From assembly GCA_963796285.1 (NCBI GenBank), contig CAWCKW010000012.1:128001-192000 (forward strand): a stretch of 64,000 nucleotides of DNA, given 5' to 3'. The translations under genes and the position numbers were made by a program. Shown piece after piece: positions 1-64,000 of the stretch. This DNA comes from Nitrospirota bacterium (GTDB lineage Bacteria > Nitrospirota > UBA9217). The notes below the pieces were generated by a model. It searched no databases, was not told the origin of the DNA, and saw only the letters and a program-made list of their open reading frames with translations. Numbering within the stretch: the first letter of the stretch is position 1; each line of letters opens with the position of its first letter.

Positions 1-26
1 GCGTACGGCGTGTAGGAGGCTCACTC

Positions 27-1259
27 ATGGGCAATTTGATCAAAAATTTTTTTATCGCCTTGCGTCAGATCTTCATCGGGAACCGCGCCTATTATCTCTG
101 GGTGGCGTTCCTGTCAATTTTTATTCTCTTCGGGTTCAGTGCGTACGTCCAACAGCTCAATCGCGGTCTTATTACAACAGCGATGAGGGACCAGGTCTCG
201 TGGGGCCTGTTTATCTCGAATTTTACCTTCCTTGTCGGTGTCGCCGCTGCCGCAGTCCTGCTTGTCGTGCCGGCATACCTCTATAATTTCAAGCCGATCA
301 AAGAAATCGTGCTCTTCGGCGAACTGCTTGCCATAACTGCGATCACGATGTGTATCCTGTTCATCCTCGTCGATATGGGGCAGCCCACGCGCGTCTGGCA
401 TATCCTGCCGTTCATCGGCCTTATGCATTTCCCTGCCTCGCTCTTGGCATGGGACGTGGTCGTGCTGAACGGTTATCTTGCGATCAACGGGATCATCGCG
501 TTTTACGTTCTCTATCGGCTTTCGATCGGTAAGGAATACAGTATGACCGTGATCGGTCCGCTGATCATTCTCTCGATACCCTGGGCGGTCAGCATTCACA
601 CGGTCACGGCTTTTCTCTATAATGGACTGTCTTCCCGGCCGTTCTGGAATGCCTCGATCCTGGCCCCGCGGTTTCTTGCTTCAGCGTTCTGTTCCGGGCC
701 TGCCATCATGCTGGTCTTGTTCCAGATCGTCAGAAATCGTTCAGAAGTGGAGATCGATAATAAGGCGATCTTCAAGATCGCCGAATTGATCGCTTATGCC
801 ATGGCGATCAATTTGTTCCTTCTGGGCGCCGAGGCGTTCAAGGAATTTTATTCGGGCGGTGTTGACAGCTATTCTATCCAGTACCTGTACTTCGGCCTTC
901 ACGGGAAAACGAGCCTCGTGCCCTGGATGTGGACTGCATCCGTGTTCAATATCACAGCGTTCTTTCTCTTTCTCTTTCCGAAGACCCGGGAGAATTTCAC
1001 GACGTTGAACATCGGGTGCGTGCTGATCATTATCGGCGTGTATATCGAGAAGGGGATGGGGCTTATTGTGCCCGGTTTTATCCCGGATGCACTCGGGGAA
1101 ATCTATGAATATTCTCCGACCACGTCCGAGATCATCATTACCATGGGGATATGGGCCATTGGAGCGCTCCTGTACACACTCCTGCTTAAATTTGCGGTAC
1201 CGATCTATACTGGAAAACTGAGGTTCGAAACGAAAGAGCGGAACGTTACCGTACGGTAG
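27..1259 (+). CDS. dsrP: NrfD/PsrC-family membrane anchor, DsrP-like
   Basis: About 10 TM helices; DQVSWGLFISNFTFLVGVAAAAV, SIHTVTAF and APRFLASAF motifs typical of DsrP/HmcC; RBS AGGAGG upstream; last gene of an operon entering from the left. Confidence 0.75.
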   Translation: MGNLIKNFFIALRQIFIGNRAYYLWVAFLSIFILFGFSAYVQQLNRGLITTAMRDQVSWGLFISNFTFLVGVAAAAVLLVVPAYLYNFKPIKEIVLFGELLAITAITMCILFILVDMGQPTRVWHILPFIGLMHFPASLLAWDVVVLNGYLAINGIIAFYVLYRLSIGKEYSMTVIGPLIILSIPWAVSIHTVTAFLYNGLSSRPFWNASILAPRFLASAFCSGPAIMLVLFQIVRNRSEVEIDNKAIFKIAELIAYAMAINLFLLGAEAFKEFYSGGVDSYSIQYLYFGLHGKTSLVPWMWTASVFNITAFFLFLFPKTRENFTTLNIGCVLIIIGVYIEKGMGLIVPGFIPDALGEIYEYSPTTSEIIITMGIWAIGALLYTLLLKFAVPIYTGKLRFETKERNVTVR

Positions 1260-1587
1260 CTAAGATCGCAGGCAATCCGTTCGCTCCCGATTAGATTTGC
1301 GTTGGCGGGTAATTACAAAATCCTTTATGACGTCGGGATTCAGGGCAGGTCTACTGCCTCAAAATGGTTCCTGTGGCTTTTCAGGCCTGTTCTTCATTCA
1401 TCGTTACAACGGCAGTTGACTCGGATTAAAACAGATACGGACGGGATTGATTCTGATCTGATTTTGGATAGTATATCAACTTCGGGTGAAGTCCTTCCCT
1501 ATGGCGTTTCATTTTTTTATCCTACCTTGCTTTGCCCCCTCAGTGTCAAAACGCATAATTCAGGATTAAGAGTAATTGAGTTGACTC

Positions 1588-1621
1588 AAAAAAAATGCCA
1601 CGGACGTGAGTCCGTGGCATT
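1588..1621 (-). terminator. Rho-independent terminator of the Rieske/cytochrome b operon
   Basis: ATGCCACGGAC-GTGA-GTCCGTGGCAT hairpin preceded by A8 (U-tract on the - strand). Confidence 0.75.
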
Positions 1622-1688
1622 CTGCTGACCGCTGTTCCTACCAGCCTAGATACCCATCTCTTCATTAATCATTAAACAAATATCGATT

Positions 1689-2573
1689 CTACTCATCTTT
1701 TGTTTTTGGCAGCAAAAAGATGATAATGCCCATGAACGCGAAGGACATCAGGAAGAATGCGGAGAGATTTTTTCTGAATCTCAGTTTCTGATACGTGTTT
1801 TGAATATCCACGTCTATCTGGTCCAGTTTTGACGTAAATTCATCTGTCCTGCTTCTTACCAATGCTACATCTACTGTATGGAAAAGCGTACGGAATTCTG
1901 CCTGAGTGCTGAAGAGGCTTTTTTCATCATCCCCTACGTAGATACCGTCTTGCTTTAGTTCCTGGAGACGCCGGTCAAGCTGTGAAATTCTCGTTTCAAT
2001 GGCGAAAAGGGCGACTTTCATGATTTTTGCCCGTTCATAGGAATGACACTTGGTACACAACTGCGGGTTTATGATTTCAATGCTCGCTTTCTGAATGTTG
2101 TGCGATCCATGACAGGTTACGCAGTTTGGCGCTTTTTTCGACGCCTTCAGCGCCTTGCCGTGTCCGCTTTCAAGATAACTGGATAAAATCCCGATGTGGC
2201 ACTTGCCGCAGAACTCGGGGACTTCCTGGTATTGAGGTGTGCCGACAAATCCTCGTTCACGAGACATGGAGGATTCGGCGTCCTTCGGATCACCGCCATG
2301 GCAGTTTTCACAGGATATCCTGTTTAGCGCGTGCCAGCTCGGTTGCCATGCATCCACAACATCTCGGAACTCCGGCTTCATCTGATCGGAAGAATGGCAT
2401 GAGATACATTGATTTTCCTCAATCTGTTCTCCTGCCCAGGGTTTTGTCAGGAATCCTCTTTCAAAATCTTCCTTGTATCCGGCCGATCCCGAAGAGGGGA
2501 GCATGAACAGGATCATGAATGCAAGCGCAAAATATCTCATTAACTCCTCCCCCACAACAAGAGAATAATCCAC
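1689..2573 (-). CDS. Membrane-anchored pentaheme cytochrome c, third subunit of a bc-type complex (start probably MRYFALAF near 2540)
   Basis: Signal peptide; five CxxCH (CISCH, CENCH, CGKCH, CVTCH, CTKCH); coiled coil; C-terminal TM helix. Confidence 0.88.
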   Translation of the reverse strand: MDYSLVVGEELMRYFALAFMILFMLPSSGSAGYKEDFERGFLTKPWAGEQIEENQCISCHSSDQMKPEFRDVVDAWQPSWHALNRISCENCHGGDPKDAESSMSRERGFVGTPQYQEVPEFCGKCHIGILSSYLESGHGKALKASKKAPNCVTCHGSHNIQKASIEIINPQLCTKCHSYERAKIMKVALFAIETRISQLDRRLQELKQDGIYVGDDEKSLFSTQAEFRTLFHTVDVALVRSRTDEFTSKLDQIDVDIQNTYQKLRFRKNLSAFFLMSFAFMGIIIFLLPKTKDE

Positions 2574-3646
2574 AAGGCGATCAGGGACAGGAATACCCCG
2601 CGCAGAATAGGACGTTTCAGAACGTTCTTTTCCTCCTGAGTGTCCAGGAACGGCCAGAACAGGAAAATAGCAATGAGACTCAGCTGGAGCGCGATCCCCA
2701 AGAGTTTATTCGGTATGAGCTTGAGAAACTGGTACGGCGCCAGGAGATACCATTCAGGACGTATTTGCGAGGGTGTCCGGTACGGGTCCGCCGGGATATT
2801 GGCGTCGCCTGAAAAGAACAGGTTTGGGAAAAACGTGATGATGAAAAACATGACGGCAAAGAAGGCCATCATCGTGTACATCTGCTTTCGGAAAAAGTAG
2901 GGGTAATAAGGATAACCGTCCGCATTGTTTTTCCGAAGATATATTGTGGGATAAAGGTCGGTTCGCGGATTCTTTTCGGGGACTATCATGCCGAAGGGCG
3001 TAGACGAAATGCCGATCCGGTTCACCAGAAACAGATGCAAGGCCGCCAAGGCCAGAAAGATGGGAGGCAGGATAGCGACATGGAACGCAAAGAACCGGCT
3101 CAGGGTTATATCGGTGACATATTCACCGCCCCGCAACAGGTGCATAACATAGTCGCCGACGACGGGAAATGCCGTAGGCACTGCCGTCACCACCGTCGTC
3201 GACCAGTAGCTCAACTGTGTCCACGGCAAGAGGTAGCCGCTGAACCCGAACATGATTATTGTAACAAGCGACAGACTTCCGCTAAGCCAGGTCAGCTCAC
3301 GCGGGCGCTTGTAGTTGCCCATCATGAAAACCGTAATCATATGGAGGAAGAGTACGGTAATCAAGAGGTTGCTTCCTACGGCATGCATTTGCCTGAAAAG
3401 CCATCCATAGGGGACGATGTTCATGATTTCCTGAACGCTCCTAAATGCATGGTCAGGGTGCGGTACGTAATACACCATGAGGATGATGCCGGTAAGGGCC
3501 TCAACGGAGAATGCAATGAGGGCGAGAAATCCGAGAGTATGAAAGATGTTTATATTCTTCGGCAGCCGATAATCCAAGATTTGCGCCTGGATAATGTTTC
3601 TGAGTTGAATACGTTCATCAAGCCAATCTATTAAATTTTTCCACAT
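2540..3646 (-). CDS. petB: Cytochrome b subunit of Rieske/cytochrome b complex
   Basis: Four heme His (RQMH..FLH, AFH..ALH), GYLLPW and PEWY motifs. Confidence 0.92.
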   Translation of the reverse strand: MWKNLIDWLDERIQLRNIIQAQILDYRLPKNINIFHTLGFLALIAFSVEALTGIILMVYYVPHPDHAFRSVQEIMNIVPYGWLFRQMHAVGSNLLITVLFLHMITVFMMGNYKRPRELTWLSGSLSLVTIIMFGFSGYLLPWTQLSYWSTTVVTAVPTAFPVVGDYVMHLLRGGEYVTDITLSRFFAFHVAILPPIFLALAALHLFLVNRIGISSTPFGMIVPEKNPRTDLYPTIYLRKNNADGYPYYPYFFRKQMYTMMAFFAVMFFIITFFPNLFFSGDANIPADPYRTPSQIRPEWYLLAPYQFLKLIPNKLLGIALQLSLIAIFLFWPFLDTQEEKNVLKRPILRGVFLSLIALWIILLLWGRS

Positions 3647-3650
3647 AGCC

Positions 3651-4082
3651 TCATCCTATTATAATGGTTTCGCCTTCGATCTTCAGCGGTAGAGCGGTCA
3701 ACGGCTTCGGCGGCGGTCCTGATACAACATTTCCATCGAGATCATAGATGCCCGCATGGCAGGGGCATATGAACTTCAGGCTGTTCTTGTTATATTCCAC
3801 AAGGCAGCCAAGGTGGGTGCAAGTGCGTGAAAAAGCAAAGTAACCTTTGTCCGGCCTGTTTATGATAACCGCAGGAGTGTTGTGATAGATGATGTTCTTT
3901 GCTTCTCCCGAAGGAACATCACTTTTATGGAGGACGAGCTTTTTTAGATCAGCTGACTTAGATGGGAGTGATGTGAGAAACTTCAAAAAAGAATAGGCAA
4001 ATGATAAAAATGTAATCGATCCGAGAAAGGCCAAGAGAATCTTTAGGAATCTACGCCTCTTCATCATTCCTCCACACTTCAT
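3651..4082 (-). CDS. petA: Rieske 2Fe-2S subunit
   Basis: Tat-like RRRFLK plus TM helix; CTHLGC, CPCH and GPPP motifs. Confidence 0.93.
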   Translation of the reverse strand: MKCGGMMKRRRFLKILLAFLGSITFLSFAYSFLKFLTSLPSKSADLKKLVLHKSDVPSGEAKNIIYHNTPAVIINRPDKGYFAFSRTCTHLGCLVEYNKNSLKFICPCHAGIYDLDGNVVSGPPPKPLTALPLKIEGETIIIG

Positions 4083-4113
4083 AAATTTTATTAATATTAA
4101 TATTTACATCAGC

Positions 4114-4228
4114 ACATTAGCAAAACGATTTCTCGTTGTCAAGAAAATTGATACTTATTGCTACAAAACGATATTCGTAATTTATGTGTTTGGAAAGTAT
4201 TGACATCATGGCTGACCTGTGTTATAAA
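4114..4228. promoter_or_regulatory. Divergent sigma70-type promoters
   Basis: + strand TTGACA(4200)-N17-TATAAA with extended TG; - strand TTGACA(4142)-N17-TAATGT. Confidence 0.55.
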
Positions 4229-4283
4229 GTTGTGCTTAACAATAATGTATTAACCATAATGTATTAACCATTCAGATCGTGTA

Positions 4284-5315
4284 TTGTCGGGGGGAACGAA
4301 ATTGGTTACGCGGATCAGGGAAAAGATACAGCAATTACTGGTGCGATTGAAGGAGCCGATGTCCCTGAAGGCGAAGCTGCTTATTGTCACCTTGCTCTTG
4401 ATCATCGTTTTCGGCGGTGGATTTGTCGCCTTCAAATTTTACGATTTTACCCAGAACAATCCCAAGTTCTGCGTCGGCTGCCATTTGATGCAGCCGGCAT
4501 ACGACAGCTGGGCGAAGAGCGAGCATAAGCAGCTCAACTGCCATGAATGTCATCACCTCACGATCTTGGAGCAGAACCAACTGCTGATCAGTTTCGTGCT
4601 GAAGCGCCCGAACGCGGTGCCCGAGCGTCATAAAGGGCAGGTCATCGTGCTATCGAAAACCTGCAACCAGTGCCACACCGAAGGCAAGGCGACCCGGATC
4701 AACAAATCCCTGTTCCACGCCAAACACGTTTACATGGAGCAGATCGAATGCACACAGTGCCACGGGGAGGTGAAGGACGATAAGTCGGGTCTTCATCATT
4801 TCCTGCCCACGGAAAAATTCTGCACCAAGTGCCATCAGGGAAAGCAGGTCCACGGCGAAGGCATGGGCGGTCTTGCCTGCATCAACTGCCACACTGACCG
4901 TACCAAGGACCTCAAACCAGGCCGAATGAAGTGTCTGTATTGCCACAGCAACGATCAGAGCATCAAACAGCAACTCAAAGAAGATGCCACCATGGACGTG
5001 CGGTTCTTTACCCCCGATGTTGGTACGGTCAATAAGGCCAAAAAGATAGTCTTTAACGAAAAGTCGCCGATGCAGTTCTATTGCTATGAGTGCCACAAGC
5101 CGCATGAGGCAGGCAAGGTACGACCTCATAACGAGGACTGTCTGCGCTGCCATACCGGCGTGCCAAAGATCGGAAAGCATAAGCTTCACCTCGGGATGGA
5201 TATGAAGTGCAATGCCTGTCACAAGCAGCATGTATGGCGAGTGACGGAGGAGTCAGCGAAGAAGGACTGTGTTGTCTGCCACGAATACCGGAGCCCAAGC
5301 GCTTTTCTAAGGTAA
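4284..5315 (+). CDS. NapC/NirT-like membrane-anchored multiheme cytochrome c, 11 hemes
   Basis: N-terminal TM helix, PKFCVGCHLM NapC-like start, 11 CxxCH motifs counted; exact start uncertain. Confidence 0.88.
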   Translation: MSGGTKLVTRIREKIQQLLVRLKEPMSLKAKLLIVTLLLIIVFGGGFVAFKFYDFTQNNPKFCVGCHLMQPAYDSWAKSEHKQLNCHECHHLTILEQNQLLISFVLKRPNAVPERHKGQVIVLSKTCNQCHTEGKATRINKSLFHAKHVYMEQIECTQCHGEVKDDKSGLHHFLPTEKFCTKCHQGKQVHGEGMGGLACINCHTDRTKDLKPGRMKCLYCHSNDQSIKQQLKEDATMDVRFFTPDVGTVNKAKKIVFNEKSPMQFYCYECHKPHEAGKVRPHNEDCLRCHTGVPKIGKHKLHLGMDMKCNACHKQHVWRVTEESAKKDCVVCHEYRSPSAFLR

Positions 5316-5415
5316 TGCTGCTGCCTGATGGGAGGAGGTCGGTCCCCGGTCGTCCTGGCAGGTTGCTTGGATTGTGTCGTTTATATTCTCAAATAAGAAA
5401 GGAGGTGAAACATAC

Positions 5416-5736
5416 ATGAAGAAATTATTCGGATTTGCTCTCGCAGTAGTAGCAGTGCTTGCAATGACCATGACTGCATTCGCAGTACCGTCCGGCAAAA
5501 CAGTTGACTTCGACGGCAAAGGTGCAGGCAAAGTCGAGTTCAGTGGTAAGGTCCATGCTGACAAAGGTCTCAAGTGTGCAGAGTGCCACCCGGCAATCTT
5601 CAAGATGAAGAAGGGTGCGGACGCCATCACCATGAAGGACATCAATGATGGTAAGTTCTGCGGTACATGCCACAACGGTACCAAGGCCTTCAGCGCGAAG
5701 GATGCAGCCAACTGTGCAAAGTGCCACAAGAAATAA
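5416..5736 (+). CDS. Periplasmic triheme cytochrome c7-like, copy 1
   Basis: RBS AAGGAGGT, signal peptide, CAECH/CGTCH/CAKCH. Confidence 0.9.
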   Translation: MKKLFGFALAVVAVLAMTMTAFAVPSGKTVDFDGKGAGKVEFSGKVHADKGLKCAECHPAIFKMKKGADAITMKDINDGKFCGTCHNGTKAFSAKDAANCAKCHKK

Positions 5737-5753
5737 GATGTCATTATAGATGT

Positions 5754-5790
5754 AAAAACCCTCACGGATCAATTCTGTGAGGGTTTTTTT
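5754..5790 (+). terminator. Rho-independent terminator
   Basis: AAAAACCCTCACGGA...TCTGTGAGGGTTTTTTT. Confidence 0.85.
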
Positions 5791-5867
5791 GTGTAATAAA
5801 TGTCAATTAACTGACCCCGATCGGCCATCCTGGTGCAAAAAAATACGAAAAATATTCCCCTCCAACC

Positions 5868-5896
5868 TTGACATACCCCGTTTTTTCAACTAAGTT
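5868..5896 (+). promoter_or_regulatory. Putative sigma70 promoter
   Basis: TTGACA-N17-TAAGTT. Confidence 0.4.
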
Positions 5897-6286
5897 TACA
5901 ATGTGCAGTGTTTCATCGTGAAACGGTACATAATTCAAAAGTAGTATTCAAGAAAATCACTCAGCCATGAGCGAAGGTTTGTATAGCAGGCTCACAGAGA
6001 ATTCAGGGGAAAATCAAAATTTCGATCCGAAATATCAGTTCAGAAAAATGGCAAGGTCTTTAACAGCCAATAGTATCTGATTTTCTTTGCGTTCGGAGAC
6101 TGTACTTGATCGGCTCTACCGGGAACAGCGCAGCGTGGTTCTCCTCTTGGCCATTGCGTGATCGACCTCCGTTGTTAACCTTATGACCTTATTATCAAGT
6201 TCAAGTATCCCCAGTCTGCCTGTATTCTCGACATTGATGCTTGTATTATTCGATCTATCCGGCAAAGAAAGGAGGTGAAACGAAAA

Positions 6287-6595
6287 ATGAAAATAAAGTT
6301 AATGCTAGCATTCGCATCCGTAGTAGTATTAGTGTTTGCAACGTCAGCATTCGCAGTCGGCCCCGGTAAAACCGTGGAGTTCGAGAAGGGTGGCAAGGTG
6401 GTCTTTGACGGCAAGGCCCATTCTGCGGCAAAGTGTAATGAGTGCCATCCGGCCATTTTCAAGATGAAGAAGGGCGCCGATGTTATGACCATGAAGGACA
6501 TGGAGGCGGGGAAGTTCTGTGGCGTATGTCACAACGGCACCAAGGCCTTTGCAGTTAAGGACGCAGCAAACTGCGTAAAATGCCACAAAAAATAG
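6287..6595 (+). CDS. Periplasmic triheme cytochrome c7-like, copy 2
   Basis: Same RBS, signal peptide, CNECH/CGVCH/CVKCH; close paralog of 5416..5736. Confidence 0.9.
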   Translation: MKIKLMLAFASVVVLVFATSAFAVGPGKTVEFEKGGKVVFDGKAHSAAKCNECHPAIFKMKKGADVMTMKDMEAGKFCGVCHNGTKAFAVKDAANCVKCHKK

Positions 6596-6615
6596 CTGAA
6601 TTATATTGGACAGCA

Positions 6616-6650
6616 AAGACCCTCACGGAATGATCCGTGAGGGTCTTTTT
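6616..6650. terminator. Terminator between the c7 gene and convergent selC
   Basis: AAAGACCCTCACGGA-ATGA-TCCGTGAGGGTCTTTTT. Confidence 0.85.
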
Positions 6651-6655
6651 ATTTG

Positions 6656-6754
6656 TGGCGGGAGAGCATGAGAATCGAACTCACCTTTCCTGACCAAAGC
6701 CAGGAAACAACGGATTTGAAGTCCGGGACGGGCACCAGCTCCGTAACCTCTCCC
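6656..6754 (-). tRNA. selC: tRNA-Sec (anticodon UCA)
   Basis: Reverse complement GGGAGAGG...CGGA-CTTCAAA-TCCG, 9-bp variable arm, GTGAG-TTCGATT-CTCAT, CTCTCCC-G-CCA; selA and selB nearby. Confidence 0.92.
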
Positions 6755-6889
6755 CTTTGTATGCTCCGCGATTATACTTGAGACTTCCCATGATGGCAAT
6801 ATAAATTTGGAAGAGACAACAGGCAATGAAAGTCAAAAGATGGGAAGGTGAAAAAATAAGGCGCAGGAAAAGCCGCGCTCTTACCTGTT

Positions 6890-8878
6890 TCACTTCTTCC
6901 CGTTCGTCCGCGTCAGCAGATTCATCGCCTCGTCAAGTTCCTTGTGCCCGCCGATCAGCACGACAATATCATCAGGTTGCAACATGAAATCAGGCGCCGG
7001 GTTCGTGTTCGCCTCGCCGTTGCGTGCGATGGCAATGACCGTGGCACCGGTGTTTTTCCGGATATCGAGCTCCCGGAGCGTTCTGCCCGCCGCGGGAGCG
7101 CCGGGATCGAGCTGGACATGGTCCACCGTCGCACCGGCGAAGAGCGCCGCGATCCGTCCAAGGTTCTCCTGGTCCAACGAATACCCGCGCAGCATCTTGT
7201 ACCCTCCAAACCGCACGAGCTGGATCTGGTTCGCAATGACGTTTGCGGGGATATGATATTCATGGAGCACACGCGAGAAGATCTCGATCGAGGTCTCGAA
7301 TTCCTCGGGGATAACCTGATTTGCTCCGAGCTTATAGAGCTCTTCGACGTCGGCCGCGTATCGCGTGCGGATGAGGATAAAGATCGAAGGATTGACCTCC
7401 CGGGTCAGGCGTATGGCGAGCCGGGTCGCGGTGTTGTCGGAGATGGCGAATACGATCACTCTTGCGCAGTTGACGCCGGCGCGCAGGAGCACGTCCTTCC
7501 GGGTGATGTCTCCGTAGATGATGGGCTCTCCTTCGGCACGGGCCCTGCGGATCGTGTCGGCATTCACTTCCAGCACCACATAGGGAAGGTGCGTGGCCTT
7601 GAGCGTCTTCGCCAGGTTCTGCCCGTTCAAACCGTAGCCCGCGATGATGGTATGCCCGGTGAGGGCGCAGAAATCGCTCTTATCAACTGCGTCGGATGAG
7701 ACTTCGGGCAGATATCTCGAGATCCACGGGGCTAACTGAATGAGGAAGGGCGCTGCAAGCATGCTCAGGATGGAGGTATTGATGAACAGCTGGAATACAT
7801 CCTGACCCATCAGGCCGTTTGTCTGGCCCTGCTTCGCCAGGAGGAATGAGAATTCGCCGATCTGCGCCAGGCCGAGCCCCGCGAGCAGGGAACTCCGGAC
7901 CGGATAACGCAGCAGGGTTGCGGTCACGGCCACCAGCCCGGATTTCAGAAGCACGAGAAGGAGCGCCATGATAAGGAGAAGGACCCAGTGTGCAATGAAA
8001 TAGTCCGTTTGCAACAGCATGCCGATGGAGATGAAGAAGATGCTTGCGAAGTAATCGCGGAAAGGCATGATCTCGACGACGATGTGGTGGCTGTATTCGG
8101 ATTCGGAAATGATGAGCCCAGCGAGGAATGCGCCGAGGGCGAGCGACAGGCCGAGACTGTAGGTGATCCACGCCGTGCCCAGGCAGAGGAGTACCACGAG
8201 GAGAAAGAACATCTCCCGGTTCCTGAGCCGTATCACCTGGTGGAGCAGGAAGGGGACGACCTGGCGCGCCGCAAAAAAAACGCCGACCAGTCCGAGCACG
8301 GCCTTTCCCAGGGAAATGAGCACGGACAGGGGGGTGACAGCGCCGAGCGCGCTCGCCTCGCCGAGGACCGGCAGCATGAGCATCATGGGCACAACGGCAA
8401 GGTCCTGAAACAGTAATATGCCGGTCGCTAGCCTGCCATGCGCGGAGTCAAGCTCGGTGCGGTCCGAGTACATTTTGAGCACGATCGCGGTGCTGCTGAG
8501 CGACGCCAGGAACCCGAAGAACACCGCCTGCGGAAGGGGATAGTGGAGCACGAGCGCGATGCCGGTGACCGCGGCGACGGTCAACAGGACCTGTGTCCCG
8601 CCGCCGATGAGCAGCTGACGGCCCGATCGGATGATGTCGGTGATCGAGAACTCAAGCCCCACCGTGAACAAAAGGAGCACCACGCCGATGTCAGCGAGCC
8701 GTTCAACGACACGCGTCTCGGTGATAATGGCGGCGCCAAACGGACCGATCAGCACGCCGGTGATCAGGAACCCCACGAGCGCAGGCAGCTTTGCCCGGTG
8801 GAAGAGATAGGTGATCGGGAGCGAGACAGCGAGGATGACGATCAGTTCGCGGAGTATGGTGATTTCCTGGTCTTGCAT
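6890..8878 (-). CDS. CPA2/Kef-type monovalent cation:proton antiporter with TrkA-N and TrkA-C domains
   Basis: LSSTAIVLK, LFQDL, QIGEFSF motifs; IIAGYGLNG Rossmann motif; C-terminal RCK-C. Confidence 0.92.
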   Translation of the reverse strand: MQDQEITILRELIVILAVSLPITYLFHRAKLPALVGFLITGVLIGPFGAAIITETRVVERLADIGVVLLLFTVGLEFSITDIIRSGRQLLIGGGTQVLLTVAAVTGIALVLHYPLPQAVFFGFLASLSSTAIVLKMYSDRTELDSAHGRLATGILLFQDLAVVPMMLMLPVLGEASALGAVTPLSVLISLGKAVLGLVGVFFAARQVVPFLLHQVIRLRNREMFFLLVVLLCLGTAWITYSLGLSLALGAFLAGLIISESEYSHHIVVEIMPFRDYFASIFFISIGMLLQTDYFIAHWVLLLIMALLLVLLKSGLVAVTATLLRYPVRSSLLAGLGLAQIGEFSFLLAKQGQTNGLMGQDVFQLFINTSILSMLAAPFLIQLAPWISRYLPEVSSDAVDKSDFCALTGHTIIAGYGLNGQNLAKTLKATHLPYVVLEVNADTIRRARAEGEPIIYGDITRKDVLLRAGVNCARVIVFAISDNTATRLAIRLTREVNPSIFILIRTRYAADVEELYKLGANQVIPEEFETSIEIFSRVLHEYHIPANVIANQIQLVRFGGYKMLRGYSLDQENLGRIAALFAGATVDHVQLDPGAPAAGRTLRELDIRKNTGATVIAIARNGEANTNPAPDFMLQPDDIVVLIGGHKELDEAMNLLTRTNGKK

Positions 8879-9145
8879 ACAATTATGATAGCATATTTAC
8901 GGGCATTATCACAATTTCAGAGAAGGGCTGGATAGAGACGGAGGAGTCACGTTCTACCCAAGGAGGGTGAAAATAAGTCAATTTCTTTGACACTGATTGT
9001 GACTGATTGAATTATAATGGATCATGATTTTTCATATAGTTCATCCGCCATTATCCGTGTCAAAGACTTTAATGGGGCTACTCCTGATTCCGTCTTGTCC
9101 GGATAAGGTTGTTCAGGACAGGAAGAAAAATAAGGAGCCGGTTTG

Positions 9146-10384
9146 TTAACGTTCACTTCCCTGTACGGCGATGTTCCTGCGCTTCATTATCACGATCAGA
9201 AAAACAGCCCCGCATATCAATCCTCCCATGGCAAAGGTGAGAGGCGCTTTGATCCAGTGGGCGACAGAGCCGGCAAACAAGCTCCCGAACGGGGTCAGTC
9301 CCCCGAACGCCAGGGTGTAGATGCTCATCACGCGACCGCGCAAGCGGTCCTCGGTGTTCAGCTGGATCGTGGTATTTGCCATGCCGAAGAAGGTCACCAT
9401 GGACCAGCCGGACAAGGCAAGCAGGAGCGCGGTAAGGCCGTATGATCTCTGTAGACCGATGAGGACGAGAACAAGCGAGAGGCACATCCCGCCTCCGAGG
9501 AGTAAGCTTGTCTTCGGTCCATAACGGCTGAGCACGGCGAGAGAGAAAGCGCCGATCAACGCGCCGGCGCCGAAGGATGACATGAGGAAGCCGAATGCCG
9601 CCGCATCGCGGTGCAGCTCCATCTTCGCGAACACCGGGACGAGCACATTGAAGTTCGTGCCGAAGACGCTGACCACGGATACCAGCAGGATCGTCATCAG
9701 GACCAGGGGTGTGGTTTTGATATACGTGATGGCTTCTCCCATGTCCTCAAGAACGTTATAGTCCGGTTTCCGCCTGTCCGTGGCGCGCTCCACCCGCATG
9801 AACAAGAGGCCTGCCAGCACCGCGAGAAAACTGACGCCATTCATAAAAAAACAAACTGCGGTTCCCATGGCCGCGATCAACATCCCGGCGAGCGCAGGAC
9901 CGATGGCGCGGGCCGCGTTGAAGATGGACGAATTAAGCGCGACCGCGTTCATGAGGTCCTCCTTGCCGACCATCTCCATGATGAATGCCTGCCGTGCAGG
10001 CATGTCGATGGTGTTGACGACGCCGAGGAGGGTGGCAAGAATGATGATGTGCCAGTATTGCACGGCCCCGGTCCAGACCAGAAGCGACAGGACGAACGCC
10101 AGGACCATGAGCGCGGCCTGGGTCCAGATGATCATCCTGCGTTTGTCGAAGTAGTCAATGAAGGGTCCGGTAAAGAGCGAGAGGAACAGCATGGGAAGGA
10201 ACTGGAGCGCTGACACGATACCGAGTTTCAGAGATGAGTGGGTCAGCTCCAGTACCAGCCACGCCTGCCCCACGTTCTGCATCCAGGTGCCGATGAGGGA
10301 CACAAGCTGTCCGGACCAGAACAAACGGAAGTTCCGGTGGCGCAGGGAGCGGAAGAGGGCTTTTGTAATAGATGTTTCTTGCAT
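9146..10384 (-). CDS. MFS transporter (MFS_3/H+ antiporter-like)
   Basis: LRHRNFRLFWSGQLVSLIGTWMQ start, about 12 TM, LRGRVMSIY. Confidence 0.9.
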   Translation of the reverse strand: MQETSITKALFRSLRHRNFRLFWSGQLVSLIGTWMQNVGQAWLVLELTHSSLKLGIVSALQFLPMLFLSLFTGPFIDYFDKRRMIIWTQAALMVLAFVLSLLVWTGAVQYWHIIILATLLGVVNTIDMPARQAFIMEMVGKEDLMNAVALNSSIFNAARAIGPALAGMLIAAMGTAVCFFMNGVSFLAVLAGLLFMRVERATDRRKPDYNVLEDMGEAITYIKTTPLVLMTILLVSVVSVFGTNFNVLVPVFAKMELHRDAAAFGFLMSSFGAGALIGAFSLAVLSRYGPKTSLLLGGGMCLSLVLVLIGLQRSYGLTALLLALSGWSMVTFFGMANTTIQLNTEDRLRGRVMSIYTLAFGGLTPFGSLFAGSVAHWIKAPLTFAMGGLICGAVFLIVIMKRRNIAVQGSER

Positions 10385-10777
10385 AGCCTTATTGCAGGTT
10401 GTTGAATATAGTATAGCATGGGGACATCTGATCGAAAACGGGGAGGATGATTAGCACTGTGGATTTTATCCGGAGCATCGACTTCACCGGCAACGCTATT
10501 GTTCTGACGAACAGGAACATTAAATGCTTATCCATGGCAGGTCGGATGTCCGATGCTGCCTTGTTAGTCGTGACATCTCATGAAATTATTACATCGTTTA
10601 CGTCGACTGCCTTCCGGCCGGTTTGGCATTTGACGCAGTATGCTTCTGATGATTGGCTTGTTCAAAATACGTCGGATCCAGAGAGTGAAAGCGGGCAGGA
10701 CGGCAAGTACGCAACGATTCAAGCTCTTTGTTTGGCACGACAATGGAAGGCGCACACTCGCCTGGCAACCGTGGCGA

Positions 10778-11647
10778 TTAGGAGGTGGTTGTTGACAAAC
10801 CCAAGATCTTAGATTTCACCGCATTTTTGTCGGCTTCTCCGGCAGCATTCATAAGTTCTTCGGCCTTTGCGATCAATTCATCTATTGTGTATGTCGCGCG
10901 TTCGCAGGTAACGACACCTGTCCGGAACGTTACCGGCCAGCCCTTTTTTTTCACCACACCCATAAGACGTTCCTGGACTTTATGAATAATAACCTTGGCG
11001 TTCTCATTTGTTGTTTCCGGCATAAGAACATCGAATTTGGCACCTCCAAGCCTTGATATAATATCTGTTGACCGCAATGTCGACCTCATGATCTGTGCAA
11101 CTTCATGAAGAAGGTAATCGCCGGCAATATGGCCGAGAGTGTCATTGACGTATCTTAAATTAACTATATCGACATACGCGAGAGTGAGCGGTAGTTTATG
11201 TTTAACAGCTCTGCTGATCTCAATACGTGCCTGCTCATAAAAGAATTTGATGCTGGCTACGCCCGTCAAATTGTCAGTGTCGGCATGCTCATGTTCCTTT
11301 AGAAATAATTTCTTTACAGCTGAAATGGAATATGCGACGAATAAAAACATACCTAGAATCATGACGGTGTTCCAAATGCGAACAGAGATATGGGAATAAA
11401 TATGCCCGGACACCAGGTCAGACGTGGCCCAGGTGATAGCACTGAAAATTGCTATCAGGGTGGCAGGAAGTCCTCCCTCGTACCAGGCGATCAGTGCGAT
11501 GGGAAGAAGATAGAGAACTGTAACGGAAACATCATAACTCGTAATGGTATCAAGACCGCCGATCGCCAATATGATGAGTAATCCGAACAGCGTAAGGATG
11601 GGTTTTGGGAGTTTTTCAGGAAATTCACTGATCGTCTTTATGCGCAT
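10778..11647 (-). CDS. Membrane-bound GGDEF-domain protein, degenerate active site
   Basis: 4 TM then DNLTG, VNDTLGHIAGD, RLGGAKF in place of RLGGDEF. Confidence 0.82.
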   Translation of the reverse strand: MRIKTISEFPEKLPKPILTLFGLLIILAIGGLDTITSYDVSVTVLYLLPIALIAWYEGGLPATLIAIFSAITWATSDLVSGHIYSHISVRIWNTVMILGMFLFVAYSISAVKKLFLKEHEHADTDNLTGVASIKFFYEQARIEISRAVKHKLPLTLAYVDIVNLRYVNDTLGHIAGDYLLHEVAQIMRSTLRSTDIISRLGGAKFDVLMPETTNENAKVIIHKVQERLMGVVKKKGWPVTFRTGVVTCERATYTIDELIAKAEELMNAAGEADKNAVKSKILGLSTTTS

Positions 11648-11860
11648 AACCGCGATGCTTACAGTGGCAGATGCAATTAAAGATCTTCTTTGCCCGCCCT
11701 GTAAGTTTAACCTCCGGTAATGGTATGAGCCTATCCTGTAACATAACGCCAATCGTTCGTGCCATCATCCATTGCAGATACTATCTTATGGCCGCAGAAA
11801 ATACCAGCAGAAATATGAACATGCAGAGCTTGTTTAAATGGTACTGGTTGCAGGAAGGAG

Positions 11861-12178
11861 TTACTGCCTACTGACGCTTTTGCCACGCCCGGCCAGGTCC
11901 AATACGAGACAGGAACTTACCTGGGATCCGGGTCTGTTCTTGCGCAGGAGATGGAGTTTGCCGCCCATCCATTGGCCTCCGAAAAATGCGCCGATCAGAA
12001 TGGGGAAGGTTATGAGCTGCCAGCCCAGGCCGGAGAGCAGGCGGAGAGCTATCACAAAGGGGACCGGCGCGTGGATCGAAAGGAACCAGCGGGTCGAAAG
12101 CTTCCGCTCGTTCGCCCTCCAGTACCCGAAGGGAAGATTAAGAATAAAAACAAGTATTGCCACGGTAACAATATTCAT
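11861..12178 (-). CDS. Small conserved-looking membrane protein
   Basis: NLPFGYWRA..WFLSIHAPVPFV, 3 hydrophobic segments. Confidence 0.65.
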   Translation of the reverse strand: MNIVTVAILVFILNLPFGYWRANERKLSTRWFLSIHAPVPFVIALRLLSGLGWQLITFPILIGAFFGGQWMGGKLHLLRKNRPGSQVSSCLVLDLAGRGKSVSRQ

Positions 12179-12601
12179 TGGCGTCTCCCGATATACAGTA
12201 TGCAATATAGTACGACGGAATTGTAAACATTGCAAGAGAAGAGATAAAGGACAATATCTTTAAAATCTTATGGGTTTGCAGAACATCAAGGCATTGATAG
12301 CTCTTTCTGTAATAGGGACGAGTCGACCGGCCGGCAAAGGGATATCTTACGGGAAGGTATCTTCACGACCATAAACGGTCACAATAAATTATCTGCTTTT
12401 TCTGCGGTCCCTGCCGGACCTTCTGTCCTCTTTACTTCCTTTACATCTCCGTTCAGGACCCTTGAAGTCTGGATCATTGCTTTTTCTTCGATCTTGAATT
12501 GATCTTCGATCCATGTAAGACCTCACAAGAATTTGCTGCTTTCAGGATGAAAGCGGTTTATTTTCGAAATCGCCCATTAATTACAAATTACGGGAAGAAA
12601 C

Positions 12602-12790
12602 CTAACCTGGACAAACCGGAACCGAAAGATCAAAACAGAAAAGCGTCTCTCGCAAAGACGCAAAGGTCGCCAAGAAAATCTTTAAGTCTTGGTTTTAAAC
12701 AACAAATAATTTAGCCTTTCTTTGCGAACTTTGCGTCTTTGCGAGAAATATTCTTGCCGTTTTAAGTAGAAATTGATTCCTTAGTTACTA
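12602..12790 (-). repeat. About 190-bp interspersed element, family A, copy 1
   Basis: Reverse complement aligns with 40467..40656 and 36321..36531. Confidence 0.85.
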
Positions 12791-12797
12791 AACGTCT

Positions 12798-14699
12798 TTA
12801 CCCCCTCAACACCCGTTTGTCCCCGACCCGTTGTGTCAACTTCTGCGAGTCGAAGTATTCCATGAGCGGCACGGCGAACTTGCGGGAGGTCCTGGCGAGG
12901 TCCCGGAACTCGGCCATGGTGATCTCTTTCTTTTCCTCAAGATTCTTTCTGAGATCGACCCTGATCGTTTCAACTACATTCTTATCCAGATGAAGTGAGT
13001 CAGTGATCCTGACGGTCCGGCCTTCGTCAGCGAGCAGCTTCAGCAGGTCCTTCGCGTCCTTGTCCGATATGTTGAAGAGGGCGGGGAGCTCTTCCCGGAC
13101 CGGGGGCTGGGTGCCGCCTTTCTTGATCGCCTCCACGATCCTGTTCTTGACCTCGTCATTGATCTTGCCGCCTGCTGCCTTGAAACCCGGGACCTTGAGC
13201 TTGGAGCCATCGGTCTCCAGCTGCTTCTTCTTCACGAGACCGTCAATGGCCACGTTCAGGACCTTCGGGTTTATCCTCATGCGCAGCATGCCCTTGAGCT
13301 CTTCCTTGTCCAGGCCGGCCTTGAGCGGATTGTCTTTGTGGAACTGTTTGATGAGGTCAAGCGTCTTTTTTTCGAGTGCCGCAAGATGGGCAGTATGTAC
13401 ATAGAGATTGTCTACCCGCAGCACCGTTTTCTTCTGCGCAAGGGCAGCGAGCGCCGAGGTGATCTCCTGTTTGTCAGCCGCGATTACGCCGATGGCCGCG
13501 GTCTCTTCCATGCCGGTAAGGCCTCTACCGGAGACCAGGAGCGCAAGCCGGTCCTCCGTGTTGCCCGTTTCAAGAATGCTGAGGTTCTCGAGTGACCCCT
13601 TCATCGTCGCGGTCTTGTGCCGCCGCGTATGAGGATTCAGCACCATGCCGCCGCCGAGGGTTTCCATGGGAGAGTAGAAACGAAGAATAAACCGGTCGCC
13701 GTGCTGGATGATCATTGGTTGTTCCATCCGGAGCTGGACAAAGGCCTCTTCGCCCGGCGCGAGCTGGTTCGTCCCGAGGATCGTGATCCTGCCGATGGCC
13801 TCCTGCGTGGTGTTGTAGAACCGGATGCGCGAACCGGTCTTGAGCCCGCGGGGCGCCTGTTTGAGAAGGGTGAGCTTTGCATCGAGTGTTTTAGTCGGCG
13901 TAAAGAACCCGGCGCTCACGATGGTGTCGCCGCGCGCGAGCTGGTTTTTCTCGATTCCCTGGAGGTTCACGGCGGTGCGTTGGCCCGCCACTGCGCGCTG
14001 GGCCGCCTGGTTGTGGGACTGGATGCCGCGTACTTTTGTTTTGATCCCCTTCGGCAGGATCTCGACTTCCTGTTCCGTGCTGATCGTGCCGGCAAGCAAG
14101 GTGCCGGTAATGACCGTGCCGAAGCCTTTCATAGTGAAGACCCTGTCGATCGGGAGACGCAGAATGCCGTTCGATGATTTGGGCGTCACCTCGGCCGCGA
14201 GCCTGCCAAGCTCCTGGATAAGGAGCGGAAGGTTCTCGCCGGTCTTGGATGAGACCGGTACAAGAGGGGCCTTTTCGAGGAACGTGCCTTTGACGACCTC
14301 GCGGACCTCGTCCTGCACGAGCGGGAGCCAGTCCTTGTCCACCAGATCCATCTTCGTCAGCACGATGAGCCCCTTTTTCACGTGCAACAGGTCGCAGATG
14401 GCAAGGTGTTCGCGGGTCTGCGGCATGACGCCTTCGTCAGCGGCGATCACGAGCATCACCATGTCCATGCCGCCGACGCCGGCGAGCATGTTCTTGATAA
14501 GCCCTTCATGGCCGGGCACGTCCACGATACCGAGGCGGTTGCCGCCCGGAAGGTCCAGTGACGCGAACCCGAGGTCAAGGGTGATGCCGCGCTCCTTCTC
14601 TTCCTTGAGGCGGTCCGGGTCCGTACCGGTGAGGGCCTTGACAAGGCTCGATTTACCGTGGTCGATATGTCCTGCTGTGCCGAGGATGATGTATTTCAT
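12798..14699 (-). CDS. selB: Selenocysteine-specific elongation factor
   Basis: GTAGHIDHGKS, RGITLDLGF, DVPGHE; C-terminal winged helix SRKFAVPLMEYFD..RVGDKR. Confidence 0.97.
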   Translation of the reverse strand: MKYIILGTAGHIDHGKSSLVKALTGTDPDRLKEEKERGITLDLGFASLDLPGGNRLGIVDVPGHEGLIKNMLAGVGGMDMVMLVIAADEGVMPQTREHLAICDLLHVKKGLIVLTKMDLVDKDWLPLVQDEVREVVKGTFLEKAPLVPVSSKTGENLPLLIQELGRLAAEVTPKSSNGILRLPIDRVFTMKGFGTVITGTLLAGTISTEQEVEILPKGIKTKVRGIQSHNQAAQRAVAGQRTAVNLQGIEKNQLARGDTIVSAGFFTPTKTLDAKLTLLKQAPRGLKTGSRIRFYNTTQEAIGRITILGTNQLAPGEEAFVQLRMEQPMIIQHGDRFILRFYSPMETLGGGMVLNPHTRRHKTATMKGSLENLSILETGNTEDRLALLVSGRGLTGMEETAAIGVIAADKQEITSALAALAQKKTVLRVDNLYVHTAHLAALEKKTLDLIKQFHKDNPLKAGLDKEELKGMLRMRINPKVLNVAIDGLVKKKQLETDGSKLKVPGFKAAGGKINDEVKNRIVEAIKKGGTQPPVREELPALFNISDKDAKDLLKLLADEGRTVRITDSLHLDKNVVETIRVDLRKNLEEKKEITMAEFRDLARTSRKFAVPLMEYFDSQKLTQRVGDKRVLRG

Positions 14700-14737
14700 G
14701 AATTCAGAATACAGACGTCAGAGGACAGATGACAGCG

Positions 14738-15091
14738 CTACAGGGATTTTGAAAAACCAACAATCATGGCAGCGATTTCGTCCGCCTCGGCCGTCAGATG
14801 GGTAAAGGCTTCTTGATTGCAAAATTTCATTCGTAATGCGATCTCAAGACAAGCCATTACCTCGTAGTCAGACCGCAAAGCAATTTCTAAAAATCGTTTA
14901 AACTCTTTTTCAGAGGAATTACCGCTTCCTTCTGCGATATTAAGGGCAATGGATATAGCCGCCCTTCTGATTTGACTTGTCAGGCCGTACAGCTCTTCTT
15001 TTGGAAAATTTCCAGTTATTCTGTAAATCTCAACAGCATATGCAATCGATCGTTGATAGATTTTGAGGTTTCTGAAATTGTGTTTCTTCAT
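14738..15091 (-). CDS. Four-helix-bundle protein (23S rRNA IVS protein family)
   Basis: FRNLKIYQ, FPKEELYGLTSQIRRAAISIALNIAEG; lower GC; flanked by inverted heptamer arrays. Confidence 0.92.
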   Translation of the reverse strand: MKKHNFRNLKIYQRSIAYAVEIYRITGNFPKEELYGLTSQIRRAAISIALNIAEGSGNSSEKEFKRFLEIALRSDYEVMACLEIALRMKFCNQEAFTHLTAEADEIAAMIVGFSKSL

Positions 15092-15120
15092 GATTTGTCA
15101 GTCTTCTGCATTCTGAACTA

Positions 15121-16626
15121 TCACGGTTTGTCTGTCGTCTGTGCTCTGTCTTCTGTCGTCTGAACTATTTTCCCCACCGCTTCCACGATCTTCCCGATCT
15201 CACCGTCATTCAGCGTCCGCGGGTCGAAGATGACCATGTCTTCCTTGATGCGCGAGATGATGTGCGGTGTGCCGGTGCGAAGGCGGAATTCGATGTCGTT
15301 CGCGCTCAACTTATCGTGCCGGATGCAGACGGTCCTGGTGGGGAAGTTGCCCATGGGCAGTGCGCCGCCGCCGCTCTGGGAGGTGTCGTCCTGGATGGTT
15401 ATCGACAATTCCTTGTTGCCGATGCCGTGAAGACCGTCAGCCATGAGCGCGGCCTTGCGCTCGATCTCGCTCAGCGGCTGGGTCAGCATCCAGAGCGTGG
15501 GGACCTCTCGGACGGCCTTCCCCATGTCAAGGTACTGTCCGAGCGTGGCATCGAGCGCGGCAAGCGTCATTTTATCGAGGCGGAGGGCACGGGCAAGGGG
15601 ATTGGACCTTATCGCCTCAAGGTGTGTTTTTTTGCCGAGGATCAGACCCGCTTGCGGCCCGCCCAATAGTTTATCGCCGCTGAAGGTGAGCACGTCCACG
15701 CCGGAATTCACGGCGTGCTGCACCGTGGGCTCGTCGCCCGCGCCGAAGGCCGCGAGGTCCACGAAGCTGCCGCTTCCCAGGTCCCACATCACGGGAAGGC
15801 CGTGCTTCCTGCCGAGTTTTGCCAGCTCCTCAGGCGAGACCTCCTTGGTGAACCCGACGATCTTGTAGTTGCTCGCGTGGACCTTGAGCAGCAGGCCCGT
15901 TTTCTCGTTGATCGCCTTTTCGTAATCCTTGAGATGGGTCTTGTTCGTGGTGCCCACTTCCCGAAGGATGGCGCCGCTCCGTTCCATCACGTCCGGCACG
16001 CGGAAGGACCCGCCGATCTCGACGAGTTCGCCGCGCGAGACGATGACCTCCTTGCCGCGGGCAAGGGTGTTCAGGCAGAGGAGCACGGCTGCCGCGTTGT
16101 TGTTCACGGCTGTGGCGGCCTCTACGCCGGTGAGACGGGTAAGGATGCCTTCGATGTGGACATGGCGTTTGCCGCGCTCGCCTGCCAAGAGGTCGTACTC
16201 AAGGTTCGAATAGCTCCTGCTGACCTCGATGACGCGCTGGATGGCCTTGTCCGACAGAATGGAGCGGCCAAGGTTGGTATGGACGATCACGCCGGTGGCG
16301 TTTATGACCGGCTTGAGGCTCGGCTCGGACAGCTCCTTGAGGATGATCTCCGCGTGATTCAGGACGCCTTCGATGGAAAACAGCGCATCATCGATAGTTC
16401 GGCCCGTTTTGGCGTCCGCGGTCTGGAGGACGGCCTTCCTCCGGGCGTCGATCGCGGTCCTGATAGCCTCGAGCACCAGTACGCGGGGGGTCGATACAAG
16501 CCATTGTTTGGTCCTGCTTTCCTTCAGCACTTCATCAACCGATGGAAGTTGTTTGAGCAGCTCCTTCATGAGCAGTACCATAACATAGCCTTTGATGAAT
16601 TTCAACAGGACATTTCCCTTTCGCAC
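15121..16626 (-). CDS. selA: L-seryl-tRNA(Sec) selenium transferase (start probably MKELLK near 16569)
   Basis: INATGVIVHTNLGRS, SRGELVEIGGSFR, FSGDKLLGGPQAG with PLP lysine. Confidence 0.97.
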   Translation of the reverse strand: MRKGNVLLKFIKGYVMVLLMKELLKQLPSVDEVLKESRTKQWLVSTPRVLVLEAIRTAIDARRKAVLQTADAKTGRTIDDALFSIEGVLNHAEIILKELSEPSLKPVINATGVIVHTNLGRSILSDKAIQRVIEVSRSYSNLEYDLLAGERGKRHVHIEGILTRLTGVEAATAVNNNAAAVLLCLNTLARGKEVIVSRGELVEIGGSFRVPDVMERSGAILREVGTTNKTHLKDYEKAINEKTGLLLKVHASNYKIVGFTKEVSPEELAKLGRKHGLPVMWDLGSGSFVDLAAFGAGDEPTVQHAVNSGVDVLTFSGDKLLGGPQAGLILGKKTHLEAIRSNPLARALRLDKMTLAALDATLGQYLDMGKAVREVPTLWMLTQPLSEIERKAALMADGLHGIGNKELSITIQDDTSQSGGGALPMGNFPTRTVCIRHDKLSANDIEFRLRTGTPHIISRIKEDMVIFDPRTLNDGEIGKIVEAVGKIVQTTEDRAQTTDKP

Positions 16627-16734
16627 AGGCTTCCGTCCTTGATTGAGCTTGACTTATAAGGGCGAATATGTCAATTTTATATGCATCCATGCGGTCGTAC
16701 GGCAAGGATGATGATCCCGAAAAAATCGGATTTA

Positions 16735-16909
16735 ACCGCAGAGTCGCAGAGGAAACCAATTAATTCTTAAGATTTATTTCTCCGCGTCTCAGCCTGTGCC
16801 CAGCGTTAACGAGTGCTCGGCGTAGCCTGCTCTTGCCTGTGGCCGCGATATGGCAACAGCAGGCTACGAAAACGCGGCCATAAACGAGTGCAGGGTACGT
16901 CTCCGCAAT
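16735..16909. repeat. Nested palindromic mini-elements
   Basis: Parts recur inverted at 37243..37286, 35249..35314 and 49050..49084. Confidence 0.75.
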
Positions 16910-16982
16910 GGATGTTGATTTCTTATGAATGCATCAAGGCAGTTGTCCGGTCCGCGATCAACACACTACGAGCGAGGTGCTT

Positions 16983-17990
16983 ATGAACAGACGGAAATTC
17001 ATCACCGGCGTTGCAGCATCAGGAGTTGCTCTTGCTGCGGGAGAGTTGTTCGTTCCCTTTGCCGAAGCGGCCGATATTCCCAAGTTCAATTTCGCACACC
17101 TCACCGATCTGCACCTCGATGTGAAGGGTGAGAGCAACTGGCAGCACCGGGAGAAGAGCGTACCCCTGTTCATCGAGGCGCTGCGTCAGCTGCAGCGGCT
17201 GCCGAAGCTGAACTTTGTCGTTTTCGGCGGCGACCAGATCCACTATGGCCCGAACGATAAAGCGTCCCTCGGCGTATTCCAGAAGTGGACCGAGCACCTC
17301 AACATGCCGTACTACATTCTGCTCGGCAATACCGAGGTTTCGCCGGTCAGCGGCATGTCGAAGCTGTCGAAAGAGGACTACCTCAAGGCGTGGAGCGGGC
17401 ATGGTTTGAAGCCGGGCCATTCGTCATGGGCCTTCGATCCCGTGCGCGGGGTGCGGGTGATCGGGTTCGATGTCACCGTGGACGGCAAACCGTACGGAGA
17501 TGCGAACGCCAAGGGTCTTGAGTGGCTTGAGGGCGAGCTGAATGAGTACAGGAGCAAGAAGCTCATTATCGTTTTCACGCACCAGCTGGTGATGCCGACA
17601 ACGCCCAGGGACACCAGCCTCATATGGTCATTCTGGATGGTGAGGAACCACGAGAAACTGCGCAGCATACTTGAACAATATCCGAACGTCCGGCTCGTCG
17701 TCTCCGGCCACCATCACGCCTCCCGGGTGACAACCTCCGGCAGGGTCACCTATGTGGCCGACCCCGCGATCGTTACCTACCCCTGCGCGTTCAGGTTCTT
17801 TTCCGTGAGCAAGGAAGGGATCCACTTGAAGAACATCGGCCTGGAGGACAAGGCGACCGTTGACCGTGCCAGGGAACTCCTGGTATCGGACCCTTACGCC
17901 AGGATGTACGATCCCGCGGCACCGCAGACCGTGGCTGATTACAGCATAGGGTTGACCGAGAAGGACCGCGAGACAACGATAAAGCTGTAA
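16983..17990 (+). CDS. Tat-exported calcineurin-like metallophosphoesterase
   Basis: MNRRKFI signal; DLH, GGDQ, GNTE, FTH, SGHHH motifs (GNH appears as GNT). Confidence 0.88.
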   Translation: MNRRKFITGVAASGVALAAGELFVPFAEAADIPKFNFAHLTDLHLDVKGESNWQHREKSVPLFIEALRQLQRLPKLNFVVFGGDQIHYGPNDKASLGVFQKWTEHLNMPYYILLGNTEVSPVSGMSKLSKEDYLKAWSGHGLKPGHSSWAFDPVRGVRVIGFDVTVDGKPYGDANAKGLEWLEGELNEYRSKKLIIVFTHQLVMPTTPRDTSLIWSFWMVRNHEKLRSILEQYPNVRLVVSGHHHASRVTTSGRVTYVADPAIVTYPCAFRFFSVSKEGIHLKNIGLEDKATVDRARELLVSDPYARMYDPAAPQTVADYSIGLTEKDRETTIKL

Positions 17991-18031
17991 AGAAAATAGA
18001 TCATAACACTCACATCCGGAGGATCGAACAC

Positions 18032-18298
18032 ATGCGTACGATCTTATTTCTCATTTCCGGCCTTCTCCTTATGGCTTCGCTTCTCATTGTGGCAAAGCTG
18101 TTCTCCGAGCATTTCCCCTCGGCGCCAAATTGGGCAGTCGCTCTTGGACTGAGTTTCTGGTTAGCGGTCACCGGCACCAACATGTGGATAGGCGTTTCCA
18201 AGGCAGGCTACTCGGTCGCCGAGGAAATGCCCATACTACTTCTACTGTTCGTTGTACCGGCAGCGGCAGCTATCTTGCTGCGCTGGCGGTTCTTATAA
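18032..18298 (+). CDS. Small membrane protein, cassette-like
   Basis: RBS GGAGG; 3 TM helices. Confidence 0.7.
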   Translation: MRTILFLISGLLLMASLLIVAKLFSEHFPSAPNWAVALGLSFWLAVTGTNMWIGVSKAGYSVAEEMPILLLLFVVPAAAAILLRWRFL

Positions 18299-18364
18299 GT
18301 TGTCCGATTCATCGCCGGCCGAACGGCGGGTGCGTACGGCGAAACCCTGAATCTGAGAGGCACA

Positions 18365-18946
18365 ATGGGTAAGAACAGACTCGAGGCTTTCAGCGATGGC
18401 GTCATTGCGATCATCATTACGATCATGGTGCTCGAGATGAAGATCCCGCATGGTGACAACCTCGGAACGCTGGCGCCGCTTGTTCCGGTATTCATGAGCT
18501 ACGTTCTGAGCTTCGTTTACGTTGGCATTTACTGGAACAATCATCACCACATGCTCCACACCTGCACACGGGTGACCGGGAGTATTCTGTGGGCGAATCT
18601 GCATCTCCTTTTCTGGCTGTCGCTCTTTCCGTTCGTTACGGGCTGGATGGGTGAGAACCATTTCGCCGCCGTGCCTACCGCACTCTACGGCGGAGTGCTC
18701 CTTGCAGCAGCCATCGCTTATTTTATCCTTCAGCAAACAATCATTGCGTCGCAGGGCCCGGGGTCACCGCTGAAGGCCGCAATCGGCCATGACTGGAAGG
18801 GCAAGCTGTCGCCTGTCCTGTATATGTGCGGAATCGTTTCTACGCTCCTTGGGTCGTGGGTCGCGCAAGTTCTGTACGTGGCGGTAGCGCTGATGTGGTT
18901 GGTGCCTGATCGGCGAATTGAAAAGTCATTTCACGATCAGGCCTGA
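18365..18946 (+). CDS. TMEM175-family potassium channel (DUF1211)
   Basis: RLEAFSDGVIAIIITIMVLE signature, YWNNHH. Confidence 0.92.
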   Translation: MGKNRLEAFSDGVIAIIITIMVLEMKIPHGDNLGTLAPLVPVFMSYVLSFVYVGIYWNNHHHMLHTCTRVTGSILWANLHLLFWLSLFPFVTGWMGENHFAAVPTALYGGVLLAAAIAYFILQQTIIASQGPGSPLKAAIGHDWKGKLSPVLYMCGIVSTLLGSWVAQVLYVAVALMWLVPDRRIEKSFHDQA

Positions 18947-19006
18947 CCAATCATTCAAGCGAACGCGTGCCCTGCGGGCCTGCGCCGCTTAATTCTGTCA
19001 TTATGA
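18941..19006 (+). other. Degenerate integron attC-like site
   Basis: GCCTGAC-N5-ATTCAAGC...GCTTAAT-N6-ATTATGA overlapping the stop codon. Confidence 0.5.
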
Positions 19007-19092
19007 TTCTATGCAAGATGTTGGGCAGAATGGCGCTGACCGACCTACCAAGCCGCAAATCGGGTTTCTCTTATCGAGGAGTGAATGACAGG

Positions 19093-20055
19093 ATGAGCCG
19101 AACCCTCACGACTTGTTTTCGAATCGCAATCGCGATGCTCGTTTTGTGGTTGGCGTCTGTGGCTCCGGGACACTCGGCCGTCGCCGCGCCGCGAGCCGTC
19201 TGGATCTGGGAGGAAGACGCCTTCCGCATGCTCGACAAGGACGAGGCGCAGCGGGAAGTAGAAACCTTCCTCGATCAGCAGCATATCTCGACGATCTATC
19301 TGTATGCCGATGAATTTAACGGCCGGAACATTCTTGTGAACGAGCCCAAGAAATACCGGAAGCTCATAGCAAGCGCCCATGCGCGAGGGTTCAAGGTATT
19401 TGCGCTTCTTGGCTCGGCGTATCTCCGCACCCAGGAGTACATCCTCCAGGAGAAGCGTCGTGCCGCCAAACGCATGTTCGGAGCTGTCCTCGACTTCAAC
19501 AGAGACACGCCGGATGCGTCCTCGCGATTCGACGGGGTCAACATTGACATAGAACCATACCTTCTCGACGACTGGGCAACCGGGCGCCCGGTGCGTGGCC
19601 GGCAGTATCTGGAGCTCTCCGCCGAATTCATGCGCATGAAGGCCGAGGCCGGATCGAGTTTGCTGGTGGGGCCGGCGATGCCGTTCTGGTACGACGGCAT
19701 CGAAGACGTCGAGTGGAAGGGGCAACGCCGGAAGCTGAACGAGTTCGTTCAAGACATCTACGACTATGTCGCGATCATGGACTACAGGAACGTTGCCGAA
19801 GGTTCTGATGGGATCGTGTCGAACGCACAGGACGAGCTCGATTACGCGGATCGGGTGAACAAGATAGTGATGATCGGCGTCGAAACTCTTCAGTCCACAC
19901 CGGCGAAGGTCACCTTCTTTGGAAAGGGCAATAACTACTTTGAAGCGCAACTGGCACTGGCGGAATCCGCGATGACACAGCATCGGTCGTTCGGAGGTTT
20001 CGTTGTCCATCACTTGAAACCCTATCGTGTTTTGGTTGAGGATAAGAAAAAGTGA
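19093..20055 (+). CDS. Secreted protein, probable glycoside-hydrolase-like TIM barrel
   Basis: Signal peptide; FDGVNIDIEPY (DxDxE-like), AIMDY. Confidence 0.65.
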   Translation: MSRTLTTCFRIAIAMLVLWLASVAPGHSAVAAPRAVWIWEEDAFRMLDKDEAQREVETFLDQQHISTIYLYADEFNGRNILVNEPKKYRKLIASAHARGFKVFALLGSAYLRTQEYILQEKRRAAKRMFGAVLDFNRDTPDASSRFDGVNIDIEPYLLDDWATGRPVRGRQYLELSAEFMRMKAEAGSSLLVGPAMPFWYDGIEDVEWKGQRRKLNEFVQDIYDYVAIMDYRNVAEGSDGIVSNAQDELDYADRVNKIVMIGVETLQSTPAKVTFFGKGNNYFEAQLALAESAMTQHRSFGGFVVHHLKPYRVLVEDKKK

Positions 20056-20190
20056 GGCCCGCATCGCATTTTCGAGAACTTATAGACATAATGGTTGACA
20101 GTTGAAAATCAAGTGACCTGCCCCTTGCAACGTGGGTTATACTTGGGAACCGGGTTCCCAAATACAGAGCCACAACCAAGGAGGCAGGTC

Positions 20191-21300
20191 ATGAAACATT
20201 CTATCATTTTTGTCGGACTAGATGTACACAAAGATTCTATTGATATCGCCCTGGCCGATGATGGCAGAAACGGCGAGATCAGGTTCTACGGCACTATCGG
20301 CGGCGATACAGCATCGCTGGACAAAGCGATTCGTAAATTCCGCCGTTCTGGCACTGAGCTTCGTTTCGTATATGAAGCAGGCCCCTGCGGGTATGAGATC
20401 TACCGGCACCTGACTGCACAAGAATTCCCCTGCGATGTTATCGCGCCTTCGATGACACCGAAGAAGAGCGGCGATCGTATCAAGACCGATCGGCGGGATG
20501 CCCTGACTCTTGCCAGACTCTACCGATCGGGCGAATTGACACCGGTTTATGTCCCCCGGGAGGACGATGAAGCTATGCGTGACCTCGTCCGAGGCCGGGG
20601 GGACGCCGTAAACGCAACCCGGAAGGCCCGGCAACGCTTGAGCGCTTTCGTTCTTCGCCATGGTTTCCGGTATTCCGGCAGAAACGCATGGAGCGCGGCT
20701 CATCTGCGGTGGCTTGCGGACATCAAGATGCCGCATCCGGCCCAGCAGATCACGCTTCAGGAGTACATCAACAGCATCGAAGAGAATTCGGAGCGTGTTG
20801 ACCGTCTGACCGATCAGATATTGAAACTGATTCCAGCATGGCGCATGGCACCAGTCGTAGCTGCCCTTCAGGCTCTTCGCGGCGTGGCAGCTATTGTCGC
20901 AACAACCATGGTAGTCGAGATCGGAGACCTCAGGCGATTTGAGAATCCCCGGCAGCTCATGGCCTATCTGGGCTTGGTGCCCTCGGAGAACTCCAGCGGC
21001 CAGACCACCAAGCGGGGCGGCATCACGAAAACGGGCAATAGCCATGCCCGACGCGCCTTGATTGAAGCGGCACAGACGTATAGCTTCCCAGCCAAGGTCA
21101 GCAGGGAGCTCCGAAAGCGCCAGGAGGGCTTGCCGCGCGAGATCAAGGATATATCCTGGAAGGCCCAGGTGCGGCTCTGCGGACGATTCCGCAAACTCAT
21201 GGCCAGAGGGAAAAACTGAAACCGGACCGTAACCGCAATCGCACGAGAGCTTTCCGGGTTCATGTGGGCCATTGCCAAGGAAATACCCATGCCAGCATAA
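20191..21300 (+). pseudogene. IS110 recombinase with an in-frame TGA at 21217-21219
   Basis: GLDVH, YEAG, KTDRRDA, GLVPSENSSG; conserved TAIARELSGFMWA continues in frame after the TGA to TAA at 21298-21300. Confidence 0.82.
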
Positions 21301-21368
21301 GGCCAGAAACAGCTTTCAAAGAACACGACGGCTATTAAGGAGAACCGCCAAGAACAACAAACAACTAT

Positions 21369-21555
21369 CCAGGATATCACCAGAGACGCGACCACGATCA
21401 GGAGAACTCTCGTGCACCCTATGGAATAAGGCTTCGCCGAACTTCCGTTTTTAGAGCGAGACAGCTCCGCGATGGAGACAAGTCATGCGGTCAAATCCGC
21501 GAATATCAGAGTGATCAATCGTCGCCGATAGGTCCCGTCTCTGGTCATGCCCTGG
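21369..21555 (+). ncRNA. Putative bridge RNA/seekRNA of the IS1111 element
   Basis: Closing stem 21369-21393 with 21531-21555; internal matches to target and circle junction. Confidence 0.65.
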
Positions 21556-21695
21556 AGCAATAACTGATATCATCCCTTTTGTACGGAGGGGCGGGGAAAC
21601 TGTTTTCTCCTTGACAACTGTCAACCATATCAGGGTAGCATCTTCGCTGCGGGGTAGTTCATTTGAAGTGTTTCGATAATGGAGGTGGTTAGTAA

Positions 21696-22100
21696 ATGAC
21701 ATGGGCAGATGAAATAAATAACAATAGAGACGATATTATGAATCAACAAGACACTATATATATAAAGGCGAAATATAAGTACTATTCCTTGTCCCCTATG
21801 GTTATACGTGTTCTTGATGAGCTCGGTGAATCATTATGGGGTAGAAACGTTTTATTTTTTAAAAAATATAAAATTAATGCTGAGTTTAATTATCCTTGTT
21901 ATTGGGACTTATTTGAAAACAAAGAGTATGAAAATCAACCTAAAAATTTATTGAGAGTATATTTTGGCGAAGATTTGACACATTTCGTCATATCGATACC
22001 AATATTATTTTCAGGCAGGAGGCCAGATGCTATATCATGTAAAGATCTCTCTGAACAAGGGCTTAAGGAAGGATTGATTGAGATGGCTAAAGCTTTTTAA
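21696..22100 (+). CDS. Hypothetical protein, very AT-rich
   Basis: RBS GGAGGT; 134-aa ORF; no family recognised. Confidence 0.55.
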   Translation: MTWADEINNNRDDIMNQQDTIYIKAKYKYYSLSPMVIRVLDELGESLWGRNVLFFKKYKINAEFNYPCYWDLFENKEYENQPKNLLRVYFGEDLTHFVISIPILFSGRRPDAISCKDLSEQGLKEGLIEMAKAF

Positions 22101-22218
22101 AAATAATCGAATAAAAAAAACAGTTAATAGAGAAACATGAGTGTGTCAAACCTACACATTTGATAAGAGAGCAAAACTCAAAGTAAAAAAAGGCGAAAAT
22201 AGGGCGAATGACTAGACA

Positions 22219-22866
22219 ATGACTCATAATCTGAAAGCGGATAAAACGCAAGCCAGGCGCTTCAGCGTGTTCAATGCGCCCAACGCACTATCCGTATACC
22301 GCATTGCGGCCGCGCCGTTAATCCTCTACAGCATATTCTCCGGCCACCGAATGCTGTTTGCCTGGCTGGTCATTATCAACCTCGTTACCGATGCCCTTGA
22401 CGGTTTCATCGCCAGGCACTGGAAGATGGAGACCTCCATTGGGGTAAAGTTCGACTCGATCGGCGACCTAACAACGGACGTCCTTACGTTGTTAGGACTG
22501 GTCGTCCTTGAACAGCCGTTTGTGAGGAGCTACATCCTTCCGATCGGCCTGCTCATCGGCTTCTACCTGGCATCCCAGGTTCTTTCGCTCCTGCGCTTCC
22601 ATCGGCTGGTCTCCCTGCACCTCTATTCAAGCAAGCTCACAAACATCTTGCTGGCCGTGTTCTTCACCGCCTATTTCCTGGTCGCCTATGTCCCGGTGCT
22701 GTTCTACACGATGATCGTCGTGGGTATCCTTGGCGCCATCGAAGAAATTGCCGTCCTCTGCTTTCTCAAGGAGCACCAGGAAAATGTGCGCGGCCTTTAC
22801 TGGGTTCTGAAAGGAATGAAGACAAAGCCTATGGACGATAGTACGGGCAGGTTGGGACGCCCATAA
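22219..22866 (+). CDS. CDP-alcohol phosphatidyltransferase
   Basis: PNALSVYR, DALDGFIAR...G..FD..GD signature. Confidence 0.9.
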   Translation: MTHNLKADKTQARRFSVFNAPNALSVYRIAAAPLILYSIFSGHRMLFAWLVIINLVTDALDGFIARHWKMETSIGVKFDSIGDLTTDVLTLLGLVVLEQPFVRSYILPIGLLIGFYLASQVLSLLRFHRLVSLHLYSSKLTNILLAVFFTAYFLVAYVPVLFYTMIVVGILGAIEEIAVLCFLKEHQENVRGLYWVLKGMKTKPMDDSTGRLGRP

Positions 22867-22880
22867 AATCATAAGATCGT

Positions 22881-22928
22881 TTCCAACCAAACGTTCCAGC
22901 TGCCAAGCAGCTAAACTCGTCGTTACTC
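22881..22928 (+). other. Compact degenerate attC-like site
   Basis: TTCCAAC-N5-GTTCCAGC-TGCCAAGCA-GCTAAAC-N5-GTT. Confidence 0.4.
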
Positions 22929-23270
22929 CGCAGACGATGAAAAATCGATCCGCTTCCTGACGGCCTCGACGCGGTCCACCCGCACCCGCGCGGTGTCGCC
23001 GATGCGATATGATGACTTCTTCTTTTCTCCCCTTAGCAAGTGCAGCTTCTCCACATAGTGGTAGTAGCCGTCGTTGAGCGACGAGACATGCACCAGCCCT
23101 TCCGCGAAGAGATCGCGGAGCTGCACGAAGAAACCGAATTGCAGCACTCCTGTGATGATGCCGTCGTACACCTCGCCCACCTTGTCCTTCATGAACTCGA
23201 GCTTCAGCATGGTGATCACGTCGCGCTCCGCCTCCATGGCGATCCGTTCACGTTTGGAGCAATGTTCCGC
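22923..23270 (-). pseudogene. Duplicated 3' end of rnr (S1 domain), within ORF 22923..23303
   Basis: 348-bp direct repeat of 24257..24604, roughly 95% identical by eye. Confidence 0.92.
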
Positions 23271-23331
23271 AATCCGTCCTGATAATAAATTGTTGAACAT
23301 CAATATTTGAAGTTATATTGACATTGCTGGA

Positions 23332-23916
23332 ATGGAGATTTATCATATCGCCATGAATAAGCTGATTGATTTCTTAATAGAGTTTCTCCAGGACCTGAAG
23401 AATATGGATAAGGTTAAGCTTGCCAGGGAGTTTAAAGAAATTGTCTATCATACGAATAAGCAGTTGTTCAGCCAGATCCCGGGTGTCAGCGCTATTGTTG
23501 GGCTTTTGGTCGGATCGTGGGTAGCCTCAACTTTTACGAACTCGCCGATCAAAGGCTTCCTGTCCTCCGTTGGTATAATGAAAGGAGGAACCCATGTGGT
23601 CAGTAACACGACCTATAGATTTATTTCGGTGCTTTTGCCACTTATTGCTACGGCTATTACCGCTTATATAGTCCAAAAGACCATGAAGATATATCGTAAT
23701 AAAAGGTTGGAAAGAAGCATGGCGCTCGTGGCGCAATTAGGGGAAGATGATCAATCTGCGTTGCGCGGCAAAATGGGTATTCTGGATAAGGCCAAAGAGG
23801 CAGGCCTCGTCTCAGAAAGCGAATATCAGACAAAGCTTGTCAATCTCTACCAATCTTATACCAGAGATAACCATTCCAAGATCGAGGAAATAATTATCAA
23901 GAAGTTTGCGAGTTAG
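23332..23916 (+). CDS. Hypothetical membrane protein with possible SHOCT-like C-terminus
   Basis: 2 TM segments; LDKAKEAGLVSESEYQ; AT-rich. Confidence 0.65.
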   Translation: MEIYHIAMNKLIDFLIEFLQDLKNMDKVKLAREFKEIVYHTNKQLFSQIPGVSAIVGLLVGSWVASTFTNSPIKGFLSSVGIMKGGTHVVSNTTYRFISVLLPLIATAITAYIVQKTMKIYRNKRLERSMALVAQLGEDDQSALRGKMGILDKAKEAGLVSESEYQTKLVNLYQSYTRDNHSKIEEIIIKKFAS

Positions 23917-24256
23917 CATCACTCGACCTGTCTCACCTGCATAATAAAAAATCCATATATTTGTCCGGGTAATATCGATATTGCTCCCGAGACGCTTTGG
24001 ACCCGATCTGTACAAGCATAAAATAATCGTTTCTCAGCTGCGAATCGACTTTGTCCGGGCTTCGCCAGGGTGAGTCAGCCGTGTTCTCTCGTACATGTTA
24101 ATAATATTACTTCATGGTATGTGAAAGCGGGAGTTTATCATCCGAAGAGGGAAGAAATGAACTGATACGATTTGATTGAACAATCGGGCGTGAATGAAAT
24201 AGATGTTGGGCTTCACATTGTTCAGACCAACCTGCCAGCTGTCCTGAAAAATCGTT

Positions 24257-26407
24257 TTAATCCGCAGACAACGAAAAATCGATCCGCTTCCTGACGGCGT
24301 CGACGCGGTCCACCCGCACCCGCACTGTGTCGCCGATGCGATATGAGGACTTCTTCTTTTCTCCCCGCAGCAAATGCAGCTTCTCCACATAGTGGTAGTA
24401 GTCGTCGTTGAGCGACGAGACATGCACCAGCCCTTCCACGAAGAGATCGTGGAGCTGCACGAAGAAACCGAATTGCAGCACTCCCGTGATGATGCCGTCG
24501 TACACCTCGCCCACCTTGTCCTTCATGAACTCGAGCTTCAGCATGGTGATCACGTCGCGCTCCGCCTCCATGGCGATCCGTTCACGTTTGGAGCAGTGTT
24601 CCGCCTGGCCGGGAAGTTTTTCAGCAAGCTTCTCGGCATAGGCCGGGTCCTTCAGCCTGCCGCGCAGGTCCGCCTTCAGGATCCTGTGCGCGATCAGGTC
24701 CGGGTAGCGCCGGATAGGGGAGGTGAAGTGCGTATACGTCTCGGCGGCGAGGCCGAAGTGGCCGACGTTCTCGGCCGAATACTTTGCCTGTTTCATGGTG
24801 CGGAGCAGGACCGTGTTGATCAGCGTCTCTTCCGGCGTGCCCTTGGCCTTGGCGAGCGCCTTCTGCAGGTGCAGGGGTTTGAGCTTCTTCACCGCCGGGA
24901 GGGTGATGCCGAGGGTGGCGAGGAACTCGATAAGGTCCGTCAATTTTTCCTCGGCCGGCTCCTCATGGATGCGATAGATGAACGGCGCTTTTTTCCGCTC
25001 GATGTGGCGCGCCGTGGTCTCGTTCGCCGCGAGCATGAACTCCTCGATGATCTGGTGCGCCATGTTCCGTTCGGCCTTGAGGATGTCGGTCATGCGGCCC
25101 TGGAGGTCGAGCACGATCTGGGGTTCGGGAAGATCGAAGTCGATGCTGCCCCGTTTCGCCCGCTTCGCGCGCAGCACCGCCATGAGCTCTTCCATGAGCC
25201 CGAACTCGTCGAGCAGCGCGGCATAGCGCGTCCGCTGGGCCGCGTCACGGTCCACGAGGATCTCGCGCACCGCGGTGTAGGTCATGCGCTCGTTGCTGTT
25301 GATGACGCTCTCGTAGATGTCGTACCGCACGATCTCTCCCTCCGGAGAGATGTCCATCTCGCAGGTGAAGGTGAGCCGGTCCACGTTCGGGTTCAGGCTG
25401 CAGATGCCGTTCGAGAGCGCCTCGGGAAGCATGGGAATGGCGCGGTCCGGCAGGTACACGCTCGTGGCGCGCTGGTAGGCCTCTTCATCAAGGGTCGTGC
25501 CTTCATTGACATAGCTCGAAACATCGGCGATGTGCACCCAGAGGCGGTATCCCGCCTTGATCTTTTCGATGGAGATCGCGTCGTCGAAGTCGCGGGCCGT
25601 TTCTCCGTCAATGGTCACCGTCACCAGGTCCCGGAGGTCTTTCCTGCCCTTGCGCATTGCGGCGCTGACCTGCTGCGGGATGTCTTCGGCCTCACGGATC
25701 GTGGCGGGCGTAAAATGGACCGGCAACTCGTACTGTTCGATGATCAGCTCGGAGTCGATGCCGGGCTGGCCGGGCTGGCCGATGACCCTGAGGATCCTGC
25801 CTTCAGGCGGTCTGCCGCGCATGGGGTAGGAGATGATCTCGGCGGACACGATGTCGCCGTTTCTGGCTGCGCCCGCGTTCTCCCTGCCGATGACAAGGTC
25901 CTGGGTTATCTTCGGGTCGCGGGACGTTACAAAACCGTATCCTCCGGTCTTCGGATCAGGGAGCTCATACGTGCCGACGACCCTCGTGTGCGCGCGCTCG
26001 AGGATGCGGATGATCAGGCCCTCGCGTTTGCCCGCGGGCTTCCTTCTCCCGGCTGGCGGCGATACGCGGGCCACGACCTTGTCGCCGTTCATGGCGTCCA
26101 GTTTGCCCTTCGCGGAGATGTAGATGTCTGTCTTGCCTTTTATTTCCGGTATCACGAACCCGTATCCCTGCGGGTGGGCCTGGAAGATGCCCGTTTCGAG
26201 GTCCATCTTCTCGGGTAGGCCGTAGCGGTTGCCGCGCGTCTTGATGATCTCGCCGTTCAGGACAAGCTCGTTGAGCGCCCGTTTGAGCTCATGCCGGTCG
26301 TCGGCCGTGAGCTTCAGCAGCCGCATCAGCTCGCGCACCATCACGGGCTTGCCGGTCCTGGTCTTGATAAGGGCTATGAGTTGTTTGTGGGTGTATTCCA
26401 TAATCAT
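24257..26407 (-). CDS. rnr: Ribonuclease R
   Basis: TIDGETARDFDDA, HIADVS, HFTSPIRRYPD, C-terminal S1. Confidence 0.97.
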   Translation of the reverse strand: MIMEYTHKQLIALIKTRTGKPVMVRELMRLLKLTADDRHELKRALNELVLNGEIIKTRGNRYGLPEKMDLETGIFQAHPQGYGFVIPEIKGKTDIYISAKGKLDAMNGDKVVARVSPPAGRRKPAGKREGLIIRILERAHTRVVGTYELPDPKTGGYGFVTSRDPKITQDLVIGRENAGAARNGDIVSAEIISYPMRGRPPEGRILRVIGQPGQPGIDSELIIEQYELPVHFTPATIREAEDIPQQVSAAMRKGRKDLRDLVTVTIDGETARDFDDAISIEKIKAGYRLWVHIADVSSYVNEGTTLDEEAYQRATSVYLPDRAIPMLPEALSNGICSLNPNVDRLTFTCEMDISPEGEIVRYDIYESVINSNERMTYTAVREILVDRDAAQRTRYAALLDEFGLMEELMAVLRAKRAKRGSIDFDLPEPQIVLDLQGRMTDILKAERNMAHQIIEEFMLAANETTARHIERKKAPFIYRIHEEPAEEKLTDLIEFLATLGITLPAVKKLKPLHLQKALAKAKGTPEETLINTVLLRTMKQAKYSAENVGHFGLAAETYTHFTSPIRRYPDLIAHRILKADLRGRLKDPAYAEKLAEKLPGQAEHCSKRERIAMEAERDVITMLKLEFMKDKVGEVYDGIITGVLQFGFFVQLHDLFVEGLVHVSSLNDDYYHYVEKLHLLRGEKKKSSYRIGDTVRVRVDRVDAVRKRIDFSLSAD

Positions 26408-26500
26408 TCAGAAAACAGAGAACAGAAGACAGATTACAGACAACTGACTAAAGATTTTGATTTTTCTGTCCTCTGGCATCTGTGCTCTATTCTCTCTCTA
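26408..26500. repeat. Inverted heptamer-repeat hairpin without cargo gene
   Basis: (nnACAGA)n arm followed by (TCTGTnn)-like arm. Confidence 0.7.
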
Positions 26501-26891
26501 TCCTCACAAGTTTCGCTGTCGCCTCCGCGATCACGACCGGCCCCCGTTCTATCTTCGCCTGGGCCTGGATCAGTTTCTTCGTTTCACTGGTGATCCAGCC
26601 GGAAACGAGCAGTTCATCTCCCGGTGCGGCCGGGGCCTTGAAGGTGACTGTTATTTCCGCGGTCACGGCGGGGATCCCGAGGCTGACGGTGATCTTGCCC
26701 ATGGCCTCATCGAGCAATGTCGAGAGGATGCCGCCGTGGACGATCCCTTCGTACCCCTGGTGATTGACCGATGGCGTGAATTTCGCGCTGATGGCCCGCT
26801 GCTCTCTGTTGATCTCAAAATCAACGCCAAGGCCGGCCGGGTTTTCTTTGCCGCAGACGTAGCAGCGCTGGTTGTCGCGGAGTTGGATCAT
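26487..26891 (-). CDS. PaaI-family thioesterase
   Basis: CYVCG..NP.GL, HGGILSTLLDEAM. Confidence 0.9.
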   Translation of the reverse strand: MIQLRDNQRCYVCGKENPAGLGVDFEINREQRAISAKFTPSVNHQGYEGIVHGGILSTLLDEAMGKITVSLGIPAVTAEITVTFKAPAAPGDELLVSGWITSETKKLIQAQAKIERGPVVIAEATAKLVRIERE

Positions 26892-27162
26892 ATCGATATA
26901 TTGGCAGGTGAACAGGATTTACCTAATTCAAGAATGATAAATTCGTAAGAAAGTCACGGATTATGCCACACTGAGAACCACGAAGACACAAAGTGTAAGG
27001 ATGATTTAATCGAGCGGCCTTTCTTCGTGTCCTCTGTGCCTCCGTGTAAAAGCAAGATTTTGAACGAGATCATCAAGAATGGATCAAGACTGTATCCTGT
27101 GTCCCTGTCGAAAAGAGTGCTTGCGCTTGTAACTCCTGATACTTATCAGTATAATATAAAAA

Positions 27163-30100
27163 ATGTCATTTGACAAACATATAACGCCTGATCCTGAACA
27201 ATTATCGCAACTTGGGGTACAGGACACGGCCCAGGCGCTCAGAAACCTCGAGCTCTCGGGCGCAACGATCGGCGCGGAGGGGTTCTCGCAGCTGTTGCCG
27301 CTGCTGCTTGCCGATCTGTCCAGGGCCGCTGATCCCGACATGGCATTGAACAATTTCGAGCGCTTTGCGGGCGCGCTCGCGGACATTCCCTCCTTTGTTT
27401 CGCTCTGCCGGACGAACCACGATATCCTTCGCTCTCTCATCACGATCTTCGGCGCCAGCCGGTTCCTATCCACCTTCCTCGTCACGATCGCAGATGAAAG
27501 TCTGACGCTTCTGTCCGATCCGGTCTTTCTCGCACAGCAGAGCGACAAACAGGGCTTTGCGGAACGCCTGGCAGCCATGATCAGGGACGACCTCGATGAT
27601 AAAGGCTTCTTTCACTGGTTGAGGCTGTTCCGCAAACAAGAGATGCTCAGGATCGGTCTGCGCGACCTGCTCGTCAGGGCGGACCTGCAGGAGACGGTGG
27701 CGGACCTGTCCCATCTCGCCGAGGTTTGCCTGCAGAAGGCGTATGAATGGGCCGATGCCGGGTTCGCCAAACGATACGGCAGACCGATCCTTGAAAACCC
27801 CGACGGATCAATGACACCGGCCGGGTTCGCGGTCATCGCCATGGGAAAACTCGGAGGCATGGAACTGAACTTCAGCTCCGATGTCGACCTCATGTATGTC
27901 TATACCGCTGACGGCGAGACCGAGGGGGTCCTCTCCGCAGACGGTCTCAGAACGAACCGGATATCGAACCACGAGTATTTTATCAAGCTCGCGGAGAAGC
28001 TGAGCGCGGCGATCGGCGAGAAGACCGGGGACGGGTTCGTGTTCCGCGTGGACATGCGTCTCCGTCCCGAGGGGCAGCGCGGCCCGCTGGCCCAGAGCCT
28101 GGGGGGATACGAGATCTACTACGAGTCCTGGGGCCAGACCTGGGAGCGGTCGGCGCTGCTCAAGGCACGGCCGGTGGCCGGCGACGAGGCCGTGGGCGGG
28201 GAATTCATGGACCGTATCGCGCCCTTTGTGTACCGGAAGTATCTCGACTACAGTGCGATCGCCGAGATCCGCGATATGAAGCAAAAGATCAACAGGGACG
28301 TGGAGCAGAAGGGCAGGACGAACCGCGATGTGAAGCTCGGCTACGGCGGCATCCGGGAGATCGAGTTCGTGATCCAGGCGCTTCAGCTTGTCTATGCCGG
28401 CAGGGACCGGACGCTGCGCGAAAAGAACGCCCTCAAGGCCCTCCATATCCTTTCGCAAAAGGGGCTCATCTCCTATCAGGAGCACGCTGTTCTTTCCAAT
28501 GCCTACATTTTCCTCCGGACCGTGGAGCACCGGATCCAGATCCTCGATGATCTTCAGACCCAAACGCTTCCGGACGATGAACGCGAACTTCGCGCCCTTG
28601 CCCGCCGTACGGGCTATTTTGGACCCGGCAAAGAGGCGGAGGCATTGCTCCACGACTATGCCGAGCACACGAAGAAGGTCAGGGCCATCTACGACGACCT
28701 GTTCGCCTTTACCGGAGAAGAGGGAGCCGACGGATCATCGGTCAAGGACTATTCAGCCTTGCTTGATCCGGAAACGCCGGAGCAGGAGGCGGTTTCTCTC
28801 TTGGGGAAGCTCGGGTTCAGGGACCCCGCCAAGGCGTACCGGGACCTGCTGTTGCTGCGTGAAGGCACCGCCTTCGTTCATCAGACTCCGCGAAGCCGCA
28901 GACTTTTTTACGAGGTCTTTCCGGCGCTGTTCCGGGAGATCATCGCTTCACCCGATCCCGACATGGCGCTGAACCATCTCGAGTCCTTTCTTGCGGCACA
29001 GGGTTCGTGGGAAGCATTCCAGGCGCTGATGAGGATCGACCCGTCAGCCGGCAAGGTCCTGATCGCGGTATTTGCCAACAGCGAGTATCTGTCGCGAATG
29101 CTGGTGAGCAGGCCCATACTCCTCCAGAACCTGATCGAATCGCGAAAGTCATCCAAAGCAGGCACCTGCGCCGCCTTTGCAAAGGAACTTGGCGACGTCC
29201 TTGATCTCTCCCCGGACTTAGCATCGAAACTTGACGCCCTGCGGCGGTTCAAGAACCTGGAAGAGATCCGGATCGGCATGGCGGACCTGTTGTCGAATAT
29301 GCCTTTGGCAGCGGTCTCCCGCGAGCTGTCGAAGCTCGCGGAGGTCTGTCTCGACGCCGCGCTTGCGCTCGCGGCATCCGAAACCGGCATGCGGTATAAC
29401 GCGCAGGGGTCCACAACAGGCCTTGCCGTCATTGGCGTGGGAAAACTTGGCGGCAGGGAGCTTTCCTACGGCTCCGACCTCGACATTCTCTTTGTCTTTA
29501 CCGAGTCCCGGGCAGCGGCCCCGCCAACAGGCCTGACGGTGTCGGAATATTTCAGCAAAGTGGCGGAAAAGACCATCTCCTATCTCTCCACGCTCACGCG
29601 AGAGGGGTTCGTGTTCCGCGTGGACACCCGGCTTCGGCCCACGGGTTCCAAAGGTCCGCTGGTGCAGAGCATTGACGCGTTCAAGAACTACTATGCACAT
29701 CATGCGGAGACCTGGGAACTCCAGGCGCTGCTGAGGGCGAGGCGCGTGGCAGGGGACGGCGTGGTGGGAAAAGAGTTTGCTTCATCCATCGGAGACCTGA
29801 TCTACCGTGATCAGGACCGGACCTCACTGGCCAAAGACATCATCTCGATGCGCCGTCGGATGGAGGACGAGATCGCGAGGGAAAGCGCGGCAACATACAA
29901 TATCAAACAGGGCGCCGGCGGCCTGGTGGACATTGAGTTCCTTGTCCAGTATTTGCAGCTGCTCCACGGGAAGCAACACCGGAGGGTCCGGGTCCCGGGA
30001 ACGCACAATGCCTTGCGGGCACTGAAAAGAAAGGGGCTTCTTGACGAGGAGGCATACCGGACCTTGATGAGGGCTTATCTTTTCATGAGACAGCTCGAGA

Positions 30101-30285
30101 GCAGGATGCGGATCGTTTCGAACCAGGCGACGAGCGGACTGAGCAGAGACCCGGAAAAGCTCCGGCCCCTTGCGCTGCGCATGGGATACCTGGATGGGGA
30201 GACATCGGCAGGGCAGAAGCTTCTCGAGGAGTACGAATCGTTGAGCAGACAGGTGAGATTTGTTTTTGACAGCTTGTTGAGGTAA
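27163..30285 (+). CDS. glnE: Glutamine synthetase adenylyltransferase/adenylyl-removing enzyme
   Basis: Two nucleotidyltransferase domains (GKLGG.EL..SSDVDL; GKLGGRELSYGSDLD), two RVD.RLRP.G. Confidence 0.97.
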   Translation: MSFDKHITPDPEQLSQLGVQDTAQALRNLELSGATIGAEGFSQLLPLLLADLSRAADPDMALNNFERFAGALADIPSFVSLCRTNHDILRSLITIFGASRFLSTFLVTIADESLTLLSDPVFLAQQSDKQGFAERLAAMIRDDLDDKGFFHWLRLFRKQEMLRIGLRDLLVRADLQETVADLSHLAEVCLQKAYEWADAGFAKRYGRPILENPDGSMTPAGFAVIAMGKLGGMELNFSSDVDLMYVYTADGETEGVLSADGLRTNRISNHEYFIKLAEKLSAAIGEKTGDGFVFRVDMRLRPEGQRGPLAQSLGGYEIYYESWGQTWERSALLKARPVAGDEAVGGEFMDRIAPFVYRKYLDYSAIAEIRDMKQKINRDVEQKGRTNRDVKLGYGGIREIEFVIQALQLVYAGRDRTLREKNALKALHILSQKGLISYQEHAVLSNAYIFLRTVEHRIQILDDLQTQTLPDDERELRALARRTGYFGPGKEAEALLHDYAEHTKKVRAIYDDLFAFTGEEGADGSSVKDYSALLDPETPEQEAVSLLGKLGFRDPAKAYRDLLLLREGTAFVHQTPRSRRLFYEVFPALFREIIASPDPDMALNHLESFLAAQGSWEAFQALMRIDPSAGKVLIAVFANSEYLSRMLVSRPILLQNLIESRKSSKAGTCAAFAKELGDVLDLSPDLASKLDALRRFKNLEEIRIGMADLLSNMPLAAVSRELSKLAEVCLDAALALAASETGMRYNAQGSTTGLAVIGVGKLGGRELSYGSDLDILFVFTESRAAAPPTGLTVSEYFSKVAEKTISYLSTLTREGFVFRVDTRLRPTGSKGPLVQSIDAFKNYYAHHAETWELQALLRARRVAGDGVVGKEFASSIGDLIYRDQDRTSLAKDIISMRRRMEDEIARESAATYNIKQGAGGLVDIEFLVQYLQLLHGKQHRRVRVPGTHNALRALKRKGLLDEEAYRTLMRAYLFMRQLESRMRIVSNQATSGLSRDPEKLRPLALRMGYLDGETSAGQKLLEEYESLSRQVRFVFDSLLR

Positions 30286-30413
30286 GGTCCGATAATTTCG
30301 GGCGGTTGTATGCTCGACCAGGTAATGTTCAAAAACACAAAATTTCTGCTAGAATTAAAATAAGGCCCTCGCAATTCGAATAATTAATATCAATAACATC
30401 AGGAGGTGTTATT

Positions 30414-31214
30414 ATGATCCGCAGATCAGTTTTGCTTGTTGTCTCAGCGCTGGTCATGGCAGGCATGGTGTCGTCAGCCTTTGCCGCCGGGCAGTCTTCG
30501 TTCTCCATCAGTCCCTCTCCCCTGGCTACCCCGGTATTTGATGGGTACGAGAACGATCTAAAGATTGGAGCCACCTACCTGCAAATGAAAAGCAGTGCTT
30601 CCACGACCGCTGGCCGTGGATTTAAACTGGATGGCTATGGCATCACTGCGGCTGGCAGGTCGGCATATAGCGATCAATTTGCCATTGATTACGCTATTGG
30701 AGTTATCTCTCTGAACGGGCACATGGGTGCGGGAAACGCCATGAAACTCGACGGTGTGTCCGTTCCGATCAGCGTCGATCTCGAGGTTCAGCCTTACAAA
30801 AACAATGTATTCAATGTTATTGTCTTTGCCGGACCGGCGTTCAATATCTCGTCAATGAACTTGGATAATGTACCGGCGGTCTTCAGGTCGAACGTTGTGC
30901 GTGATTCGTGGACCATTGATTCTTATTTGTATGGACTGCAGGGTGGGGTCCAGATGGGCCTTCGGCTCGGTAATGTGCTTGTGGATATTTTTGGGATGGC
31001 GGACAGAAAGCGGGGAACCCAGGACATCACAAAAACATTTAGCCCGAACACATCAGATAGTATCCCCGCATTCTCGACGACCTCCTATGGACTCGATCTT
31101 ATGTATGTCCCCTGGGGGTTAACGCTCGGTGCGATGCGTCAGGACGCCTGGCAGAGAGATGATAACGGGACCAAAACGTACATCTATACGATTTCCTGGA
31201 GCCATAGGTTCTAA
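30414..31214 (+). CDS. Putative outer-membrane beta-barrel protein
   Basis: Signal peptide, alternating beta pattern, C-terminal YTISWSHRF. Confidence 0.65.
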   Translation: MIRRSVLLVVSALVMAGMVSSAFAAGQSSFSISPSPLATPVFDGYENDLKIGATYLQMKSSASTTAGRGFKLDGYGITAAGRSAYSDQFAIDYAIGVISLNGHMGAGNAMKLDGVSVPISVDLEVQPYKNNVFNVIVFAGPAFNISSMNLDNVPAVFRSNVVRDSWTIDSYLYGLQGGVQMGLRLGNVLVDIFGMADRKRGTQDITKTFSPNTSDSIPAFSTTSYGLDLMYVPWGLTLGAMRQDAWQRDDNGTKTYIYTISWSHRF

Positions 31215-31484
31215 CTATAAAAATTCTCCCTCTATGTCTATCTGCGAAGGGCAGGGTATCAGTCCCGCCTTTTTTTTCACCTCACCATAAGGGTTTCTTA
31301 TCGGTTCATCGTATGAATTAATGGATTTCCCGCGCTCAAGTGGAACATTTTTCTTGACAACTTCTCCATCATTATAATAACATAACAAACCGTGCAAATT
31401 GAAACTGCGCAATTGCATTACGCAATGGATCGGTCATGCATATCAAGTTAGTCTATTGAATTCATAGGAAAGAAAGGAAAAGAA

Positions 31485-32516
31485 ATGGTACAGCATTATT
31501 TGAAATTCTCTGTCATGCTGTTGGTCGTTCTGTCCATGCTGACCGCAGCCGGGACGGTGTTCGCTTCGAACGACGCGACAGCTTCTGCTCCCGCGCCAAT
31601 AGAAGCAGCGGAACTCGGTGATACCCATGCGGCAACGCCTGGCCCGGTTTCTGTTGTGCCGGGGTCGACCACACCCTGGTGGATCTGGCCTCTGGCATTG
31701 TTCGTCACCACGTTCATCCTCGGCATCCTGGCGGTGCTCGGCGGCGTGGGCGGCGGCGTGTTGTTCGTGCCGATCGTGGGCGGTTTTTTCCCGTTCAACA
31801 TAGATTTCGTGAGAGGCGCCGGTCTCCTTGTTGCTCTCGCAGGCGCGCTTGCCGCGGGTCCGGGTCTGCTGAAGAGGAACCTCGCGAGCCTCCGGCTGGC
31901 GCTTCCCGTGGCGGTGATCGCTTCGGCGGCCGCGATCGGCGGCGCGATGATCGGCCTCGCACTCAAGCCGAACGTGGTGAACACCCTCCTTGGCGCGACG
32001 ATCCTGTTCATCGTGGTCATCATGGCAACTGCCAAGAAGTCCGACTTCCCCATTGTTCCGAAACCGGACAATCTCGCACAGAGCCTCGGGATCATGGGCA
32101 TCTACCGGGAGGAGTCGCTCGGCAAGGACGTGGAATGGACCGTCCATAAAACGCCGATGGGCCTGGCCCTGTTCGTGGTGATCGGCATCATGGCCGGCAT
32201 GTTCGGCCTTGGCGCCGGCTGGGCGAACGTGCCCGTGCTGAACCTGCTGATGGGCGCTCCGCTCAAGATCTCGGTGGCCACGAGCAAGTTCCTGCTCTCG
32301 ATCACCGACACGTCGGCCGCCTGGGTCTACCTGAACCAGGGCGCCGTGCTGCCCATGATCGTGGTGCCGTCCCTTGTCGGGATCATGCTCGGCTCTATCA
32401 TCGGCGTGAAGATCCTCGCCAAGTCGAAACCCAAGGCCATCAAGTGGATGGTGATCGGTCTCCTGCTCTTCGCGGGACTCAGGTCCCTGCTCAAGGGACT
32501 CGATATCTGGAAATAG
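31485..32516 (+). CDS. TSUP (TauE/SafE) family transporter
   Basis: GVGGGVLFVP and GLGAGWANVP repeats; multiple TM. Confidence 0.9.
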   Translation: MVQHYLKFSVMLLVVLSMLTAAGTVFASNDATASAPAPIEAAELGDTHAATPGPVSVVPGSTTPWWIWPLALFVTTFILGILAVLGGVGGGVLFVPIVGGFFPFNIDFVRGAGLLVALAGALAAGPGLLKRNLASLRLALPVAVIASAAAIGGAMIGLALKPNVVNTLLGATILFIVVIMATAKKSDFPIVPKPDNLAQSLGIMGIYREESLGKDVEWTVHKTPMGLALFVVIGIMAGMFGLGAGWANVPVLNLLMGAPLKISVATSKFLLSITDTSAAWVYLNQGAVLPMIVVPSLVGIMLGSIIGVKILAKSKPKAIKWMVIGLLLFAGLRSLLKGLDIWK

Positions 32517-32528
32517 GAGGAACGAATA

Positions 32529-32951
32529 ATGACGAGCGTAAAAAATAATAAGGCATCTGAAGAACAGATGGCGTATGCAGGTGTTCTCAATATCGGGATG
32601 TGGCTGGGGCTCGCCGTCCTGGTGATCACCTTCTTCGTCTACATCTCGGGCGTACTCCCGACCTTTGTGCCGATCGATGATCTGCCGAAGTACTGGACCA
32701 TGAGGGTGCACGATTACAACGTTGCCCTGAACGCGCCGACGGGCTGGCACTGGGCCGCGCTGGTCGGAAAGGGCGATTACCTGAATTTTGTCGGCATCGC
32801 GATGCTGTCGGGGCTGACCATCCTGTGCTACCTGGTGATCCTGCCGATCCTGTACAGGAAGAAGGACACCGCTTACGTTGTCCTTGCGATCGTCGAGGTC
32901 CTTGTGCTCTCGCTCGCCGCGAGCGGACTCTTGAAAGTCGGAGGACACTAG
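32529..32951 (+). CDS. DUF1634-like membrane partner of TSUP
   Basis: EQMAYAGVL, GDYLNFVGI; directly downstream of TSUP. Confidence 0.75.
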   Translation: MTSVKNNKASEEQMAYAGVLNIGMWLGLAVLVITFFVYISGVLPTFVPIDDLPKYWTMRVHDYNVALNAPTGWHWAALVGKGDYLNFVGIAMLSGLTILCYLVILPILYRKKDTAYVVLAIVEVLVLSLAASGLLKVGGH

Positions 32952-32981
32952 ATCAAAGGTACCGATGAAAAAATCCATACT

Positions 32982-33008
32982 GGGGCGGCTGAGATGCCGC
33001 CCTTTTTT
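32982..33008 (+). terminator. Rho-independent terminator
   Basis: GGGCGGC-TGAGAT-GCCGCCC-TTTTTT. Confidence 0.75.
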
Positions 33009-33056
33009 ATTTGACAACACGGATAGCCGCTGCTGATCGTCTCGTCGAGAAAAATC

Positions 33057-33084
33057 TTGACAAAACAACTGAAACGCATATACT
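33057..33084 (+). promoter_or_regulatory. Putative sigma70 promoter of Ehr operon 1
   Basis: TTGACA-N16-TATACT. Confidence 0.5.
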
Positions 33085-33148
33085 ACGGCATCGACATGCG
33101 GAGCAACGCATGAACTGATTTTTGAGATTACCGGGATTTTTTATCATC

Positions 33149-35141
33149 ATGCAGACGGAACAATTTCTTTTTGTTGGCATCCTGCTTTTTCTTCTTGGCG
33201 CCCTCACTGCCCTTATCCCTCATAAAAAAACCAACATTCTCTCCTTATCTCTTCTCCATGTCCGGCGCGATCAGCTTTCTCGCTCCCGCATTTTACCTGG
33301 TCCTGGCCGGTCCGGTGCAATATGCCGTGATTCCGGCGTCCTCGATATTCGAGTTTTCCTTCCGCGGAGACGCCCTGTCCGGCTTTTTCATGATAACGAT
33401 CTCGCTGATCACCGTGGCCGTGTCCATCTATTCCATCGGCTTCACGCGAGACCTCCCGAACGCCGGCTTCATGGGGTTCTTCTACAATATCCTCATCCTG
33501 AGCCTCTATGCCGTGGTGCTGTCAGCGAACATCTTCACCTTCCTGATCTCCTGGGAGACCATGGCCATTGCGTCCTATTTCCTCGTGATCTTCGAGCGGA
33601 GCGAGAAGGCGGCCCGCGCAGGCCTTTTTTACGCCGTGATGACGCATATCGGCACGGCGTTCATCATCGCACTCTTCTTTATCCTTTACCGGTATACGAA
33701 CAGGATGGATTTCGAGGGAATGAAGGGGGGCATTGCGCTTGTCCCGGTGAACGTGAAATCGATCATCTTTATTTTCGCCGTGATCGGGTTCGGCACCAAG
33801 GCGGGCATCATCCCGCTGCACACCTGGATCCCCCGGGCGTACGCCGTTGTGCCGTCCAATGTCGCGGCCGTGATGTCCGGCCTCATGGTGAAGATGGGGG
33901 TCTACGGGCTTATCCGAATCTGCATGGACGTCATGGGGCAGGGACCGGAGTGGTGGGGGATCACGGTCATCGGAGTGGGCGCCGTTTCCGCGCTCCTCGG
34001 TATCCTGTACAGCCTGATCGAGAACGATCTGAAGCTCTTCCTTGCCTACTCCAGCGTCGAGAACATCGGGATCATTCTCCTGGGCGTGGGCGCGGCCATG
34101 ATGTTCAAGAGCAACGGCCTGTACGCCTTGTCTTCCCTGGCGCTCGCCGCAGCCCTGTTTCACGTGCTGAACCACGCCTTGTTCAAAGGTGCGCTCTTTT
34201 TGGGTGCCGGGTCCGTCATCGCGAGCACGGGCACGGGAAATATGGAGGACCTGGGCGGGCTTCTGAAAAGAATGCCGTACACGGGCCTCTTTTTCCTGGC
34301 AGGCGCGCTCGCGATCTGCGCGCTTCCGCCCATGAACGGTTTTGTGAGCGAATGGCTCACGTACCAGTCTCTGCTGCTCGGCTTTCAGGCGCCTTCGGTC
34401 ACGGCGAAGATCGTTTCCCCGCTCGGCGGGGCGGCGCTCGCGCTGACCGGTGCCCTGGCCGCAGCCGGGTTCGTGAAGGCCTTCGGCATCGCTTTTCTCG
34501 GCATGCCCAGGGGAGAACGGGCGCGCCACGCGCAGGAATCTTCCGTATCCATGATCTCGGGCATGGCCATGCTCGCCGTTCCGTGTCTCCTGGTAGGGGT
34601 CTTCCCCGACGCGGCCTTGTCGATTCTTCTTCCCGCAGTCTACAGCCTGACTGGCGCGTCCACGCTCGCATACCAAACGGGCATCCTCGGCATTTCGCAG
34701 ACCTCGGCGACGCTTTCACCCATGGCGATACTCATCACCATGGTCGTGATGCTCATCGCCGTGATGATCTTCATCCGGATCGCCGGAGGGAGAAGAAAGA
34801 CCGTGTACGCCGATTCCTGGGCCTGCGGCATTCCGGGCCTCACCTCGCGCATGCAGTATACGGCCACGGCCTTTACCAAGCCGCTCAGGATCATTTACAA
34901 ACGCATCTACCTTCCGAGCAGGGACCTGAAGGTGACCTATCTGGTCAAACCTTTTTTCGTGAAGTCGATCAAATACGGGGGCGAGATCACGCCGTTCTTC
35001 GAACACTACGTGTATGAGCCGGTAACGAGGTCCATCAATATTGTGGCGGGTAAAGTGAAGCTGCTCCAGTCTGGAAGCCTCCAGTTGTATCTGGGATATA
35101 TATTGATCACGCTGATCGTGCTGTTGATATTCGGAACGTAA
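33149..35141 (+). CDS. hyfB: Ehr-1 HyfB-like antiporter subunit, apparent frameshift near 33224-33246
   Basis: WETM, KAGIIPLHTW, AYSSVEN, NHALFK, PPMNGFVSEW; natural-looking N-terminus lies in another frame. Confidence 0.85.
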
Positions 35142-35364
35142 GGAAAATAAAAATTGATGCATTCATAACTAGTCTGACCTAACCGCCGAGACGCAGAGAC
35201 GCAGAGAAAATCCTTACTCTTCTTAATTACATTTCTCCGTGTTTCCATTTTATGGCCGCTCTTTCGTAGCCTGCTGTTGCCATATCGCGGCCACAGGCAA
35301 GAGCAGGCTTCGCCTCCGCGGTAGATGATGACAGTTTACGAGATCATCAAAGAATGCTTATTTT

Positions 35365-36282
35365 ATGGAATTTTTTCAATTTCTCATAATCATCTTCCTT
35401 TCGCCTCTCGTGACCGGGGTGATCAAGAAGCTCAAGGCGTACATGCAGGGCAGGGTGGGCCCGGGCGTTCTCCAGACCTACTACGACCTTCTGCGGCTGT
35501 TCAAGAAGGACATGGTCGTGTCCACGGTCACGTCCTGGATCTTCAAGGCCACGCCCTACGTCGTATTCTCGGCAACTGTGGCGGCTGCGATGATCGTTCC
35601 GGTGATCTCGACAGCGCCGGCCGGCGGCATGATGGGCGATGTCATCGCCCTCATTTATTTATTCGCTCTTGCCCGTTTCTTCATGGCCCTGGCGGGGCTC
35701 GACGCCGGGACCGCCTTTGGCGGAGAGGGGAGCAGCCGGGAAATGACCGTCGCGATCCTGGTCGAACCCATGATGATGCTCGCTCTCTTTACGGCCGCCA
35801 TAGCGGCGGGATCGACGAACATCGCGCGCATCGCCGATGCGCAGGGGGCGGCCTATTCGCCGTCGCACCTGCTGGCGTTGTCCGCCTTTATCGTGGCGAT
35901 CATCGCCGAGACGGGCAGGGTGCCTGTGGACAACCCGGACACGCACCTCGAACTCACGATGATCCACGAAGGCATGGTCCTGGAATACTCCGGCAAGTAC
36001 CTCGCGCTCATGGAGTGGGCGCACTCCATGAAGCAGATGATCCTGTTCACGCTTGCCGCGGACATATTCCTTCCATTGGGAATGATGCACCCGGCCGGCG
36101 GCGCGGGATTCGTAACCGCGATCGGCGCGTACGCGCTGAAGATGTCCGGTATGGCGCTTCTGATGGCGGTCGTGGAGTCGACGCGAGCGAAGGTCCGGTT
36201 CTTTCAGCTCCCCTCGATCCTCGGAGGCGCCTTCGTGCTCGCGTTCCTGTCGCTGGTGACGCATATCATGATGGGGAAGTAG
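35365..36282 (+). CDS. hyfC: Ehr-1 HyfC/HycD (NuoH-like) subunit
   Basis: QGRVGP, GSSRE, ETGRVPVDNPDTHLELTMIHE. Confidence 0.92.
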   Translation: MEFFQFLIIIFLSPLVTGVIKKLKAYMQGRVGPGVLQTYYDLLRLFKKDMVVSTVTSWIFKATPYVVFSATVAAAMIVPVISTAPAGGMMGDVIALIYLFALARFFMALAGLDAGTAFGGEGSSREMTVAILVEPMMMLALFTAAIAAGSTNIARIADAQGAAYSPSHLLALSAFIVAIIAETGRVPVDNPDTHLELTMIHEGMVLEYSGKYLALMEWAHSMKQMILFTLAADIFLPLGMMHPAGGAGFVTAIGAYALKMSGMALLMAVVESTRAKVRFFQLPSILGGAFVLAFLSLVTHIMMGK

Positions 36283-36320
36283 CGACATGCGGAGCGTGCC
36301 GAGGTGTGTTTCATATTTAC

Positions 36321-36531
36321 TAGTCAGTTACAACTTAAATTCTTCTCAAAATGGGAAGATTATTTCGCGCAATGGCCGAGAAGAGGGCCACACTGAGGCG
36401 CAAAGCTCGCAAAGAAAGTCTAAATCATTTGTTTTTTAAAGCAAGAGTTCAAGGTTTTCTTGGCGTCCTTTGCGGCTTTGCGAGAGAAGCCTTTTAGCCT
36501 TTTCCATTTTGTTCCGGCTTGTCCGGTTTAG
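36321..36531 (+). repeat. Family A element, copy 2
   Basis: TAG...GTTCCGGCTTGTCCGGTTTAG. Confidence 0.8.
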
Positions 36532-36544
36532 GGAGCGCAGCGAC

Positions 36545-37204
36545 ATGAAAGCATGGTTGGAGGCTTTTTCCATAACCGATTACATTTCTGTCGGCATACT
36601 TCTGACGGCGGTGACCCTGAATGCCTTCAAGAGCATCGAGTCATACGTGACGGCCTACACGATCAACTCCTGGCTTCTGGCCAGCCTGATCGCCGTGGTA
36701 GCAATACTGGCGGGCGAGACGCACTTATACATCGCCGCCCTCTTGACCCTGGCTACGAAAGGCATCCTTATTCCGATCTTTCTCCGCAGGATCGTGCGCC
36801 AGATGCGGGTGACTCACGAGGTGCAGCCCTACATCAGCAACGCCTTGTCCCTCGCCATCTCGGGCATTCTCGTGGCCGTGGTGTACGCCTCGCTTAAGGA
36901 CGGCATCTTCGTGACCGGTTTTTCACGGAACGTTCTCCAGATCTCCATCGCCGTGATCCTGATCAGCCTGTTCATCATGATCACGAGGAAAAAGGCCTTG
37001 ACGCAGGTGCTGGGGCTGCTGTTCATGGAGAACGGGCTCTTTCTCGCGGGCTTTTCCCTGACCTTCGGCATGCCGACCATGATCGAGCTCGGCGTGCTGT
37101 TCGACATGCTCATGGGAGTGATCATCCTGGGGATCTTCGCCATCCAGATCAAGCGCGCCTTTGCCTCGGCGGACCTGGACAAGCTTACGGTGCTTAAAGG
37201 ATGA
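36545..37204 (+). CDS. hyfE: Ehr-1 HyfE subunit
   Basis: MENG, ELGVLFD, LKG terminus. Confidence 0.9.
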   Translation: MKAWLEAFSITDYISVGILLTAVTLNAFKSIESYVTAYTINSWLLASLIAVVAILAGETHLYIAALLTLATKGILIPIFLRRIVRQMRVTHEVQPYISNALSLAISGILVAVVYASLKDGIFVTGFSRNVLQISIAVILISLFIMITRKKALTQVLGLLFMENGLFLAGFSLTFGMPTMIELGVLFDMLMGVIILGIFAIQIKRAFASADLDKLTVLKG

Positions 37205-37395
37205 GCGGCGCGCACGGTGCGCCGAATTGGAAAATGAAGATTGTACCCTGCACTCGCGCGGGGCACTCGTAAGCGCTGGGCACAGGTAAATTGGAAATTT
37301 CAGAATTGAAGTAAAATCATTAAAATCTTCATTCTTCAATTTCCAATCTCCAATTTCCAATGGAGCAAAGCGACAATCGGAGCAAAGCGACTAAT

Positions 37396-38886
37396 ATGCT
37401 TGCACTATTGATCATACCTGTCATCACCGCGATCATCTGCTATAACATGCGGAATCCGCGCATTGTCGGCTACGTAAGTCTTCTCGGCGTGGCGACGGTG
37501 GTCGTGTGCGCGTTCCCGGTCATTGCCGCATCTTTTGCCGGTTCGGTCTCCGATCTGAGCGGGGCGTTTTCCATGGACGCCCTGTCGGGGTACATCATGG
37601 CGCTGGTGATCTTACTGAGCCTCGCCTCGGCCATCTATTCCATCGGTTATCTTGAGCATGAGTTCGACACCGGCCTCATGAACCTTCGCGGCGTGAGGAC
37701 CTATTACGGACTGTTCCACCTCTTTATCTTTACCATGCTCCTCGTGACCATGGCGAACAACCTCGCTGTCATGTGGATTGGCATCGAGGCGACGACCATC
37801 GTATCCGCGCTCCTCATCGGTCTCGGGTTTCACAAGCGGCCCCTGGCCGTCGAAGCCGCGTGGAAGTACATCATCCTGTGCACGGTCGGCATCACCTTCG
37901 CCCTGCTCGGCACCTTCATCGCTTACTACGCGTCAACGGCGGTCATGGGCGCCGAAGGCGCGCTCAATTGGACCGAACTGAGAGGCGTGGCCCACAGGCT
38001 GAATCCCGAAACCATGAAACTTGCGTTCGTCTTCGTGCTCGTGGGTTACGGCACCAAAGCAGGCCTCGCCCCGGTGCATAACTGGCTGCCCGACGCCCAC
38101 AGCCAGGCGCCAAGCCCCATCAGCGCACTGCTCTCGGGCATTCTCCTGAACACGGCCTTCTACGGCATCATGCGCTTCGTCTCGATCATTGAGCCATCGA
38201 CCGGCAGAGCGTTCACCGGGAACCTGCTCATCATCTTCGGACTCATCTCGATCGGCATCTCGTCCATCTTCATCCTGGTGCAGGACAATTACAAGAGGCT
38301 CCTCGCGTACAGCAGCATCGAGCATATGGGCATCATCGCCCTGGGCATCGGCATCGGCGGGCCGGTGGGGATCTACGGCGCGCTGCTCCACATCCTGAAC
38401 CATGCCCTGTCCAAGCCGCTGATGTTCTTCGCTTCAGGCAAAATTCAGGCGCGCTTCGGTTCCACGAACATCGCGAATGTGAACGGCGTTCTTTCGTCGA
38501 TGCCGCTGCTCGGCGCGCTCACGTTCATCGGCGCATTGTCGCTTTCGGGTACGCCGCCTTTTAATATTTTCATGAGTGAGTTCACGGTTATGAAGGCTGC
38601 TGTCGACAGGGGATTGTGGCCCGTGGTGGCGCTCTTCCTGGTGTTCGTGGTCATCGTGTTTTACGGAGTGCTTTCGGGATTCGGGAAGATGTTGTTCGGC
38701 AAGCCGGGAGAAGTCCTGGTCCCTGATGCCGGCGCGCACCATGCCTCCGCGTTTACGTTCGGAGAATTCCTGGGCAACGCGGTGATGGTCGTCATGGCGA
38801 TAGCGGTCATTGTCATGGGCGTAACGGTCCCCGGGTTTGTCGACAACGCGATCAGGACCTGTGTTCAGGTCCTCGGAGCAAATTGA
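37396..38886 (+). CDS. hyfF: Ehr-1 HyfF antiporter-like subunit
   Basis: EAAWKY, GTKAGLAPVHNWLPDAHSQAP, AYSSIEH. Confidence 0.92.
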   Translation: MLALLIIPVITAIICYNMRNPRIVGYVSLLGVATVVVCAFPVIAASFAGSVSDLSGAFSMDALSGYIMALVILLSLASAIYSIGYLEHEFDTGLMNLRGVRTYYGLFHLFIFTMLLVTMANNLAVMWIGIEATTIVSALLIGLGFHKRPLAVEAAWKYIILCTVGITFALLGTFIAYYASTAVMGAEGALNWTELRGVAHRLNPETMKLAFVFVLVGYGTKAGLAPVHNWLPDAHSQAPSPISALLSGILLNTAFYGIMRFVSIIEPSTGRAFTGNLLIIFGLISIGISSIFILVQDNYKRLLAYSSIEHMGIIALGIGIGGPVGIYGALLHILNHALSKPLMFFASGKIQARFGSTNIANVNGVLSSMPLLGALTFIGALSLSGTPPFNIFMSEFTVMKAAVDRGLWPVVALFLVFVVIVFYGVLSGFGKMLFGKPGEVLVPDAGAHHASAFTFGEFLGNAVMVVMAIAVIVMGVTVPGFVDNAIRTCVQVLGAN

Positions 38887-40454
38887 TGGAAAAGATCATA
38901 AAAAAAGCGCTCAGCGTCAAGGAACGGTTGAACGAATCCACCATCGAAGTGAACAGGGACGACTTCAAGTATTGTTGCCAGTATTTTATCGACGATCTTC
39001 ATGCGCTGCTGCGCGTCATGTTCGCGACCGATGAGCGGGAACGGGACGGCGTGTTCAGGGTCTACGTGGTTTTTTCGATACCCGGGACGGATCGGTTCAA
39101 CAGTATCGTCCTCGCGCTGAAGGAGGATGATCTCTCGTTCCCCTCGCTCACGCCTCATATTCCCGCCGCTCACTGGTACGAACGCGAGATCATGGATCTG
39201 TTCGGCCTGACGCCGAAGGGACATCCCGACCAGCGCAGGCTTGTTTTTCACGAAGCCTTTCCTGCGAATGCGCACCCGCTTCGCAAGGACTGGTCGATTT
39301 CTGAGTCCGAACTCAGCGAATGGGGCGAGGGAACGATGGTAAAGGTCCCGCATCCCTTCATGGAAGTCGCGGGCGAAGGGATCCTGGAGATCCCGGTGGG
39401 ACCGGTGCACGCGGGCATCATTGAACCCGGACATTTCAGGTTCAGCGCAGTGGGAGAAACCATATTTTTTCTCGAGCCCCGGCTGTTCTATACGCACAAG
39501 GGCACGGAAAAACATTTTGAGACCCTGGGCTTTATCGAAGGCGTGAAGCTTGCCGAGCGCGTTTCGGGCACGTCCTCCTTTTCCCATGGGGCCGCATACT
39601 GCATGGCGGTAGAGCGCATGATGGGGATCGAGATCACCGAGAGGGCCTCGGCAGTGCGGACGCTTCTGCTCGAACTTGAACGTCTGTACAATCACATCGG
39701 CGATATCGGGAACATGTGCGCTGGAACAGCTTTAGGCGTAGGGTATATGAACGGCGCCGTGATCAAAGAACGGCTCATGCAGCTCAACGAACGGCTTACC
39801 GGCAGCAGGTATCTGCGCAACGTGAACGTCGCCGGCGGCGTTACGAAGGACGTATATTCCCGGACCGATGATATTCTCAAGACCCTCGATATCGTCACCC
39901 GGGAATATAAGGAACTCATGAAACTGCTGCTGGGTTCGGTCTCTCATATAGAACGGCTCGAGAATACCGGCAGGTTATCGAAGGACATCGCCCGAAAGCT
40001 CGGCGTCACCGGCGTGGCGGCCCGCGCATCGGGTCTGGCCGACGACATAAGAAAGTCCCATCCCCATCTTCTGTACGACCGCCTGATATTCGAAGCCCAC
40101 ACCCTTGAAAAAGGGGATGTGATGGCGCGCATGATGGTCAGGTCGGAAGAAATAGAATGTTCCATATCCATGATACAGGAGCTCATCGAAAGCGGGTACA
40201 AGGGCGAACTTGCCGTTCCGGTGAAGACTCCGGCGCCGTATTCGTCCGCGTTAGGATATGTAGAGACGCCGCGGGGGTCGTTATTCTACTTTGTCATGGC
40301 GGACAAGGACGGGAAGCCGCTCAGGGTGAAGCTTCGCTCGCCGTCGTACTGCAACTGGCCCGCGGTGCCCTTCGCGGTCCACGGGAACATCGTGCCTGAC
40401 TTCCCCCTGTGCAATAAGAGCTTTAATTTATCGTATTCAGGGACGGATATGTAG
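38886..40454 (+). CDS. Ehr-1 large subunit (HycE/NuoCD-like) without NiFe ligands
   Basis: GPVHAGIIEPGHF; ERVSGTS in place of RxCGxC; NLSYSGTDM in place of DPCxxC. Confidence 0.9.
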   Translation: MEKIIKKALSVKERLNESTIEVNRDDFKYCCQYFIDDLHALLRVMFATDERERDGVFRVYVVFSIPGTDRFNSIVLALKEDDLSFPSLTPHIPAAHWYEREIMDLFGLTPKGHPDQRRLVFHEAFPANAHPLRKDWSISESELSEWGEGTMVKVPHPFMEVAGEGILEIPVGPVHAGIIEPGHFRFSAVGETIFFLEPRLFYTHKGTEKHFETLGFIEGVKLAERVSGTSSFSHGAAYCMAVERMMGIEITERASAVRTLLLELERLYNHIGDIGNMCAGTALGVGYMNGAVIKERLMQLNERLTGSRYLRNVNVAGGVTKDVYSRTDDILKTLDIVTREYKELMKLLLGSVSHIERLENTGRLSKDIARKLGVTGVAARASGLADDIRKSHPHLLYDRLIFEAHTLEKGDVMARMMVRSEEIECSISMIQELIESGYKGELAVPVKTPAPYSSALGYVETPRGSLFYFVMADKDGKPLRVKLRSPSYCNWPAVPFAVHGNIVPDFPLCNKSFNLSYSGTDM

Positions 40455-40466
40455 AGAGGCGGGAGT

Positions 40467-40656
40467 TAGTAACCAAAGAATCAAATTCTACTCAAAACGG
40501 CAAGAATATTTCGCGCAAAGTCGCTAAGCTCGCAAAGAAAGCCAAATTATTTGTTTTTTAAAAAACCAAGACTTACAGATTTTCTTGGCATCCTTTGCGG
40601 TTTTGCGCGAGACGCCTTTCGGTTTTGACCTTTCGGTTCCGGCTTGTCCGGGTTAG
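40467..40656 (+). repeat. Family A element, copy 3
   Basis: TAGTAACC...GTTCCGGCTTGTCCGGGTTAG. Confidence 0.85.
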
Positions 40657-40781
40657 GAGTTCGGAGTTAGGATTAAGGAGTAAAGAGATCAGAGAATAAG
40701 CCGATTTGAAGCATCGGACTTCAACCGAGGGTGTCAGAACGGCAATAATGTCATCTTGAATGCGAATAAGAAGAGAATATT

Positions 40782-41306
40782 ATGCTTAAAGAAATTATCA
40801 GGAACATAGTTTCCAAAAAGAAAGCCCTTCCATTCCCGGAAGGGTTTACCCTCGCCCCGGAGCAGGCGTTGAAGATTGTTGACTTTCAGCGAAAGATTGA
40901 TACAATCTTTAAGAGGTCGCTCCGGATCAGGCACATAGACGCGGGTTCGTGCAATGCCTGCGAGTGGGAATGCACCGCGCTGACGAATCCGGTCTACGAC
41001 ATCCAGCGGTTCGGCGTCGACTTCGTGGCTTCGCCGCGTCATGCCGATGTTCTGCTCGTGACCGGGCCGGTAAGCCGCCAGATGGAGTTGGCGCTCAAGA
41101 GGACGTACCTCGCGACTCCCGAGCCGAGGATTGTTGTCGCGTGCGGAGATTGCGCGCTGGACGGCGGCATTTATAAAGGCAGCTATGCGGTCACGAACGG
41201 GGCGGCGAAGGTGATCCCCGTGGACGGATATATCCCCGGATGCCCGCCGACGCCCGCCGCGGTCATGATCGGACTTTCCGAGATCATCGATAAAATCGCC
41301 CGATGA
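40782..41306 (+). CDS. Ehr-1 small subunit (HycG/NuoB-like)
   Basis: GSCNACE, SPRHAD, GDCA, PGCPP. Confidence 0.92.
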   Translation: MLKEIIRNIVSKKKALPFPEGFTLAPEQALKIVDFQRKIDTIFKRSLRIRHIDAGSCNACEWECTALTNPVYDIQRFGVDFVASPRHADVLLVTGPVSRQMELALKRTYLATPEPRIVVACGDCALDGGIYKGSYAVTNGAAKVIPVDGYIPGCPPTPAAVMIGLSEIIDKIAR

Positions 41307-41393
41307 ATTGATCGTCTCGTGAGCACGGATTTTATTTCCAACAACTGATCAGTTCCAGATTAAAGATGCAGGGATACTCGGGGAGGTAAGAAC

Positions 41394-43439
41394 GTGCTTC
41401 TTTCACCTATCAGTATCATATCCTCATCTTTCGCAATGCTGCTGCTCCTGCTTGCGCTGACGCCGTTCCTGTGCCTGAACCAGCGCCTCCTCATCAACGT
41501 CGGATTTATTTTCACCGCGATCATTTCCCTGCTCACTACGGTCGCGGGCGCCTGGGCGGTAGCGAGCGGCATCACCTATCAGGTTGTTCTGCCTCTCGGA
41601 CTGCCGGATCTGCCCTTTCATCTGCGACTCGACCTTTTGTCCGGTTATTTCCTGGTGGTCGTCGGTCTGCTCTCTTTTTTCGTGTCCATTTACTCTATCG
41701 GCTACGTCAAGGGCTTTCTAGGCCACCGGTCCATCACGAGCCTGGTGGTCTTTTATTCGGTATTTATCGCGGGCATGTTTCTCGTTGTCCTGGCCGACGA
41801 CGCCTTTTTTTTCCTGATCGCCTGGGAAATGATGGCCGCGGCATCCTACTTTCTGGTGCTCTTTGAAGATGAGCGGATCGAAAACAGGCGGGCCGCTTTC
41901 CTATACCTTGTGGTGGCCCACGTGGGTGCTATCGCGATCCTCCTGTCCTTCGGTGTCATGGCGGGGCTGGCGACCGGGTTCTCCGGATTTCAAAGTTATA
42001 CCTTCGATGCCATGCGCGGGACCGAACTCCCCGCGGGGCTGGCAACGCTCGCTTTCTTCCTGGCGTTCTTCGGGTTCGCCGCAAAGGCCGGCGTGGTCCC
42101 ACTCCACGTATGGCTGCCCGAGGCTCACCCGGTCGCGCCGTCGAATGTTTCCGCGCTCATGAGCGGGGTCATGCTCAAGACAGCCATCTATGGGATCGTG
42201 CGGGTCGTCTTCGATCTTATCGGCCATTTCCCCTGGTGGTGGGGGGCGATCGTGCTGGTGTTCGGACTCGTTTCAGCGGTCATGGGTGTCCTCTATGCCT
42301 TGATGCAGCATGATCTGAAAAGGCTTCTCGCGTACCATTCCGTCGAGAATATCGGAATCATTCTCATCGGCATCGGCCTCGCTATGATCTTCACGTCCTT
42401 CAATATGTCTCTCCTTGCGGCCCTGGCGCTCATCGCGGGCTTGTATCACACGCTGAACCATGCGATGTTCAAGGGGCTCCTGTTCATGGGAGCGGGGGCC
42501 GTGCTCCATGCGACCCATGAGAAGAACATGGAAGAGATGGGCGGCCTCATCCGCTTCATGCCCTGGACGGCCGTTCTGTTCCTCATCGGCTGCGTTTCGA
42601 TCTCCGCGCTGCCGCCCTTTAACGGGTTTGTGTCCGAGTGGCTCACCTATCAGGCGTTCCTGCTGTCGCCCGCGCTTCCCAGTCCGCTCCTGAACCTGCT
42701 CATCCCGCTGGGCGCCGCGCTTCTTGCGCTCACGAGCGCGCTCGCCGCCGCCTGTTTCGTGAAGGCCTTCGGCGTGACCTTTCTCGGGCATCAGCGCGGG
42801 CACCATCACGGCCGCATCCATGAGGTGCGCTGGACCATGCGGATCGGCATGCTGCTCACGGCGCTCACGTGTCTCGGTCTCGGTGTTTTCCCAACGGTCA
42901 TCATCAAATGGATGGACCCGATCGCGGAGAAACTGGTAGGGGGTACGATCGCGGCCTCTGCTTCGGGCTTCGGCTGGATGTGGCTCACTCCGATCGCGGC
43001 CGAGCGGGCATCCTATTCCGCGCCCATTGCATTTCTGGGCATTCTCTCCGTAGTGATCATAACGTATTTACTGCTCCATGCTCGTCCCGGGGCCCTCCAC
43101 CGGGTGCCGCTCTGGGACTGCGGTTTTGAAAAGGTCACCAACCGGATGCAGTACACCGCCACATCCTTCGCCATGCCCTTGCGCAGGATCTTCGGATATC
43201 TTTTCAACATCAAGGAGAGCGTGCGGCAGTTTCCGCCGGCGCCGCATCCGGCCTTCCCGCAGCGTTTGTATTACCACCTCCGGATACGGGACCGCTTCTG
43301 GGGGTGGATATACCAGCCCGTGGTTGACGCCAGCTTCTGGCTTTCCCGCAGGATCGGCAGAATGCAGCACGGACACATCCAGGTGTACCTCATTTATTCC
43401 TTTGTGACGATCGTGGTGCTGCTGATTTTCTTGAGATGA
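41394..43439 (+). CDS. hyfB: Ehr-2 HyfB-like antiporter subunit
   Basis: KAGVVPLHVWLPEAHPVAPS, AYHSVEN, PPFNGFVSEW. Confidence 0.93.
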   Translation: MLLSPISIISSSFAMLLLLLALTPFLCLNQRLLINVGFIFTAIISLLTTVAGAWAVASGITYQVVLPLGLPDLPFHLRLDLLSGYFLVVVGLLSFFVSIYSIGYVKGFLGHRSITSLVVFYSVFIAGMFLVVLADDAFFFLIAWEMMAAASYFLVLFEDERIENRRAAFLYLVVAHVGAIAILLSFGVMAGLATGFSGFQSYTFDAMRGTELPAGLATLAFFLAFFGFAAKAGVVPLHVWLPEAHPVAPSNVSALMSGVMLKTAIYGIVRVVFDLIGHFPWWWGAIVLVFGLVSAVMGVLYALMQHDLKRLLAYHSVENIGIILIGIGLAMIFTSFNMSLLAALALIAGLYHTLNHAMFKGLLFMGAGAVLHATHEKNMEEMGGLIRFMPWTAVLFLIGCVSISALPPFNGFVSEWLTYQAFLLSPALPSPLLNLLIPLGAALLALTSALAAACFVKAFGVTFLGHQRGHHHGRIHEVRWTMRIGMLLTALTCLGLGVFPTVIIKWMDPIAEKLVGGTIAASASGFGWMWLTPIAAERASYSAPIAFLGILSVVIITYLLLHARPGALHRVPLWDCGFEKVTNRMQYTATSFAMPLRRIFGYLFNIKESVRQFPPAPHPAFPQRLYYHLRIRDRFWGWIYQPVVDASFWLSRRIGRMQHGHIQVYLIYSFVTIVVLLIFLR

Positions 43440-43513
43440 AAAAGAGTCGAAGAATTTTACGGGATAACAGGAGTGACAGGATTATTTTGGATTTTAATTT
43501 GCGTGTCCTTATT

Positions 43514-43582
43514 CGTCATGCCGGGCTTGATCCGGCATCCAGAGGTTTATGAGACTGGATTCCTGCCTCCGCAGGAATGACG
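43514..43582. repeat. REP-like palindrome nested in a GACAGG/CCTGTC hairpin spanning about 43455-43668
   Basis: CGTCATGCCGGGCTTGATCCGGCATCCAG...CTGGATTCCTGCCTCCGCAGGAATGACG. Confidence 0.7.
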
Positions 43583-43687
43583 ATCATGAATGAAACGGTA
43601 ATTACTGGAGTACAGACGCTCATCAGCAGATTCGTAAATCAGATTTTTATCCTGTTATCCTGTCAAAAGCATTGAAGGGGTTTTTGA

Positions 43688-44632
43688 TTGATCATTAATT
43701 CATTCATCATAGAGGCTCTCCAGGTCGTGATGCTCCTCTTCATCGCCCCCGCGTTTGCGGGATGGGTGAAGATGGTGAAGTGCTGGTTCCAGGGCCGCAG
43801 GTCGCCGAGCCTGTTCCAGCCCTACCGGGATGTCATGAAGCTTTTAGCAAAGGACGTGACCCTTGCGGAGAACGCGTCGTGGATCTTCCGGTTTACGCCC
43901 TATCTTGTTTTCGGCATCATGATCATGGCCGGGGGGATCATTCCCATCGTGTCGATGGACCTGCCGCTGTCGGCCACGGCCGATGTGATCGCGCTCGTGG
44001 CGCTCTTTGCGATAGCTCGATTTTTCACCGCGCTTGCCGGGATGGACATCGGCACCGCTTTCGGAGGCATGGGGTCAAGCAGGGAAATGACCATCGCTTC
44101 CCTGGCGGAGCCGGCCATGCTCATGGCCGTGTTCGCCGTTTCACTCGTCAGCAAGTCCACGTCCCTGTCGCACATATCTGCGGTCATCTCCCAGGGCCAC
44201 TCCCTGCTGCGGCCGTCTCTGGTTTTCGCTCTCCTGGCGTTCATCCTGATCGCGCTGGCCGAAACGGGAAGGATACCGGTTGACAACCCCGCGACCCACC
44301 TTGAGCTCACGATGATCCACGAAGCGATGATCCTTGAATATTCGGGCCGCCACCTTGCTCTCATCGAGTGGGCTGGGATGATGAAGCTTTTTCTCTTTAC
44401 CTCCCTGGGCATTGCCTCTTTTTTCCCCTGGGGAATCGCGCAGAACGAAAACCTTGTAGACATCATCGTTGCGTTGCCGGTATTGCTGCTCAAGCTCGGC
44501 TTCGTCGGGTTCTGCCTCGTGTTGATGGAGACCGTCATGGCCAAGATGCGGATCTTCCGCATTACCGAGTTCCTGGGCAGCGCGTTCCTCTTCGCCACGC
44601 TCGGGATGCTGTCGTATTTCATGCTGGAATAG
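43688..44632 (+). CDS. hyfC: Ehr-2 HyfC/HycD subunit
   Basis: GMGSSRE, ETGRIPVDNPATHLELTMIHE. Confidence 0.92.
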   Translation: MIINSFIIEALQVVMLLFIAPAFAGWVKMVKCWFQGRRSPSLFQPYRDVMKLLAKDVTLAENASWIFRFTPYLVFGIMIMAGGIIPIVSMDLPLSATADVIALVALFAIARFFTALAGMDIGTAFGGMGSSREMTIASLAEPAMLMAVFAVSLVSKSTSLSHISAVISQGHSLLRPSLVFALLAFILIALAETGRIPVDNPATHLELTMIHEAMILEYSGRHLALIEWAGMMKLFLFTSLGIASFFPWGIAQNENLVDIIVALPVLLLKLGFVGFCLVLMETVMAKMRIFRITEFLGSAFLFATLGMLSYFMLE

Positions 44633-44951
44633 ATTGTTTTTTACCACAAAGTTGAGAAATGAAACAATAATATTTACCACAGAGAACACGGAGGATAAAT
44701 CTGTTAAAGTACTTTACGAACCAACATCGTGAATTTTGAGTCAATTTTTTACCACGGAAAAGGCCACGAACTGTCACGGAAATAATGAGAACCATATATT
44801 AAAGATTGTTTTGCTCTTTCCGTGTGCTTCTGTGTGGCTCCGTGGTAATGATAATTATAGGGTTTGAAGTTCACCTCGTAAAATATTTAAAACCTCTGTG
44901 AACTCTGTGGTTGGTTTTGACAGTAAGGTGTTTCATTAAAAGAGGAACGAT

Positions 44952-45617
44952 ATGGACATGCAGCTTGCAGCGCAAATCAACAGTCTTCTGGCCGCCCTGA
45001 TCCTCCTGACGGCGTTCGGCCTGCTGGTGCAGCGGAGGATGAACGCCCTTTTGCATTTGTTCGCGGTCCAGGGTTTTCTGCTTGCTGTGAGCACCGCAAC
45101 AGTGGGGTATGTGGGTGGAGTGCATGACCTGTACATCTCGTCCGTGTTGACGCTTTCCATGAAGGTCGTGCTGCTACCGTATATTCTGCATAAACTGATC
45201 GTGAAGCTCAGGATACATAAGGAAGTGGAGACCATCGTGAACATCCCCACCACCATGCTGATGGGGATCGTTCTGGTAATATTCTCCTATCATCTCACCG
45301 CGCCGATCAGGGAGCTTTCTACCCTCGTGACTCGTTCAACCCTGGCGGTCGCACTCGCGACGGTCATGCTCGGTTTCCTGATGATGATCACCCGCAGGCA
45401 TGCGGTCACCCAGATCATCGGGTTCCTTGCCATGGAGAACGGGCTCTTGTTCGCCGCAACGAGCGCCACCTACGGCATGCCGCTCGTGGTCGAACTGGGC
45501 GTGGCCCTGGATCTTTTGATCGCGGCCTTTATCTTCGGCATGTTCTTTTTTCATATCAGCACGACGTTCGACAGCCTGGATGTGGATCAGATGGCGAGGT
45601 TGAAGGAAGAAGATTGA
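44952..45617 (+). CDS. hyfE: Ehr-2 HyfE subunit
   Basis: AMENG, VELGVALD. Confidence 0.9.
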   Translation: MDMQLAAQINSLLAALILLTAFGLLVQRRMNALLHLFAVQGFLLAVSTATVGYVGGVHDLYISSVLTLSMKVVLLPYILHKLIVKLRIHKEVETIVNIPTTMLMGIVLVIFSYHLTAPIRELSTLVTRSTLAVALATVMLGFLMMITRRHAVTQIIGFLAMENGLLFAATSATYGMPLVVELGVALDLLIAAFIFGMFFFHISTTFDSLDVDQMARLKEED

Positions 45618-45897
45618 CGCGCACGCTCGCGCGATTGGAAATTGTAGATTGGAAATTGGAGACTTAAGTTTCCTCGCCCCTTGAGGAGAGGGCGGAGGGT
45701 GAGGGGTGATGTAGATTTCAGCAATAGGGCGGGTTGAACAACGCGAAGCCCGACGTACCAACTTTACGAAGAATTATTTTGAATATGGTGGGTTTCACTT
45801 CGTTCTACTCAACCTGCGACTTGCAAATTGCGTAAGGACGTTTTTGATTTGAAATTATCAATCGTAAATTTACAATTGCCGATTTTCTGAGGTTTTC

Positions 45898-47346
45898 ATG
45901 ACTCTCCTGATCCTCTTAATTGTCCCACTTTTCGCATCCCTGGCGCTCGCCTTTATCGGCGACCGGAGGCTCGCGCCCGAGGTGAACATCCTCGGCTCTG
46001 CCGCTACGTTTGTAACGAGCATCGCGCTGGCTCTCGAGGTCTACGAGCAGGGGCCGATTCTTGCGGGAAACAATTTTTTCTTTGTAGACGCCTTCAGCGT
46101 TTACCTCACCGTGCTCACCGCTTTTGTTTCCATGACCACCGCGATCTTCAGCAGGAGATACATGCGCCGTGAACTGGAACACGGGACCCTGGGGCACCGC
46201 AGAATACGCTTTTACCACGCTATGTTCCAGCTCTTTATCTTCGCCATGCTGCTCTGCCTCCTGACCAATAATGTGGGCATTCTCTGGATATCCATGGAAC
46301 TGGCAACCTTGTCCACGGTCTTGTTGGTGTCACTGTACCGTACGCCCGCCGCGATCGAAGCGGCATGGAAGTATTTTATTCTCTGCGGCGTCGGGATCGC
46401 CCTGGCGCTTTTCGGCACGGTGCTGCTGTACTTCGCGGCGGAAAAGGTGCTCGGTCCGGGAGGCGCTGCGCTCCACTGGACGAACCTGAGTCAGGTGAGC
46501 GACAAACTCGAACCGACCATCCTGTCCCTTGCTTTTGTGTTTCTCATGGTGGGCTACGGCACCAAGGTGGGGCTCGTGCCGATCCATAACTGGCTGCCCG
46601 ATGCCCACAGCGAAGGCCCCACGCCTATCTCCGCCGTGCTCTCGGGCCTCTTGCTCAATATTGCTTTGTATGCGTTGGTCCGGTGCAAGGTCCTTGTGGA
46701 CGGGTCCACGGGCACGCACCATTCAGGCGACATCATGATGGGTTTCGGCATTCTCTCGATCATTGTCGCTTCTTTTTCCCTGCTGCGCCAGAAGGACATC
46801 AAGCGGATGTTCGCCTATTCATCGATCGAGCACATGGGGATCGCAACCTTTGCCTTCGGCCTGGGAGGACCCATCGCCACCTTCGGCGCCCTTCTGCACA
46901 TGCTGGTCCACAGCCTGACCAAGTCGTCCATCTTCTTCACCGTGGGCCACGCTTCGCAGATGCACAGGACCCAGGAGATGGACAGGATCAAAGGGCTGAT
47001 CAGGGGAAATCCGTTAGTGGGGTGGGGCATGGCCATCGGGGTCATGGCGATCGTGGGCATGCCGCCTTTCGGCGTGTTCACGAGCGAGTTTCTGATACTC
47101 ACGGCAACCATAAAGGACGCGCCGCTTTTGGCGCCCTTTCTTCTCCTGGGGCTTGCTGTTTCCTTTGCCGCCCTTTTCAGGAGGGTCCAGCCCATGGTAG
47201 CGGGCGAGATACCAGCGGGCCAGCATAAATTGAAGGCGGCCCATATTCCCGTGATCCTGCATCTGGCAGTGGTCCTCGTCCTCGGGCTGTATATGCCGAA
47301 ATTCCTCGCCGGATGGTTCCAAACCGCAGTGGGGTTGTTGAAGTGA
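45898..47346 (+). CDS. hyfF: Ehr-2 HyfF subunit
   Basis: EAAWKY, HNWLPDAHSEGP, AYSSIEH. Confidence 0.92.
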   Translation: MTLLILLIVPLFASLALAFIGDRRLAPEVNILGSAATFVTSIALALEVYEQGPILAGNNFFFVDAFSVYLTVLTAFVSMTTAIFSRRYMRRELEHGTLGHRRIRFYHAMFQLFIFAMLLCLLTNNVGILWISMELATLSTVLLVSLYRTPAAIEAAWKYFILCGVGIALALFGTVLLYFAAEKVLGPGGAALHWTNLSQVSDKLEPTILSLAFVFLMVGYGTKVGLVPIHNWLPDAHSEGPTPISAVLSGLLLNIALYALVRCKVLVDGSTGTHHSGDIMMGFGILSIIVASFSLLRQKDIKRMFAYSSIEHMGIATFAFGLGGPIATFGALLHMLVHSLTKSSIFFTVGHASQMHRTQEMDRIKGLIRGNPLVGWGMAIGVMAIVGMPPFGVFTSEFLILTATIKDAPLLAPFLLLGLAVSFAALFRRVQPMVAGEIPAGQHKLKAAHIPVILHLAVVLVLGLYMPKFLAGWFQTAVGLLK

Positions 47347-48914
47347 TCAGACTGAAGAATCTCATCATGAACGTGCTCGGTGCTGATGCGAGAGAGGACG
47401 ATACTCTCGCGCCGTCTACCGTCATGTCCCTCATTGTTCCGCGAGATCGGTTTGCCGAGTCGGCACGGGCTCTCAAAAAGGAATACGCGCTGCTTGCCGC
47501 GGAATGGGCAACTGATGAGACCGCCTTCGGCAGAGGATTCGGCGTCTTTGCCTGCTATCGGAGAGAACAGGAGTACCTTGTGGTGAAAACGGAGGTCCCT
47601 GCCGATGATCCGACGTTCCCGAGCCTGACAAAAAAGTTCGTAGCCGCCTACCGGTTCGAGCGCCAGATCCAGAGCCTCATGGGACTGACACCAATCGGCA
47701 ATCCCGACCCGCGGCCCTGGATAAAACACGAAGATTGGCCCGTGGACGCCTGGCCGCTCAGAAAAACCTTTGACGCATCGAAACCCATGCCGCGCGTGCC
47801 CGGAGAGTATCGCTGGATCCGCGCCGAAGGTGAAGGGGTCTATGAAATCGCAGTGGGACCTGTGCACGCGGGCATCATCGAACCCGGCCATTTCCGCTTT
47901 CAGGCAATGGGCGAGGATATTCTCAATCTGGAAGCGCGTCTCGGGTATGTGCACAAGGGCATAGAGAAGCGGTTCGAGTCGCTTTCCTGGCCGGAGGCCG
48001 CGCGTCTGGCTGCACGGGTATCGGGGGACACCACGGTCGCCCACAGCCTGGCGTATGCCCATGCAGTGGAGGCCTTGACCGGGACCATACCGCCTGACCG
48101 CGCGGAGTGGCTCCGGGCGTTGTTTCTCGAACGGGAGCGCATCGCCAACCATCTCGGCGACCTGGGCGCCATCTGCAATGATGTGGCCTTTGCGCTGCTC
48201 TTCTATCAGTTTCACCGGCTCAAGGAGGTACTGCTTCGCACGAACCTGACGCTATTCGGGCACCGGTTCATGATGGACCGGATCGTGCCGGGCGGGGTCC
48301 AGGTCGACATCGACACGGAAGGTGTGGACACCATTCTCATGGAACTGGACTGGCTGACACGGGAGTTCGAGCGTCTTGTGAGCATTTACGACGAGAACGA
48401 TTCGGTCGAGGACCGGGTCCGCGACACCGGAGTGCTCAGGCCTGAACAGGCACGGGACCTCTGCATGGTGGGAATCGTGGCGCGGGCGAGCGGCCTGAAC
48501 CTCGACTGCCGCATCCATCATCCCTTCCCGCCGTATGACCGCATCAGCGTGAACGTGCCCGTGCTCATCACGGGGGACGTCCATGCCCGGGCGTGGGTGC
48601 GGGTGGAAGAGATCCGGGAGTCCATCCGGATCATCCGTGAGATATTGAAGACCCTGCCTCCCGGCAGGACCATTGTTCCGCTTGGAACGCTAATGCCGGA
48701 CAGGTCCGGCTTCGCAGCGGTCGAGGGATGGCGCGGGGAGATCCTCTATTGGGTCCAGTCGGGGCCGAAGAGCGAGATCAACCGCTGCATGGTCAGGGAC
48801 CCGTCGAGCGTGAACTGGCTGGGGCTGGAGCAGTGTATCCACGGGAACATCGTGCCCGACTTCCCGGTGTGCAACAAGAGCTTTAATCAGTCTTATTCGG
48901 GGAATGATTTGTAA
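47343..48914 (+). CDS. Ehr-2 large subunit without NiFe ligands
   Basis: GPVHAGIIEPGHF; ARVSGDT and NQSYSGNDL in place of the two CxxC motifs. Confidence 0.9.
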   Translation: MIRLKNLIMNVLGADAREDDTLAPSTVMSLIVPRDRFAESARALKKEYALLAAEWATDETAFGRGFGVFACYRREQEYLVVKTEVPADDPTFPSLTKKFVAAYRFERQIQSLMGLTPIGNPDPRPWIKHEDWPVDAWPLRKTFDASKPMPRVPGEYRWIRAEGEGVYEIAVGPVHAGIIEPGHFRFQAMGEDILNLEARLGYVHKGIEKRFESLSWPEAARLAARVSGDTTVAHSLAYAHAVEALTGTIPPDRAEWLRALFLERERIANHLGDLGAICNDVAFALLFYQFHRLKEVLLRTNLTLFGHRFMMDRIVPGGVQVDIDTEGVDTILMELDWLTREFERLVSIYDENDSVEDRVRDTGVLRPEQARDLCMVGIVARASGLNLDCRIHHPFPPYDRISVNVPVLITGDVHARAWVRVEEIRESIRIIREILKTLPPGRTIVPLGTLMPDRSGFAAVEGWRGEILYWVQSGPKSEINRCMVRDPSSVNWLGLEQCIHGNIVPDFPVCNKSFNQSYSGNDL

Positions 48915-49118
48915 CGTCGACCTTTACCGCGGAGGCACAGAGACGCAGAGAAACATAAAAAATAGACAAGATCGCAGGATGCTATGAGTTTATTTTGTTT
49001 GAGAAACTCGTCAATCCTGTCATCCCGTCAACAATATTCTCTGTGTCTCCGTTTATGGCCGCGCCTTCGCAAGAGCAGGCTACGTCTCTGCGGTTAAATT
49101 TTCTTTGTTTGGAGCACT

Positions 49119-49628
49119 ATGATCCGTATCCTTAAACAGATTTTCCGCACCGGCATCGTGACCGAGCCGATCCCTTCCATTACTGATCCGGAGATCGAAA
49201 AGATCGGCGTCAATCTGGAGGCGGCCATTCAGCGTCGTTTTCAGCGGAGTCTCGCGATCCGCCAGGTGGACGCGGGATCGTGCAACGGGTGCGAACTCGA
49301 GATCCACGCCATCAACAATCCCATCTACAATTGCGAGCGCTTCGGTATTCATTTTACCGCTTCTCCGCGGTTCGCGGACCTGCTCCTGGTCACCGGGCCG
49401 GTCTCGCAAAACATGGAGATCGCCCTCAGGCGTACCTACAACGCTACCCCGACGCCCAAGATCGTGGTTGCCGTGGGCGACTGCGGGTGCACCGGCGGTA
49501 TTTTCGGCAGGAGCTACGCGTCTCTCGGTGGAATCGACCAGGTCATTCCCGTAGACGCGCGCATCCCCGGCTGCCCGCCCACACCGACGGTTCTGCTGCA
49601 GGGGATTCTCAAAGCCATCGGAGGGTAG
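49119..49628 (+). CDS. Ehr-2 small subunit
   Basis: GSCNGCE, SPRFAD, GDCG, PGCPP. Confidence 0.92.
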   Translation: MIRILKQIFRTGIVTEPIPSITDPEIEKIGVNLEAAIQRRFQRSLAIRQVDAGSCNGCELEIHAINNPIYNCERFGIHFTASPRFADLLLVTGPVSQNMEIALRRTYNATPTPKIVVAVGDCGCTGGIFGRSYASLGGIDQVIPVDARIPGCPPTPTVLLQGILKAIGG

Positions 49629-49721
49629 AACATCGCTTTTTTGCAATTCAAAATCACTCCCGTACGGCGATCTGCGAAAAAGAGTGATCTGCTCCAATCA
49701 GAAAATAAAAGGAGACACACT

Positions 49722-50522
49722 GTGATAAGGAGAATGTTCGTTCTGTTACAAGGCGTGGCCTTGCTATTGGCAGCGGTCTTTTTCTCCGGCTGTTATTCTG
49801 AAACGAAAGTCCCCATTGACACGATCCAGTATGGTGCCGGTGAAGTAAAAGACCCGCGCCTGCTATTTGTGTTTCTGCATGGCAACGGCGACCGGAACTC
49901 TGTATTCGAAAAAGAGGGCTTTGTCGAGGCCGCACGGGCTCATGGACTTTCCATTGACATGATCTCCGTGGATGCCCATGTCGGCTATTATATGAACGGA
50001 ACGATCCTGACGAGGCTGAAGGAGGATGTGATCGACCCGGCGAGGACCAAAGGATATAAGCGCATTTGGCTGGTCGGCAATTCCCTGGGAGGTTTCGGAG
50101 CCATTACCTATGCCCAGAAATACCCGAGTGAAATATCCGGAGTTGTTCTTCTGGGACCGTACCTGGGTGATAGGCCGATCATCAGCGAGATCAGGCAAGC
50201 GGGCGGTCTGCTGCAATGGGAGCCTGGCGATGTCATTCTGAAAACGAGGGAAGACGATGAAAAACATATCTGGATCTGGCTTAAAGAGCACAGCAAGCAG
50301 GGTTCGTTATATCCGGGTGACAAGAAGCGCTTGAAGGGGCAGGAGGATATTCCGGAGATATACCTGGGATATGGTAAGAAAGACCGGTTCACTTATGCCC
50401 AGGATTTCCTCGCCTCGCTGCTGCCTGCGGAGCAGGTCCTCGCCATTGACGGAGGTCATGACTGGTCTACGTGGAAAAAGCTATGGAATCAATTCCTTGA
50501 TAGGAAAATATTCGGGCAGTGA
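49722..50522 (+). CDS. Alpha/beta hydrolase lipoprotein
   Basis: Lipobox FSGC; GNSLGG nucleophile; GGHDW. Confidence 0.82.
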   Translation: MIRRMFVLLQGVALLLAAVFFSGCYSETKVPIDTIQYGAGEVKDPRLLFVFLHGNGDRNSVFEKEGFVEAARAHGLSIDMISVDAHVGYYMNGTILTRLKEDVIDPARTKGYKRIWLVGNSLGGFGAITYAQKYPSEISGVVLLGPYLGDRPIISEIRQAGGLLQWEPGDVILKTREDDEKHIWIWLKEHSKQGSLYPGDKKRLKGQEDIPEIYLGYGKKDRFTYAQDFLASLLPAEQVLAIDGGHDWSTWKKLWNQFLDRKIFGQ

Positions 50523-50825
50523 TTGTTTCGGAACTCGACCTACCGCGGGTTTTTAGATTACTTCCCCTTGACCTGCATTCGATTTTCCAGTAGAGTTGTT
50601 TACATCAGCTCTTTCATCCTTACACGTGAGATCGTCCATCGAGAAGGCAGTAATCACAGAAAAAAACAAACAATTGGTCGGGAACAACGTATCTCCGAAA
50701 AGGCGATACCGGTAATCAGCATTACTGTTTGTTCTTCATTGCGGCACAGTGTGGCCGTCTTTCTGTCATTCTGCGAATAATTGCCCTTTTTTATGCCCAT
50801 ATTCTTTTAGGAAGGTATTCTCATT

Positions 50826-51332
50826 ATGGTTGGGTGGTTCGGAGCTCTGTGGGGAATGGCAGGGGTCGTTCTCCTGATCGGGAGCGCGGTGGTCCGCTTG
50901 ACGCCGCTGGCGGTGGACGCTTTTTCAGAACAGTGGTCATGGTATCACTGGGCATCCTTTCTCGGGGTCCTTTTTTTCATGGCCTATGTTGAAGGTTATC
51001 GGGCTTTCCAGCAGGGCTTTTCTCCCCGCGTAGCGGCACGCGCCCGGCATCTCCGGGACCATCCGACACTGCTCCATGCGGCACTCGCGCCACTTTTTTG
51101 CATGGCCTATTTCCATGCGCAGCGAACGCGGCAGATAACTTCTCTTTCCGTGACCGCAGGGATCATCATCCTCGTTCTCCTGGTCCGGCTCCTGTCCCAG
51201 CCCTGGCGGGGGATTATCGACGGCGGCGTGGTCGTGGGTTTGGCATGGGGACTGGTTTCTCTGGTCGTGTTCGGTTATCAGGCCTTGACCGCGGACCGCT
51301 TCCCGTATTCACCGGAAGTGCCGGAGAAGTAG
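50826..51332 (+). CDS. Hypothetical membrane protein
   Basis: 4-5 TM; EGYRAFQQGFSPRV, QPWRGIIDGGVV look conserved. Confidence 0.7.
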   Translation: MVGWFGALWGMAGVVLLIGSAVVRLTPLAVDAFSEQWSWYHWASFLGVLFFMAYVEGYRAFQQGFSPRVAARARHLRDHPTLLHAALAPLFCMAYFHAQRTRQITSLSVTAGIIILVLLVRLLSQPWRGIIDGGVVVGLAWGLVSLVVFGYQALTADRFPYSPEVPEK

Positions 51333-51547
51333 CTTTGGTTCATTTGCCTGCTGATCGAAGCGAACCTTTTACCATAGGGCATCCCGACGAGCGGGACAGT
51401 ATTGGCACAAAACCGTGAATGTCAAATGGAAAATTTCAAAGTTCAAATCAATATTCAATGGCTAAATCAATAACGAGTTGCTATTAGCCAGATGAATTCT
51501 GATTTGACAATTGTAAGTTGGAACGTTAACTTCCTCTGTTTGCACTA

Positions 51548-52591
51548 ATGGAGTCTCCCTTGGAACCAGCAACGGAAACAACGCATATCCCCGGTAAACT
51601 TGTCGTGTTCCTCTTTGGCGAGACCGGCATGAACCTCGAAACTTCGGAGGTGGTAGAGAGCAAGACCCAGAAAAGCGCCCCGAGCTACCCTGACGTCATC
51701 CCCAAACAAAAGATCATCAAAGTCGATAAACGCGGGGTTGACGACGCTGAGGTCGGTTTTATTGTCAAGGCGTATTTGCCGGACGTGGTTGTTGTCGAAG
51801 CATCGCTGAATATGGACGACATTCTTGCCGACACCACCCTGGAGTTCAAACGCAGGCTTATCAACGAATGCCGGAAGATACTGGGAGAGTTCGGCTGCGA
51901 CCCGAAATTCGACGAAGAATACAGCGTGTACTGCATCTCGGCCTACAGCGGTGACCCCGAAGTGTACCTGGCCCTGTACGGGGACAGGATCGCCGCAATC
52001 CTCAAGAACGAACGGATCGCACTCGACGAGGAAGAAGTGCACGCTACTCTGTCGTCCTATCTGAAATACGGCAAGGACGACATCACGATCGTGGATTGGG
52101 ACGGCGCCTTCATCTTCGACTCCTCCAGTGACTTCGATAGCAACATCGAGCTGTTCGAGATCGCGAATCTCCAGCTTCTGAAGTCCAGGATCCTTGACTA
52201 CGACCTGGATGAGCGGCTTGAAAAGACCCTCCGACTCGTTAAAGCCCCCAAGAAGTTTCCGGTCATCCGTTCCGCAGAGGTGAGGAGGGTGGTGAGGGAG
52301 ATCATAGAGATCCGGACGCAGTCCATTCTCGAATCAGAGGCTGTGGAACGAAACATCAAACTGATCGGAGACTGGTATTCCGCGAAGCTCTACACACTGA
52401 TCTCAAAGAAATTCCACCTGGAGAGCTGGAAGGCGGAGATCAAGGAAAAGCTCGACACCCTTGAGGACGTATATACCATGGCCACGGAGAATTTCAGCGT
52501 GTCCTACCGGGCGACCATTGAGTTTATCATCCTCGGCGGATGGTTCGTGTTGCTGCTCCTGTACGTGGCGGAGTTTCTGTTCACGAAGTGA
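51548..52591 (+). CDS. Hypothetical protein, RMD1/DUF155-like with C-terminal TM
   Basis: DDITIVDWDGAF, EIANLQLL, IGDWYSAKLY. Confidence 0.6.
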   Translation: MESPLEPATETTHIPGKLVVFLFGETGMNLETSEVVESKTQKSAPSYPDVIPKQKIIKVDKRGVDDAEVGFIVKAYLPDVVVVEASLNMDDILADTTLEFKRRLINECRKILGEFGCDPKFDEEYSVYCISAYSGDPEVYLALYGDRIAAILKNERIALDEEEVHATLSSYLKYGKDDITIVDWDGAFIFDSSSDFDSNIELFEIANLQLLKSRILDYDLDERLEKTLRLVKAPKKFPVIRSAEVRRVVREIIEIRTQSILESEAVERNIKLIGDWYSAKLYTLISKKFHLESWKAEIKEKLDTLEDVYTMATENFSVSYRATIEFIILGGWFVLLLLYVAEFLFTK

Positions 52592-52994
52592 CGTAACAAT
52601 CGGATCTATCCACAGGCACGGAGAAAGTTGAAATTCTAAAATGCAAATGTCATATCAAACTTCAAATAGTAAACGGCACATAGTTGCTGTTTTAGCCATT
52701 GAACATTGATCCTTGTCAGGCGACATTCATTGCTTTGTAAAAACCTATCGGGTCACCTCTGATACGGACCTTGCACGCTGAACACAGCAACAACTCGGGA
52801 TCCACCAGGGAGCGCTTCAGGAGATGTAACTGGATGAAAATCCCCCGCAGGGCCGTCATGAAATGCTGTCTTAACACGCGTTAACTCTTCAATTGACATA
52901 ATTTTCCATACGGTTTACAGTAATCTCAATAAATGTCGAGTATCGCCCCGGGTGCCCCGGCAGTTATTTTTCAACGCTCCTGTTACGATATCCT

Positions 52995-55526
52995 ATGAAG
53001 ATACATGTCACGCACAAGAGAATTCTGTTCCTGGTCATTGGCGGTTTTGTGCTGTTGGCGGCATATGCCGCCTTTGATAACCTCCTGTTTTCGCACAGGA
53101 CATTCCTGAATCTTCTGCCCTTTGACATTTCCGAGTATCAAATTAATTTCCGCGCATTGTTCCTGGCTAGTTTTGCCGTGTTCGGCATACTGGCAGGCCT
53201 GTTCAGCGTGCTGGCAAAAAGGATACTGACAAAACAACGTCTGACCGAGGAGCAGTATAAGAAGCTCGTCGCACTATCAAACGACATCATCACTGTCGCC
53301 GACAGGGACGGGAAGCAGGTTTTCATGAACGATGCCGCCTACCGCATCCTCGAACGTACCCCGGAGGAAGTGATCGGCAGGCCGTTCACGGAATTACTGC
53401 ATCCCGCTGACAGGGGAAAATCCCTGGCAAAGCACAAGGTTCTGGAGAAATCAGACACAGGTACTTACCGTATAGAGACCCGGTACATGACAAAAAGCGG
53501 AAAAGCGATCAACGTCCAGCAAAATGTCCATGTGCTCAAGGATGAAAGGGGAGCGATTATCGGGTCGCAGAGTATCGCGCGGGATATTACGGAACTCAAG
53601 CAGGCAAAAGATGCCTTGCAGACGGCCCTGCAACAAGTAGAAGATGAAAAAGTTCGGTCGGAATCTGTTCTCTCGGCGATCGGTGACGGTATCAGTATTC
53701 AGAGCACGGATTTTAAGATCCTGTATCAAAATCAGGCACACAAAACAATGACCGGTGGTGATCGGCTCGGTCAGGCCTGCTATCAGGTCTATTGGGAGGC
53801 TGACGAAATTTGCCCTGGCTGTCCATTGGCGGAAGCCTTTAAGGACGGGGAAATCCATACGCTGGAAAAAACCCTATCCAGGAATGGAGAGGTCCGCTTC
53901 CTCGAGATCAAGGCCTCTCCCCTGAGGGATGCGACCGGTAAGATCATTGCCGGAATCGAGTCGGTCAGGGACATTACGGCGCGCAGGAACGTGGAAGAAA
54001 AATTGAAGATGTTTTCCACTGCCATTGAAGAGGCAATGGACGGTATTCAGATCATCGATCTGGACGGTCATATCGTCTATTCCAATAAAGGAATCAGAGA
54101 GATTCTCGGATTTTCACATGAAGAGCTTATTGGGAAGCATGTTAATGTGATAAGCGCCGCCTGGGAATCCACTGAACAGTTCATCATCCCGAAGACCAGA
54201 GAAACCGGCCAGTGGAGCGGCGAGCTTCCGGTTTTCAACAAGGATGGCAGGACCTTTCCTGTGTGGCTCTCCATGTCGCTCGTGAAGGATGACCACGGAC
54301 AGCCCATCGCGATGATCGGCATCATGCGGGACATCACCGAGCGCCAACAGGCCGAGGAGAGCCTGAAAAGAGACCATGAGCAGTTGAATAAACTCGTTGA
54401 AGAGCGCACTCGGGAACTTGCTACCGCGAATGAGCAGCTCAGCAAAGAGATAGCGGATCGGGGAAAAATGGAACAGGAACTGCTCAAGGCGCAGGGGCTC
54501 GAGGGGAACATGAAACGAGACCATGAGCAGTTGGCCAAACTCGTTGAAGAGCGCACTCGGGAACTTGCTACCGCGAATGAGCAGCTCCGCAAGGAGATAG
54601 CGGATCGGAGAAAAATGGAACAGGAGCTGCTCAAGGCGCCGGGGCTCGAGGAGAGCCTGAAACGAGACCATGAGCAGTTGGCCAAACGCGTTGAAGAGCT
54701 CACCCGAGAGCTTTTTGCCGCTAGTGAAAAGCTGCGCAAGGAGATCGCTGACCGTGATCAAATGGAACAGGAGCTGCACGAGGCCCAGAAGCTCGAATCA
54801 CTCGGGAGCCTTACCGGCAGCATTGCGAACGATTTCAATAATCTGCTCGTTTCAATCATGGGGAACATTATTTTCGCCATGCAGGAACTGAATCCCGATG
54901 ATAACGCCTATCGGCAGCTTGCTGGAGCGGAGAAAGCGTCGCTCAGGGCACAGGACCTGACCCGCCAGCTTCTCACGTTCGCGAAAGGTGGGGCGTTGGT
55001 AAAAAGAGCAGTGGCTATCAGTGACTTGCTGCGGGAGGTCACCGGTGTTACCCAACACAGTACACACGTGAAAATCTATTATTCCCTCCCCGAGAACCTA
55101 TGGTTCGCGGACGTGGACGTAGGCCAGATCGGCCAGGTCATCCAGAATCTTATCACCAATGCGGACCATGCGATGCCTGAGGGGGGAACGATCACGATAA
55201 GCAGCGAAAATTCAGTTGTCGCTGAACACTCGCCACTGCCATTGAGGCCGGGAAACTATGTAAAGATCAGCGTCCGGGACCATGGTGTCGGCATATCGCA
55301 GGAGCATCTTTCGCAGATTTTCGATCCCTCCTTTACGACAAAAGAACAGGGGAGCGGGCTCGGCCTTGCTACGTCATATTCCATTATCAAGCAACACGGC
55401 GGCCATATTTTTGCAGAATCCGAGATAGGAAAGGGCACCACTTTTATTATCTATCTCCCCGCGTCTCTGTTAGAGACAGCGACGAAACTGACCAGAGAAA
55501 TTAATCTATTTTCGGGTTCCGGCTGA
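52995..55526 (+). CDS. Membrane PAS x3 histidine-kinase-like protein with H-box His replaced by Asn
   Basis: Three PAS/PAC ending RDIT; IANDFNN; QNLITNA, DHGVGI, GSGLGL boxes. Confidence 0.88.
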   Translation: MKIHVTHKRILFLVIGGFVLLAAYAAFDNLLFSHRTFLNLLPFDISEYQINFRALFLASFAVFGILAGLFSVLAKRILTKQRLTEEQYKKLVALSNDIITVADRDGKQVFMNDAAYRILERTPEEVIGRPFTELLHPADRGKSLAKHKVLEKSDTGTYRIETRYMTKSGKAINVQQNVHVLKDERGAIIGSQSIARDITELKQAKDALQTALQQVEDEKVRSESVLSAIGDGISIQSTDFKILYQNQAHKTMTGGDRLGQACYQVYWEADEICPGCPLAEAFKDGEIHTLEKTLSRNGEVRFLEIKASPLRDATGKIIAGIESVRDITARRNVEEKLKMFSTAIEEAMDGIQIIDLDGHIVYSNKGIREILGFSHEELIGKHVNVISAAWESTEQFIIPKTRETGQWSGELPVFNKDGRTFPVWLSMSLVKDDHGQPIAMIGIMRDITERQQAEESLKRDHEQLNKLVEERTRELATANEQLSKEIADRGKMEQELLKAQGLEGNMKRDHEQLAKLVEERTRELATANEQLRKEIADRRKMEQELLKAPGLEESLKRDHEQLAKRVEELTRELFAASEKLRKEIADRDQMEQELHEAQKLESLGSLTGSIANDFNNLLVSIMGNIIFAMQELNPDDNAYRQLAGAEKASLRAQDLTRQLLTFAKGGALVKRAVAISDLLREVTGVTQHSTHVKIYYSLPENLWFADVDVGQIGQVIQNLITNADHAMPEGGTITISSENSVVAEHSPLPLRPGNYVKISVRDHGVGISQEHLSQIFDPSFTTKEQGSGLGLATSYSIIKQHGGHIFAESEIGKGTTFIIYLPASLLETATKLTREINLFSGSG
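54354..54794 (+). repeat. 3 x 147-bp intragenic tandem repeat
   Basis: Units start at 54354, 54501 and 54648. Confidence 0.95.
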
Positions 55527-55710
55527 ATACTGCTGCAGGATGACGAAAAGGATGTCAGGCGGGCAATCGGTGACGTACTCAATCGGCTGGGTTAGACGGC
55601 AGAATTCGTTGAAGAGGGAGCACTGGCCATCGATCTGTATCAAGAGGCGAGTGGGGCCGGAACGCTCTTTGATGCCGTGATCATGGATTTGATCATACGG
55701 GAGGCAGGGA
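55527..55710 (+). pseudogene. Decayed receiver domain of the former hybrid kinase
   Basis: In frame after the TGA: ILLQDDEKDVRRAIGDVLNRLG*TAEF...FDAVIMDL. Confidence 0.85.
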
Positions 55711-55768
55711 GGGATTCCGCAGGAATGTTACAATTATTATTTCACTTGTTTTAGTATTCGGTTTCCAT

Positions 55769-55806
55769 AAAAAAAAGGACCAGAGAACGTTCCCTGGTCC
55801 TTTTTT
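55769..55806. terminator. Bidirectional terminator
   Basis: A-run, GGACCAG...CTGGTCC, T-run. Confidence 0.8.
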
Positions 55807-55821
55807 CATCATAGCCCGATA

Positions 55822-57162
55822 TTAAATCTGGTCGGTGTCAACGACCAGCCTGATCTTCTGCCCAGCACGCACTGTTTTGCCGAGCCCCTTGTTCCACTCC
55901 CGGATGTCGGTGATGGTCACATTGTGTCTCTTCGCTATCCGCATAAGCGTTTCTCCGCGTCTGACGCGGTAGAGGATCTTCTGTTGTTTGCTGTCCTGCC
56001 CCATCGTCAAGTAGCTCACTTCAAGATTTTTCCCATTAACGTCGACAGGAATGAGCAGGTGTTTGCCGGGCGCGATGCGGTTTTTCTTGAGGCCGTTGAT
56101 GTCGCGTATCGCCTCCGGCTTTGTGTTGTACAGTTTGGCGAGTGAGGAGAGTGTTTCTCCCTTCTTGACCTCATGCCGTTCCCACTTGATTTTCTGATCC
56201 TGCGGGATTGCGGCAAAGTTTACAAGAAATGTATCTTTTTTACCATAGGGTATTCTCAGGGTGTACTTGGCGAATTGCGGGGGGGTCACCCACCGCTTGA
56301 TCTCAGGGTTCAGTTCTTTGATATCCTGATAGGTGCATTCCGCGCAGCGGGCGATCAAACGGAGGTCCGTGCTTTCCTCGATCACCACCTCATCGAACTT
56401 GTATGGATCGCCGGTCGTCACGCTGAAGCCGTAAGCCTCGGGGTTCTTGGCGATGATGGTTGCCGCCATCCACGTGGGCACGTAGTTCTTGGTCTCTTTC
56501 CTGATGTACCGTGATGCTCTCAGGTCCCAGAAGTCATCGGAGCGGGTCCTGAGCACGGCGCGCTGTACTTTGCCGGCGCCGGCATTATACGATGCGATGG
56601 CCAGCGGCCAGGAGCCAAAGAGGTTATGCAGGTCTTTCAGATGTTCTGCCGCAGCGGTCGTGGACTTGATGGGGTCCTTCCGTTCATCGATCCACCAGTC
56701 GATCTTGAGTCCGTAGAGCTTGCCGGTGGCAGGCATGAACTGCCAGGGACCCACTGCCCGGCACCAGGATACGGCATACGGGTTTAAACCGCTCTCGATC
56801 ATGGCCACGTAGACGAGGTCCTCGGGAAGGTTCTTTTCTTTAAAAATATCCTTCATGACGGGAATATACCGCGCGGCCCGATCAAGCCAAATCTGGAACA
56901 CCGCGCGTCCGCGCGTCTTGAAATACTCCAGGTTGCTTTCTACGCTGTCGTTCAGGACCATCGGGATATTATAGGGTTTTACATACGTTGAATCGTCAGT
57001 AACTTCTTCATCGAGCTGGGCCACGTCATCGGATGGAGGTTTCATTTGGGGCGGGATGACCTCCTCTTTGGCGGGAGACGGGGTATCTGCGTGAACGGTA
57101 TGAAACGGGAAAAAGAAAACAACGCTAAGTACGAATAAAATAAAGTAAATTTTATGACGCAT
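55822..57162 (-). CDS. mltD: Lytic murein transglycosylase D-like with two LysM domains
   Basis: MIESG, GPWQFM, SYNAG, ETKNYV; LysM repeats. Confidence 0.9.
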   Translation of the reverse strand: MRHKIYFILFVLSVVFFFPFHTVHADTPSPAKEEVIPPQMKPPSDDVAQLDEEVTDDSTYVKPYNIPMVLNDSVESNLEYFKTRGRAVFQIWLDRAARYIPVMKDIFKEKNLPEDLVYVAMIESGLNPYAVSWCRAVGPWQFMPATGKLYGLKIDWWIDERKDPIKSTTAAAEHLKDLHNLFGSWPLAIASYNAGAGKVQRAVLRTRSDDFWDLRASRYIRKETKNYVPTWMAATIIAKNPEAYGFSVTTGDPYKFDEVVIEESTDLRLIARCAECTYQDIKELNPEIKRWVTPPQFAKYTLRIPYGKKDTFLVNFAAIPQDQKIKWERHEVKKGETLSSLAKLYNTKPEAIRDINGLKKNRIAPGKHLLIPVDVNGKNLEVSYLTMGQDSKQQKILYRVRRGETLMRIAKRHNVTITDIREWNKGLGKTVRAGQKIRLVVDTDQI

Positions 57163-57354
57163 ATTTCCTCCAGTCTCGCGTAAAGGTTAACTCAACCGCG
57201 TCTCTTTGTCAACAAATAAATGGAAAAAACAAAATATAAAGCCCACTATTTTTTGTCGTTTTCTTGCATATGCTATGGCCGGAACAGGTTGTTCGGTGGA
57301 TTTGTCCGGCAGTTTCACTTGTAATTCATGGTGTTGTTCTGTATTATTGGCTGC

Positions 57355-58110
57355 ATGGAAGGCGCCCGCATACAGGAGATCTTTAGCTCGATTCAAGGCG
57401 AGGGCCCCTGGACCGGCCAGAGGCATATCTTTGTCCGCTTTGCGGGGTGTGATATCCGGTGCCGCTACTGCGATACACCGGCTGCTGTCCAGAGGGAAGA
57501 TGAAAGCGCGGGACTGCGATCCTGCAGTGTTCAAATAGCGGCAGGTACGAACGAGCATGAGCAGGCGCCGAATCCCATTTCTCCCCCGGCGCTTACGGCT
57601 TTCTGCTCACGGCTGGTCATTCCCGGCCCGTCACGCCCGGTGATCAGCCTGACCGGAGGCGAGCCCCTGCTGCATGCAGCTTTTCTGGATGCATGGCTTC
57701 CGATGGTTCGCAGCACCTTCACCGTGTATCTTGAAACCAGCGGAATTCATTACGATGCCATGAAGAGCATCAGCGATCTGGTGGATGTGGTGAGCATAGA
57801 CTTTAAACTCCCTTCCGCCACAGGGCTAAGGCCTTTCTGGGAAGAGCACAGGAAGTTTTTGGAGGGAATACGCGGGAAAACGTTTTTTGTAAAGGTTGTT
57901 GTGACCGGAGACACGAAGAAGGAGGATGTCCTCACTTCCGCGAGGATCATCGCGGGGTTCGAACGGTCCACGGTGCTCGTTATCCAGCCTGCGTGTGGAC
58001 CGCTTGCGCCTGAATCGGCCATGCTCATGGATTTTCAAGATGCGGCGCTCGGGATCATTGAAGACGTTCGTGTCATGCCCCAGGTGCATAAGATGTTGAA
58101 CGTATTGTAG
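57355..58110 (+). CDS. queE: 7-carboxy-7-deazaguanine synthase (radical SAM)
   Basis: EIFSSIQGEG, CDIRCRYCDT, TGGEPL, PQVHK. Confidence 0.9.
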   Translation: MEGARIQEIFSSIQGEGPWTGQRHIFVRFAGCDIRCRYCDTPAAVQREDESAGLRSCSVQIAAGTNEHEQAPNPISPPALTAFCSRLVIPGPSRPVISLTGGEPLLHAAFLDAWLPMVRSTFTVYLETSGIHYDAMKSISDLVDVVSIDFKLPSATGLRPFWEEHRKFLEGIRGKTFFVKVVVTGDTKKEDVLTSARIIAGFERSTVLVIQPACGPLAPESAMLMDFQDAALGIIEDVRVMPQVHKMLNVL

Positions 58111-58186
58111 AGGATAGCGAATACCTACAGCGGACCGGTGACAATCCGAACGCTGCATGTGCAGGGAGGGAGGATACAACAATCTC

Positions 58187-59620
58187 GTGCAGCTTAACAT
58201 TCTCGTACCTGTTGTTGAAGAACTTGCCGCTCTCCTCACGAACGCGCGGGTGGAACGCGTGTATCAGGGGAGGGGGGGAGGAATGTATATCCTCCTCAAT
58301 CGCGACCGGAAAAAGTTCAACCTCCTGCTTTCTCCGGACCGTGCCATGCCCCGCCTGCATCTGGTGAGTGTGAAGCCGGTTGCCGAAGATCCGCCCCACG
58401 GTTTCATCCTTTTTCTCAGGAGCCACGTGTCCGGCGCACGGGTGACGGGCATCGGTTTGCTGGACCAGGACCGGGTCGTTGATATCCGCTTCAGTAAGCA
58501 GGGAGATCAATATCGCATCCTGTTCGAACTCTTCGGTTCATCGGCCAATCTTGTCCTTGTTGATCAACGCTCGGTAATCCTCGCGGTCTATTACGCGGTC
58601 CCGCCCGCGGAAGGGGTGGCCCATCCGCTGCTGCCAGGTCTCCTGTACAGCGCTCCTGAAAAGCCGCTTATCACGGGATCGAGGGGAGCCGATTGTACGC
58701 CTGGATTCGATGTTGGCCCTTCTCCCAGCGGGGCTGCGGAACTTTATTACGACCATCTTGTTGAGCAGCGTCAAATCCGTTCCCTCAGGACCGAACTTTC
58801 TTCCCTCATAAAAAAGAACCTGTCAAAGACCGATCGTCTCGTGACCGCCTTGTCCGGCGACCTGCAGGCGGCTGACCGGATCGACGAATACCGGCGGGCG
58901 GGCGATCTGATCCTTGCTCATCTGAAAGATCTGAGGACCGGCATGGAGCGGGCGGACCTTACGGGGTATGACGGTAACACGGTATCGGTCATTCTCGACC
59001 CGAAGCGTTCTCCGTCGCGGAATGCGGAACTCTATTTCAAAAAGTATAAAAAAGCAAGGACGGGCCGTGACATCATCTCGGCGCGTCTGCGCCAGGCTAC
59101 CGGTGAAGCCGCATATCTCAAATCACTAGTAATCGATCTTGAACAGGCGAACGATGCTGACGCCCTTCTGGCGATCCGGTCCGAGCTAGCTGCAAAAGGA
59201 TATTTTGGAAAAAAGCCCGCCCAACCGAGAAGAAAAACGCAACAGGGAGCCGCACCACCGGCAATAAGAAGGGTCCTGTTCAACGGATGGGAGATCCTGG
59301 TGGGCAAGAGCGCGGCAGGCAACGATCATCTTACGATGCAGCTTGCCCGTCCTGACGATCTCTGGCTCCATGCCGAGGGCTTGCCCGGCTCTCACGTGCT
59401 TATCAGAAATCCGAATGCCGGTGACGTCCCTCCCGACGTGCTGGTGAAAGCGGCTGCTCTGGCGGCATTCCATAGTAAAGGAAGACATGCCGGTAAAGTG
59501 CCGGTAACGTATACCCGCGCAGGGCTGGTAAAAAAACCGAAGGGCGCGAAGCCGGGACTGGTGCAACTTCAGGAGCGGAGATCCTTGATGGTTGAGCCGG
59601 AGGACGTGCAGCGCATGTAG
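58187..59620 (+). CDS. rqcH: NFACT/RqcH (FbpA-like) ribosome quality control protein
   Basis: DRVV, NAELYFKKYKK, GKSAAGND, WLHAEGLPGSHV, KKPKGAKPG. Confidence 0.88.
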   Translation: MQLNILVPVVEELAALLTNARVERVYQGRGGGMYILLNRDRKKFNLLLSPDRAMPRLHLVSVKPVAEDPPHGFILFLRSHVSGARVTGIGLLDQDRVVDIRFSKQGDQYRILFELFGSSANLVLVDQRSVILAVYYAVPPAEGVAHPLLPGLLYSAPEKPLITGSRGADCTPGFDVGPSPSGAAELYYDHLVEQRQIRSLRTELSSLIKKNLSKTDRLVTALSGDLQAADRIDEYRRAGDLILAHLKDLRTGMERADLTGYDGNTVSVILDPKRSPSRNAELYFKKYKKARTGRDIISARLRQATGEAAYLKSLVIDLEQANDADALLAIRSELAAKGYFGKKPAQPRRKTQQGAAPPAIRRVLFNGWEILVGKSAAGNDHLTMQLARPDDLWLHAEGLPGSHVLIRNPNAGDVPPDVLVKAAALAAFHSKGRHAGKVPVTYTRAGLVKKPKGAKPGLVQLQERRSLMVEPEDVQRM

Positions 59621-60231
59621 ATCAACTTCCGGCAAAAAAATCAGCAATGTCTACCGCAAAGTAACTCAAGGTGCAAAAGAAAACCGGGATTTTTGTATCT
59701 TACTATCTTTGTGTTCCGGATGTGAAAAAGCTTTTGGTCCGTCTTGTCCGGATCAGATTACTCTTCACTACGGGGTGCTCACGGAAATGGATAATTCTCT
59801 TTGCAGGTCGAAAAGATTCGAGCGGAATTTTTATCCGCCGGAGAAAGTAATAACCATGACAACAAATTCGTCATATCACTCCTCATAGCCCTCCTTGTAT
59901 TCGGCATTATGATTTTCTTGAACATCCGTGGCTAATCCAAAAAACCTGGGTTTATCGTTACGGTCTCCAGGCAAAGTTCCTGCGCACTGAAAAGGTCCTG
60001 GACAGCAATATTAAGGACAGTCTTGACGGGAATAGCGCTGGTGTCGGGGAGAAAAATAATAGTGAGATGATTCGCTTTACATCCAACCCTGTATGCTCAT
60101 GCCTGAACACAAATAGGCACGATCAATGTTTACCGCACTGTCACGAAGGACTCGAAAAAAATCATACAACTTGTCTAAATTGGCAATACTCTTCGAATAC
60201 TGTGCGTCATCGCGGAAAATATCGGTTGCTC

Positions 60232-61005
60232 CTACGTTCCCTTGCTGTCCTGCCACAGTTTTTCCATTTCATCCAGCGTCATATCACTCAACGACCTCCC
60301 CGTCTTCGCCGCGTATTCTTCGATATGGCGGAAGCGGTGGATGAACTTGCTGATGGTCTTGCGGAGCGCGTCTTCCGGGTTGACGTCGAGGAACCGCGAG
60401 ATGTTCACGAGCATGAAGAAAATGTCTCCGAGCTCCTCTTCGATGCCGGCCGCGTCCTTGTTCTTCAGCGATTCCTTGAACTCGGCGATCTCCTCATCGA
60501 GTTTGGGAAGGGCCTCGTCGACCTTGCTCCAGTCGAAGCCCACGCGAGCGGCGCGTTCCTGAAGGCTGTGGGCGCGAAGGAGCGAGGGGAGGTGGCGAGG
60601 CACGCCTTCAAGAACCGATTTGCGCTCTTCGTACCCCTTTTCCTTTTTTTTGATCTCCTCCCAGTTTGCCAATACTTCCTTGTCCGTGGTGAGCCGCGTG
60701 TCTCCGAACACATGGGGATGGCGGCGGGTCATCTTCTCGATATTGGTCGAGATCACGTCCTGGATCGTGAACTGCTTATTTTCCTCTGCGATGCGGGCGT
60801 GAAAGATGATCTGGAACAGAAGGTCGCCGAGCTCTTCCTTAACCTTCTCGGGCGATCCCTCGTCGAGGGCGTCCACGACCTCATAGCATTCTTCGATCAG
60901 AAATGGTTTAAGCGATACAGCGGTCTGTTTGCGGTCCCAGGGGCAGCCGTCGGGGCTTCGGAGTTTCGCCATGAGTTGAACGAGAAGCGTGAAGTTGTCT
61001 TTCAT
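60232..61005 (-). CDS. mazG: Nucleoside triphosphate pyrophosphohydrolase
   Basis: GCPWDRKQT, EELGDLL, RRHPHVF, second EELGD. Confidence 0.96.
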   Translation of the reverse strand: MKDNFTLLVQLMAKLRSPDGCPWDRKQTAVSLKPFLIEECYEVVDALDEGSPEKVKEELGDLLFQIIFHARIAEENKQFTIQDVISTNIEKMTRRHPHVFGDTRLTTDKEVLANWEEIKKKEKGYEERKSVLEGVPRHLPSLLRAHSLQERAARVGFDWSKVDEALPKLDEEIAEFKESLKNKDAAGIEEELGDIFFMLVNISRFLDVNPEDALRKTISKFIHRFRHIEEYAAKTGRSLSDMTLDEMEKLWQDSKGT

Positions 61006-61202
61006 TGAAAACCCTTAAAATATTATTTATTATCACACAGGACACAGAGAATTATCTTGAATGAGAAAGCCGCACAATCTCGCTGGTACCTTACACAAGC
61101 TTCTCTTTGTTTGCAAGCTTTTTTCTTGAAGCAAACCGGTATCTATGGTAGTCTTACACTAATACTATCAAATGAGTTATTGACATCGAAAGGAGACTGA
61201 TC

Positions 61203-61616
61203 ATGCTTCAAAAAGCCTTTTACGGGGTTATCGTGCTTGCTGCTTTCACCCTTCTTACGGCCATGGGCGGCAGCGGGGGGTTCGAACGGGCCCCCCGGGT
61301 GGAAAAGAACTATGCCGTTGTTGTCGTTGACGCGTCAGGCAACAAGATCGAGGGGGAAAAGTTCAGCTGGGAAGGCCGGATCCACTTCGCGGGTTACCTG
61401 GGTATGGCGCAGGTGACGACGCCCTTCGATAAGATCGAAGAACTGACTGTCGGGGAAAAACGTGACCGGAAGGTGAAGGTCACTGCCAGGCTCACGGATG
61501 GAACCGAGACAAACTTTGAGGTCGACGCAAAATCGCGCTGTTTCGGAGAGGCAAGCTTCGGCAGCTTCATGCTGCAGATGGATGAGGTCAAGACGGTTAC
61601 CTTTAAAAAGAATTAA
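61203..61616 (+). CDS. Hypothetical exported protein
   Basis: RBS AAAGGAG, N-terminal signal/TM ending AMGG. Confidence 0.7.
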   Translation: MLQKAFYGVIVLAAFTLLTAMGGSGGFERAPRVEKNYAVVVVDASGNKIEGEKFSWEGRIHFAGYLGMAQVTTPFDKIEELTVGEKRDRKVKVTARLTDGTETNFEVDAKSRCFGEASFGSFMLQMDEVKTVTFKKN

Positions 61617-61844
61617 GAACCGAATACCTGCTGCCGGAGACGACGCGAAGAGAAGTAAACGTTCACACGAACAACGGCGCCCTGAACAACATCAACGTTC
61701 GAAAAGCAGAATAATCGCATTTTGGAGATTGGAAATTATTTAGGATTTCGTTCTTCGGATTTGGAATTTCGATTTCCTCTCCGCGTCTTCTACCGAGGAA
61801 CAACCCTTTCCATAACAATTCTCGTGAACGGCTCGGACCAAACC

Positions 61845-64000
61845 ATGACATCAATTCAGGCCGGCAACATCAAGGCAATGCTTGACGAAGAAGGCGCGAT
61901 CATCCGCGGCGCGCACTCTGCCGGCGCAGGCGGCGGCGAAGTGGTCCAGCGCCGCACCGGCCTCATTGACAGGACACTTCGCGACGCGTGTAACCGCCTG
62001 AGCGCAAACGGTCCCATGCCGGCGCTCCTCGCTATCGGAGGCTACGGCAGGGGAGAGCTGAATCCCCACTCGGACATTGACATCATGTTCCTGTGCCGGG
62101 ACGAAAAGGACCGGCAGCGCTCTCTGGAGTTGTTGTATATCCTCTGGGACGCCGGCATGGATCTGGGATACAGCGTTCGGACCATCAACGAGTGCGTCTC
62201 GCTCGCGCGGCAGGACATCAAGGTCCGCACTTCCCTCATCGAATCACGCCTGCTTGCGGGTGACCCCGCGCTCTACCATACGTTCATCGGGGCCATGCAG
62301 AGCGGGGTCTTTTATTGGAAGCCTTCCGATTTTATCCAGGAAAAGATCGCCGAGCGTGTTGCGACGCGCCAGAAATACGGCGGTTCGATCTATTTGCGGG
62401 AACCTAATATCAAAGAATGCGAAGGTGGACTCCGGGATATTCATACCGCTTTTTGGGTCGCTTTTGTACACTTTCGCGTTGCATCGCTCGGGGAACTTGT
62501 CGGGAAGACCGTCATCACCGGCGGACAGTATGCGGTGTTCCTGCGGTCAAGGGATTTTCTCTGGAGGGTCAGGAACGAGATCCACTATCTCTCGGGCCGC
62601 AAGAACGACCATCTTACCTTCGACCTCCAGGAACGCGCGGCAAAGGAGTTCAATTACCGCGATTCCGCCGATCTGTTCGCGGTCGAACGATTTATGAAGG
62701 CCTACTTTCTCCACGCGAGGAACATCCGCGAATTTACGAATAGTGTCGTTGCAGCCGTCCTCAGGAAACCGTCCCGCAGATGGTTCGAAAGGACGCAGAA
62801 GCTCGGTCCCTTCTCGCTCACGGGCAGAACGCTCTTCCCCTCATCGGCAGAGGGGTGTCATGAAAATGCCGCGCTTGCCATGACGGCCTTCGAAATCGCC
62901 CAGGAACGCCATGCTGTTTTTTCAGACCATCTCACGTCGTTGATCCGTGGGTGCAGGATCGATGATACGGCGAGAAGGTCTCCGGCAGCTTCCCGGGCCT
63001 TCCTCGCTATCCTGAATAACCCCGACGGCCTCGCGGAGACGCTTGCCCTGATGAAGGATCTGAGATTTCTCGGCCGGTATCTTCCCGAATTCCGGGCCAT
63101 CCAGGCGCTTGCAAGACACGATTACTACCACCTTTACACGGTGGACGAACACATCCTGCTCGCGATCAGAAACCTTCAGGCCTTGTGGGCGGGCAGTTTT
63201 CCGGCGCTCACGACATTTTCAGATGCCTTCAGGGGCCTTGCCAAACGCTGGGTGCTGGTCCTTGCTGTTTTACTTCACGACCTGGGCAAGGCATATCGCG
63301 AAGAACATGCGCACCGAGGCGTGGTCCTGGCGAAGGATGTTCTCACGAGACTCGCAGTTACCGGGGACGACCGGGAACGGGTCCTTTTCCTCATCGAGAA
63401 CCACCTAGTCATGGCGCTTTTGTCACAGCGGCGGGAGCTCAGTGACCGAAAGGTCATCGCCGATTTCTCCCGGCTCGTGCGGGACCGCGAGAATCTTACC
63501 ATGCTGTATCTGCTCACCTATGCCGACATCTCGGCGGTGAATCCGACCGCCTGGACGCAATGGAAAGCCGCGCTGCTCCAGGACCTCTATTTGAGGACGC
63601 TCAATTACCTCGATAGGAGCGCGCAGACCGTTGAAGAAGAGCGGGCCAGGTTGATCGCGGCATCCATCAGGATCAGAAATGCAGCGGAGGGCCTCTTCTC
63701 ATCAGAAGAGATCGATGCCTTCCTCGTGTCCATGCCCGAACAGTACCTCCTCACCGCTTCGACGCACCGGGTGATCGATCACATGAGCATGATGAAGAAG
63801 CTGCCTGATGAACAGCTTGTTATCCGTCACCGTCATTATCCCGAGCGGGGTTACACCGAGCTCACCGTATGCGCCTATGATGCCTACGGCATGTTTTACC
63901 GGACCGCGGGCACGATCGCCTCCAAGAACCTGAACATTCTTCGCGCCCAGGTGTTTACGTCAAAGAACGGCGTGATGATCGATACGTTCCAGATCACCGA
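61845..64000 (+). CDS. glnD: PII uridylyltransferase, truncated by the window end (absent from the ORF track)
   Basis: Hand translation: AIGGYGRGELNPHSDID, HLYTVDEH, LLHDLGK, start of ACT domain. Confidence 0.95.
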   Translation, partial: MTSIQAGNIKAMLDEEGAIIRGAHSAGAGGGEVVQRRTGLIDRTLRDACNRLSANGPMPALLAIGGYGRGELNPHSDIDIMFLCRDEKDRQRSLELLYILWDAGMDLGYSVRTINECVSLARQDIKVRTSLIESRLLAGDPALYHTFIGAMQSGVFYWKPSDFIQEKIAERVATRQKYGGSIYLREPNIKECEGGLRDIHTAFWVAFVHFRVASLGELVGKTVITGGQYAVFLRSRDFLWRVRNEIHYLSGRKNDHLTFDLQERAAKEFNYRDSADLFAVERFMKAYFLHARNIREFTNSVVAAVLRKPSRRWFERTQKLGPFSLTGRTLFPSSAEGCHENAALAMTAFEIAQERHAVFSDHLTSLIRGCRIDDTARRSPAASRAFLAILNNPDGLAETLALMKDLRFLGRYLPEFRAIQALARHDYYHLYTVDEHILLAIRNLQALWAGSFPALTTFSDAFRGLAKRWVLVLAVLLHDLGKAYREEHAHRGVVLAKDVLTRLAVTGDDRERVLFLIENHLVMALLSQRRELSDRKVIADFSRLVRDRENLTMLYLLTYADISAVNPTAWTQWKAALLQDLYLRTLNYLDRSAQTVEEERARLIAASIRIRNAAEGLFSSEEIDAFLVSMPEQYLLTASTHRVIDHMSMMKKLPDEQLVIRHRHYPERGYTELTVCAYDAYGMFYRTAGTIASKNLNILRAQVFTSKNGVMIDTFQIT

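Follow-up and report, generated by a model that had tools for sequence, protein, structure and literature searches.

Does the interval 20084-21633 hold a complete mobile element, and does it encode an RNA that could select the insertion site? RNA-guided recombinases of the IS110/IS1111 type are under development as genome-editing tools, and mechanistic knowledge of them comes mostly from IS621 and a few enterobacterial elements. The interval lies in a window of 64,000 nucleotides from a Nitrospirota bacterium (contig CAWCKW010000012.1), to which all coordinates refer. It is very probably one IS110-family element of the IS1111 type in its integrated form, bounded by the following features:

20084-20085, plus strand: left copy of the AG core (crossover dinucleotide); AG stands here in the loci whose ends were found by motif
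20086-20090, plus strand: left-end extension ACATA (right-donor sequence, RD+1 to RD+5), kept beside the core in relatives
20091-20104, plus strand: left subterminal inverted repeat, perfect 14-bp match to 21615-21628
21615-21628, plus strand: right subterminal inverted repeat, perfect 14-bp match to 20091-20104
21629-21631, plus strand: right-end extension ATC of 3 nt, read from the sequence and from the ends of relatives
21632-21633, plus strand: right copy of the AG core, placed by the ends of relatives and by covariation with the guide

The left repeat, ATGGTTGACAGTTG, is the exact reverse complement of the right one, and the pair was the sole repeat of at least 10 nt when 19900-20200 was searched against 21300-21800. 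With the left AG counted as part of the element, the terminal extensions comprise 7 nt on the left (AG and ACATA) and 3 nt on the right (ATC). Relatives have the same 7/3 extensions, and 56 of 81 sequences (the window and 80 loci) show the same ends. Both the repeats and the two AG dinucleotides had been predicted at exactly these positions. For the IS1111 group, PMC11187229 describes subterminal inverted repeats of about 11-13 bp or more and gives, as the rule, outward extensions of 7 bp (left) and 3 bp (right). The copy has this repeat length, these extensions and also the longer non-coding region downstream of the recombinase gene (333 nt, 21301-21633, versus 107 nt upstream, 20084-20190). 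As the family domains are present too, the assignment to the IS1111 type in the original prediction was retained.

The coding part of the element consists of the following:

20191-21219, plus strand: DEDD recombinase gene, 342 codons followed by a premature TGA (PF01548, PF02371, NF033542)
21217-21219, plus strand: premature stop codon TGA, in frame, CGA or AGA in relatives
21220-21300, plus strand: C-terminal coding remnant of 26 codons plus TAA, now untranslated; the frame is open to the TAA at 21298-21300

The recombinase contains the N-terminal and C-terminal domains of the IS110 family (PF01548, E 2.5e-16; PF02371, E 1.4e-23) and was matched by NF033542, 'IS110 family RNA-guided transposase', with 239.7 bits at a cutoff of 140. 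The catalytic residues D11, E62, D100 and D103 were read from the translation, as was the SG motif GLVPSENSSG (G261 to S269-G270). The latter fits GL-P----S(t)G, the motif which marks the IS1111 group in the C-terminal domain according to PMC11187229. Full-length protein similarity was found to an ISSso6-family protein. A stop codon within the gene had been implied previously and corresponds to the in-frame TGA at 21217-21219. Relatives carry arginine codons (CGA or AGA) at this position and base 21217 is C in contigs of the runs X1, X2 and X7, hence the pattern is that of a C-to-T nonsense mutation. The change from CGA to TGA strips the protein of its last 26 residues, which form the conserved C-terminal helix; its tail VTAIARELxGFxWAIA is conserved among relatives.

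Upstream of the gene and at the right end, sequences were found which may govern expression:

20087-20092, plus strand: -10 box CATAAT of a putative promoter formed only at the circle junction, kept in 25 of 37 end pairs
21611-21616, plus strand: -35 box TTGACA of the putative junction promoter, kept in the same proportion of end pairs
20115-20122, plus strand: 5' arm (GACCTGCC) of a 5'-UTR stem, pairing with 20183-20190 (RNAalifold)
20183-20190, plus strand: 3' arm (GGCAGGTC) of this stem, overlapping the Shine-Dalgarno region and abutting the ATG (RNAalifold)

When the ends are joined with a single AG copy, the spacer between TTGACA and CATAAT measures 18 nt. The boxes lie where the original prediction had put them, and the arrangement TTGACA-18-CATAAT recurs in the 25 distinct end pairs of relatives counted above. 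For the integrated copy, a promoter scan revealed no promoter-like site upstream of the recombinase gene. A site predicted at 21696 was dismissed, since shuffled sequences score as much. No circle-junction contig was present among the metagenome contigs searched. The 8-bp stem of the 5'-UTR is preserved by compensatory changes in 21 diverse left ends (RNAalifold).

In IS1111 elements, the bridge RNA is located in the right end according to PMC11208160. The corresponding region of the present copy was resolved as follows:

21363-21565, plus strand: predicted bridge/seek RNA (covariance model R1), folded into a three-way junction in which a long stem joins two arms with guides
21369-21393, plus strand: long outer stem, 5' strand (helices 1 and 2)
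21531-21555, plus strand: long outer stem, 3' strand (helices 1 and 2)
21401-21468, plus strand: putative target-binding arm (helices 3-5), with an internal loop between GGAG..TCTCG/CGAGA..CTCC and the inner stem GGAA/TTCC
21469-21525, plus strand: putative donor-binding arm (helices 6-8), with the outer stem GC..GATG/CGTC..GC and the inner hairpin GCGG-TCAAAT-CCGC

Covariation of the structure predicts that 21363-21565 encodes a three-way-junction bridge RNA. The covariance model, whose construction had been proposed together with the original prediction, matches this segment over its full length with 203.2 bits, the sole match in the genome, and the fold is conserved in more than 100 related loci. 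Compensatory changes occur at 31 of 46 pairs, and 95.9% of the cells are paired in the RNA alignment compared to 36-46% with the partners slid. Full-length matches downstream of the gene were obtained for 23 of the 28 loci left out of model building and, in a second scan, 3' of the gene for 65 of 74 loci. An ISSso6-family element of an E. coli plasmid is among the loci matched. The long stem had been recognized earlier. Its pairing (21369-21393 with 21531-21555) is also predicted from the window sequence alone, and all 23 pairs of helices 1 and 2 show changes on both sides. Rfam 15 gave no match at E up to 1 when 19500-22500 was scanned. Contigs overlapping the gene and the non-coding region also came from an RNA library, run X15; DNA carry-over is possible and these contigs are without RNA ends. 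A long-range pairing of AAGGAG (21337-21342) with CTCCTT before the -35 box was tried and discarded, as it fails in relatives on inspection.

Guide-strand rules and handshake guides are described in PMC11208158. Two loop segments of the target-binding arm were assigned to the target by covariation:

21414-21421, plus strand: predicted right-target guide GCACC-CT-A, complementary to the top strand at RT+5 to RT+1, the core and LT-1
21450-21454, plus strand: predicted left-target guide TTT-AG, of the same sense as LT-3 to LT-1 and the core, pairing with the bottom strand

These segments match both target strands and covary with the target, by which a bridge RNA or seekRNA is recognized. The right-target guide shares mutual information of 0.62 to 1.53 bits with the flank positions. 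Complementarity is 64, 78, 92, 94 and 96% for RT+5 to RT+1, respectively, and 96% for LT-1. In the original prediction, ACCCTAT (21416-21422) had been named as the guide, and a test for covariation with target sites had been suggested. ACCCTA (21416-21421), which pairs with TAGGGT in the present copy, indeed falls on the covarying positions, but T21422 is without covariation and is part of a family-conserved CTATG motif. The left-target guide, which had not been placed before, is firmly assigned to 21450-21454 by covariation: identity is 98% at LT-1, 89% at LT-2 and 59% at LT-3, with mutual information of 1.21 bits at LT-2. T21451 disagrees with the flank of the present copy, which has A; in a variant copy of run X2, the guide position itself is occupied by A.

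For 102 unique records, the mean match was 6.17 for the right flank (3.07 for permuted pairs) and 4.63 for the left flank (3.30 permuted). The observed values were reached by none of 1000 permutations, a count which exaggerates significance because the records share ancestry. The 57 records outside model building gave 6.40 versus 3.19 for the right flank and 4.60 versus 3.53 for the left flank. L161, L109 and L022 were left out of the guide tests, L038 and L062 out of the end set. Of the 10 informative target positions, the flanks of the present copy fit only 7, namely LT-1, LT-3, the two core bases and RT+1 to RT+3. According to our own estimate, about 0.4 matches of a 7-mer are expected by chance between the 333-nt region and a site of about 16 bp on two strands. 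Thus, the guide matches noted originally are insignificant alone and gain significance only via covariation in relatives.

The donor-binding arm carries three further segments:

21503-21509, plus strand: predicted left-donor guide ATATC-AG, the same 7 nt with which the element ends, core included
21510, plus strand: putative handshake-type base adjoining the left-donor guide, tracking RT+1 or RD+1
21480-21484, plus strand: candidate right-donor guide AAGTC, antiparallel to the core G and RD+1 to RD+4 (GACAT)

As donor ends vary little, the evidence for the left-donor guide comes from four variant classes, of which two contain a single mismatch. L070 combines the guide ATATG with the right end ATATGAG, and the Rhizobiales clade and L170 combine ATAAG with ATAAGAG. 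The L075 group has ATGAG with ATCAGAG and L098 has ATAGC with ATCGCAG, each with a 4/5 match. The octamer ATATCAGA at 21503-21510, to which a circle-junction match had been ascribed, is present; ATATCAG covaries with the right end as expected for the left-donor guide, but the eighth base lies outside of it. Among the 36 unique records with a base other than A at 21510, this base agrees with RT+1 in 34; the 47 records with A at 21510 all have A at RD+1. The right-donor guide at 21480-21484, likewise not placed in the original prediction, is a weaker candidate. The mutual-information matrix contains an antiparallel diagonal with the left end (-7/RD+4, 0.59 bits and 79% paired; -5/RD+2, 93%; -4/RD+1, 79%), the pairing includes an A-A mismatch at RD+3, which is the usual internal mismatch, and the effect in a free-register test was small (3.08 versus 2.82). 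Complementarity was scanned between the non-coding region and the circle junction on both strands with G-U pairs allowed. Two other segments, 21515-21522 (with the repeat) and 21329-21337, were rejected as chance-like, being neither conserved nor covarying.

A different function of this arm has to be considered. The RNA might be a seekRNA in the narrow sense, which seeks the target only, while the second arm serves as a protein-binding scaffold and the recombinase reads the ends via the inverted repeats. Short seekRNAs of 82-96 nt described by Siddiquee et al. (PMC11187229) carry two target matches only, and in the same source end recognition is said to possibly differ in IS1111 elements. The small right-donor signal agrees with this, as does ATATCAG, which is invariant in most loci and could be a binding motif. 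Nevertheless, we consider a target-only RNA unlikely: RNA and right end differ alike (ATATG in L070, ATAAG in the Rhizobiales clade and L170, G at LD-2 in L098), an antiparallel covariation diagonal connects the RNA with the left end, and a pure scaffold leaves unexplained why base 21510 tracks RT+1.

For an RNA reading both target and donor, the following mechanism was derived from IS621, ISEc11 and covariation in the present clade. The DEDD/serine recombinase would recombine the two AG cores, whereupon the element would be excised as a circle. The abutted circle ends would make the junction promoter, from which the recombinase gene and subsequently the three-way-junction RNA of about 200 nt downstream would be transcribed. 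One arm of the RNA would read both target strands, the right-target guide pairing with the top strand (RT+1 to RT+5, core, LT-1) and the left-target guide with the bottom strand (LT-3 to LT-1, core). The other arm would read the circle junction, with ATATCAG on the bottom strand of the right end and the short, interrupted right-donor guide on the top strand of the left end. In the handshake, single bases after the left guides would match the recombination product.

We see about an even chance that the IS1111-type bridge RNAs of this clade are strand-flipped RNAs of the IS621 type, having the same chemistry, core (AG corresponding to CT), pairs of a long and a short guide, and handshake positions, with the unit of recombinase and RNA inverted relative to the crossover site. 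If true, handshake bases would here be supported by covariation for the first time in IS1111-type elements, and the effective target code would comprise only about 10 bp (LT-3 to RT+5). Such a short code would account for the retargeting of near-identical copies (7-11 differences per 1,000-1,200 nt) by 1-3 loop substitutions.

IS621, as described by Durrant et al. 2024 (PMC11208160) and Hiraizumi et al. 2024 (PMC11208158), resembles the present system in its two loops which read both strands around a 2-nt core, in a long guide on one side and a short guide on the other, in handshake positions matching the product and in tolerating changes of one of the core bases. Viewed from the other DNA strand, the present core is CT and the guide order is left-right-left-right as in IS621. 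In contrast to IS621, the present RNA is encoded in the right end, downstream of the recombinase gene; a 23-bp stem closes the three-way junction whose arms bear the two loops, subterminal repeats of 14 bp are found at the ends, and the protein shows only remote similarity (phmmer, E 6.5e-07, aligned in the C-terminal domain). By their published description (Siddiquee et al. 2024, PMC11187229), ISEc11, ISKpn4, ISPa11 and ISPst6 share the subterminal repeats, the 7/3 extensions, the junction promoter, the long non-coding region downstream of the recombinase gene, an RNA segment complementary to the top strand 5' of a segment matching the top strand, and natural re-targeting via changes of the loops only. 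They differ in protein length, intact relatives of the present copy encoding 369 residues compared to the 330-350 given for IS1111 transposases in that source. Furthermore, target matches are described for those seekRNAs, whereas donor-end guides and a handshake base are indicated here by covariation. The relative L170 from a Klebsiella plasmid was ruled out as ISKpn4-like, as it has no attC-type flank; its RNA match is 38.6 bits.

The element under study is a decayed, intergenic single copy without evident effect on neighbouring genes. It is probably inactive and likely a relic, given the truncation, the guide-flank mismatch and the single copy in the genome, which also holds a single RNA-model match. 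Intact copies occur on metagenome contigs. That the copy is active because the TGA at 21217 is read through or recoded, e.g., as selenocysteine, is very unlikely; a SelA gene is located at 15124-16626 and the frame remains open for 26 codons past the TGA, but the arginine codons in relatives and in contigs of three runs argue against recoding, as does the single copy despite 11 TTTTAGGGT and 12 TTATAGGGT near-cognate sites in the genome.

The original prediction had also proposed a search for an empty allele. A contig of run X1 runs from the left flank through 20085 into GGTAGCGTCTT and resembles an empty site, with ...TTATAG joined directly to GGTAGC. Among related genomes, 4 of 8 from the same genus retain the left flank, but their homology ends 10-35 nt short of the element, and the right flank (21634-22400) was found in 0 of the 40 relatives searched; an assembled empty allele was therefore not obtained for alignment. 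In run X1, GGTGCAC follows an identical right end and perfectly fits the right-target guide of the present copy. Contig joints with short sides (e.g., 21282 to 21476; 21525 to 21603 or 21610) probably stem from diverged relatives and were set aside.

The crossover point was determined from the boundaries of the copies. In more than 100 loci, the conserved sequence starts with AG on the left and ends with AG, AA or GG on the right, whereas the flanks differ. The left AG was found in 107 of 107 cases, which is partly by construction, since AG was required when calling the ends of the second set. The right dinucleotide tracks the complement in the guide: CT occurs with AG in 47 records, TT with AA in 21 and CC with GG in 2. 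With AG at both junctions and the right copy covarying with the core complement of the guide, the AG core assumed originally is upheld. Crossover at TAT, the parse named as the alternative at that time, or guide matches of the present copy arising by chance are the least credible readings, with next to no probability: TAT precedes the left AG, ATAT lies within the right end of this copy and a 7-mer match by itself is close to the estimated chance expectation, but a TAT core was rejected due to the AG boundaries, the guide covariation and the X1 contig fusing ...TTATAG to GGTAGC..., and the permutation tests of guide-flank matching speak against chance.

The locus is an ordinary case of a known element type and nothing categorically new. 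It anchors a large and well-sampled environmental clade comprising Nitrospirota, Desulfobacterota, Rokubacteria, Rhizobiales and plasmids of E. coli and Klebsiella. Within this clade, natural covariation suffices to read the core and three guides firmly, with the right-donor guide as a candidate. The outcome is a catalogue of re-targeting in nature, together with a covariance model by which RNAs of this kind, unmatched in the Rfam scan, can be annotated. Over its full length, the protein of the ISSso6-family element on the E. coli plasmid NZ_CP065612.1 (L089) is 46.9% identical to the present one. This element shares the right end GCCATATC followed by AG as well as the ATATCAG loop, and its RNA model score is 94.5 bits. 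Its right-target guide fits its own flank at 8 of 9 bases, and the left-target segment GTAAG matches 5. It differs in the host phylum, the left-end extension (GCAGT) and the target-arm sequence. A literature search on the name ISSso6 returned genome surveys only. Among solved structures, the best relative by sequence is the ISCro4 transposase (PDB 9t56) with a weak E of 3.2e-09; the alignment shares the N-terminal motifs GxDVxK and KTDxxDA and the C-terminal SG motif.

The element lies between two AG copies (20084-85 and 21632-33), and both these and the originally predicted 14-bp inverted pair (20091-20104 versus 21615-21628, perfect) were recovered; a comparison of the two end regions yielded no other repeat of ≥ 10 nt. 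On the left, the repeat is preceded by AG plus ACATA (7 nt), and on the right it is followed by ATC (3 nt); this predicted 7/3 spacing is the one given as correct for the termini of the IS1111 family, 7 bp and 3 bp (PMC11187229). The architecture agrees with IS1111 in its repeats, terminal extensions, long downstream non-coding region and C-terminal motif. For 93% of IS1111 elements, Durrant et al. (PMC11208160) had already reported a predicted bridge RNA, located in the right end, and the element therefore belongs to a known kind. New here are a guide map for the ISSso6-like clade, in which the right-donor guide is a candidate only, and a covariance model. The literature listings examined for IS1111/seekRNA, bridge RNA with IS1111 and IS110, and ISSso6 gave no description of the RNA of this clade, which may be listed in supplementary tables of the 2024 papers. 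The features are as follows.

Features of the element (window positions)
20084-21633: IS1111-type element of the IS110 family
20191-21219, + strand: recombinase gene
21363-21565, + strand: predicted bridge/seek RNA
21369-93 with 21531-55, + strand: long outer stem, consensus of 43 sequences
21401-68, + strand: first arm, target-binding, consensus of 43 sequences
21469-525, + strand: second arm, putatively donor-binding, consensus of 43 sequences

A single long frame (20191-21216) was found between the ends; it is stopped by an in-frame TGA and stays open for 26 further codons up to TAA at 21298-300. The 342-residue product contains the domains PF01548 (DEDD_Tnp_IS110) and PF02371 (Transposase_20) and scored 239.7 bits with NCBIfam NF033542 ‘IS110 family RNA-guided transposase’. 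Its translation shows D11, E62, D100 and D103 and the motif GLVPSENSSG, the IS1111 form of this C-terminal motif being GL-P----S(t)G (PMC11187229). The solved structures ISCro4 (9t56) and IS621 (8wt6) were weak sequence matches. Among named proteins of the plasmid collection, the best relative was encoded by an E. coli plasmid and annotated ‘IS110-like element ISSso6 family transposase’ (46.9% identity, full length). On scanning species-representative genomes, we obtained 247 relatives and kept the best 80; the nearest among these were from Nitrospirota assemblies (88-96% protein identity). A conserved block from ...AG/ACATAATGG to CCATATC/AG... with unrelated flanks was present in 56 of 81 sequences (80 loci plus the window), and after exclusion of two mis-paired loci 54 elements remained, whose downstream regions comprised 43 distinct sequences.

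The downstream non-coding region folded better than 100 shuffles (z = -4.18). The 43 distinct sequences, aligned over window 21360-21565, gave a three-way junction as consensus fold, with changes on both sides at 31 of 46 consensus pairs. Pairing on the consensus was possible in 95.9% of cells, compared to 87.6% after shuffling and 36-46% with partners slid by 1-3 columns. Each of the outer stem’s 23 pairs showed double changes, which bears out the long stem proposed originally. Rfam had no match for this region. A covariance model, suggested as a check in the original prediction, was built from the alignment; its sole match in the window’s genome was this site (203 bits). Among 28 loci outside model building, 23 had a full-length match downstream of the recombinase gene, among them a Rhizobiales clade and, with 94.5 bits, the ISSso6-family element from E. 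coli. When a 56%-identical relative served as seed for another scan, 65 of the 74 loci had the full-length match downstream of the gene. A Shine-Dalgarno-like AAGGAG (21337-21342) is located ~25 nt upstream of the long stem and is retained in many otherwise diverged downstream regions; in the window, no start codon follows it.

The two internal-loop sides of the first arm vary together with the element flanks. The first set comprised 47 unique records, among which 30 different loops occurred. Here the longest stretch of the 5’ side that matched the reverse-complemented right flank was 5.89 on average, versus 3.11 when pairs were mismatched (at most 3.55 in 2000 permutations), and the run over which the 3’ side was identical to the left flank was 4.38 on average versus 2.83. 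The full set of 102 unique records, in which ends of new loci were called by assuming the 7/3 rule, a repeat and the left AG, gave 6.17 versus 3.07 (right) and 4.63 versus 3.30 (left); the 57 records outside the model gave 6.40 versus 3.19 and 4.60 versus 3.53. In both cases 0 of 1000 permutations were as high, a count which overstates significance as related elements are not independent, although the effect sizes are large all the same. Covariation of loop bases with target sites, another check suggested originally, was seen in both the 47- and the 102-record set.

Agreement of first-arm loop positions with target positions (LT, RT: left, right target flank)
21418, RT+1, complementary, 96%
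21417, RT+2, complementary, 94%
21416, RT+3, complementary, 92%
21415, RT+4, complementary, 78%
21414, RT+5, complementary, 64%
21419-20, core, complementary, follows right-hand core copy
21421, LT-1, complementary, 96%
21452, LT-1, identical, 98%
21451, LT-2, identical, 89%
21450, LT-3, identical, 59%
21453-54, core, identical, AG

At RT+6 (19%) and LT-5 (23%), agreement with the loop was no better than chance. ACCCTAT, proposed as a guide, does fall within the actual right-target guide, except that its final T (21422) shows no covariation. The left-target guide, TTT-AG (21450-54), was missing from the original prediction. As in IS1111 seekRNAs, the guide that complements the top strand precedes the other one (PMC11187229).

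The core complement of the right-target guide and the right core copy were CT/AG in 47 records, TT/AA in 21 and CC/GG in 2; 10 records were exceptions, 4 of them G-U compatible. Whole clades of related loci (e.g. L060, L065, L078, L092-L134, L029, L047, L050, L070) have AA or GG as right core and still AG as left core, and the guide complement tracks the right copy in these clades. Hence, the variable core base travels with the right-hand sequences. The core of IS621 is CT with a less conserved first base, with which the AA/GG variation agrees (PMC11208158).

Position 21510, directly behind the left-donor guide, had a base other than A in 36 unique records, and this base equalled RT+1 in 34 of them; in 47 records it was A, and RD+1 (right donor, the element’s left end) was A in all 47. 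The base after the left-target guide, 21455, was A together with A at RD+1 in 58 records and C in the sole class with C at RD+1, with 3 exceptions. As 21510 tracks RT+1 and 21455 tracks RD+1, both match recombination products, like the handshake guides of IS621; in that element, left guides pair with the bottom and right guides with the top strand (PMC11208158). We infer that on the opposite strand AG would become CT with the variable G as first core base, the guide order would become left-right-left-right, and long and short target guides and handshake bases would be placed as in IS621.

As for the donor, the predicted guide ATATCAG (21503-09) is indeed identical to the element’s last seven bases; the loop is unchanged in most loci and changes with the right end in variant loci.

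Left-donor loop in loci with variant right ends
L070: right end ATATG/GG, loop ATATGAG, agreement 5/5
Rhizobiales clade: right end ATAAG/AG or AA, loop ATAAGAG, agreement 5/5
L170, K. pneumoniae plasmid relative: right end ATAAG, loop ATAAGAG, agreement 5/5
L074/L075/L077: right end ATGAG/AG, loop ATCAGAG, agreement 4/5
L098: right end ATAGC, loop ATCGCAG, agreement 4/5

A free-register test gave 7.14 versus 6.72 permuted (0 of 1000 permutations as high), with few independent variants behind the donor-end tests. Donor-binding bases of the predicted IS1111 bridge RNAs are often within a multi-loop (PMC11208160). For the right-donor guide, a mutual-information matrix of the last nine bases of the second loop’s 5’ side and RD+1 to RD+6 was calculated from 58 unique records, and an antiparallel diagonal was obtained.

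Second-loop positions and right-donor positions
-7, RD+4: 0.59 bits, 79% paired
-6, RD+3: G with C in 6/6 records having C at RD+3
-5, RD+2: 93% paired
-4, RD+1: 79% paired

The corresponding window segment, AAGTC (21480-84), faces GACAT (20085-89) with one A-A mismatch. Since the overall effect is small (3.08 versus 2.82 permuted), AAGTC is a candidate right-donor guide only.

L170 (CP089955.1, 700-2170) is an unannotated relative with 46.7% protein identity, repeats ATGACCTTT/AAAGGTCAT and right end ...CATAAG; the RNA model matched it weakly (38.6 bits). Several relatives (L034-L036 and L044 of a Geopsychrobacteraceae assembly, L029, L047, L050) sit within repeated, partly palindromic sequence ...CAGGCTGTTGAAAAA and ATTCCCGnnnnnnCGGG, which suggests REP-like targets for some guide sets.

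Joining of the ends would create the predicted junction promoter, TTGACA-18-CATAAT; of 37 distinct end pairs, 25 have it unchanged and 12 more have close variants of it. A promoter scan of the integrated copy found no promoter-like site upstream of the recombinase gene. An 8-bp stem (20115-22 with 20183-90) adjoins the start codon, and across 21 diverse left ends compensatory changes preserve it; as its 3’ arm (20183-20190) overlaps the Shine-Dalgarno region, it probably limits recombinase translation.

The window copy itself appears to have decayed, to which four lines combined point. First, relatives have CGA (L005-L007) or AGA (L002-L004) at the site of the TGA (21217), and contigs from the metagenome runs X1, X2 and X7 on the element (7-19 differences per 850-1200 nt) have C at 21217. 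Second, the lost C-terminal tail VTAIARELxGFxWAIA is kept in all distinct relatives compared. Third, T21451 mismatches the flank A at LT-2, a position matched in 89% of records. Fourth, the genome offers 11 TTTTAGGGT and 12 TTATAGGGT sites, yet contains one element copy. It is unlikely that the TGA is read through or recoded. The genome has a SelA (selenocysteine synthase) gene at 15124-16626 (- strand), which means that some of the organism’s UGA codons are read as selenocysteine; nothing points to the same for the TGA of the recombinase gene. In X2, a variant copy carries A at 21451 together with changed right-target guide bases at 21414-15; in this near-identical RNA region 4 of 152 bases differ, 3 of them at guide positions (21414 G>T, 21415 C>G, 21451 T>A). 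Judged from these sequences, the changes are natural re-targeting among near-identical copies.

In one X1 contig, the window left flank through 20085 is followed by GGTAGCGTCTT..., the window right flank being GGTAGCATCTT...; this empty-site-like allele contains the predicted empty junction, but similarity to the window right flank stops after ~11 nt. Another X1 contig equals 21497-21636 and then runs on into GCACTATT, which makes its right flank GGTGCAC, in perfect agreement with the right-target guide of the window copy. CTTAT left of AG is common to the X2 and X7 copies. No circle junction was seen among metagenome contigs overlapping the element. The DNA right of the element looks strain-specific, since an X1 contig with the window right flank from 21644 on has different sequence ahead of it and the flank was absent from all 40 related genomes searched. 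G+C is 45-50% in 21634-24000 versus 54-58% around, and the open frames 21696-22100 and 23332-23916 within it are without Pfam matches. This region may be a strain-specific insertion or rearrangement beside the element.
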